In this document: one piece after another, positions 1-32,000 of the stretch
Layout of the letters: every line of letters starts with the position of its first letter
Numbering within the stretch: position 1 is the stretch's first letter
Assembly: GCF_004296515.1 (NCBI RefSeq)
Contig: NZ_AP018160.1
Span: forward strand, 60,001 to 92,000
DNA from: Candidatus Saccharimonadota bacterium
GTDB lineage: Bacteria; Pseudomonadota; Gammaproteobacteria; Enterobacterales; Enterobacteriaceae
Length of the DNA: 32,000 nt
Direction of reading: 5' to 3'
Position numbers and translations under genes: made by a program
The notes under the pieces: model-generated
Told to the model about the DNA's origin: nothing
Database searches by the model: none
What the model saw: the letters and a program-made list of their open reading frames with translations, nothing else

Positions 1-272
1 GATAAACAAAATATTGTAATTTTATTTAAATTTTTAAAATTATTAAATTTATTTATATTAAAATCTTCAAGTAGGTAAAAATCAGAACCAATTATAGGTT
101 TTATTCCATTAAAACAACAACTTTTATAAAATTCTATTACTCCAAATAAGTTAGAAAAATCATTTATGGCTATAGATGAATAATTAAATTTATTAGCTAA
201 ATTTATTAAATCATCTATTTTAATTAAACTATCAAATATAGAATATTCACTATGTATATTTAAATGAACAAA
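1..272 (-). CDS. dnaE: DNA polymerase III alpha subunit, N-terminal fragment (continues beyond the window start)
   Basis: Not in the ORF track because it runs off the window. The reverse complement from 272 reads MNEFVHLNIHSEYSIFDSLIKIDDLINLANKFNYSSIAINDFSNLFGVIEFYKSCCFNGIKPIIGSDF... This matches the PHP-domain N-terminus of E. coli DnaE (..FVHLRVHSDYSMIDGLAK..ALAITDFTNLCGLVKFY..GIKPIVGADF). An alternative ATG lies at 268. It sits downstream of bamA, as in the E. coli bamA...dnaE block. Confidence 0.85.
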
Positions 273-287
273 TTCATTCATTTTATT

Positions 288-2735
288 TTACCATTTTTTG
301 TTTATACTAAATTGAAATTTTTCCATTTTTTCATAAGGAGAACATTTTAATATAGGAATAATATAAGAAAAATTAATTAATCCTGTTGAAGAAGCTATTC
401 TAAATGTTAAACCAGTAGATAGATGTACATGTCTCATATATTCATATTCAAAAATATTAATAAATGATTCTAATAAATTATCTATTTCTTTTTTAGATTG
501 AATTTCAAATCCAAAATCCATAAAATAAGATAGACGAGCAATATTATTATATTTATAACCTAATAAAGTTTCTGTAGGTATACATAATTCATTTTTTATA
601 ATTATTTTAATATCACTAAATATATTATCTCTTTCTAATATAGAACTATCTATATAATTTACACATTCAAAAACATAGTCACTTGGATCTTCTTTAAAAC
701 CTCTAACTAAATCTATTTTATCTAAATAAAAATAATTATAAAATGGAATATTTTTTTTAAATAAATTACATATTGAATATATTTGAGTTTTATTAAAAAA
801 TGTTAAATTCATGAAATCAAGATTTGTAAAATAATTTTCAAATGTAATATTACATATGTAATATTTATTATCTGATATTAAAGGTAATGTAGATTTACAA
901 TTTAATGTAAATTTTTTTCCATTTGTAGGAAAAATATTATGATTTAAACTGTCATAATTAAAAGATGCAAAAAATAAAAAATCATATGATTTATTTAATA
1001 TAGGTAAAAATCTATTATAAATTTCTTCATTATCTAAAAAGAAATCTTTTAGAAAACTTAAACTAATTACTTCATCAAATATAAAATAATCATAATAATT
1101 AACTTTTGTTTCATTTATATGAAATATTAATTCATAATCAGACCAAAAAGAATTATACATAGGTAAATTTATAAAATTAGAAATTCCATAATTAATATTT
1201 AGTAAACTATAATATTCATTTTCTTTTAAAAAACTAGAATAAAATATTTTACTACCAGATTTTATTCTTTCATCATTAAAAAAATATGGATCACTAATTA
1301 TAAACTCTACATTAGCTTTATCTTTATTATAATTAATAATTAATGATATTAAACTATTTTTACATAAAAAATTACTTTTTATAAAATCAAGTTTAATATT
1401 TGGATTATAATTTTCATTTAAACTTAAACCTACCTTAAATCCACTAGTATTCATTTCACTTATATCAAATAATAAATCAACTAATTTAGTACTACTAATA
1501 TTATTTTCTAAAGATATAGTTTTAACATCTATTTTTTTAAATAATTTTAATTTATTTAATCTATCAACATCATCACATATTAAATTAATATTTAATGTAG
1601 AAAATTCAGATTGATATATTTCTCTTCTTATAACTTTATCTAATGTATTATTATTACCACTTATTAATATATTTCTTACATTAAATTTATAATTACATAT
1701 AATATTAAATTTTAATTTTTTTTTATCAGTATTATCTATATTAACTATCTTAGTATTAATCATTGGAAATGAATATCCCTTACTAATTAAGAAATCTTTT
1801 ATTTCATTTTTTATTTTTTTTATTTTTTTAATATTAAATACTTTTTTATGTAAATATTTATTTAAAATATTATTTAAGCTATCATAATAACAAGAATCAA
1901 AATCACCAACTAATTCAAAATCATTTATACTATATTTATTACCTTCATATATATATAAATTAATAAATACTTTACTTTTATCTTCTGAAAATGTAATTTT
2001 TTTATCTTTTATAATAAAATCAAAATATCCATTTTCTTCATATAAAGATTTCATTTTATCTAAATCTTCTTCAAAATTTTTTTCTATATATACAGATCTA
2101 AGTATTAAATTCATAAATTTTAATCTATTATTAAAAGATTTGAATTTATTTAATATTTTATTAGATTTTATATTATTATTTCCATTTATACTTATACTTT
2201 TTATAATAGAACTTTTACCTTCATTAAATATAATTTTTAATTTTACTTTATTAGGTGAAATATTTAATAAATCTGTTTCTATTTTAACATTATAATTTCC
2301 TATACTTTTATATAAATTAGATATTAAAGATATTAAATTAAATAATTTATTATTACTTAATTCATCATTTATATATAACTCTTTTTCAATAAATATTTTC
2401 TTTAAAAAATCATTGTTTAATAACTTATTACCTATAAAATCTACTGAAATTATTATAGGATTTTCAATTAATTTTATAATCAAACTACTATTATTTTCAT
2501 TATATAATAATTTCATATGACTAAAATGTTTAGTTGATATAATAGAATTAAATAAATTACTAATATTATTATTATCTATTTTATATTCTTTAATGTAGTA
2601 AAATGGTATTTTAGATATTACATAATCTTTAGATATTCTATATAATCCTTCAATACATACATTTTTAATTATTATATTATCTTCAGCTTTTAGATATCTT
2701 GGTATAATTATTAATATTAATATAAATATATTCAT
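288..2735 (-). CDS. bamA: Outer membrane protein assembly factor BamA (Omp85 family)
   Basis: The 815-aa ORF is the same size as E. coli BamA (810 aa). It has an N-terminal signal-like segment and a POTRA-like start (IIKNVCIEGLYRISKDYV.. vs VVKDIHFEGLQRVAVGAA..). The C-terminus ..EKFQFSINKKW resembles ..QFQFNIGKTW. It lies in syntenic position downstream of uppS. Confidence 0.9.
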   Translation of the reverse strand: MNIFILILIIIPRYLKAEDNIIIKNVCIEGLYRISKDYVISKIPFYYIKEYKIDNNNISNLFNSIISTKHFSHMKLLYNENNSSLIIKLIENPIIISVDFIGNKLLNNDFLKKIFIEKELYINDELSNNKLFNLISLISNLYKSIGNYNVKIETDLLNISPNKVKLKIIFNEGKSSIIKSISINGNNNIKSNKILNKFKSFNNRLKFMNLILRSVYIEKNFEEDLDKMKSLYEENGYFDFIIKDKKITFSEDKSKVFINLYIYEGNKYSINDFELVGDFDSCYYDSLNNILNKYLHKKVFNIKKIKKIKNEIKDFLISKGYSFPMINTKIVNIDNTDKKKLKFNIICNYKFNVRNILISGNNNTLDKVIRREIYQSEFSTLNINLICDDVDRLNKLKLFKKIDVKTISLENNISSTKLVDLLFDISEMNTSGFKVGLSLNENYNPNIKLDFIKSNFLCKNSLISLIINYNKDKANVEFIISDPYFFNDERIKSGSKIFYSSFLKENEYYSLLNINYGISNFINLPMYNSFWSDYELIFHINETKVNYYDYFIFDEVISLSFLKDFFLDNEEIYNRFLPILNKSYDFLFFASFNYDSLNHNIFPTNGKKFTLNCKSTLPLISDNKYYICNITFENYFTNLDFMNLTFFNKTQIYSICNLFKKNIPFYNYFYLDKIDLVRGFKEDPSDYVFECVNYIDSSILERDNIFSDIKIIIKNELCIPTETLLGYKYNNIARLSYFMDFGFEIQSKKEIDNLLESFINIFEYEYMRHVHLSTGLTFRIASSTGLINFSYIIPILKCSPYEKMEKFQFSINKKW

Positions 2736-2782
2736 AAATTTAAAATTATTTAATTAAAGATTTATTAAATAGATAAATCTAT

Positions 2783-3532
2783 TTAATATAATTTTCCAAA
2801 CTTTCTATTTCTTTTATAAAAATTTTTTATAGCATTATAAAAATCTATTTTATTAAAATCTGGCCATAATACATCTGTAAAATATAATTCAGAATAAGCT
2901 ATTTGCCATAATAAAAAATTACTTATTCTTTTTTCACCTCCAGTTCTTATTACTAAATCTATAGGTGGACAATCATTTATACATAAATTATCATTAATAA
3001 TAGATTCATTTATATCATTAATAGATAATATTTTGTAATCTATTTTATTTAATACTTTTTTAAATGATTCTATTATATCCCATTTACCTCCATAATTTAT
3101 AGCAATATTTAATATTAATCCAGTATTATTTTTTGTTATTTCTTCAGATTTATATATATTATTTTGAAAATCTTTATCTAATTCTTTTATATTTCCTATA
3201 ATATTTAATTTTATATTATTTTTATTTAAACTATTTATTTCATTTTTTAAAGTTTTATTAAATAATTTAAATAATTCTGATACTTCAGAATATGGTCTGT
3301 TCCAATTTTCACTACTAAATGCATATAAAGTCAATACTTTTAATTTTAAATTAATTGAAAATTTAATTATTGAGTTTATAACTTTTATACCTTTAATATG
3401 TCCATATTTTCTTAATTTACCTTTTTTTTCAGCCCATCTACCATTTCCATCCATTATAATTGCTATATGTTTTATATAATATTTGTAATCTATTTTATTA
3501 TTAAAATTTTTTTTTTCTAAAAAATTAAACAT
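2783..3532 (-). CDS. uppS: Undecaprenyl diphosphate synthase
   Basis: The 249-aa ORF carries the hallmark motifs HIAIIMDGNGRWA, ..TLYAFSSENWNRP.. and ..DLVIRTGGEKRISNFLLWQIAYSELYF.. It sits downstream of frr as in E. coli, but dxr is absent between them. Confidence 0.93.
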   Translation of the reverse strand: MFNFLEKKNFNNKIDYKYYIKHIAIIMDGNGRWAEKKGKLRKYGHIKGIKVINSIIKFSINLKLKVLTLYAFSSENWNRPYSEVSELFKLFNKTLKNEINSLNKNNIKLNIIGNIKELDKDFQNNIYKSEEITKNNTGLILNIAINYGGKWDIIESFKKVLNKIDYKILSINDINESIINDNLCINDCPPIDLVIRTGGEKRISNFLLWQIAYSELYFTDVLWPDFNKIDFYNAIKNFYKRNRKFGKLY

Positions 3533-3553
3533 ATTATTTAAATTAATAATTTA

Positions 3554-4117
3554 TTAAATTTTTAATAAATCTTTCTCTTTATTTTTAATTAAATCATCTA
3601 TATATGTTATATATTTATTAACTTTATCAGTAAAAAATTTATTGTATTTATTAAACTCATCTTCACTTATTTCTTTATTATTTTTTAAATTTTTTATTTT
3701 ATTATTAAAATCTCTTCTTATGTTTCTTATATAAATTTTATTTTTTTCAGAATTTTCTTTAATAATTTTAATTATTTTTATTCTTTTTTCTTCAGTTATA
3801 TCAGAACATACTATTTTTATGTAAGATTCATTACATACATAAACTTTTAAATCTAAATTAGAATCTAATATACAATTTTTTATTTTTTCTAATAAATTTT
3901 TATCAAATGGATTTAAAATTAAAGTTTTAGAATTTTCTTTTGTTATTAATGACAATTTATTTAATTCTTCTATATTATTAAGGTATTTAATTTTTAATTT
4001 ACTTATTAAATTTACAGATATTTTACCAATATTTATATTATCAATATATTTATTAAAATTTTTTATTAAATTATTTATCTTTATATCAGATTCATTAAAA
4101 ATATCTATATTTTTCAT
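3554..4117 (-). CDS. frr: Ribosome recycling factor
   Basis: The 187-aa ORF has the expected size (E. coli 185 aa) and lies between tsf and uppS. It has the Frr-like charged C-terminal half (..IRNIRRDFNNKIKNL..EISEDE..). Confidence 0.85.
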   Translation of the reverse strand: MKNIDIFNESDIKINNLIKNFNKYIDNINIGKISVNLISKLKIKYLNNIEELNKLSLITKENSKTLILNPFDKNLLEKIKNCILDSNLDLKVYVCNESYIKIVCSDITEEKRIKIIKIIKENSEKNKIYIRNIRRDFNNKIKNLKNNKEISEDEFNKYNKFFTDKVNKYITYIDDLIKNKEKDLLKI

Positions 4118-4131
4118 AAATTATTAATTAA

Positions 4132-4950
4132 TTAATTATATTTTAATTCTATTATTTTAAAATTAAATATTTTTAAATTATATTTATTCAATAAATCTTT
4201 TATATTTATATTATTATCAAATATAAATTTTTGTTCTAATAATGAATTATCTATTATAAATTCTTCTATTTTATTTTTTATATATTTATCTTTTTCATTT
4301 TCATTATTATTTTCTTTAAATTTAAATATATCATTTTGTATATAATATTCATTATCTATTATATCTTTTGGTATATTATTTTTACAGATATATTTCGGTT
4401 TATTTGATATAATATGCATTGATATTTTTTTTATTATATCTAAATTATTAATATTACCATGAAAATTAATTATAACACCTATTTTTTTAATATGAACATA
4501 TGAAAAACTAAAATTAGTATTATTAAAAATATATTTTTTTCCAAAGGATATATTTTCATTAAACTCTGATACTAAATTTAATTTATACAAATTAAATTTA
4601 TCATTTATATTATCAAAATTTTCAATTTTATTTTCTATAGAATATTTAATTATTTTATCACAAAAATTATTAAATTTTTCATTATTAGAAACAAAATCGG
4701 TTTCACTATTTATTTCTAATAAAATACTATATTTATAGTCTTTAGAATTACCACATAAAATTTTACCTTTAGAAGGTCTAGATAAACTAATTTTAGAAAA
4801 TTTATCTTTTTTAATGTTAAATGATTTTTTTATTGCTAATGAAATATTAAAATTAGATTCATGTAGTATTTTTTTACATTCTAATAATCCTAAACCTGTT
4901 TTTTTTCTCAATTTTTTTATTAATTCTATATTATCTTTACTCATAATCAT
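4132..4950 (-). CDS. tsf: Elongation factor Ts
   Basis: The 272-aa ORF has the N-terminal UBA-like motif ..LIKKLRKKTGLGLLECKKILHESNFNISLAIKK.. (E. coli [32 protein letters not shown]). It lies immediately downstream of rpsB. The start could instead be the third codon (ATG at 4944). Confidence 0.9.
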   Translation of the reverse strand: MIMSKDNIELIKKLRKKTGLGLLECKKILHESNFNISLAIKKSFNIKKDKFSKISLSRPSKGKILCGNSKDYKYSILLEINSETDFVSNNEKFNNFCDKIIKYSIENKIENFDNINDKFNLYKLNLVSEFNENISFGKKYIFNNTNFSFSYVHIKKIGVIINFHGNINNLDIIKKISMHIISNKPKYICKNNIPKDIIDNEYYIQNDIFKFKENNNENEKDKYIKNKIEEFIIDNSLLEQKFIFDNNINIKDLLNKYNLKIFNFKIIELKYN

Positions 4951-4959
4951 AAATTTATT

Positions 4960-5634
4960 TTAATTGTTTAAATAATTATAAATATTATTTAAATAAAAAT
5001 TTGCTGATTTTTTAGAATCATCATTACCAGGTATTATAAAATCTATTTTATCTGGATTTGAATTAGTATCTGCTATAGCAAATACTGGTATTTTTAATTT
5101 ATTTGCTTCTTCTATAGCTATTTTTTCATTTATTGTATCTATTATAAATAAAACATCAGGTAAACTATTCATATTTTTTATACCTAATAAATTTTTTTTT
5201 AATTTATTTATATTTTTATAATAAATACTTAATTCCTTTTTAGTAAATTTTTTAACTATATTTTTATCTTCGTATTTATCTTCTAATAATTTTAATTTTT
5301 TGATAGATTTTTTTATTGTTTTCCAATTGGTTAATGTTCCACCAAGCCATCTATTATTTATAAAATATTGTTTACACTTACAAGCTATATCTTCTATAGA
5401 TTCATTAAATATTTTTTTAGTACCAACAAATAATATTTTTCCCTTTTTATCATGTATTTTTTTTAATTCTATCAAAGCTATTTTAAATAATTCTATAGTT
5501 TTATCTAAATTTATTATATGTATATTATTATATATTCCAAATATATATGGTTTCATTTTAGGATTCCAATTTTTTATATTATGTCCAAAATGAATACCAA
5601 GATTTATCATTTCTTCTATACAAAAATCAATCAT
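4960..5634 (-). CDS. rpsB: 30S ribosomal protein S2
   Basis: The 224-aa ORF has MINLGIHFGHNIKNWNPKMKPYIFG..IHIINLDKT.. and ..NRWLGGTLTNWKTI.. typical of S2. A GAGGA Shine-Dalgarno lies upstream of the start on the minus strand, and the gene is divergent from map as in E. coli. Confidence 0.95.
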   Translation of the reverse strand: MIDFCIEEMINLGIHFGHNIKNWNPKMKPYIFGIYNNIHIINLDKTIELFKIALIELKKIHDKKGKILFVGTKKIFNESIEDIACKCKQYFINNRWLGGTLTNWKTIKKSIKKLKLLEDKYEDKNIVKKFTKKELSIYYKNINKLKKNLLGIKNMNSLPDVLFIIDTINEKIAIEEANKLKIPVFAIADTNSNPDKIDFIIPGNDDSKKSANFYLNNIYNYLNN

Positions 5635-5751
5635 TTAATATCCTCAATATATTTATAATATAAATTATATTATAATTATATAATATTATTTATTAATAAT
5701 TAAATATAATATATATTTATTATTATTTTAATTAAATTTATATTATTTAAT

Positions 5752-6525
5752 ATGATAAATTTAGATACAGAATTAGAAAAAATGTTAATAGTAGGAAATT
5801 TAGCTTCTAAAGTTTTAGATATGATAAAATTATATATAAAACCAGGAATATCTACTGGAGAGTTGAATGATATATGTAATTTATATATAGAAAAAAAATT
5901 AAATGCAAAGTCTGCAATATTAAATTATAAAGGATTTCCAAAATCTATATGTACATCTATAAATGAAGTAGTATGTCATGGAATTCCAGATAATAATAGA
6001 TATATAAAAGAAGGTGATATTTTAAATATAGATGTAACTATTTTTAAAGATGGATTTTATGGAGATACATCTAAAATGTTTTGTGTTGGTAAAGTTTCTA
6101 AAATAGCTAGTAGATTGTGTTTAGTTGCTAAAAAAAGTTTATATTTAGCAATAAAAAATATATATCCTGGAATAAAATTAAATACTATTGGTAAAATAAT
6201 AGAAAATTTTGTAGAATTTAATGGATTTTATGTAGTAAAAGATTATTGTGGACATGGAATAGGAAAAAAATTTCATGATAATCCTCAAGTTTTACATTAT
6301 TATTCAGATTATAATAATTATGTATTAAAACCAGGAATGGCTATAACAATAGAACCAATGATAAATACTATTAGTGATGGTGTAAAATTAATGAAAGATG
6401 GTTGGACTGTAAAAACTAAAGATCATGGATTATCTGCACAATATGAACATACTATATTAATAACAAAAAATGGATATTTAGTAACAACATTAAGAGATAA
6501 TGAAAAAATAGATTTTATAATTTAA
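5752..6525 (+). CDS. map: Methionine aminopeptidase (type I)
   Basis: The 257-aa ORF has the pita-bread fold motifs ..VCHGIP.., ..NIDVT..DGFYGDTSKMF.., ..YCGHGIG..FH.., ..ITIEPM.. and ..SAQYEHTILIT.. with the metal ligands in place. Confidence 0.95.
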   Translation: MINLDTELEKMLIVGNLASKVLDMIKLYIKPGISTGELNDICNLYIEKKLNAKSAILNYKGFPKSICTSINEVVCHGIPDNNRYIKEGDILNIDVTIFKDGFYGDTSKMFCVGKVSKIASRLCLVAKKSLYLAIKNIYPGIKLNTIGKIIENFVEFNGFYVVKDYCGHGIGKKFHDNPQVLHYYSDYNNYVLKPGMAITIEPMINTISDGVKLMKDGWTVKTKDHGLSAQYEHTILITKNGYLVTTLRDNEKIDFII

Positions 6526-6560
6526 TTAATATTATTAATATTTAATTATTTAAATATTTA

Positions 6561-6631
6561 CAGGGGTACCAGGATTTGAACCTGGGATCACGGGATCAAA
6601 ACCCGTTGCCTTTCCTCTTGGCTATACCCCA
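6561..6631 (-). tRNA. tRNA-Gln (anticodon UUG)
   Basis: The reverse complement tggggtatagccaagaggaaaggcaacgggttttgatcccgtgatcccaggttcaaatcctggtacccctg folds as a cloverleaf. The anticodon arm is acggg/ttTTGat/cccgt and the T arm is ccagg/ttcaaat/cctgg. It has G73 and an unpaired U1.U72, consistent with GlnRS identity. No 3' CCA is encoded. Confidence 0.9.
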
Positions 6632-6643
6632 TTTATTTTAAAG

Positions 6644-6717
6644 TACGGGAGACGAGACTCGAACTCGTAAATATCTAGGATCTAAATCTAGTGCGTATAC
6701 CTTTTCGCCACTCCCGC
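6644..6717 (-). tRNA. tRNA-Leu (anticodon UAG) with an unusually short variable region
   Basis: The reverse complement is gcgggagtggcgaaaaggtatacgcactagatttagatcctagatatttacgagttcgagtctcgtctcccgta. It is near-identical to E. coli leuW in the acceptor, D and T arms, with anticodon loop ttTAGat and A73. Only about 6 nt (atattt) lie between the anticodon and T stems, giving 74 nt in total. No CCA is encoded. Confidence 0.8.
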
Positions 6718-6729
6718 TAAAAAACTTCT

Positions 6730-6804
6730 TAGCTACGACAGGAATCGAACCTGTGACATCAGCGTTATGAATGCTGTGCTCTAACCAAACTGAGCTACGT
6801 AGCT
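6730..6804 (-). tRNA. tRNA-Met, elongator type (anticodon CAU)
   Basis: The reverse complement agctacgtagctcagtttggttagagcacagcattcataacgctgatgtcacaggttcgattcctgtcgtagcta closely resembles E. coli metT (GGCUACGUAGCUCAGUUGGUUAGAGCACA...GUCACAGGUUCGAAUCC). The Met-Leu-Gln order equals the E. coli metT-leuW-glnU operon near glnS. Assignment as Met rather than Ile2 or fMet is by similarity only. Confidence 0.85.
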
Positions 6805-6873
6805 CTATTATTTAAAATATATTATATATTTTAAAAATTATTAAATCAAATAAATTAGAATAATAAATTAAAT

Positions 6874-8514
6874 ATGAATGATTATGATTTATATTTTAAT
6901 AATTATATTATAAAAATAATAGATAAAGATATAAAAAATAATAAAAATTTAAAAATAAAAACAAGATTTCCACCTGAACCTAATGGATATTTACATATAG
7001 GACATGCTAAATCTATATTTTTAAATTTTTTAATAGCTAATAAATATAATGGTGAATGTAATTTAAGATTTGATGATACAAATCCATTAAATATAAAAAA
7101 TAAGTATATAAACTCTATAAAAAAAGATATAGATTGGTTAGGTTTTAAAAATAAATATAATGTATCATATACATCAGATTATTTTGATGAAATATTTAAT
7201 TTTGCTATTAAATTAATAAATAAAAATTTAGCATATATTGATAAATTAACTATAAATAAAATAAAAATTTATAGAGGAAATCTTAATAAAATAGGTATAG
7301 ATAGTCCATATAGAAATAATTCAATAAGTGAAAATATTGATTACTTTATTAAAATGAGAAATGGATATTTTAAAGAAAATGAAATTTGTTTAAGAGCAAA
7401 AATAGATATGAAATCTAAATCTTTATTAATGAGAGATCCAATTTTATATAGAGTAAAATTTACATATCATAAAAGAACCAAAAATAAATGGTGTATATAT
7501 CCTACATACGATTTTTCTCATTGTATATGTGATTTTTTAGAAAATATAACTCATTCATTATGTACATTAGAATTTGAAGAAAATAAAAAATTATATAATT
7601 GGATATTAAATAATATTGATATAAATGGTTTTATACCTAAACAATATGAATTTTCAAGATTAAATCTAGAATATAATATTTTATCTAAAAGAAAAATTAA
7701 TTTTTTAATTAATAAAAAAATTATAAATAAATGGTATGATCCAAGAATATGTACTATATCTGGATTAAGAAATAGAGGATATACTCCTAATTCTATAAAA
7801 GTATTTTGTAAAAAAATAGGAGTAACTAAGAAAAATAGTAACATAAACATTAATATATTAGAAAACTGTATAAAAACTGACTTATATGAGAATTCATATA
7901 GAATTATGTCTGTTATTGATCCTATAAAATTAATAATAGAAAATTTAAATGATAACTATGAAGAAGAAATATATGTTCCTAATTTTCCTAATAAAAAATT
8001 ATCTAGCAATAGAAAAATAGTTTTTACTAAAATAATATATATAGAAAAATCAGATTTTTGTGAATGTTTATCAAATACATGTAATAAATTTTCTATAGGT
8101 AAAATAATAAAATTAAGATATTCATATATAATATGTGCAAAAAAAATATTTAAAGACAAAAAAGGTAATATAAAAAGTATATTATGTTTTTTATATGAAA
8201 ATACAGTTAATTCTATATATTTAAATAATATTAAAATAAATAAAATAATTCATTGGGTATCATATAAAAAAAAAATAAATTCAACTTTTTATATTTATGA
8301 AAATTTATTTTTAGATAAATATCCATATAAAAATAAAAATATATTAAATATAATAAATAAAAATTCATTAATAATAAAAAATGGATTTATAGAAAAAAGC
8401 AATAATAAAATTATTAAGAATAGAATATATCAATTTGAAAGAATTGGATACTTTTATACAAAATTATATTATAAAGATAAAAATTTGATATTTTTTAATA
8501 TAGTAAATATTTAA
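6874..8514 (+). CDS. glnS: Glutaminyl-tRNA synthetase
   Basis: The 546-aa ORF has class I motifs: HIGH (RFPPEPNGYLHIGHAKS) and an MSK-like motif (ILSKRK). It also has ..CIYPTYDFSHC..ITHSLCTLEF.. as in E. coli GlnRS. Confidence 0.95.
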   Translation: MNDYDLYFNNYIIKIIDKDIKNNKNLKIKTRFPPEPNGYLHIGHAKSIFLNFLIANKYNGECNLRFDDTNPLNIKNKYINSIKKDIDWLGFKNKYNVSYTSDYFDEIFNFAIKLINKNLAYIDKLTINKIKIYRGNLNKIGIDSPYRNNSISENIDYFIKMRNGYFKENEICLRAKIDMKSKSLLMRDPILYRVKFTYHKRTKNKWCIYPTYDFSHCICDFLENITHSLCTLEFEENKKLYNWILNNIDINGFIPKQYEFSRLNLEYNILSKRKINFLINKKIINKWYDPRICTISGLRNRGYTPNSIKVFCKKIGVTKKNSNININILENCIKTDLYENSYRIMSVIDPIKLIIENLNDNYEEEIYVPNFPNKKLSSNRKIVFTKIIYIEKSDFCECLSNTCNKFSIGKIIKLRYSYIICAKKIFKDKKGNIKSILCFLYENTVNSIYLNNIKINKIIHWVSYKKKINSTFYIYENLFLDKYPYKNKNILNIINKNSLIIKNGFIEKSNNKIIKNRIYQFERIGYFYTKLYYKDKNLIFFNIVNI

Positions 8515-8522
8515 TTTTTTAT

Positions 8523-8559
8523 TACATTTCCTTACTTAAAAACGAAGTAAGGAAATGTA
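8523..8559. terminator. Perfect 15-bp inverted repeat (stem 8523-8537 / 8545-8559, 7-nt loop) between convergent glnS and the small ORF
   Basis: tacatttccttactt-aaaaacg-aagtaaggaaatgta is read directly from the sequence. It has 5 G:C pairs in an otherwise nearly G/C-free context, with a T-rich tract downstream on the + strand. It overlaps the last codons of ORF 8532-8801. Confidence 0.5.
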
Positions 8560-8801
8560 TCTATTTCATTAATTTTTTTATTTTTACTAAATTTTTCTAT
8601 ATATAAATTATATTCATCTTTATTTTCAAGAAACAATATATCTTTAGGTATTTTTATATAAAAATTTTTATCTTTATTATATTTTAATATAAGTTTGAAA
8701 TCTTTTAAATTTCTATAATTTAATACTCTATTAAAATTTATATAAGAAAAAGATACTTTAGGATATAAAAAAAACATTATACTAATTAAATATTTATACA
8801 T
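8532..8801 (-). CDS. Hypothetical small protein (89 aa) with a hydrophobic, signal-peptide-like N-terminus
   Basis: An open frame of 89 codons lies in a genome where random frames close quickly, 28 bp downstream of the porin gene on the same strand. The N-terminus is MYKYLISIMFFLYPKVSFS. I recognise no homolog and the RBS is weak. Confidence 0.35.
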   Translation of the reverse strand: MYKYLISIMFFLYPKVSFSYINFNRVLNYRNLKDFKLILKYNKDKNFYIKIPKDILFLENKDEYNLYIEKFSKNKKINEIDTFPYFVFK

Positions 8802-8829
8802 AAATTAAGTCTCATATTTAAAATTTAAA

Positions 8830-9966
8830 TTATATAGAACAATTAAATCCTAAATTAAATAAATTATTACAAGATGTATTTGTTTTTTTGTAAAAATCAT
8901 TCAAATTTAATAAATTTATTTTATAATTAAAGTATAATGACGCACATTTATATAATTTATAACTCATGCATAATTCAACATATTTAATTATATAGTTATC
9001 GTTATTTCCAGGTGTGTATATTTTACTTTGAAAGTAACCCACAGAAGGAATTATATTTGTATTAAATTTATATTGCATAATTAATCCTGTACTTTTTGCA
9101 ACATCTGAAAATCCATACATAGAAGGTTCATTTACTTTTCTATTTTTTTCATTATATGTTTTAAACATTAGGAAATTACCATATGGTGTAATATTATATG
9201 TTTCTCCATAAACTGAAGATATATATAATTTATCAGTATTTAATCTAAACCCTAGTGAGTATGCTATTGCATTAATATTTTTATTGTTTTTATCAAAATC
9301 TATTTGATTTTTTGTTCTTTCAGAAGTTGAATAAGCTCCAGCAACATCTAAAAATGAGTTAATTTTATATTTTGTATAAATACCGTATCCATCACCATTA
9401 GATACTCTTGTAGATAAATATAATGGTAAATTTTCACATTCATCGTTTTCAAATTGTTTTTGTAAATATATATCTAAACCTTCTATATAATTAAAAAAAT
9501 TATAATTTTTATAAGTTAATAAATTACTTGATTTATATAACATATAGTTTGTTGGTTTATAAAAAGAATCAATTATAGGAACTTTTTTAACAAATTTGTT
9601 TACGTTAAATATAACACCATAGTCTCTACCAAAGCTAACACTTCCATATTTTACATCTCTTAATCCCATAAAATATAACTTAGGTTTAATAAAATTAAAA
9701 TTTTTATTATAAAACAATTCATTTAATTTAAAATTTACATCAGTTAATAAGAAAGCATTTAAATAATTATTTATTTTTTTTGTTCCAGTAATATTTAAAT
9801 TAACTGTAGGAAAACCTATATTTTTATTTAAAATATTATTATAATCTTTAACCACAGAAAAATTTGTTATAACATTTACTTTATTATTATTAAATTCATA
9901 TGATGTTGCAGCTTGTAATTTATAATTAAATATTAATGATATTAAATATATAATTTTCTTAATCAT
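8830..9966 (-). CDS. General diffusion porin, OmpF/OmpC family
   Basis: The 378-aa ORF has a signal peptide ending ..KLQA|A. The segment ..FMGLRDVKYGSVSFGRDYGVIFNV.. matches the enterobacterial porin motif ..[24 protein letters not shown].., and the sequence has alternating beta-strand character. A GAAGG Shine-Dalgarno is present. The C-terminus ends ..LGFNCSI rather than with the usual terminal Phe. Confidence 0.8.
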   Translation of the reverse strand: MIKKIIYLISLIFNYKLQAATSYEFNNNKVNVITNFSVVKDYNNILNKNIGFPTVNLNITGTKKINNYLNAFLLTDVNFKLNELFYNKNFNFIKPKLYFMGLRDVKYGSVSFGRDYGVIFNVNKFVKKVPIIDSFYKPTNYMLYKSSNLLTYKNYNFFNYIEGLDIYLQKQFENDECENLPLYLSTRVSNGDGYGIYTKYKINSFLDVAGAYSTSERTKNQIDFDKNNKNINAIAYSLGFRLNTDKLYISSVYGETYNITPYGNFLMFKTYNEKNRKVNEPSMYGFSDVAKSTGLIMQYKFNTNIIPSVGYFQSKIYTPGNNDNYIIKYVELCMSYKLYKCASLYFNYKINLLNLNDFYKKTNTSCNNLFNLGFNCSI

Positions 9967-9999
9967 TTTTATATACCTTCATTTTAGTAATTAATAAAA

Positions 10000-12516
10000 T
10001 TAATTTGATATTTTTTGTAAATCAACAACATAGTCATCTTTTAAAAGTTTTATTAAAGTTATTCCTTTTGTATTTCTTTTTATTAAACTTATTTCAGAAA
10101 CTTTAATTCTAACTAATACACCACTATTAGTTATAATTAATAATTGATCTTCATTATTTACTTCTATTGATTTTATAACTTTACCACTTTTATTTGTTAC
10201 TTTAATAGATATAACACCTATATTAAATCTAGATTTAATAGGATATTCATTTTCAATAGTTCTTTTACCAATACCATTTTCAGTAACTGTTAAAATATGA
10301 CTATTAATTTTAGGAATAATAATAGATACAACCTTATCATTATCAATCAAATTTATACCTTTTACTCCAAATGATATTCTACCAGTAGATTTTATTTTTT
10401 TTTCTAAAAATCTTACAGATCTACCATTTGCAGAAAAAATAATTATATTATTATCTCCATTTGTTATTTTAACATCAATTAATAAATCATTTAAATTTAA
10501 TTTAATAGCTATTATACCTACATTTTTTAGATTTTTAAACTTTGATAATAATGTTTTTTTTATAAAACCTTTTAATGTAACCATACATATATAATAATTA
10601 TCATTATATATATTAGGTTTTATAGGCAAAATAGCAGTTATTTTATTATTGTTATCTATAGATAATATATTATATATTAATTTTCCTCTAGAATATCTAT
10701 TTAATTCAGGTAATTGATATACTTTTATTTTATATACAATACCTTTATTAGAAAATAATAATAAATCATCATGAGTATTAGCTACTAGTAATATATATAT
10801 AAAATCTTCATCCTTTATTTTTGTAGATAATTTACCTTTACCACCTCTTTTTTGAGATTCATAATCAGATACAGGTTGTATTTTAATATATCCTTTATGT
10901 GATAAAGTTATTATAACATCAGTTTTATTTATTAATTTATCTAAATCAATATCTTTTTTTTTTAAAATTATTTTTGTTCTTCTTTTATCTTTATATTCAT
11001 TTTGAATTTCTATTAATTCTTTTTTTAATTCTATTATTAAATTATTATTATTTTTTAATATAGATATAGATTTTTTTATTTGACTTATTAATAATTTATA
11101 TTCATTTATTAATTTGTTATATTCTAAATTTGTTAATCTTTGAAGTTTTATTTCTAATATAGATTGAATTTGTTTATTATTTAGAACTATTTTTTTTAAA
11201 TCATATTTATTATTTTCTTTATTAAATATATATTTATTTTCTTCTTTTAAATTTATTATATTACTATCTAAATTCCATTTTTTATACAAAAGATTATTTT
11301 TTGCTTCATTTAATGAATTAGAACTTTTTATTATTTTTATTATTTCATTTATATTACTTATAGCAATTATTAATCCTTCAGTTATATTTAACTTTTCATT
11401 ATTCTTATCTAATAAATATAAATTTCTTTTATATATTATATTTTTCCTATGATCTATAAAGGAATTTAATATATCTATTAATGATAGTATTTTAGGTTTG
11501 CCATCTTTTAATGCAACCATATTAATAGATAAATTTATTTGTAATGAAGTATGTTTATATAAATTATTTAATATTATTTTATAATCATATTCTTTTTTTA
11601 TTTCTATAACTACTCTTATACCATCTTTATCAGATTCATCTCTTATATTATTTATACCATCTATTTTTTTATTTTTTACTAATTCGGCTATTTTTTCTAT
11701 TAATTTTAATTTATTTACTTGATAAGGTAATTCTGATATAACTATATTTTTTATATTATTTATATTTTCTAAATTTACTTTAGATCTAACACATATTTTT
11801 CCTTTTCCAGTTTTATATATTTGAATTATATCATTTATGCCATGAATTTCTCCATAAGTAGGAAAATCAGGACCTGGTATAAATTTCATTAAATCTTCTA
11901 TACATATATCTTTATTATCTATTAAAGCTAAACATCCATTTATAACTTCATATAAATTATGAGGTGGTATATTTGTTATAACACCTACAGCTATACCATA
12001 AGATCCATTTATTAATAAATTAGGAATTCTTGATGGTAATATATTAGGTATATATTCAGTTTCATCATAATTTTTAGTAAAATCTACTGTATCTTTTTCT
12101 AAATCATATAACATTTCACTAGAAATTTTAGACATTTTTATTTCTGTATATCTCATTGCAGCTGCTGAATCTCCATCTATTGATCCAAAATTACCTTGTC
12201 CTTCTATTAATATATATCTTAGTGAAAAATTTTGTGCCATTCTTACAATAGAATCATATACAGCATTATCACCATGTGGATGATATTTACCTATTACATC
12301 ACCTACTATTCTAGCTGATTTTTTATATGGTTTATTATATAGATTTCCTAAATTATTCATAGCAAATAATATTCTTCTATGAACAGGTTTTAAACCGTCT
12401 CTTACATCAGGTAATGCTCTACTTATTATTACAGACATTGCATAATCTAGATATGAATTTTTTAATTCATTTTCTATATATATTTCTTTAATATTTTTAT
12501 ATATATTATCTTTCAT
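10000..12516 (-). CDS. gyrA: DNA gyrase subunit A
   Basis: The 838-aa ORF has ..[32 protein letters not shown].., ..[26 protein letters not shown].. (QRDR region) and the active-site ..AAAMRYTE.. tyrosine context. Confidence 0.97.
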
Positions 12517-12668
12517 ATTTACTTATAAAAAAAAATAAATTAATTAATTTACAATTTAATTAATATTTAATTGTAAATAATAAAATTATATTATATATTA
12601 TTAATTATTAAATTAGAAGCAAATAAAATATAATAAATAATATTCTTTTAAATAATTTTAAGAAAAAT

Positions 12669-13133
12669 ATGGCTAATAAAGGAGTTAACAAAGTTATATT
12701 AGTTGGTTATTTAGGTCAAGATCCTGAAACTAGATATACACAAAGTGGTAATTCAGTAACAACAATAAGTTTAGCTACATCTGAAACATGGAAAGATAAA
12801 AATACTGGAGAAAATAGAGAAAGAACAGAATGGCATAGAGTAGTTTTTTTTGGAAAATTAGCTGAAATATCTGGAGAATTTTTAAAAAAAGGATCTCAAG
12901 TATATATAGAAGGTCAAATACAAACAAGAAAATGGAAAGATCAAAATGGTAATGAAAGATATTCAACTGAAGTTGTAGTTGGAATAGGAGGAACAATGCA
13001 AATATTAAATAATCCTTTTAATAAAAATAATGAAATAAAAGATAATAAATCTTTTAATAAAGAAGAAAATGAGGAAAACGATTTAGATAAAGATATTAAC
13101 TTAGATGATTTTTCTGATGATATTCAATTTTAA
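12669..13133 (+). CDS. ssb: Single-stranded DNA-binding protein
   Basis: The 154-aa ORF has [58 protein letters not shown], near-identical in pattern to the E. coli SSB OB fold. The acidic C-terminal tip is ..[10 protein letters not shown]. Confidence 0.95.
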
Positions 13134-13592
13134 TTAATTGATTATAATAGAGCTTATAACAGAACTTATTATTATACAAATAATTTCATTAGTATAAAAA
13201 TTAATATAGTTTAATTTTATTAAATTTAAAATTTTAAATATTAATAATTTACTTATAAAAGTTATTATATTATAAATAGTTATTAATTTAAATTTATCAA
13301 TATATTTATTATTATTAAATATAAATATATTATTTTTAATAAAAAAATCAGAAATAATTATAGTAATTAATTCTATACATAATATATTATAAAAAATTAA
13401 ATCTTTTAAAATACTTATTATAAATATATATATATATTTATAATTTAATTTACTATTATTAATTAAATTTATAATATATATTTTAAATAAATTATATATT
13501 ATTAAATTTAATAATATATAATTTATACAATAATTTGATACTAATATATTTAATAATATAGATATAAATATTTTTAATAAAATAAATATCAT
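13134..13592 (-). CDS. mreD: Rod shape-determining protein MreD (putative)
   Basis: The 152-aa ORF is very hydrophobic and multi-spanning, with the size and position of MreD. Its ATG overlaps the mreC stop by 4 nt. The assignment rests mainly on synteny with mreB-mreC. Confidence 0.7.
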   Translation of the reverse strand: MIFILLKIFISILLNILVSNYCINYILLNLIIYNLFKIYIINLINNSKLNYKYIYIFIISILKDLIFYNILCIELITIIISDFFIKNNIFIFNNNKYIDKFKLITIYNIITFISKLLIFKILNLIKLNYINFYTNEIICIIISSVISSIIIN

Positions 13593-14434
13593 TTTAAAAT
13601 AACTATATAATTTATATTATTTATATTAAATAATGTTTTTATTTCTATATCTAAATAATAGTTATTTTTATTTTTTATTATTTTTGATATATAACCTACT
13701 GGATAATTTTTTGGATATAAATCATCAAGTCCAGATGAAACTAGTAAATCTCCTTCTTTAAAATCATCTGTATTATTTAATATGATATTAAAATTTTTAC
13801 ATAAAAGAATTCCATTTATTCCAGATCCTTTAGCTATAAAAATAATTCCATTTCTTGAATTTTTTAAAGATATTTTAGATTTAGATTTATATATTAAATT
13901 AACATAACTATTATTTTTATTAGATAATGAAATATATCCTATTATTCCATCATAATTTAATACAGGTTGACCTATATGTATATTTTCATCAATTCCTTTA
14001 TCTATTATTAATCTAGAAAATACATGATTATAATATAATATTTTAGAAATATTATATTTATACTTTTTTAATATATTTATATTTAATATTTTTTTTAATT
14101 CTATATTTTCTTTTTTACAATTTTCATATTCTAATTTATTTATTTTATCTGAAATAATTTTTTTATTTAAATTATCATTTATATTTATTAATTTTTTATT
14201 TAAAATAAATACATCTTTAATATTTTTAAAAAAATTTTCTATATATATAATTGGATTATATATAAAATAATATATACAATTAGTTAATTCTTTTTTAATT
14301 TTAATATTTAAATTATTTTCAATATAGTCAAATATTAATATAGTTAAAATCAAAACAAATAAAAATAAATATAAAATATATTTAAATTTATTTTTATTTT
14401 TCGTATTATTGTAATAATAATTATTCTTCATCAA
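13589..14434 (-). CDS. mreC: Rod shape-determining protein MreC
   Basis: The 281-aa ORF has a single N-terminal TM segment, then a coiled-coil-like stretch, then a beta-rich C-terminal region (..[14 protein letters not shown].., ..[22 protein letters not shown]..) as in MreC. Its position between mreB and mreD also fits. Confidence 0.85.
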
Positions 14435-15461
14435 ATAATCCTAAATCATATATATTAACTATTTCTAATGCTTTACCTCCACCTCTTACAACACATGTTA
14501 AAGGATCTTCTGCAATTACTACTGGTATTCCTGTTGCTTTAGTTATTAATTTATTTATATTTTTTAATAAAGCACCTCCTCCAGTTAAAATCATTCCTTT
14601 TTCTAAAATATCAGATGTTAATTCTGGTGGACATTTTTCTAATGCAAACATTATCGCACTAACTATTCCTGATAATGGTTCTTGTAATGCATCCAATATT
14701 TCATTAGAATTTAATTTTATTATTTTTGGAATACCTTCTGCTAAATTTCTACCTCTTATTTCATATTCTTTAGATTCTTTACATGGATAAGCATATCCTA
14801 TATTATGTTTTATTTTTTCAGCAGTAGATTCTCCTATTAATGATCCATAATTTCTTCTTATATAATTTACTATTGATTCATCAAATTTATCTCCACCAAT
14901 CCTTACAGAAGAAGAATATACTATTCCATTTAACGAAATTATAGCAACTTCTGTTGTTCCTCCTCCTATATCTACTACCATGGATCCAGTAGCTTCAGAT
15001 ACAGGTAATCCAGCACCAATAGCAGCTGCCATAGGTTCTTCTATAAGAAATACATCTCTAGCTCCAGCTCCTTGAGCGGATTCTCTTATTGCTCTTCTTT
15101 CTACTTGTGTTGCTCCAACAGGAACACATATTAATACTCTTGGACTTGGTCTTATAAAACTATTACTATGAACTTGTTTTATAAAATATTGAAGCATTTT
15201 TTCTGTTATAAAAAAATCAGCTATAACACCATCTTTTAATGGTCTTATTGTTATTATATTACTAGGAGTTCTTCCTAACATTCTTTTAGCTTCTTGTCCT
15301 ACTGCAGTAATACTTGTATTTCCTGATCTATCTTTTTTTATTGATACAACAGAAGGTTCATTTAATACTATACCTTGATTTTTTACATATATCAATGTAT
15401 TAGCTGTACCTAGATCTATTGATAAATCATTTGAAAAAAAACCTCTAATTTTTTTAAACAT
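14421..15461 (-). CDS. mreB: Rod shape-determining actin homolog MreB
   Basis: The 346-aa ORF begins [26 protein letters not shown].. (E. coli [26 protein letters not shown]..). It stays highly conserved throughout, and the local G+C is visibly higher. Confidence 0.98.
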
Positions 15462-15918
15462 TATTTTTATTTAAATTATTCTTAATTAAAAAATCTTTAG
15501 AAAATTGAATAGCAAAATAATAAGAACTTATTCCTAATCCACATATAGTTCCTATCGCTATATCTGATAAATATGAAAATTTTCTAAATGGATCTCTAGA
15601 ATATATATTAGAAATATGTATTTCTATAAATGGTATTTTTACAGATAAAAATGCATCCCTTATAGCTATACTAGTATGAGTAAAAGCTCCAGCATTTATT
15701 ATTATAAAATTTATATTATTAAATTTAGAATTATGAATATTATTTATTATAATGCTTTCAGAATTAGATTGAATATGATTTAAATTAATATTTAAATCTT
15801 TAGATTTGTTAATTAAATCATTTACTAATTTTTCTAAACTTAAATTACCATATATATTTTGTTCTCTTATTCCTAATAAATTTAAATTAGGTCCATTTAT
15901 TAAAAGTACGTTATTCAT
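15454..15918 (-). CDS. aroQ: 3-dehydroquinate dehydratase, type II
   Basis: [24 protein letters not shown].. and ..[18 protein letters not shown].. with ..[15 protein letters not shown].. match type II DHQase. I trimmed the ORF-track start (a GTG at 15951, which would overlap the tRNA-Arg gene) to the ATG at 15918, which has an AAGGA Shine-Dalgarno. The stop overlaps the mreB start by 8 nt. Confidence 0.9.
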
Positions 15919-15946
15919 TTTATTTCCTTGAAATTTAAAATTTAAT

Positions 15947-16018
15947 TGCACTCTACAGGACTCGAACCTGTAACCTACGGCTTAGAAGACCGATGCTCTT
16001 CCATTAAGCTAAGAGTGC
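15947..16018 (-). tRNA. tRNA-Arg (anticodon UCU)
   Basis: The reverse complement gcactcttagcttaatggaagagcatcggtcttctaagccgtaggttacaggttcgagtcctgtagagtgca has acceptor gcactct/agagtgc, anticodon loop ctTCTaa and T arm acagg/ttcgagt/cctgt. It resembles E. coli argU. No CCA is encoded. Confidence 0.85.
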
Positions 16019-16047
16019 ATTTATATAAATTATATACTATTAAATAT

Positions 16048-16341
16048 TTAATATTTATTTAATAAATAAAAATCTATATGTAATATTTTATTTTTTATTA
16101 AATTGATTTGTATATCTTTTATTTTAGATAAAAAACACAATTCATTTATTTTTATACATATTTCTTTATTTAAATTATCTTTTTCTTTTAAAAAATTTAT
16201 ATCTTTATATTCTATAATAATATTAATTGGTAATATATTTTTTCCATATATAACTGCTAATATTTTATTACTAACTCTTAATTTTTTATTAAGTCTTTTA
16301 TTTTTACATATATTTCTTATTTCAGCACATAATATTAACAT
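16048..16341 (-). CDS. rplY: 50S ribosomal protein L25
   Basis: The 97-aa ORF reads ..LCAEIRNICKNKRLNKKLRVSNKILAVIYGKN.....ILHIDFY.. This parallels E. coli L25 ([32 protein letters not shown]...LQHIDFV). Confidence 0.85.
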   Translation of the reverse strand: MLILCAEIRNICKNKRLNKKLRVSNKILAVIYGKNILPINIIIEYKDINFLKEKDNLNKEICIKINELCFLSKIKDIQINLIKNKILHIDFYLLNKY

Positions 16342-16374
16342 TTAATTATTTAATTTAATTAATAATTTATTAAA

Positions 16375-17634
16375 TTATTCCCAAACTATTAAATAATAGT
16401 TTTTTTTACCTTTGCATAATAAAGTATATTTATCATATAAAATATCTTTTTTAGTAAAAATATATTTTATAGTATTATTTACTATACCATTTATTTTTAT
16501 AGAATTAGATAAAATAATATTTTTAGCTTCATTATTTGATTTTACAATACTAAATTGTACTATTATTTGTTGTAAATTAATACCTAATTTAACATTAATT
16601 ATTGGAATTCCATCTGTATATAATTGTTTTAAATCTTTTTCATTAAAATTTAAATTACCAGTAAATAAACTATTTGTTATTTTTATAGCAGATTTTAATT
16701 TTTTTTTACCATGTATCATTTCTGTCATTTTTTCTGCTAATAATTTTTTAGCTTTTAATATATTATTATATATATTATTTTTTTCTAAATATTCTATATA
16801 TTCCAAAGATTCATTAGTAAACATTTTTAAATATTTAAAAATTAAATTATCTGATAAATTAATCCAAAATTGATAAAATTTATATGGACTTGTTTTTTTA
16901 TCATCTAGCCATATATTTTCTTTAGAAGATTTACTAAATTTTATTCCATTATTATTAGTTATTATTGGAAAAGTTATTCCATATGTATCTTTATTATGTA
17001 TTTTTTTTATTAAATTTATTCCATATATAATATTATTCCATTGATCTGACCCACCTATTTGTAATTTTGTATTATAATTATTATATAAATATAAAAAATC
17101 ATAACTTTGTAATAAAGTATATGTTAGTTCTGAATATGAAATTTTATTATGTATAATATTATTTTTTATATATTTTCTATTTAATATATTTTTTATAGAA
17201 AATTTTGATCCTATATTATATAAAAAATCAATTATATTTATTTTACTTAACCAATGTTTATTATTTAATATATTTATATTATTATAATTTATATTATTTA
17301 ATAATATATTTTTTAATTGTTTTGATATTTCTATACTATTTTTATTTATAAATATTTCTGTATATTTATTTCTTTTGTTTCCTGTGAAATTTGGATCACC
17401 TATTAATCCAGTAGATCCACCTATTAATATTATAAATTTATTATTTAATTCTATAAATTTATTAATAAAAATTATTAAAATTATATGTCCTATATGTAAA
17501 CTATCAGATGTAGGGTCTATTCCAGAATAAAGCACTATTTTATTTTCATTTAATAAATTATTTAATTTATTTTCATTAACTATTTTTTTTATTAAATTTC
17601 TACTATATAAATGTGTTAATATCTTATTTTTCAT
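16375..17634 (-). CDS. tyrS: Tyrosyl-tRNA synthetase
   Basis: The 419-aa ORF has the class I HIGH motif (..DPTSDSLHIGHII..), a KMSKS-like motif (KFSKS), ..LQIGGSDQWNNI.., and a C-terminal S4-like domain. Confidence 0.93.
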   Translation of the reverse strand: MKNKILTHLYSRNLIKKIVNENKLNNLLNENKIVLYSGIDPTSDSLHIGHIILIIFINKFIELNNKFIILIGGSTGLIGDPNFTGNKRNKYTEIFINKNSIEISKQLKNILLNNINYNNINILNNKHWLSKINIIDFLYNIGSKFSIKNILNRKYIKNNIIHNKISYSELTYTLLQSYDFLYLYNNYNTKLQIGGSDQWNNIIYGINLIKKIHNKDTYGITFPIITNNNGIKFSKSSKENIWLDDKKTSPYKFYQFWINLSDNLIFKYLKMFTNESLEYIEYLEKNNIYNNILKAKKLLAEKMTEMIHGKKKLKSAIKITNSLFTGNLNFNEKDLKQLYTDGIPIINVKLGINLQQIIVQFSIVKSNNEAKNIILSNSIKINGIVNNTIKYIFTKKDILYDKYTLLCKGKKNYYLIVWE

Positions 17635-17663
17635 ATTAATAAATTATATAAATATTTAAATGT

Positions 17664-19910
17664 ATGTATATGAGATTATATTATAATTTTAAGTTATATA
17701 TAATTATTTTTATTATATTAATTATTATTAAATTATATATTATTAAAATTAATAATTTTATAGATGTTAAATTAAAAAATAATAATTTTATAGATAGTAA
17801 TAATATAGTTTATAGTAAAATAATTAATATAAACTGTAAATCAAATTTAAATAAGAAAGATATAATAAATATATTATTGTTATCTAAATATAAAAAAAAA
17901 GATATAGTTAATATTCCTGGAGAATTTTCTATAAATAATAATATTTTAACATTATTTAAAAGATCTTTTAATTTTTACTATGGATATGAAAAAGAAACTA
18001 TATTTAAAATATTTTTTAAAGAAAATAAATTAATAAAAATAAAAAATATAAATGATTTATATGTAGAAAATATAAATATAGATCCTAATATAATATCTAT
18101 AATTAATAATAATAAAAAATATAAATTATTTTTACCTATAAGTAATTTTCCAAAAACATTAATAAATATATTAATAGAAATTGAAGATAAAAATTATTTT
18201 TCACATAATGGAATAAATATTAAATCTATAATAAGAGCAATTATAAAAAATGTATTAAATAAAAAAATAATAGAAGGAGGAAGTACTATAACACAACAAT
18301 TAGTTAAAAACATATTTTTAACTAATAAAAAAAGTTTTTTAAGAAAAATAAATGAGATATTAATATCTATTATTTTAGAATATAAACTTAATAAAGAAAA
18401 AATACTAGAATTATATTTAAATGAAGTTTATTTTGGAAATATTAATAATAAAGAAATTAGAGGATTTCCTTTAGGAAGCATATGTTACTTTGGAAAATTA
18501 ATAAATGAATTAGATATAAACGAACAAGCTTATTTGGTTGGTATGTTAAAAGGATCATCTTTATATAATCCTGTTAGTAATTTTGATTTAGTAAAAATGA
18601 GAAAAAATTTTATTTTAAGTAAGATAAAAGTAAAAAATATTATAGATGAAGAATTATATAATTATTTAATATTAAAAAATAATATTTTTAATAATATTAA
18701 TAATAAAATAAATTATCCATCATTTGTCAATATTGTAAAAAAAGATATTAATAAATTATCTTTAAATAATAAAAATAATTTAAGAATATTTAGTACATTA
18801 AACTTAATTACTCAAAATAATGTTCAAAAATCTATAAATATATCTATTAAAAATTTAAGAAAATTGAATAATAATATAGAAATTTCTATGATAGTTATTG
18901 ATAGAAAAAAAGGATATATAAAATCATCGATAGGAGGTTCTAATTATAATTTTGACGGATATAATAGAATTTTTATGAATAGACAAATAGGTTCGTTAAT
19001 AAAACCATTTATTTATATAAGTGCATTAAATATTCCAAATAAATTTAATCTAAATACTAATTTATTAGATAATAAATTAGAAATAAAATATGATGATAAT
19101 ATATGGTGTCCAAAAAACAATGATAACAAATTTAGAGGAAATGTTACATTAATGGATTCATTAATTTATTCATTAAATATACCAACAATAAATTTGGGAA
19201 TGAATATAGGAATAGATAATATAATAAATAATTTAATAAAATTTGGAATAGATAAAAATACTTTTATAAATAGATTTCCATCTATGCTTATAGGAGCTAT
19301 AAATTTATCATTAATTGATATAGCACAAATATATCAATCTATATCGAATTATGGAAATTTTAATAAATTATCTTCAATAAGATATATAAATGATATTAAT
19401 AATAATATTAAATATATTAATAAAAATAAAAGTATACAAGTTATATCTCCTCAATCATCATATTTAACATTATTTTGTATGAGTAAAATTACTAAAATAG
19501 GAACAGCAAGTATGTTAAATAAAAATTTTAATAATATAAATATTTTAGGGAAAACAGGTACAACTAATAAATTAAAAGATAGTTGGTTTGTTGGAATAGA
19601 TAATAATGAAATTTGTGTTATATGGGTAGGTAATGATAATAATTCTTCTATTAATTTAAATAAATTAAATAATGCATTACATGTATATGAAAATTATCTA
19701 AAAATTAGTAATCCAGAAAGTTTTAATTTAATTAAACCTAATGATATATATGAAATAAATATAGATAAATTAGGAAATTTTTTATGTAATAATCATTATG
19801 ATTGTAATAAAATACCTATTTGGATAAAAAATCCTTATGAAATATATAATAATTGTCCTAAACATTCTTTTATTATCAAAATTATAAAAAAACTAATTAA
19901 TTTTAATTAA
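17664..19910 (+). CDS. mrcB: Bifunctional class A penicillin-binding protein, PBP1B-like (glycosyltransferase + transpeptidase)
   Basis: The 748-aa ORF has an N-terminal TM segment and a roughly 100-aa insert before the GT51 domain (UB2H-like position). GT motifs are EDKNYFSHNG, GGSTITQQLVKN and RKINE. It has ..IRGFPLGSICYFGK..EQAYLVGMLKGSSLYNP.. as in E. coli PBP1b. Transpeptidase motifs are SLIK (SxxK), SLN (SxN) and KTGTT (KTG). Confidence 0.9.
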   Translation: MYMRLYYNFKLYIIIFIILIIIKLYIIKINNFIDVKLKNNNFIDSNNIVYSKIININCKSNLNKKDIINILLLSKYKKKDIVNIPGEFSINNNILTLFKRSFNFYYGYEKETIFKIFFKENKLIKIKNINDLYVENINIDPNIISIINNNKKYKLFLPISNFPKTLINILIEIEDKNYFSHNGINIKSIIRAIIKNVLNKKIIEGGSTITQQLVKNIFLTNKKSFLRKINEILISIILEYKLNKEKILELYLNEVYFGNINNKEIRGFPLGSICYFGKLINELDINEQAYLVGMLKGSSLYNPVSNFDLVKMRKNFILSKIKVKNIIDEELYNYLILKNNIFNNINNKINYPSFVNIVKKDINKLSLNNKNNLRIFSTLNLITQNNVQKSINISIKNLRKLNNNIEISMIVIDRKKGYIKSSIGGSNYNFDGYNRIFMNRQIGSLIKPFIYISALNIPNKFNLNTNLLDNKLEIKYDDNIWCPKNNDNKFRGNVTLMDSLIYSLNIPTINLGMNIGIDNIINNLIKFGIDKNTFINRFPSMLIGAINLSLIDIAQIYQSISNYGNFNKLSSIRYINDINNNIKYINKNKSIQVISPQSSYLTLFCMSKITKIGTASMLNKNFNNINILGKTGTTNKLKDSWFVGIDNNEICVIWVGNDNNSSINLNKLNNALHVYENYLKISNPESFNLIKPNDIYEINIDKLGNFLCNNHYDCNKIPIWIKNPYEIYNNCPKHSFIIKIIKKLINFN

Positions 19911-19923
19911 ATTATTTTAATAA

Positions 19924-21129
19924 ATGATAAAAATTACAGATTTAATAGTTAAAAAAATAATAAAAAATGAATTTATATCTATTAAAATTATAGTTGTATT
20001 AAATAATAAATTTGTTGGAATATCATTAATGCCTATTGAGTCAGATATTATATATAATAATTTTTATATTAAAAATATATTTAATTCTTTAAATTTAAAA
20101 GCTTCTATGTGTATTAAATTTATTAAAAATGTAATATATAATAATATAGTAGGTAAAGATCCTAGTTTACAATATGAAATTGATAATTTATTATTTTTAA
20201 TAAATAAAAAATTTGATAATTTATTTTTTAAAAAAATAATATTAACTGTATCAATTTCAATAGCTAGATCTTATTCAAATTATAAAAAAATAAAATTACA
20301 TGAATTAATATCTGAATTAAGTAATAATAATAATAATAAAAAACCAAATTTAATATTAAATATATTTAATAAAAATAATAAAAATATACTATGTAATTAT
20401 TTAGATATAAAAAATTTTATGTTAGAATTAAATAGTAATATATTTTTATTAGAAAATTTATATTATATAAATTTAATTTATAAGAAATTAATAAATAAAT
20501 TAAATAAAATATATAATAAATATTTAAATATAAATAATAAAATTAATAGTAATATAATTCTTTATGAAATAAATGATTTAATATATAAATCTGTTTTATA
20601 TAATAATAATAATATAAATATAGGAATAGATTTATCAGCATCTGATTTATATAATGAACATAATGATTTTTATTTTTTAAATGAAAAAAATAAAGTAATA
20701 AGTAATTGTGAATTTATAGAATATATAGAAAATTTATTAAATATGTATTCTATATCTTATATAGAGAATTCATCTCATAAATATGATTGGAAATTATCTT
20801 ATATACAAACTGAAATTTTTGGTAATAAATTAAAATTAGTTGGAGATTCTATATTTAATAATGATTTATTTTTAATAGAACAAGGAATTAAACATAATAT
20901 ATGTAATTCAATATTAATAAAATATTATAATATGAGTACTTTTAGTGAAATAATAAATATTTGTAATTTAGTAAAAAAATATAATTACAAAATAATAATT
21001 TCTAATATATTCAGAGATATAGATGATTTATTTTTTATAGATTTAGCTTTAGGAATATCTTCAGATTATATAAAAATAGGTTATATTTATAATTTTAATT
21101 TATATAAAAATTTAATTTTAAATAAATGA
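19924..21129 (+). CDS. eno: Enolase homolog, highly divergent; several canonical catalytic residues appear substituted (possible pseudoenzyme)
   Basis: The 401-aa ORF is colinear with E. coli enolase: FVGISLMP/FVGMAAAP, GKDPSLQYEIDNL/GKDAKDQAGIDKI, IDLSASD/MDCAASE, YIENS..YDW/SIEDG..SDW, KLKLVGDSIF/KIQLVGDDLF, NSILIKYYN/NSILIKFNQ, YIKIGY/QIKTGS. See findings for the residue-level analysis. Confidence 0.75.
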   Translation: MIKITDLIVKKIIKNEFISIKIIVVLNNKFVGISLMPIESDIIYNNFYIKNIFNSLNLKASMCIKFIKNVIYNNIVGKDPSLQYEIDNLLFLINKKFDNLFFKKIILTVSISIARSYSNYKKIKLHELISELSNNNNNKKPNLILNIFNKNNKNILCNYLDIKNFMLELNSNIFLLENLYYINLIYKKLINKLNKIYNKYLNINNKINSNIILYEINDLIYKSVLYNNNNINIGIDLSASDLYNEHNDFYFLNEKNKVISNCEFIEYIENLLNMYSISYIENSSHKYDWKLSYIQTEIFGNKLKLVGDSIFNNDLFLIEQGIKHNICNSILIKYYNMSTFSEIINICNLVKKYNYKIIISNIFRDIDDLFFIDLALGISSDYIKIGYIYNFNLYKNLILNK

Positions 21130-21821
21130 TATATAATTTTTACATAAATTTAAATTTATGTAAAAAAAATTATTTTATATTTAATAATTATAATATATTT
21201 AATAGGAAAATTTATAATATAAATATTAATAATATATTTAATTTTAATAAATATTTATTTTTATATAAAATAAAACCTAAAAATAATTTAGAATATATTT
21301 CAAAAATAGTAAAAGTTAATACTAAAAAATTAATTTATATAAATAATATAAAATATCCTTATTTATTAAATAAAAAATTTATAAAAATATATAAATATAA
21401 TAATTTGTTATTGAATTTATTAGAATTAGTATATGTTAATTTTTTAAAAAATATAAATATATTTAAATATATTTATATTTTTAATAAATTTAATATTAGT
21501 ATAATTAAATATAATGTTTATATAAATGAATTTAATTGTTTATCAAATAATAGTTTTAAATATAAAAATAAATATAATGGTATTTTTATATATGGAAAAT
21601 ATAATAGTGATATAATTTCGTTATATAATGGTAAAATTTTATATTATAATAATTTTAATAAAAAATATTATATTTTAGTAATAAAGCATGTAAATAATTT
21701 AATTAGTATTTATATTAATAGTAAAAAATTTTTAGTTAAAAAAAATTGTTTTGTTTTAAAAAAACAAAAAATATCAACTATAGGTATGAATAATAAATTT
21801 TATTTTGAAATAATAAAATAA
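21126..21821 (+). CDS. nlpD: LysM + LytM (M23-like) domain protein, NlpD-like amidase activator
   Basis: The 231-aa ORF has a LysM-like segment, YKIKPKNNLEYISKIVKVNTKKLIYINNIKYPYLLNKKFIKI (E. coli NlpD [43 protein letters not shown]). The C-terminal GIFIYGKYNSDIISLYNGKILYYNN..KKYYILVIKHVNNLISIYINS....KKQKISTIG..NKFYFEI aligns with NlpD [47 protein letters not shown]...KAGQKIATMG..TRLHFEI. Its ATG overlaps the eno stop (ATGA). Confidence 0.7.
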   Translation: MIYNFYINLNLCKKNYFIFNNYNIFNRKIYNININNIFNFNKYLFLYKIKPKNNLEYISKIVKVNTKKLIYINNIKYPYLLNKKFIKIYKYNNLLLNLLELVYVNFLKNINIFKYIYIFNKFNISIIKYNVYINEFNCLSNNSFKYKNKYNGIFIYGKYNSDIISLYNGKILYYNNFNKKYYILVIKHVNNLISIYINSKKFLVKKNCFVLKKQKISTIGMNNKFYFEIIK

Positions 21822-21921
21822 ATAAAATTAAATTTTTATTTTTAAAGTAATGTTTTATATATGTTATAATTCATATATTAATTTAATTTATAAATAATTT
21901 ATATAATTATTTGAGGTAAAA

Positions 21922-23829
21922 ATGAGTAAAATAATTGGTATTGATTTAGGTACAACTAATTCTTGTGTTGCTATAATTGAAGGAAATAAACCTCGTGTTT
22001 TAGAAAATAGTGAAGGAGATCGTACAACTCCATCAATAGTTGCATATACAAGTAATAATGAAGTATTAATAGGTAAACCTGCTAAAAGACAATCTATAAC
22101 AAATCCTAAAAATACATTATTTGCTATAAAAAGATTGATTGGTCGTAAATATGATGATACTGAAATTCAAAAAGATATAAATTTAATGCCATATAAAATA
22201 ATAAAATCTGATAATGGAGATGCATGGATAGAAATAAATAATAAAAAAATAGCACCTCCTCAAATATCAGCAGAAATATTAAAAAAAATGAAAAAAACTG
22301 CTGAGGATTATTTAAATGAAAGTGTAAGTGAAGCTGTTATAACAGTACCTGCATATTTTAATGATACACAAAGACAAGCTACAAAAGATGCTGGTAAAAT
22401 AGCTGGATTAGAAGTAAAAAGAATAATAAATGAACCAACAGCAGCAGCTTTAGCTTATGGATTAGATAAAAAAACTGAAAATTCTATTATAGCTGTATAT
22501 GATTTAGGTGGAGGTACTTTTGATATTTCCATAATAGAAATAGATGATGTAGATGGTGAAAAAACATTTGAAGTTTTATCTACTAATGGTGATACTCATT
22601 TAGGTGGAGAAGATTTTGATAATAATATAATAAGATATTTAGTTAATGAATTTAAAAAAGATAATAATATAGATTTATATAATGATCCTCTTGCTATGCA
22701 AAGACTAAAAGATTCTTCTGAAAAAGCTAAAATAGAATTATCATCATCACAACAAACTGAAATAAATTTACCATATATTACTGCTAATGAATCTGGTCCA
22801 AAACATATGAATTATAAAATAACTAGATCTAAATTAGAATCTTTAGTTGAAAATTTAGTTAATAAAACAATAGATCCTGTTAAATTAGCTTTAAAAGATG
22901 CTAATATATCTATATCTGATGTAAAAGATATAATATTAGTTGGTGGTCAAACAAGAATGCCTCTTGTTCAAAAAATAGTTTCAGAATTTTTTAATAAAGA
23001 AGTTAGAAAAGATGTAAATCCAGACGAAGCTGTTGCAATTGGTGCTGCTATACAAGGTGGAGTTTTATCTGGAAATGTTAAAGATTTATTATTATTAGAT
23101 GTAACACCTTTATCATTAGGTATAGAAACTATGGGAGGAATAATGACAACTTTAATACCTAAAAATACAACTATTCCTACAAAACATAGTCAAGTATTTT
23201 CTACTGCTGAAGATAATCAATCTGCAGTTACTATACATGTATTACAAGGAGAAAGAAAAAAATCAATCGATAATAAATCTTTAGGACAATTTAATTTAGA
23301 TGGAATAACTCCTTCTATGAGAGGTATACCTCAGATAGAAGTTACATTTGATATAGATTCAGATGGTATATTACATGTTTCTGCTAAAGATAAGAATAGT
23401 GGTAAAGAACAAAAAATAACTATTCAAGCTTCTTCTGGATTAAGCGATAGTGAAATTAAAAATATGATACATGAAGCAGAAGTAAATTCAGAATTAGATA
23501 AAAAATTTGAAGAATTAACACAATTAAAAAATCAAGCAGATCAAATAATACATGGAACAAAAAAACAATTAAATGAAGTAAAAGATATAATTTCATCTGA
23601 AGAAAAAGAAAATATAGAAAAACATGTACAAGAATTAGAAAATTCATTAAAAGAAGAAGATAAAAACAATATAGAAAATAAAATAAAATCACTTATACAA
23701 GTATCTAGTAAGTTATTTGAATTATCAAAAAAAAATAATAAAGAAGTAAATGAAGATAATAAAATTAATTCTAATAATGAAACTATTGATGCAGATTTTG
23801 AAGAAATAAAAGAAGATAAAAAATCTTAA
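21922..23829 (+). CDS. dnaK: Molecular chaperone DnaK (Hsp70)
   Basis: The 635-aa ORF begins [17 protein letters not shown].. and has ..[13 protein letters not shown].. and ..VGGQTRMP.. It is very highly conserved, with a GAGG Shine-Dalgarno upstream. Confidence 0.99.
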
Positions 23830-23843
23830 TTTCTATTTAACTT

Positions 23844-23881
23844 TTAAGTATAATTACATTAAAATATGTAATTATACTTAA
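23844..23881 (+). terminator. Perfect 16-bp hairpin (23844-23859 / 23866-23881, 6-nt loop) plus T5 run in the dnaK-dnaJ spacer; candidate partial terminator or processing site
   Basis: ttaagtataattacat-taaaat-atgtaattatacttaa is read directly from the sequence and is followed by atattttt. The stem is mostly A:U with 2 G:C pairs, so stability is modest. Confidence 0.4.
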
Positions 23882-23901
23882 ATATTTTTAAAATTAAAAT
23901 A

Positions 23902-25041
23902 ATGAATAAATTAGATTATTATAAAATATTAGGATTATCTAGAGATGCTAACGATCGTGATATAAAAAGAGCATATAAAAAATTAGCTATGAAATTTCAT
24001 CCTGATCATAATCCTAATAATAGTTCATCTGAAGAAAAATTTAAAGAAATAAAAGAAGCTTATGAAGTTTTAATAAATCCTAGTAAAAGATCAGCTTATG
24101 ATAAATATGGTCATTCTGCATTTAATCAAGATTTAGGTGGAAATGAAGGAGCGAGTAATAGAGATAGTAATTTTTCTTCTAACTTTAGTGATATATTTAG
24201 CGATATATTTGGTGATATATTTAGTAATGGCAGTAAGCAAAAATATAATAAAGGACAAGATTTACATTATAATTTAGAAATAGATTTTGAAGAATCTATA
24301 AAAGGATGTAATAAAGATATAAAAATATTATTTTCAGATAAATGTGATAATTGTGAAAATTTAGAATCAAAAGGTAATTATTATACAAAATGTCCTGCTT
24401 GTAATGGATATGGTAATATTCAAATAAGACAAGGTTTTTTTTTAATACAACAAACTTGTACAAAATGTAATGGTAATAAAAAAATAGTAAAAAATATATG
24501 TAATGTATGTTCTGGTAAATCTTATATAAAAAAAAGTAAAATTTTATCTATTAAAATACCTTCTGGAATAAATAATGAAGATAAAATTAAAATAAATCAA
24601 AAAGGAGAAATAAATAAAGATAGTTATATAAGAGGTGATTTATATATATGTGTAAAAGTTAAATCTAGTAACTTATTTGTAAGAAAAGATAATGATTTAT
24701 ATTGTGAAATACCAATAAATTTTTCAGTAGCTGCTTTAGGAGGTGAAATAGAAATTCCATATATAAATGGAAAATTAAAATTAAAAATACCTTCTGAAAC
24801 TCAATCAGGTAAAGTATTTAGAATAAAAGAAAAAGGAATAAAAAGAAATAATGTTATTGGTGATTTATTATGTAAAATTATAGTTGAAACTCCTGTTAAA
24901 TTAAATAATAATCAAAAAAAATTATTGTATGAATTAGAAAATACATTTAAAAGTTCTAATATTAATATAAATAATCCTCAATTTAAAAATTTTATAGATA
25001 ATATTAATATTTTTTTAGAAAAAATAAATAAATTAAAATAA
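23902..25041 (+). CDS. dnaJ: Co-chaperone DnaJ (Hsp40)
   Basis: The 379-aa ORF has a J domain (DYYKILGLSRDANDRDIKRAYKKLAMKFHPDHNP), a G/F-like region, and four CxxC pairs of the zinc-finger domain. All 8 Cys are present, although the first repeat lacks the GxG. Confidence 0.97.
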   Translation: MNKLDYYKILGLSRDANDRDIKRAYKKLAMKFHPDHNPNNSSSEEKFKEIKEAYEVLINPSKRSAYDKYGHSAFNQDLGGNEGASNRDSNFSSNFSDIFSDIFGDIFSNGSKQKYNKGQDLHYNLEIDFEESIKGCNKDIKILFSDKCDNCENLESKGNYYTKCPACNGYGNIQIRQGFFLIQQTCTKCNGNKKIVKNICNVCSGKSYIKKSKILSIKIPSGINNEDKIKINQKGEINKDSYIRGDLYICVKVKSSNLFVRKDNDLYCEIPINFSVAALGGEIEIPYINGKLKLKIPSETQSGKVFRIKEKGIKRNNVIGDLLCKIIVETPVKLNNNQKKLLYELENTFKSSNININNPQFKNFIDNINIFLEKINKLK

Positions 25042-25145
25042 ATTGTATTATAATTTATAAATAATATATAAATATTTAATTTATATTTAATCAATTTTTA
25101 TATTAATATTAATATATATATAATTTATAAATAAATATTAAATAT

Positions 25146-26147
25146 ATGAATAATACAGAAGAAAGAAAGAAATTTTTAGCTATAGCGTTAGATCAAATTG
25201 AAAAACAGTTTGGGAAAGGTTCTATAATGAGATTGGGTGATGATAGATCTATGGATATAGAAACTATTTCTACTGGTTCTTTATCTCTTGATATAGCTTT
25301 AGGAGCTGGAGGATTACCAATGGGTAGAATAGTAGAAATATATGGTCCTGAATCTTCTGGGAAAACAACATTAACATTACAAATAATAGCAGAAGCTCAA
25401 AAAAAAAATAAAACATGTGCATTTATAGATGCAGAACATGCTTTAGATCCTTTATATGCATGTAAAATAGGAGTAAATATAAATGATTTATTATGTTCTC
25501 AACCAGATACAGGAGAACAAGCTCTTGAAATATGTGATTTACTAACTAAATCTAAAGCAGTTGATTTAATAATTGTTGATTCTGTAGCTGCATTAGTTCC
25601 AAAAGCTGAAATAGAAGGAGAAATAGGAGATTCTCATATAGGATTAACTGCTAGATTAATGAGTCAAGCTATGAGAAAATTAGCTGGAAATTTAAAAAAT
25701 TCTAATACATTATTAATATTTGTAAATCAGATAAGAATTAAAATCGGTGTAACTTTTGGAACAACTGAAACAACAACTGGAGGTAATGCTTTAAAATTTT
25801 ATTCATCAATAAGATTAGATATAAGAAAAATAGGATCTATAAAGGATGGTGATAATATTATAGGAAATGAAACAAGAGTAAGAGTAGTTAAAAATAAAAT
25901 ATCAATTCCCTTTAAACAAGCTGAATTTGAAATTTTATATGGATATGGAATAAATTCATTTGGAGAATTAATAGATATTGGTGTTAAATATAAATTAATA
26001 GATAGATCAGGTTCTTGGTATAGTTTTAATGGTGAAAGTATAGGACAAGGTAGAACTAATGCATGTAATTTTTTAAAATCTCATTTAAATATTTATGAAT
26101 CTATAAAAAATCAACTAAGAAATATAACAATAAAAAATAATAAGTAA
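25146..26147 (+). CDS. recA: Recombinase RecA
   Basis: The 333-aa ORF has ..[66 protein letters not shown].., nearly identical to E. coli RecA over the core. The acidic C-terminal tail is shortened. Confidence 0.99.
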
Positions 26148-26157
26148 TTTATTTAAT

Positions 26158-27480
26158 ATGTTTTTAAGTACATTAAATATAAAAAATATTTTTATAAATT
26201 TTTTTAAAGAAAAAGATCATTTAGAAATAGAAAGTAGTTCTTTAATACCTAAAAATGATAGTAGTATATTATTTACTAATTCTGGAATGAATCAATTTAA
26301 AAATATTTTTTTAGGAATAGAAAAACCAATATATAATAAAATTGTTACTATACAAAGATGTTTAAGAGCTGGAGGTAAAGATAATGATTTAAGTAAAGTT
26401 GGATACTCTTCTAGACATCATACATTTTTTGAAATGTTAGGAAATTTTAGTTTTAATAGTTACTTTAAAAAAAGTAGTATAGAGTACGCATGGGAATTAT
26501 TAACTAATAAAAATTTTTTTAATATATCTGAAAATAGATTAATTGTTACAGTATATTATAATGATATAGAATCTTATAATATTTGGAATAAAAATATAGG
26601 TATATCTAAAAAAAAAATATTTAAAATAGGAGATAAAAATAATAGAAAATATATATCTGACAATTTTTGGAGTATGAGTGAATTTGGTCCTTGTGGTCCT
26701 AGTTCTGAAATATTTTGTAATATTAATAAAAATAATTGTAATTATAATTTAAATTTAAATAAAATTAGTGATGAATATATAGAAATATGGAATTTAGTTT
26801 TTATTCAATTTAATAAATGTAAAAATAATAATTTAACTGAATTACCATATTTTTCTGTAGATACTGGAATGGGTTTAGAAAGAATATCTTCAATAATACA
26901 AGAAGTAGATTCAAACTATAAAATAGATTTATTTAAAGACTTAATTAATAAGTTAAGAAAAAAATTAAATATAAAATATAATAATATTATTTCATTAAAA
27001 ATTATAGCTGATCATTTAAGATCATGTATATTTTTAATATCTGATGGAATATATCCATCTAATGATAAACATGGATATGTATTAAAAAAAATAATAAGAA
27101 GATCTATATATCATGGAAAATTATTAGGTGTAAATTTCCCATTTTTATATAAAATAATTGATTTTATAGATGATAATATAAAATATTTTTATACATATAA
27201 TATAAATATAGATTTTAATTTAATAAAAAATATAATTTATTTAGAAGAATGTAAATTTGAAAATTCTATAAATAAAGGTTTAATAATTTTAAATAAAAAA
27301 ATAGATGAAGGTAATACTTTTATAGATGGAGATTTTATTTTTTTATTATATGATACATATGGTTTACCAATCGAAATAATAAATGAAGTTTGTAATATAA
27401 AAAATATTAATTTTGATAATAAAAAATTTAATAAATTATTAGATTTTCAAAAAAATAAATCTAATTCAAGTAAAAAATAA
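26158..27480 (+). CDS. alaS: Alanyl-tRNA synthetase, catalytic N-terminal half only (440 aa; editing and C-Ala domains absent)
   Basis: ..SSSLIPKNDSSILFTNSGMNQFKNIFLG..IQRCLRAGGKDNDLSKVGYSSRHHTFFEMLGNFSF.. and ..FSVDTGMGLERISSIIQ..IADHLRSC.. match E. coli AlaRS residues 1 to about 460. The ORF ends (..LYDTYGLPIEIINEVCNIKNINFDNKKFNKLLDFQKNKSNSSKK*) at the position equivalent to about residue 460 of the 876-aa E. coli enzyme. tRNA-Ser starts 20 nt later. Confidence 0.92.
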   Translation: MFLSTLNIKNIFINFFKEKDHLEIESSSLIPKNDSSILFTNSGMNQFKNIFLGIEKPIYNKIVTIQRCLRAGGKDNDLSKVGYSSRHHTFFEMLGNFSFNSYFKKSSIEYAWELLTNKNFFNISENRLIVTVYYNDIESYNIWNKNIGISKKKIFKIGDKNNRKYISDNFWSMSEFGPCGPSSEIFCNINKNNCNYNLNLNKISDEYIEIWNLVFIQFNKCKNNNLTELPYFSVDTGMGLERISSIIQEVDSNYKIDLFKDLINKLRKKLNIKYNNIISLKIIADHLRSCIFLISDGIYPSNDKHGYVLKKIIRRSIYHGKLLGVNFPFLYKIIDFIDDNIKYFYTYNINIDFNLIKNIIYLEECKFENSINKGLIILNKKIDEGNTFIDGDFIFLLYDTYGLPIEIINEVCNIKNINFDNKKFNKLLDFQKNKSNSSKK

Positions 27481-27500
27481 AATAAATTATATTTTTTTAG

Positions 27501-27583
27501 GATGAGGTGGCCGAGTGGATTAAGGCGTTCCCCTGCTAAGGGAATATATATTTATATCAAGGGTTCGAATCCCTTCCTCATCG
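27501..27583 (+). tRNA. tRNA-Ser (anticodon GCU)
   Basis: gatgaggtggccgagtggattaaggcgttcccctgctaagggaatatatatttatatcaagggttcgaatcccttcctcatcg has anticodon arm ttccc/ctGCTaa/gggaa, a long all-A/T variable arm and G73. It resembles E. coli serV and keeps the serV-argV position after alaS. No CCA is encoded. Confidence 0.9.
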
Positions 27584-27585
27584 AA

Positions 27586-27659
27586 GCATTCGTAGCTCAG
27601 AATGGAAGAGCACTCGGCTACGAACCGAGAGGTCGTAGGTTCGAATCCTTCCGAATGCA
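27586..27659 (+). tRNA. tRNA-Arg (anticodon ACG)
   Basis: gcattcgtagctcagaatggaagagcactcggctacgaaccgagaggtcgtaggttcgaatccttccgaatgca has anticodon arm ctcgg/ctACGaa/ccgag. It resembles E. coli argV and lies only 2 nt after tRNA-Ser. The T stem has one U.U mismatch. No CCA is encoded. Confidence 0.9.
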
Positions 27660-27722
27660 AAATTAAAAATTTATTGCAAAAATAATTTAATTTTATTAAT
27701 ATATTTATAATCTATATTATAT

Positions 27723-27795
27723 GCCGATATAGCTCAGTTGGTAGAGCAACTGATTTGTAATCAGTATGTCAAAGGTTCGAATCCTTTTATCGGCT
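27723..27795 (+). tRNA. tRNA-Thr (anticodon UGU)
   Basis: gccgatatagctcagttggtagagcaactgatttgtaatcagtatgtcaaaggttcgaatccttttatcggct has anticodon arm actga/ttTGTaa/tcagt. It is the first member of a thrU-tyrU-glyT-thrT-tufB-like operon. No CCA is encoded. Confidence 0.92.
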
Positions 27796-27797
27796 TA

Positions 27798-27821
27798 TTT
27801 TTTTTTTTTTTTTTTTTTTTT
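27798..27821 (+). repeat. Homopolymer T24 filling the tRNA-Thr / tRNA-Tyr spacer
   Basis: Counted directly from the sequence: 24 consecutive T from 27798 to 27821, ending immediately before nucleotide +1 (G27822) of tRNA-Tyr. Confidence 0.95.
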
Positions 27822-27904
27822 GGTGAGATTCCTGAGTGGTTAAAAGGGACAGACTGTAAATCTGTTGTTGAAAAACTTCGAAGGTTCAAATCCTTCTCTC
27901 ACCA
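27822..27904 (+). tRNA. tRNA-Tyr (anticodon GUA)
   Basis: ggtgagattcctgagtggttaaaagggacagactgtaaatctgttgttgaaaaacttcgaaggttcaaatccttctctcacca has anticodon arm acaga/ctGTAaa/tctgt, a long variable arm and A73. It resembles E. coli tyrU. No additional CCA follows the discriminator. Confidence 0.9.
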
Positions 27905-27916
27905 TATTTAAACATT

Positions 27917-27987
27917 GCGAACATAGTATAAAGGTATTATTTTAGTTTTCCAAACTAATGATATGGGTTCGATTCCCATTGTTCGCT
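27917..27987 (+). tRNA. tRNA-Gly (anticodon UCC)
   Basis: gcgaacatagtataaaggtattattttagttttccaaactaatgatatgggttcgattcccattgttcgct has anticodon arm ttagt/ttTCCaa/actaa and U73, as in E. coli glyT. No CCA is encoded. Confidence 0.9.
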
Positions 27988-27997
27988 AAAAAATTTT

Positions 27998-28072
27998 GCT
28001 GATATAGCTCAGTAGGTTTAGAGTACACCCTTGGTAAGGGTGTGGTCGGCAGTTCGAATCTGCCTATCAGCA
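27998..28072 (+). tRNA. tRNA-Thr (anticodon GGU)
   Basis: gctgatatagctcagtaggtttagagtacacccttggtaagggtgtggtcggcagttcgaatctgcctatcagca has anticodon arm caccc/ttGGTaa/gggtg. It is near-identical to E. coli thrT outside the D loop. No CCA is encoded. Confidence 0.92.
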
Positions 28073-28101
28073 TTTTTATTAAATTTAATATGGTTAATAA
28101 A

Positions 28102-29286
28102 ATGTCTAAAGAAAAATTTAAAAGAGATAAAATTCATATTAATGTAGGAACAATAGGACATGTTGATCATGGAAAAACTACTTTAACTTCTGCTATAACA
28201 TTAGTTTTATCTGAAAAATATGGTGGAAATATATATAAATTTGATCAAATAGATAATGCTCCAGAAGAAAAAGCTAGAGGAATAACAATTAATACATCTC
28301 ATGTAGAATATGATTCTAAATTGAGACATTATGCTCATGTTGATTGTCCTGGTCATTCGGATTATATAAAAAATATGATAACAGGAGCTGCTCAAATGGA
28401 TTGTGCTATATTAGTTGTAGCAGCTACAGATGGTCCTATGCCTCAAACTAGAGAACACATATTATTGGCTAGACAAGTAGGTGTTCCATATATAGTTGTT
28501 TTCATAAATAAATGTGATATGGTTTCAGATGAAGAAATATTAGAATTAGTAGAAATGGAAATAAGAGAATTATTATCTCAATATGGATTTCCTGGTGAAG
28601 AAACACCAATAATAAGAGGATCTGCTTTAAAAGCATTAGAAAATGATATAAATTGGTCTAATAAAATATTAGAATTATTTGATATTTTAGACAAATATAT
28701 ACCAGAACCTAAAAGAGATATAGATAAACCATTTTTACTACCTATAGAAGATGTATTTTCTATTTCAGGAAGAGGAACAGTAGTTACTGGAAGAGTTGAT
28801 AAAGGTATTATTAAAGTTGGTGATGAAGTTGAAGTTGTTGGAATAAAAGATACGACAAAAACTATATGTACTGGAATAGAAATGTTTAGAAAGATATTAG
28901 ATGAAGGAAGAGCTGGAGAAAATATTGGTGTGTTATTACGTGGTATAAAAAGAGAAGATATAGAAAGAGGACAAGTGTTAGCTAAACCTAATACAATAAA
29001 ACCATACATAAAATTTGAATCAGAAGTATATGTATTAAAAAAAGATGAGGGAGGAAGACATACTCCATTTTTTAAAGGATATAAACCTCAATTCTATTTT
29101 CGTACAACTGATGTAACTGGAGTAATAGAATTACCTAAAGATGTAGAAATGGTTATACCAGGTGATAATATTAATATGATAGTTAATCTAATGTATCCTA
29201 TAGCTATGAATGAAGGTTTACATTTTGCTATAAGAGAAGGGGGTAAAACTGTTGGAGCTGGAATTGTAACAAAAATAATTTCATAA
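28102..29286 (+). CDS. tuf: Elongation factor Tu
   Basis: [29 protein letters not shown].. gives 394 aa, exactly the length of E. coli EF-Tu. I trimmed the ORF-track start (28042), which would overlap tRNA-Thr(GGU) and adds 20 non-homologous residues. Confidence 0.99.
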
Positions 29287-29316
29287 ATATTAAATAATTT
29301 ATATATTAATTTTTTA

Positions 29317-29577
29317 ATGATTATTAAATATTTATCTATTTTTTTTGTTTATTTTTTTATTTTTTTATTTTATTTTTATATAAAAAAAAATTGTTTTTTT
29401 TTAAAGAATTTATATAATGAATTAAATAAAATAAATTGGATCTCTTATAAAAAAAGTTTTTATATTTCTTTATTAGTAATATTAATTTCTTTATTTTTAT
29501 CTATATTTATGTTTGGTATAGATATTTTATTAATTTATATTATATCTATAATTTATAATTTTAAAAAAATTAAATGA
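29317..29577 (+). CDS. secE: Preprotein translocase subunit SecE (shortened, about 2 TM segments)
   Basis: The 86-aa ORF lies between tuf and nusG. ..LKNLYNELNKINWISYKKSFYISLLVILISLFLSIFMFGIDILLIYIISII.. parallels the conserved C-terminal region of E. coli SecE (..[49 protein letters not shown]..). Confidence 0.85.
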   Translation: MIIKYLSIFFVYFFIFLFYFYIKKNCFFLKNLYNELNKINWISYKKSFYISLLVILISLFLSIFMFGIDILLIYIISIIYNFKKIK

Positions 29578-30113
29578 ATATTGAATCTAAAAAATGGTAT
29601 GTTATACAAGTTTTTTCTGGATCTGAAAATAAAGTTTTAAAATATATAAAAAATTATATAAAAATATATGATTTATATAATTATTATGATGATATAATTA
29701 TACCTAAAGAAGAAATTATAGAAATTAAATCTGGAAATAAAAAAAAAAGTGAAAGAAAATTTTTTCCTGGATATATATTAATAAAAATGATAATTAATGA
29801 TAATACATTAAATTTTATAAAAAAAGTTCCTAATGTTATAGGTTTTTTGGGTTATTATAACAAACCTTCTTATATAAAAGAAAATGAAATTAATTTAATT
29901 TTTGATAAAATAAATAAATCTAATAAAGATCCTAAACCTAAAATTACTTTTAATTTAGGAGAAAAAATAAGAGTTAATGATGGTCCTTTTTCTGATTTTT
30001 ATGGTATAGTAGAAAGTATTGATTATATTAAAAATAGATTAATTGTTTCTATACTTATATTCGGTAGACCTACTCCTGTTGAATTAAATTTTAATCAAGT
30101 AGAAATAAATTAA
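29574..30113 (+). CDS. nusG: Transcription termination/antitermination factor NusG
   Basis: The 179-aa ORF has KKWYVIQVFSGSENKV.. (E. coli KRWYVVQAFSGFEGRV), ..RKFFPGYILIKM.. and a C-terminal KOW region (..GEKIRVNDGPFSDFYGIVESID..). Its ATG overlaps the secE TGA (ATGA). Confidence 0.93.
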   Translation: MNIESKKWYVIQVFSGSENKVLKYIKNYIKIYDLYNYYDDIIIPKEEIIEIKSGNKKKSERKFFPGYILIKMIINDNTLNFIKKVPNVIGFLGYYNKPSYIKENEINLIFDKINKSNKDPKPKITFNLGEKIRVNDGPFSDFYGIVESIDYIKNRLIVSILIFGRPTPVELNFNQVEIN

Positions 30114-30135
30114 TTTAATAAAAATAAAATATAAA

Positions 30136-30567
30136 ATGAAAAATAAAATAGACTTTTATATAAAATTTCAAATTCCTTCTCAAGAAGCTAGTCCAAATCC
30201 TTCTATAGGATCTGTATTAGGTCAAAGAGGTATAAATATTATTGAATTTTGTAAAGATTTTAATGATAAAACTAAAAACATTGAAAAAGGATTATTAATT
30301 TCTGTTATAGTAAATATTTATTCAGATAAAACTTTTTTATTATCTATAAAATCTCCTGTTACATCTTTTTTATTAAAAAAAGAATTAAATATTAATTTAG
30401 GATCTAAAAATCCAGGTAAAGATTTTATAGGGTCTATAAGTATGGATAAAATAAATAATATATCTAATTTAAAATTTAAATATATGAATGGATATGATAT
30501 TGATTCTATAAATAAATCTATAATAGGAACCGCTAAATCTATGGGTATAAAAATAATAAATGATTAA
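30136..30567 (+). CDS. rplK: 50S ribosomal protein L11
   Basis: The 143-aa ORF has ..IKFQIPSQEASPNPSIGSVLGQRGINIIEFCKDFNDKTK.. matching E. coli L11 ..[38 protein letters not shown].. Confidence 0.95.
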   Translation: MKNKIDFYIKFQIPSQEASPNPSIGSVLGQRGINIIEFCKDFNDKTKNIEKGLLISVIVNIYSDKTFLLSIKSPVTSFLLKKELNINLGSKNPGKDFIGSISMDKINNISNLKFKYMNGYDIDSINKSIIGTAKSMGIKIIND

Positions 30568-30654
30568 TATTATTAAAATTTAATTAAATATTACAAATAT
30601 ATTAATTAAACAAATTATAATATATAAATAAATAAAATAATTTAATTAAATATA

Positions 30655-31167
30655 ATGAAAATAAAAAATATTGAATATAAAAAAAATATAGTATTAAATC
30701 TAAATGAATTATTAAAACATAAAATTTTATCTTTGATATTAATTAATCCTACTTATTTAAGTTTTAATGACTTAATATATATTAGAAAAAATGTTATTAG
30801 TAAAAAATTAAATTTATTTATGATAAAAAATTCTTTACTTAAAAAATCAATAGTAAATACTAAATTTAATTTTATAGAAAAATATGCTAATGGACCAAAT
30901 ATGATTTTATATTTTTATGAATATAATATAATTGATTATGTAAAAAAAATAATTTCTTTTTTTAAAAATAAAAATTTAAATAATATAAAATTAATATTTG
31001 TTGAAAATAGAATTTTTGTTGAATCTAAAATAGATTATTTACATAATTTAATATCATTTGAAAATTCTATAAAAAAAATTATATTTATTTTAAATAAAAT
31101 ATCTATAATTAACTTATTAAAAATTTTTAATTTTATAAAAAAAATAAAACATGAAGAGGAAATTTAA
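30655..31167 (+). CDS. rplJ: 50S ribosomal protein L10
   Basis: The 170-aa ORF lies directly upstream of rplL (TAA then ATG with no spacer). It has an L10-like pattern: ..LIYIRKNVISKKLNLFMIKNSLLKKSI.. vs E. coli ..[27 protein letters not shown].., and ..GPNMILY.. vs ..GPTLIAY.. Confidence 0.85.
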   Translation: MKIKNIEYKKNIVLNLNELLKHKILSLILINPTYLSFNDLIYIRKNVISKKLNLFMIKNSLLKKSIVNTKFNFIEKYANGPNMILYFYEYNIIDYVKKIISFFKNKNLNNIKLIFVENRIFVESKIDYLHNLISFENSIKKIIFILNKISIINLLKIFNFIKKIKHEEEI

Positions 31168-31533
31168 ATGTCTATAACAAAAGAACAAATAATAGAAGAA
31201 ATTTCAAAAATGTCATTAATTGAAATTAATGAATTTATATCTATGATAGAAACAAAATTTAATATAAAAAATGATTTATATAAAGAAAATCAAGATACTA
31301 ATAATGATAAATTAAAAATTAAAGATGAATTTAATATTATATTAAAATCTATAGGAGAAAATAAAATATCTGTTATAAAAGTTATTAGATCAATATTAAA
31401 TTTAGATTTAAAAGAATCTAAAAAATTAGTTGAATCATGTCCTGTTACTTTAAAAGAAAAATTAAAGGAATCTGAAATAAATAATATTAAAGAACTATTA
31501 GAAAACGCCGGAGCGACTATAGAAATACAATAA
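31168..31533 (+). CDS. rplL: 50S ribosomal protein L7/L12
   Basis: The 121-aa ORF begins MSITKEQIIEEISKMSLIEINEFISMIETKF.. and has ..KISVIKVIRSILNLDLKESKKLVES.. and ..ELLENAGATIEI.. as in L7/L12. Confidence 0.95.
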   Translation: MSITKEQIIEEISKMSLIEINEFISMIETKFNIKNDLYKENQDTNNDKLKIKDEFNIILKSIGENKISVIKVIRSILNLDLKESKKLVESCPVTLKEKLKESEINNIKELLENAGATIEIQ

Positions 31534-31578
31534 TTTATATTATTAAGTTAACTTATTTATTTAATAGAGGAAAAATTA

Positions 31579-32000
31579 ATGTCTAATTTAAATAATAGAA
31601 TAAGAAAAGATTTTAGTAAATTTAATAATATATTAAATATTCCTAATTTACTTTCTATACAAAGAGAATCTTATGATAAATTTATAGGTATAAATAATAA
31701 ATTAGATTCTGGTATTAGTAATATTTTTAATTTTATATTTCCAATAAGTAGTTATGATAATAATACTGTATTAAAATATAATGATTTTTATATAGAAAAT
31801 TCAATATATGATATACAAGAATGTATAAATAGAAATATAACATATTCTTTTTCTTTAAAATCTAAATTAAGTTTATTTATAAATAATTCCTTGATTAAAG
31901 AACAAGATACATATATATCTTATATTCCTATAATGACTGAAAATTGTTCATTTATAATAAATGGTATAGAAAAAGTTATAGTTTCTCAATTACATAGAAG
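31579..32000 (+). CDS. rpoB: DNA-directed RNA polymerase beta subunit, N-terminal fragment (continues beyond the window end)
   Basis: Not in the ORF track because no stop lies in the window. The ATG at 31579 follows an AGAGGA Shine-Dalgarno. The translation is MSNLNNRIRKDFSKFNNILNIPNLLSIQRESYDKFI.....INGIEKVIVSQLHR, which matches E. coli RpoB ..[32 protein letters not shown]....INGTERVIVSQLHR. Confidence 0.93.
   Translation, partial: MSNLNNRIRKDFSKFNNILNIPNLLSIQRESYDKFIGINNKLDSGISNIFNFIFPISSYDNNTVLKYNDFYIENSIYDIQECINRNITYSFSLKSKLSLFINNSLIKEQDTYISYIPIMTENCSFIINGIEKVIVSQLHR

Follow-up and report, generated by a model that had tools for sequence, protein, structure and literature searches.

An open reading frame in the genome of Nardonella is best explained, from its sequence and its position, as the vertically inherited eno ortholog of this symbiont. 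The whole enolase protein is eroding, not the catalytic residues specifically, and the product is very unlikely to catalyze the dehydration of 2-phosphoglycerate. Statistical tests reject neutral decay of the frame and point to weak residual purifying selection against truncation and radical replacement. With confidence a little better than even, we read it as the translated remnant of an enolase fold, catalytically dead, weakly constrained and heading for loss late in reductive evolution.

The eno locus

The host genome is that of Nardonella, the endosymbiont of the weevil Pachyrhynchus infernalis (strain Pin), and is 226 kb in size. The window, meaning the whole stretch of 32,000 nucleotides that was analysed, carries the following features around the frame.

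17664 to 19910, + strand: mrcB (PBP1B), upstream neighbor ending 13 bp before the eno start; synteny anchor
19924 to 21129, + strand: putative eroded eno ortholog, 401 codons from ATG to TGA; assigned by Pfam, TIGR01060, PDB, MAFFT and panel HMM
20988, + strand: single strain difference, synonymous TAC/TAT at Tyr355, inside the eno ORF
21126 to 21129, + strand: ATGA overlap, the eno stop (TGA) fused with the start of the nlpD-like ORF
21126 to 21821, + strand: very degenerate NlpD/LytM-like ORF, 231 aa, 7% GC; Peptidase_M23 at 36.3 bits
21922 to 23829, + strand: dnaK, downstream synteny anchor

The eno ORF has a GC content of 11.6% and is annotated by NCBI as "hypothetical protein". The other two forward frames contain 70 and 88 stops and this one none, and the longest clearly spurious ORF within the window is 153 aa. 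The open frame of 401 codons claimed by an earlier, sequence-only reading of this DNA is therefore real, and the fusion of its stop to the nlpD-like start is found where that reading placed it, at 21126-21129. The nlpD-like ORF scores far under the cut-offs of the NlpD and ActS models and is the second gene of a Pin-specific retained pair with eno. nusG is encoded near the locus. Scans for regulatory sites, which are uninformative at such AT content, found no terminator-like site in 17400-22100 and 78 promoter-like sites where 81 were expected.

The catalytic motifs of the neighboring enzymes had been described as intact. The scores of uppS, map, glnS and tyrS exceed their equivalog cut-offs (305 over 110, 314 over 171, 629 over 426 and 313 over 114, respectively). 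mrcB, at 685, lies just under its cut-off of 718; the PBP1B motifs EDxxFxxHxG, RKxxE, SxxK, SxN and KTG are legible in its translation.

Comparison of the window with the 2018 strain AP036057 reveals one substitution over the 21 kb compared, so that the eno sequences of two independently sequenced Pin strains are the same but for one synonymous site. With this single difference, and with no ortholog above ~30% identity, dN/dS has no power.

Homology to enolase

Profile and structure databases agree on the identity of the ORF. Pfam Enolase_C matches it with 87.8 bits (E 1e-24), over the gathering score of 21.5; Enolase_N gives 18.3 bits, under its gathering score of 35, so that only the C-terminal of the two Pfam domains is recognized by this standard. 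The TIGR01060 eno model scores 133.9 bits and does not reach its equivalog cut-off of 300. This is 0.32 bits per model position, as against 1.3-1.9 for dnaK, recA, tufA and gyrA of the same window. Within the PDB the ORF matches E. coli enolase best (2.7e-28), though with only 26% identity. A panel HMM made from 58 bona fide enolases gives the ORF 153.6 bits and E. coli enolase 606.7 bits. Among 500 shuffled versions of the ORF the top score is 5.0 bits, and the enolase match is therefore no composition artefact. In a MAFFT alignment the ORF is colinear with enolase from Met1, over residues 1-390, and the full-length colinear homology noticed in the sequence-only reading holds. The location of the gene, with mrcB on one side and nlpD on the other, is the one expected from an order pyrG-eno-ftsB...nlpD; of the comparison loci, one (L002) has pyrG-eno-ftsB and another (L011) mrcB-erpA-pyrG-ftsB-nlpD.

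Active-site residues

Residues were mapped onto E. coli numbering with a MAFFT alignment of 91 sequences. The positions of interest are these.

19924 to 20340, + strand: N-terminal domain remnant, about residues 1-139; the S42 Mg-II loop reads PIESDII, with I43 at 20050-20052
20380 to 20415, + strand: "NKNNKN...DIKNFM"; H159 is K153 (20380-20382), Q167 is K163 and E168 is N164 (20410-20415)
20509 to 20559, + strand: shortened Asn/Lys-rich segment in place of the GDEGGY loop; E209 falls in a 6-residue gap
20629 to 20631, + strand: D236, equivalent to Mg ligand D246, kept (GAT); alignment
20764 to 20769, + strand: E281, equivalent to Mg ligand E290, kept (GAG); the adjacent D291 is N282; alignment
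20845 to 20850, + strand: D308, equivalent to Mg ligand D317, kept; D318 is S309; alignment
20920 to 20922, + strand: K333, equivalent to the catalytic base K342, kept (AAA); alignment
21004 to 21012, + strand: phosphate-binding triad H370/R371/S372 replaced by N361/I362/F363; alignment and PDB match
21073 to 21075, + strand: K384, equivalent to K393, kept (AAA); alignment

The alignment confirms both halves of the earlier assignment, namely that D246, E290, D317, K342 and K393 are kept and that S42, H159, E168, the E209 loop and H370-S372 are lost. Seven of the 12 catalytic positions are gone. The segment at the E209 loop, IYNKYLNINNKINSNII (residues 196-212), is without D or E, and the C-terminus is ~25 residues shorter than that of E. 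coli enolase. The judgment that the product would be inactive on 2-phosphoglycerate rests on the absence of the E209 loop, of E168, and of the residues that bind phosphate and the second Mg.

Extent of erosion

Among the family-invariant columns (at least 90% conserved) the ORF keeps 20 of 59 (34%), and 66% are changed. Retention is 4/17 in the N-terminal domain; of the invariant acidic columns, D is kept in 5/8 and E in 2/4. The catalytic positions are retained at 5/12 (42%), as against 34% for invariant columns as a whole, which indicates that erosion is general and not aimed at the active site. A loss directed at catalytic residues, as the list of substitutions had suggested, is thus not borne out. 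A very recent loss of function, which had been offered as an alternative, is contradicted by the fact that about two in three invariant sites have changed. Whether the Mg triad is specially conserved was also considered; its survival is not significant beside the general rate at which Asp and Glu are kept.

Residual constraint

Under a neutral AT-biased model the probability of an open frame is 1e-25 to 1e-46, and it is 1e-2 even with just 10% of residues replaced. GC1, GC2 and GC3 are 0.174, 0.144 and 0.030, similar to tyrS and mrcB. The replacements have a mean BLOSUM62 score of -0.35 versus -0.96 under a null model that only avoids stops (P<=0.002), and hydropathy at changed columns is kept with r of 0.51-0.53 versus 0.26-0.36 under the same null. 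Residues G, D and P are kept more than mutational expectation. The open frame, the codon periodicity and the conservative replacements together indicate translation and residual constraint, in agreement with the earlier view that this is not a neutrally decaying pseudogene.

Predicted fold

An AF2 model built with the family alignment has a pLDDT of 89.1 and a pTM of 0.89, and the best 50 Foldseek matches to it are all enolases (TM 0.77-0.84). A single-sequence AlphaFold model is uninformative (pLDDT 35). The good model rests on an alignment of real enolases, and the fold is therefore deduced via homology. On this basis the product probably keeps an enolase-like two-domain fold, with N-domain and TIM-barrel.

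Sister symbionts and other relatives

Both other Nardonella genomes compared have cleanly deleted eno from the syntenic site. In the symbiont of Euscepes postfasciatus the site reads mrcB, a 297-bp gap and dnaK; in that of Sipalinus gigas it reads mrcB, ftsB and dnaK. The nlpD-like gene is likewise missing there in both. The role of eno is therefore dispensable within the genus, and the suggestion that the protein is kept for something else is unsupported. Apparent remnants of eno, nlpD and ftsB in the sister loci, obtained by tblastn with no composition correction, proved to be composition noise, as unrelated genes gave E values to 1e-12.

Besides the ORF itself, none of 1.84 billion representatives is a relative scoring >99 bits. 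A cluster look-up of ten other enolase-family matches that were high-scoring, AT-rich or multiply substituted returned the name Nardonella for none (0/10), and no second Nardonella enolase was found among protein representatives or at the sister syntenic sites. A PBP1B scan of genome contigs yielded unrelated Bacteroidota and Bacilli loci only (L004-L006). Contigs retrieved with DnaK (L007, L008, L014, L015) or PBP1B (L011-L013) proved not to be Nardonella. There is no rne gene within the ~42 kb of the 226-kb genome covered by the window and one further segment. A look-up of the Nardonella genome based on rplL added rpoB, rpoC, rpsL, rpsG and fusA only. Literature searches found nothing that ties Nardonella to enolase or describes its glycolysis genes; a review states that nearly all metabolic pathways are gone except tyrosine and peptidoglycan synthesis (PMC12176269).

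Why the frame persists

The favored course of events is as follows. Nardonella would have turned into a tyrosine-precursor factory, central metabolites would presumably come from the host cell, and selection for 2-phosphoglycerate dehydration would have lapsed. The gene has lost the E209 loop, E168, the second-Mg Ser loop, H159, H370-S372 and two thirds of its invariant residues; it would still be translated, from a transcript shared with mrcB and the nlpD-like gene. Its persistence would most likely come from the cost of a truncated or misfolded product, or from polarity on the overlapping downstream gene. A specific new function would be unnecessary as an explanation, and the expected fate would be deletion, as in the two sister lineages. 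Two observations count against this reading. Deletional bias should have removed a useless gene, yet the frame has stayed open through very long divergence; and G, D and P exceed expectation, with the full set of Mg ligands (three) and the two lysines kept.

That the ORF is a neutral pseudogene, or an annotation artefact open by chance, is scarcely credible. The NCBI label and the score under the equivalog cut-off would be in keeping with it, but a probability of 1e-25 or less effectively refutes it, and the coding periodicity and the identity of two strains save one synonymous change also oppose it. Selection for openness of the frame only, with the protein irrelevant, is quite unlikely. The frame would then protect the nlpD-like gene, and possibly dnaK-dnaJ, by translational coupling or avoidance of polarity, as would suit the ATGA overlap, the 13 bp gap after mrcB, the lack of a terminator-like site in 17400-22100, the nearby NusG gene, and sister genomes that tolerate clean deletions, whereas nonsense mutations would be polar. 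Replacements are, however, more conservative and hydropathy better kept than this predicts, GC1 and GC2 are fivefold GC3, and the gene to be protected is both strongly degenerate itself and one that the sister genomes do without.

Two further explanations give the protein a task, and a specific non-glycolytic purpose in the Pachyrhynchus lineage, whether as binding partner or scaffold or as a repurposed Mg-dependent enzyme, is on the whole unlikely. The enzymatic version, an aberrant enolase or a repurposed enzyme that keeps the enolate half-reaction and drops phosphate binding, is very doubtful. D236, E281, D308, K333 and K384 are all kept, and the chance of keeping the three acidic ligands together is ~0.03 under a mutational null; but given the retention of D and E over the invariant columns, survival of the triad is unremarkable (~0.2), AT pressure favors AAA lysine codons, and seven catalytic positions are lost. 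In yeast enolase, the single mutations E168Q, E211Q or K345A each reduce activity ~1e5-fold, which speaks against activity here. If such an enzyme did exist, its D236/E281/D308 and K333/K384 enolate core might act on a non-phosphorylated carboxylate substrate in the tyrosine or cell-wall economy. A pseudoenzyme with a selected, Pachyrhynchus-lineage-specific job, its fold serving as scaffold or binding partner in a degradosome-like complex with RNase E or in some other protein complex, is rather unlikely. The ORF is an enzyme homolog without essential catalytic residues, as a pseudoenzyme would be; its frame is open against overwhelming odds, with amino-acid-level constraint and codon-position periodicity, an enolase fold is predicted by AF2 and Foldseek, and structures of the E. 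coli enolase-RNase E complex exist (2fym, 5ohg). Against this, two other Nardonella genomes have dropped the gene, erosion runs uniformly through the invariant columns and no patch was seen to be spared, and degradation is greatest in the C-terminal helix and the N-domain, both of which contribute to the dimer. That the protein keeps some non-catalytic role is possible but unsupported.

Comparison with known systems

Canonical bacterial enolase (EC 4.2.1.11; TIGR01060; PDB 1e9i, 3h8a, 6bfy) shares with the Nardonella ORF its length class, colinearity from Met1, fold (TM ~0.8) and neighborhood logic, as well as the Mg-I ligands, K342 and K393. The Nardonella ORF differs in the deleted E209 loop, in the replacement of E168, H159, S42 and H370-S372, and in its shorter C-terminus. 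The enolases that act as binding partners, the kind of task that the sequence-only reading had put forward, in the E. coli RNA degradosome (2fym, 5ohg), with Csm/AcrIIIA2 (9no4) and with RibD (9no2), are catalytically intact, unlike the Nardonella ORF. Metagenomic enolase-family proteins (e.g. P0124, P0079, P0105, P0035) are full-length, with 6-9 of the 12 catalytic residues missing. These proteins have no relation to Nardonella and are not extreme in composition, and many lose the Mg ligands that Nardonella keeps.

Eroded but intact genes have reportedly been described for the extremely reduced symbionts Carsonella, Hodgkinia and Tremblaya. These are likewise cases of a tiny AT-rich genome, an open frame, lost conserved or catalytic residues and lineage-specific presence. 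Unlike them, Nardonella eno comes with a residue-by-residue record, numerical tests that reject neutral decay, and sister genomes in which the syntenic site has lost the gene.

Implications

Few proteins are as conserved as enolase, and a 401-codon frame with two thirds of the invariant residues replaced is a well-defined natural case. It is suited to asking what sustains functionless-looking genes in minimal genomes, be it the cost of misfolding, polarity within the operon or functions that are hidden. As eno is deleted from two related symbionts, no new function is demonstrated, and the gene is a snapshot of erosion. The accepted picture of Nardonella biology is unchanged; this type of erosion is already known, and the example is new. 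The PEP that Nardonella uses for the shikimate pathway and MurA probably does not come from the symbiont's own enolase, which is relevant to how the metabolism of weevil hosts and their symbionts is integrated.

Identity of the gene

The two frames concerned are as follows.

19924-21129, + strand, enolase homolog (eno), 401 codons
21126-21821, + strand, nlpD/LytM-like open reading frame (ORF)

The eno stop overlaps the start of the next ORF in ATGA, as the sequence-only reading had described. The eno product is identical to the NCBI 'hypothetical protein [endosymbiont of Pachyrhynchus infernalis]' and is encoded on two complete ~226-kb Candidatus Nardonella records. Nardonella is a weevil symbiont that provisions tyrosine; its 0.2-Mb genomes are reported to have lost nearly all metabolic pathways except tyrosine and peptidoglycan synthesis (PMC11984157; PMC12176269). 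About 42 kb of the P. infernalis symbiont genome was read (the window and an added segment, L016). GC content in the window is 10-29% per kb. Over the 21 kb compared, the window and the second strain record (AP036057) differ by one substitution and one 11-T run; the only eno polymorphism is synonymous (TAC/TAT, 20988).

Pfam Enolase_C matches the ORF with 87.8 bits (1e-24), Enolase_N is sub-threshold (18.3 bits vs 35), and the NCBIfam equivalog TIGR01060, whose cut-off is 300 bits, scores 133.9. The best PDB match (phmmer) is E. coli enolase, at 2.7e-28. On a panel HMM made from 58 catalytically intact enolases the ORF reaches 153.6 bits, compared with 606.7 for E. coli enolase and 5.0 for the top-scoring of 500 ORF shuffles. 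The shuffle control matters because tblastn without composition correction can give unrelated proteins encoded in the Nardonella genome E values as low as 1e-12; similarity searches in this genome need to use profiles or correct for composition. AlphaFold, given a family alignment of 51 sequences, models the product at pLDDT 89 and pTM 0.89, and the top 50 Foldseek matches to this model are all enolases (TM 0.77-0.84). The predicted enolase fold is counted as homology-based, since a single-sequence run was poor (pLDDT 35).

Extent of erosion

Active-site residues were read from a 91-sequence MAFFT alignment, in which the E. coli reference agrees with the HMMER alignment to the PDB entry. The Mg-I ligands and both lysines are kept (D236, E281, D308, K333 and K384 in the ORF), and S42, H159, Q167, E168, D291, D318, H370, R371 and S372 (E. 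coli numbering) are substituted. A 6-residue gap removes the GDEGGY loop, including E209; the local ORF segment, 196-212, has no acidic residue, and the C-terminus is ~25 residues shorter. Every retained or substituted residue listed in the sequence-only reading is thereby upheld. The loss was not specific to the active site: the ORF keeps 5 of 12 catalytic positions (42%) vs 20 of the 59 columns with conservation of 90% or more among bona fide enolases (34%; 4/17 in the N-domain and 16/42 in the barrel).

On TIGR01060 eno scores 0.32 bits per model position, vs 1.3-1.9 for dnaK, recA, tufA and gyrA elsewhere in the window, the class into which a normal enolase would fall (E. coli enolase, 607 bits on the panel HMM). 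Among the neighboring enzymes, uppS, map, glnS and tyrS exceed their equivalog cut-offs, and the catalytic motifs of PBP1B are legible in translation, with mrcB scoring slightly under its own cut-off. Judged by these scores, eno is eroded far beyond the genome background. Several presumably essential genes, mrcB only marginally, also lie below their NCBIfam equivalog cut-offs, so a sub-threshold score alone is not the mark of a dead gene here.

3554-4117, frr
13589-14434, mreC
16048-16341, rplY
17664-19910, mrcB
30655-31167, rplJ

Neutral decay and constraint

The eno frame contains no stops, and the other two forward frames contain 70 and 88. GC1/GC2/GC3 is 0.174/0.144/0.030 in eno and 0.200/0.198/0.043 in tyrS, with similar periodicity in mrcB. 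Neutral AT-biased substitution was simulated on eno and the probability of zero stops tracked, conservatively ignoring indels. Open-frame survival is 1e-2 after 10% residue replacement and 1e-25 to 1e-46, depending on parameters, at 66%, the loss observed at invariant columns. This rules out a dead neutral pseudogene, to which we assign almost no probability.

A stop-avoidance null took the form of a Markov model over 61 codons; ancestral codons followed the usage of this genome, and time was set so that the modelled retention matched the real one. With the caveats that the alignment optimises similarity and that one rate applies to all sites, replacements in eno are more conservative than under this null (mean BLOSUM62 -0.35 vs -0.96 +/- 0.18, P<=0.002) and hydropathy is better kept (r 0.51-0.53 vs 0.26-0.36). 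Retention exceeds the null for Gly, Asp, Pro, Ala and Ser and falls short of it for Lys, Asn and Leu. The open frame, the periodicity, the simulation and the conservative replacements together indicate a product that is probably translated and weakly constrained at the protein level.

Comparison with relatives

Two further Nardonella genomes were reached through DnaK and PBP1B searches. Both are colinear with the window in the tyrS-mrcB and dnaK-dnaJ-recA-alaS-tufA flanks, and both have eno and nlpD deleted at the mrcB-dnaK site. In AP018159, from the Euscepes postfasciatus symbiont, a 297-bp AT-rich gap separates mrcB from dnaK; in AP018162, from the Sipalinus gigas symbiont, ftsB (DivIC; 9628-9894 of contig L010) lies between the two genes. 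Between mrcB and dnaK, ftsB is undetectable in the Pachyrhynchus strain (19911-21921) and in Euscepes. The order is pyrG-kdsA-eno-ftsB in a free-living bacterium and mrcB-erpA-pyrG-ftsB-...-nlpD, with eno deleted, in an unrelated tiny symbiont (L011); mrcB...(pyrG)-eno-ftsB...nlpD is the probable ancestral order. L011 is a 232,667-bp contig (Logan SRR26629861) that carries pdh, panBC, folK and gshA; a 40-bp gap between its pyrG and ftsB marks a parallel enolase loss.

HMMER was run exhaustively against 1.84 billion representatives and returned no relative above 99 bits beyond the ORF itself. Clusters were looked up for ten high-scoring, AT-rich or multiply substituted hits to the enolase family and are SAR11-type, Hepatoplasma, generic 'enolase' and, for the rest, metagenome proteins. 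Neither the search nor these ten look-ups revealed a further Nardonella enolase, and dN/dS is therefore not computable for eno. Among 90 full-length metagenomic enolase-family hits, 32 are missing one or more of the 12 catalytic residues, with 6-9 missing in several cases. These proteins, P0124, P0079, P0105, P0078, P0035 and P0022 among them, are not symbiont-like in composition and may represent enolase-like pseudoenzymes or paralogs that have yet to be explored.

Other differences in gene content

The nlpD/LytM-like ORF is more degenerate than eno (7.3% GC; 74% N/K/I/Y/F; GC1/GC2/GC3 0.095/0.091/0.034) and is open across 231 codons. Its sole remaining domain match is M23 (36 bits), and neither sister genome has the ORF at this site. 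Ribosomal protein L1 (rplA) is missing from the rplKAJL cluster of the window (30568-30654, between rplK, 30136-30567, and rplJ) and is present in the Euscepes (contig L009, 19735-20421) and Sipalinus (L010, 18582-19274) symbionts. The alaS product (26158-27480) has only 440 aa and matches 1-430 of the 847 positions of TIGR00344, the catalytic half only; it is equally short in both sister genomes and L011. csrA lies 3' of alaS in Euscepes (L009, 16549-16722) and Sipalinus (L010, 15471-15641) and not in the window, where the following interval (27481-28073) is occupied by six genes for tRNAs (Ser, Arg, Thr, Tyr, Gly, Thr). The poly-T spacer between tRNA-Thr and tRNA-Tyr (27811) has 11 more T than in AP036057.

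An mreB-mreC block (13134-15461) includes a 152-aa ORF that has no family hit and is, by position, probably mreD. mreBC is present in Euscepes, and the block is absent between ssb and aroQ in Sipalinus (L010, 4587-5639). Only Euscepes has folD between aroQ and rplY. No NCBIfam model matches an 89-aa ORF (8532-8801, - strand) that lies between glnS and an OmpC-like porin gene; at the equivalent position adjoining the porin gene, Sipalinus has a 105-aa ORF without a Pfam hit (L010, 464-781).

Discussion

The earlier proposal of a retained pseudoenzyme stands in part: catalytic residues have been lost and the frame is not neutral, but the loss is not specific to the active site, and eno is dispensable in the sister genomes. 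We judge it somewhat probable that eno is a vertically inherited enolase without catalytic capacity, which would survive as a translated enolase-fold remnant, weakly selected against truncation, misfolding or operon polarity, and would be on its way to the deletion already seen in the sister lineages.

A specific non-catalytic role would be compatible with the non-neutral signals but is weakened by the dispensability of eno in the genus; we regard it as unlikely. Selection on the open frame alone, in the service of the overlapping downstream gene, is less likely still in view of the signal at the amino-acid level. Catalysis, residual or new, could use the retained metal triad and lysines; we consider it quite improbable. 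Survival of the triad is unremarkable given overall Asp and Glu retention, and AT pressure favors AAA lysine codons. Gene erosion in minimal symbiont genomes is already known, and eno is a further well-documented example of it.

Follow-up and report, generated by a model that had tools for sequence, protein, structure and literature searches.

The N-terminal fragments 461N of Escherichia coli alanine-tRNA ligase (AlaRS) and 453 of A. aeolicus are the classical examples of truncated enzymes that charge both tRNA and microhelices, and Nanoarchaeum equitans possesses a split AlaRS, the C-terminal part of which is encoded by a second gene. Naturally editing-deficient aminoacyl-tRNA synthetases of host-restricted organisms have reportedly been surveyed by Melnikov et al. 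2018 (PNAS 115:E11505). The Methylomonas fragment AlaRS429, which ends at the residue equivalent to the end of the protein described here, has a kcat/Km for Ala of about one third of that of the full-length enzyme, and its Ser/Ala ratio is raised from 0.002 to 0.081 (PMC12143591). In bacterial AlaRS efficient charging needs C-Ala-mediated dimerisation and elbow contacts (review, PMC8583063), and therefore a monomeric fragment may be a poor enzyme. Loss of editing is costly in E. coli, as seen for the C666A mutant, so that a complete lack of proofreading would be surprising; in mice an AlaRS editing defect causes neurodegeneration (sti), and C723A mice are embryonic-lethal (PMC6918089). AlaRS editing is backed by several redundant systems across life, and Kelly et al. 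2019 argued that the fidelity of this enzyme is 'evolutionarily protected'.

The window analysed here, a stretch of 32,000 nucleotides, belongs to Candidatus Nardonella, the bacteriome symbiont of the weevil Pachyrhynchus infernalis, whose strain Pin-AIST has a complete genome of 226,287 bp with 17.4% GC and 212 CDS. On its forward strand lies an alaS gene (26158..27480, ATG start, TAA stop at 27478-27480) that encodes a truncated alanine-tRNA ligase of 440 aa, extremely rich in Lys, Asn and Ile. The Pfam scan of this product gave a single domain, tRNA-synt_2c (PF01411; residues 8-439 on model positions 2-432 of 552, E 9e-141), and no match to either tRNA_SAD (PF07973, the HxxxH/CxxxH editing domain) or DHHA1 (PF02272, C-Ala). 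The NCBIfam model TIGR00344 (alaS) is matched with 474 bits, above the equivalog cut-off of 457, and the match is confined to model positions 1-430 of 847; the missing positions 431-847 hold the beta-barrel, the core of the editing domain (HxxxH/CxxxH) and C-Ala/DHHA1. The proofreading and C-terminal domains are retained by nearly all organisms. Judged from these profile matches, the protein belongs to the alanine-tRNA ligase family, with the catalytic core and the tRNA-recognition domain present and the editing and C-Ala domains absent. This agrees with the preliminary description of the locus, in which the gene was read as a natural AlaRS reduced to its catalytic and tRNA-recognition half.

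The position of the C-terminus had been placed differently in that description, at about E. coli residue 460 and thus near 461N. Alignment to the crystal fragment E. coli AlaRS441 (3HXU) is colinear over residues ~3-436 with ~46% identity, and because residue 436 of the query pairs with E. coli residue 436, the C-terminus of the Nardonella protein falls near E. coli residue 440, matching AlaRS441 and AlaRS429. The polypeptide thus stops where the helix bundle for tRNA recognition gives way to the beta-barrel of the editing domain. An AF2 model of the 440 residues (pLDDT 84) superimposes on 3HXU and on 3HXZ, the structure of the E. coli G237A mutant, with a Foldseek TM of 0.82 in both directions over 441 residues. 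The boundary between the two domains was borrowed from Methylomonas AlaRS429 (catalytic 1-241, helical 242-429) by adding ten residues, an offset that is based on the alignment at residues 204-249 and, for the C-terminal end, on the pairing of query residues 6-435 with chain residues 4-425; by this offset Methylomonas residue 429 is about query residue 439. The class II aminoacylation domain accordingly covers residues 1-~251 (26158..26910, forward strand) and the helical tRNA-recognition domain residues ~252-440 (26911..27477, forward strand), the latter being all-helical in the AF2 model (H257-438) and closing with a tail rich in Lys, Asn and Ser.

Residues of the active site are retained throughout. 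Arg70, Trp171, Asn212, Val214, Asp235 and Gly237 of the query correspond to E. coli R69, W170, N212, V214, D235 and G237 and are invariant in two alignments (A1 and A3). Asp235-Thr236-Gly237 (GAT ACT GGA, 26860..26868, forward strand), aligned to E. coli D235/G237, forms the part of the alanine pocket that is responsible for the Ser/Ala 'recognition dilemma', and its columns are likewise invariant in both alignments. Asn302 and Asp399 (the latter in 'YDTYG') are also conserved in the Nardonella AlaRS; we take them to be E. coli Asn303 and Asp400 (initiator Met counted), which contact the G3:U70 pair. Considering the conservation of the protein among Nardonella lineages (see below) together with the activity of AlaRS429, the 440-aa enzyme is expected to alanylate tRNA-Ala.

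The gene stands in the ancestral recA-alaS-csrA-serV-argV context. Upstream, recA (25146..26147, forward strand; ORF call, Pfam RecA_N/RecA_C) is separated from the ATG of alaS by a gap of 10 nt that holds no recX. Downstream, a spacer of 20 nt (27481..27500) without coding remnant leads to tRNA-Ser(GCU), which begins at 27501 and is followed by tRNA-Arg(ACG), the two forming a serV-argV-like pair of ancestral neighbours (27501..27659, forward strand, ARAGORN); tRNA-Thr, tRNA-Tyr, tRNA-Gly, tRNA-Thr and tuf come next. The absence of recX and csrA with gaps of 10 and 20 nt, and of any remnant of the editing or C-Ala domains before the tRNA-Ser, had been stated earlier, and all of it is borne out at the locus. 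In Nardonella EPO and Nardonella SGI csrA is kept directly 3' of the short alaS (spacer 27-29 nt). The tRNA-Ser/tRNA-Arg pair also lies 3' of alaS in EPO, after csrA, and in Makana; tRNAs were examined in these two genomes, and the downstream order in SGI comes from gene calls only.

The alaS reading frames of Nardonella Pin, EPO and SGI are all 440-446 aa long. Pairwise identity of AlaRS among these lineages is 49-55%, the same as that of tyrS, dnaJ and nusG; constraint was gauged by comparing protein identity with that of essential genes nearby, synonymous sites being saturated at 17% GC and ~50% protein identity. The short AlaRS is ancestral to Nardonella and not peculiar to the Pin genome, and the degree of divergence suggests that lineages with a truncated AlaRS are long-lived. 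Short AlaRSs are also present in Makana and in other insect symbionts, and in a tree of the N-terminal domain short and full-length enzymes are interleaved. Makana and the other insect symbionts thus appear to have acquired the short form on their own, although the tree is a crude neighbour-joining one, prone to artefacts of AT composition. Among the best 150 matches, the closest cluster representatives, about 130 exceed 800 aa.

Two psyllid symbionts carry a 3' half of alaS that is still decaying. In CP181165 a stop after codon 440 is followed by ~1 kb of stop-riddled DNA that keeps 72% DNA identity to the 3' half of alaS in its relative PC38, where the gene is full-length; in the Trioza apicalis symbiont a 560-aa ORF is followed by three colinear remnants of the editing domain (E 6e-5 to 3e-3). 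These intermediates show the route of loss: a premature stop where the two domains meet comes first, and deletional erosion follows.

We consider it likely that the Nardonella gene encodes a functional free-standing catalytic AlaRS, which would charge tRNA-Ala without cis proofreading and without C-Ala; its activity, the lack of editing in trans and the ensuing mistranslation are the conjectural parts of this reading. It probably arose when a codon between the tRNA-recognition domain and the editing domain mutated to a stop, after which AT-biased deletional erosion would have consumed the 3' half, no longer translated, all the way to the downstream neighbour. Selection would cease to protect the reading frame near residue 440, and a limit of this kind would account for the observation that the C-termini of AlaRSs from independent lineages differ in position by no more than about 10 residues. 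Most probably no dedicated Ser-tRNA-Ala deacylase would be left in the genome, and the residual Ala-to-Ser/Gly mistranslation would be tolerated, helped by a proteome very low in alanine (alanine makes up 2.1% of the 9,644 residues in the 29 ORFs of the window) and by the strong drift to which a symbiont with vertical inheritance is subject. A more demanding proposition is that proofreading of Ser/Gly-tRNA-Ala, in cis or in trans, and the one known fidelity-raising change in the active site are both missing in Nardonella, and that the same holds, by separate origin, for Makana and no fewer than three further lineages of insect symbionts; for this we regard the chances as evenly balanced.

The editing function could reside elsewhere, so that tRNA-Ala would still be proofread in trans by a relocated C-terminal piece of alaS or an AlaX-like protein, by Dtd in the case of Gly-tRNA-Ala, or by an imported host deacylase. 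[quoted passage not shown] An HMM of the C-terminal half of AlaRS (431 positions), run in all frames, found no match in any frame of the window. For the C-terminal piece there was no match with E <3 in record positions 52,780-101,519, a span of 48.7 kb whose share of the Pin genome, 21.5%, leaves room for a distant copy or for an AlaX-like, Dtd or YbaK/ProX-type deacylase, and none at E <=1 within ±10 kb of alaS in EPO and SGI. Among the tRNAs of the same 48.7 kb there was no tRNA-Ala. When a profile of the editing domain, made from sequences of AT-rich symbionts (A2), was compared with 5.8 billion proteins, the 120 matches listed were all partial AlaRSs on unrelated contigs; the named ones among these 120 come from other, mostly free-living, bacteria, and the 226-kb contig is absent among the matches listed, a listing that carries no information on Nardonella either way. 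The products of gene fission are normally adjacent, whereas alaS abuts csrA or tRNA-Ser at 20-29 nt in three Nardonella genomes, and in the decay intermediates the 3' half has been destroyed in place, not relocated. E. coli, the only member of the Enterobacterales behind this evidence, has no AlaXP homologue (PMC6918089); an ancestral free-standing copy is thus not expected, which makes a hidden copy in Nardonella unlikely. Taken together, proofreading in trans is improbable.

A shortened AlaRS could also dispense with editing if its catalytic site had become more selective against Ser and Gly, as reported for editing-less ProRS and mitochondrial PheRS. Loss of an editing domain can indeed come with higher substrate specificity (reviews, PMC11415595), and in Methylomonas AlaRS a single change, L219M/F, abolishes misactivation of Ser and leaves the enzyme blind to it (PMC12143591). 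The equivalent of Leu219 is Leu229 of the window (TTA, 26842..26844, forward strand), as seen from the alignment of 'nltpLp' in 9JC7 and 'nltpMp' in 9JDN with 'nlteLp' here. This Leu is invariant across all short AlaRSs aligned, so that the known fidelity-raising substitution is absent in Nardonella, and in every short AlaRS Val214, Arg70, Trp171, Asn212, Asp235 and Gly237 are likewise unchanged. A scan for positions that are conserved in full-length AlaRS and changed in the short forms gave six columns, all of them peripheral and non-convergent, and convergent active-site substitutions in short AlaRSs were rejected on that basis. Compensation, by the host or by chaperones, had been raised in the preliminary description as an alternative; tested in part, compensation finds no support in the alanine-pocket residues or in the Leu whose replacement by Met abolishes activation of Ser, and we hold a compensated catalytic site to be very unlikely.

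The 440-aa frame might instead be the non-functional remnant of a dying gene, with tRNA-Ala charged by an imported host AlaRS. Genes of aminoacyl-tRNA synthetases are lost in symbiont genomes below about 200 kb (PMC11020763), and Portiera lineages have lost the aminoacylation half of alaS (PMC5322561). However, three deeply diverged Nardonella lineages retain the ORF length, all catalytic residues and TIGR00344 similarity at the equivalog level, AlaRS has diverged to the extent of essential genes, and in several lineages the frame closes neatly at one and the same domain boundary, which random decay would not yield; a dying gene is accordingly most improbable. As for an artefact or a recoded stop beyond which the gene in truth continues, stop recoding does occur in other tiny symbionts (the alaS of Stammera is full length only with TGA read as Trp), but nothing in favour of this reading was found for Nardonella, and it is already refuted by the data, since the stop is TAA and the Trp codons of alaS are TGG, which rules out recoding, a tRNA gene begins 20 nt 3' of the stop, the same short form is found in three Nardonella species, and the identical 440-aa product is encoded on two Pin contigs of 226,299 and 226,287 bp. 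The alaS DNA is identical in the window and in AP036057, an assembly of 6,811-fold coverage made separately from the assembly AP018160 of a 2012 field sample (presumably the 226,299-bp contig); the earlier view that the stop at 27478-27480 is no assembly or sequencing error is thereby upheld.

Returning to the more demanding proposition, with no proofreading in cis or in trans, what would it mean? If it is correct, Nardonella, Makana and the others would be natural, long-lived counter-examples to the 'evolutionarily protected' fidelity of AlaRS, and the recurrent cut at ~440 would mark the minimal AlaRS able to sustain a cell, ~20 residues below 461N. The point on which the truncations converge can also be read as a deletion map, drawn by nature, of the smallest functional AlaRS. 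These symbionts would also offer a natural system for asking how much Ala-to-Ser/Gly mistranslation a cell bears, and whether it is buffered by the composition of the proteome, with its 2.1% Ala, or by chaperones. They would likewise allow one to ask why Leu219 is universally retained, even where editing has been lost, a question raised outright in NAR 2025 (PMC12143591). A literature search, outside the scope of which the Melnikov 2018 survey fell, found nothing on the truncated AlaRS of Nardonella. That quality control of translation erodes in tiny-genome symbionts is known, and the short AlaRS of Nardonella agrees with this; considering that erosion of aminoacyl-tRNA synthetase editing in host-restricted bacteria is established and that the gene is already annotated publicly, it is an informative example and not a new principle.

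Compared with canonical bacterial AlaRS (~875 aa, TIGR00344), the Nardonella protein is orthologous over its 440 residues to the N-terminal part and shares the ancestral gene context, whereas model positions 431-847 are lacking. The engineered fragments E. coli AlaRS441 (3HXU/3HXZ), Methylomonas AlaRS429 (9JC7), A. aeolicus AlaRS453 (1RIQ) and E. coli 461N have the same domain content. AlaRS441 and AlaRS429 share its C-terminal boundary within a few residues, and the Nardonella enzyme is ~20 residues shorter than 461N and ~15-25 shorter than the A. aeolicus fragment. All of these are laboratory constructs, whereas the short alaS of Nardonella belongs to a living organism, and no other alaS turned up in the 21.5% of its genome that was covered. 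With N. equitans it has in common a catalytic part that forms a separate polypeptide, but the second gene was not found in the 48.7 kb. It has two characteristics of the class of editing-deficient synthetases (Li 2011; Melnikov 2018), in that the organism is obligately host-restricted with a strongly reduced genome, and the editing site is deleted while the synthetic site is kept. The editing-deficient enzymes of host-restricted organisms (LeuRS, ThrRS and PheRS of Mycoplasma, LeuRS of microsporidia) resemble it in reduced genome, intracellular life and loss of post-transfer editing; in the best-studied LeuRS, ThrRS and PheRS cases the editing sites are point-mutated or internally deleted, whereas in Nardonella the whole editing domain and C-Ala have been truncated away. 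In Portiera aleyrodidarum (PMC5322561), likewise an insect symbiont with a tiny genome, alaS is interrupted in this inter-domain region too. There the result is reversed: the editing half (alaXp) persists in Portiera and the aminoacylation half has gone from some of its lineages, whereas Nardonella keeps aminoacylation and loses editing.

The alaS gene of the Nardonella genome that holds the window (Pin) is located at 26158-27480 on the forward strand and, from its ATG start to its TAA stop, encodes a half-length alanyl-tRNA synthetase (AlaRS) of 440 aa. It starts 10 nt after the end of recA, and its stop lies 20 nt before tRNA-Ser(GCU), which is followed by tRNA-Arg(ACG), Thr, Tyr, Gly, Thr and tuf. 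[quoted passage not shown] The single Pfam match is tRNA-synt_2c (residues 8-439, model positions 2-432 of 552, E 9e-141), neither tRNA_SAD nor DHHA1 was found in the 440-aa protein by the Pfam/NCBIfam domain search, and TIGR00344, the NCBIfam alaS equivalog, is matched at model positions 1-430 of 847 only, with 474 bits against a curated cut-off of 457. In public records the gene is annotated as 'alanine--tRNA ligase' or 'alanine--tRNA ligase-related protein'. Nardonella AlaRS is a real, conserved half-length enzyme without cis editing and without C-Ala.

The end of the protein had been placed at about E. coli residue 460. Alignment with E. coli AlaRS441 (3HXU) corrects this: residues 4-436 are colinear with E. 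coli residues 3-436 (~46% identity, E 1e-129), and the protein therefore ends at about residue 440. It is ~20 residues shorter than 461N, the classical E. coli AlaRS fragment from the deletion work of the Schimmel laboratory, and coextensive with both AlaRS441 and Methylomonas AlaRS429, residue 429 of the latter corresponding to Nardonella ~439 by alignment offset. Among known structures, the AlphaFold2 model (pLDDT 84, pTM 0.85) comes closest to the 'catalytic fragment of E. coli AlaRS', with a TM-score of 0.82 in either normalisation over 441 residues. Nardonella AlaRS is a natural counterpart, in structure and function, of the engineered fragments AlaRS441, AlaRS429 and 461N.

Several observations bear on whether the half-length enzyme works. 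The residues of the alanine/ATP pocket (R69, W170, N212, V214, D235 and G237 in E. coli numbering) are present, and all six are invariant across alignments of 14 and 24 homologues. The helical-domain residues N302 and D399 (of the 'YDTYG' motif), which contact the G3:U70 pair, are likewise invariant. Three deeply diverged Nardonella lineages, namely Pin and the symbionts of Euscepes (EPO, AP018159) and Sipalinus (SGI, AP018162), each carry an alaS of 440-446 aa. Pairwise protein identity among the three is 49-55% for AlaRS, equal to that of tyrS (48-56%), dnaJ (52-56%) and nusG (47-59%), which argues that the short gene evolves as an essential gene and not as a pseudogene. In Methylomonas, AlaRS429 retains about one third of the kcat/Km(Ala) of the full-length enzyme, and in a PPi-release assay with tRNA-Ala its relative use of Ser increases from 0.002 to 0.081 (PMC12143591). 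Judging from residue conservation and from this engineered analogue, the short Nardonella AlaRS is very probably functional.

Editing could also be supplied in trans, by a split-off C-terminal piece or a free-standing AlaX. Six-frame translations were searched with an HMM of 431 positions, built on the C-terminal halves of 15 full-length AlaRSs from enterobacteria and symbionts, and no match below an E-value of 2-3 was obtained in record positions 52,780-101,519, which comprise the window and three flanking loci (48.7 kb, 21.5% of the genome), within 10 kb on either side of alaS in EPO and SGI, or at the Makana loci. The earlier claim that no editing-domain or C-Ala remnant exists at the alaS locus holds, and the negative result for a C-terminal piece covers that 21.5% of the genome. 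E. coli has no AlaXP homologue (PMC6918089), so that a symbiont of enterobacterial descent would not be expected to have inherited a free-standing copy, and in the intermediates CP181165 and the Trioza apicalis symbiont the 3' half decays in place and is not relocated. On both grounds a hidden AlaX or C-terminal copy elsewhere in the Nardonella genome appears unlikely. Dtd clears Gly-tRNA-Ala. No tRNA-Ala gene is present within record positions 52,780-101,519.

Assembly error and stop-codon recoding are excluded, since the stop is TAA, Trp is encoded by TGG, and alaS is identical in the window and in a second assembly, so that the view of the stop at 27478-27480 as genuine holds. [quoted passage not shown] Across 15.8 kb the window and AP036057 differ at a single mismatch and in a poly-T tract whose length changes by 11 nt. 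This tract, located between tRNA-Thr(UGU) and tRNA-Tyr, has 24 nt in the window (27798-27821) and 13 nt in AP036057, which suggests either that the window represents the older AP018160 assembly or that the tract is length-variable or hard to sequence.

Comparison of alaS length across reduced symbionts revealed the short form, with aminoacylation and tRNA-recognition domains only, in Nardonella, Makana, SRR25867663, OZ193413 and CP181165, and related symbionts display a series of states. Full-length alaS is present in Buchnera and the Anomoneura mori symbiont (866-881 aa), in Stammera (885-892 aa with TGA read as Trp), and in the psyllid symbiont PC38 (CP102983.1), where 835 aa remain after a deletion of ~30 residues inside the editing domain. 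The Stammera capleta genes (L050 6001-8655, L066 6001-8676) have 5-6 in-frame TGA and one TGG only; four TGA per copy align with conserved AlaRS Trp, consistent with UGA-to-Trp reassignment. A fresh truncation is seen in CP181165.1, where a stop after codon 440 is followed by ~1 kb of decaying 3' half (L083 11324-12310) with stops in every frame and 72% DNA identity to the PC38 3' half (L035 7240-8424); PC38 and CP181165.1 are closely related ~222-kb psyllid-associated symbiont genomes with unlike alaS states. The Trioza apicalis symbiont is partially truncated: its 560-aa ORF keeps the beta-barrel, lacks the editing core, and is followed by three short stretches left over, in colinear order, from the editing and C-Ala region (L072 7684-8402; E 6e-5, 2e-4 and 3e-3). 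Truncation is clean, with no remnant, in the three Nardonella lineages, two Makana genomes (445 aa) and the symbiont in SRR25867663 (450 aa, then csrA), and near-clean in OZ193413 (1.15 Mb genome), where very weak colinear traces follow 450 aa.

All short forms end within ~10 residues of one another, just past the last tRNA-recognition helix. Short and full-length forms are interleaved when their N-terminal domains are placed on a rough, composition-biased NJ tree, CP181165 lying by PC38 and OZ193413 by Serratia symbiotica, which suggests five or more independent truncations. When 1.84 billion proteins were searched exhaustively, about 130 of the 150 closest cluster representatives proved to exceed 800 aa, so that the short form, though rare, is recurrent. 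Most simply, it would have arisen by a nonsense mutation just beyond the last residue needed for aminoacylation, easily acquired in AAA/AAT-rich sequence, after which the unprotected 3' half would be lost by deletional erosion. The shared end point would then be the place where purifying selection stops.

The neighbouring genes provide a relative date. EPO (L082 11351-11524) and SGI (L087 11371-11541) still have an intact csrA (56-57 aa) 27-29 nt downstream of the short alaS, which makes the truncation older than the loss of csrA. In Pin, as had been noted, csrA is gone next to alaS and only the 20-nt spacer (27481-27500) remains. Further differences were observed nearby. Between rplK (30136-30567) and rplJ (30655-31167), where the rplKAJL cluster normally has rplA (ribosomal protein L1), there is only an 87-nt gap (30568-30654); rplA is still in place in EPO (228 aa) and SGI (230 aa). 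A 152-aa ORF directly downstream of mreC (13134-13592, reverse strand), with no Pfam match at E <= 1e-5, is, by position, probably a very divergent mreD. EPO has a called gene of 333 aa without a Pfam match between dnaJ and recA (L082 7873-8874), where Pin and SGI have a short spacer only. Just left of the window (L089 13252-16017, record ~57.5-60.3 kb), the gene call for dnaE, the alpha subunit of DNA polymerase III, has 921 aa; the E. coli protein has ~1,160 aa, and dnaE of this genome is a candidate for another domain-level truncation.

Loss of editing could be compensated in the active site or by lowered exposure. Changing Methylomonas Leu219 to Met or Phe abolishes serine activation (PMC12143591). 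The equivalent Nardonella residue is Leu229 (codon 26842-26844), and Leu occupies this position in all short AlaRSs examined, in which Val214 (Methylomonas Val204) is likewise unaltered. A scan for columns conserved in full-length and altered in short forms returned only six, peripheral and non-convergent. At the level of sequence, active-site compensation for fidelity is apparently absent. Across the 29 ORFs of the window (9,644 residues) Ala accounts for 2.1%, compared with ~9.5% in E. coli, and AlaRS itself has 3 Ala among its 440 residues, so that few alanine codons are at risk and low Ala content is a mitigating factor for editing loss. These ORFs have an extreme composition: 39% of residues are Ile (15.0%), Asn (12.5%) or Lys (11.9%), and 195 of the 203 Ala codons are GCT or GCA.

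No paper reporting such a truncation, be it for Nardonella or for another insect symbiont, was found in the searchable literature. Two aspects are highlighted: the convergent cut near residue 440 is a natural definition of minimal AlaRS, and the Nardonella enzyme makes the question 'why not L219M?' testable. Editing loss in host-restricted organisms is documented for Mycoplasma LeuRS, ThrRS and PheRS and for microsporidian LeuRS; a survey of genomes by Melnikov et al. 2018 reportedly includes AlaRS as well. Nardonella AlaRS fits the same trend and is best classed as a further case within this already documented loss of synthetase editing. Its interest is moderate; proofreading of AlaRS is considered the hardest to lose among synthetases. 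Portiera represents the mirror image, with a split alaS and, in some lineages, the editing half alaXp only (PMC5322561). Kelly et al. 2019 argue that AlaRS fidelity is 'evolutionarily protected', proofreading loss mainly concerning LeuRS, ThrRS and PheRS, a view with which the short Nardonella AlaRS is not easily squared.
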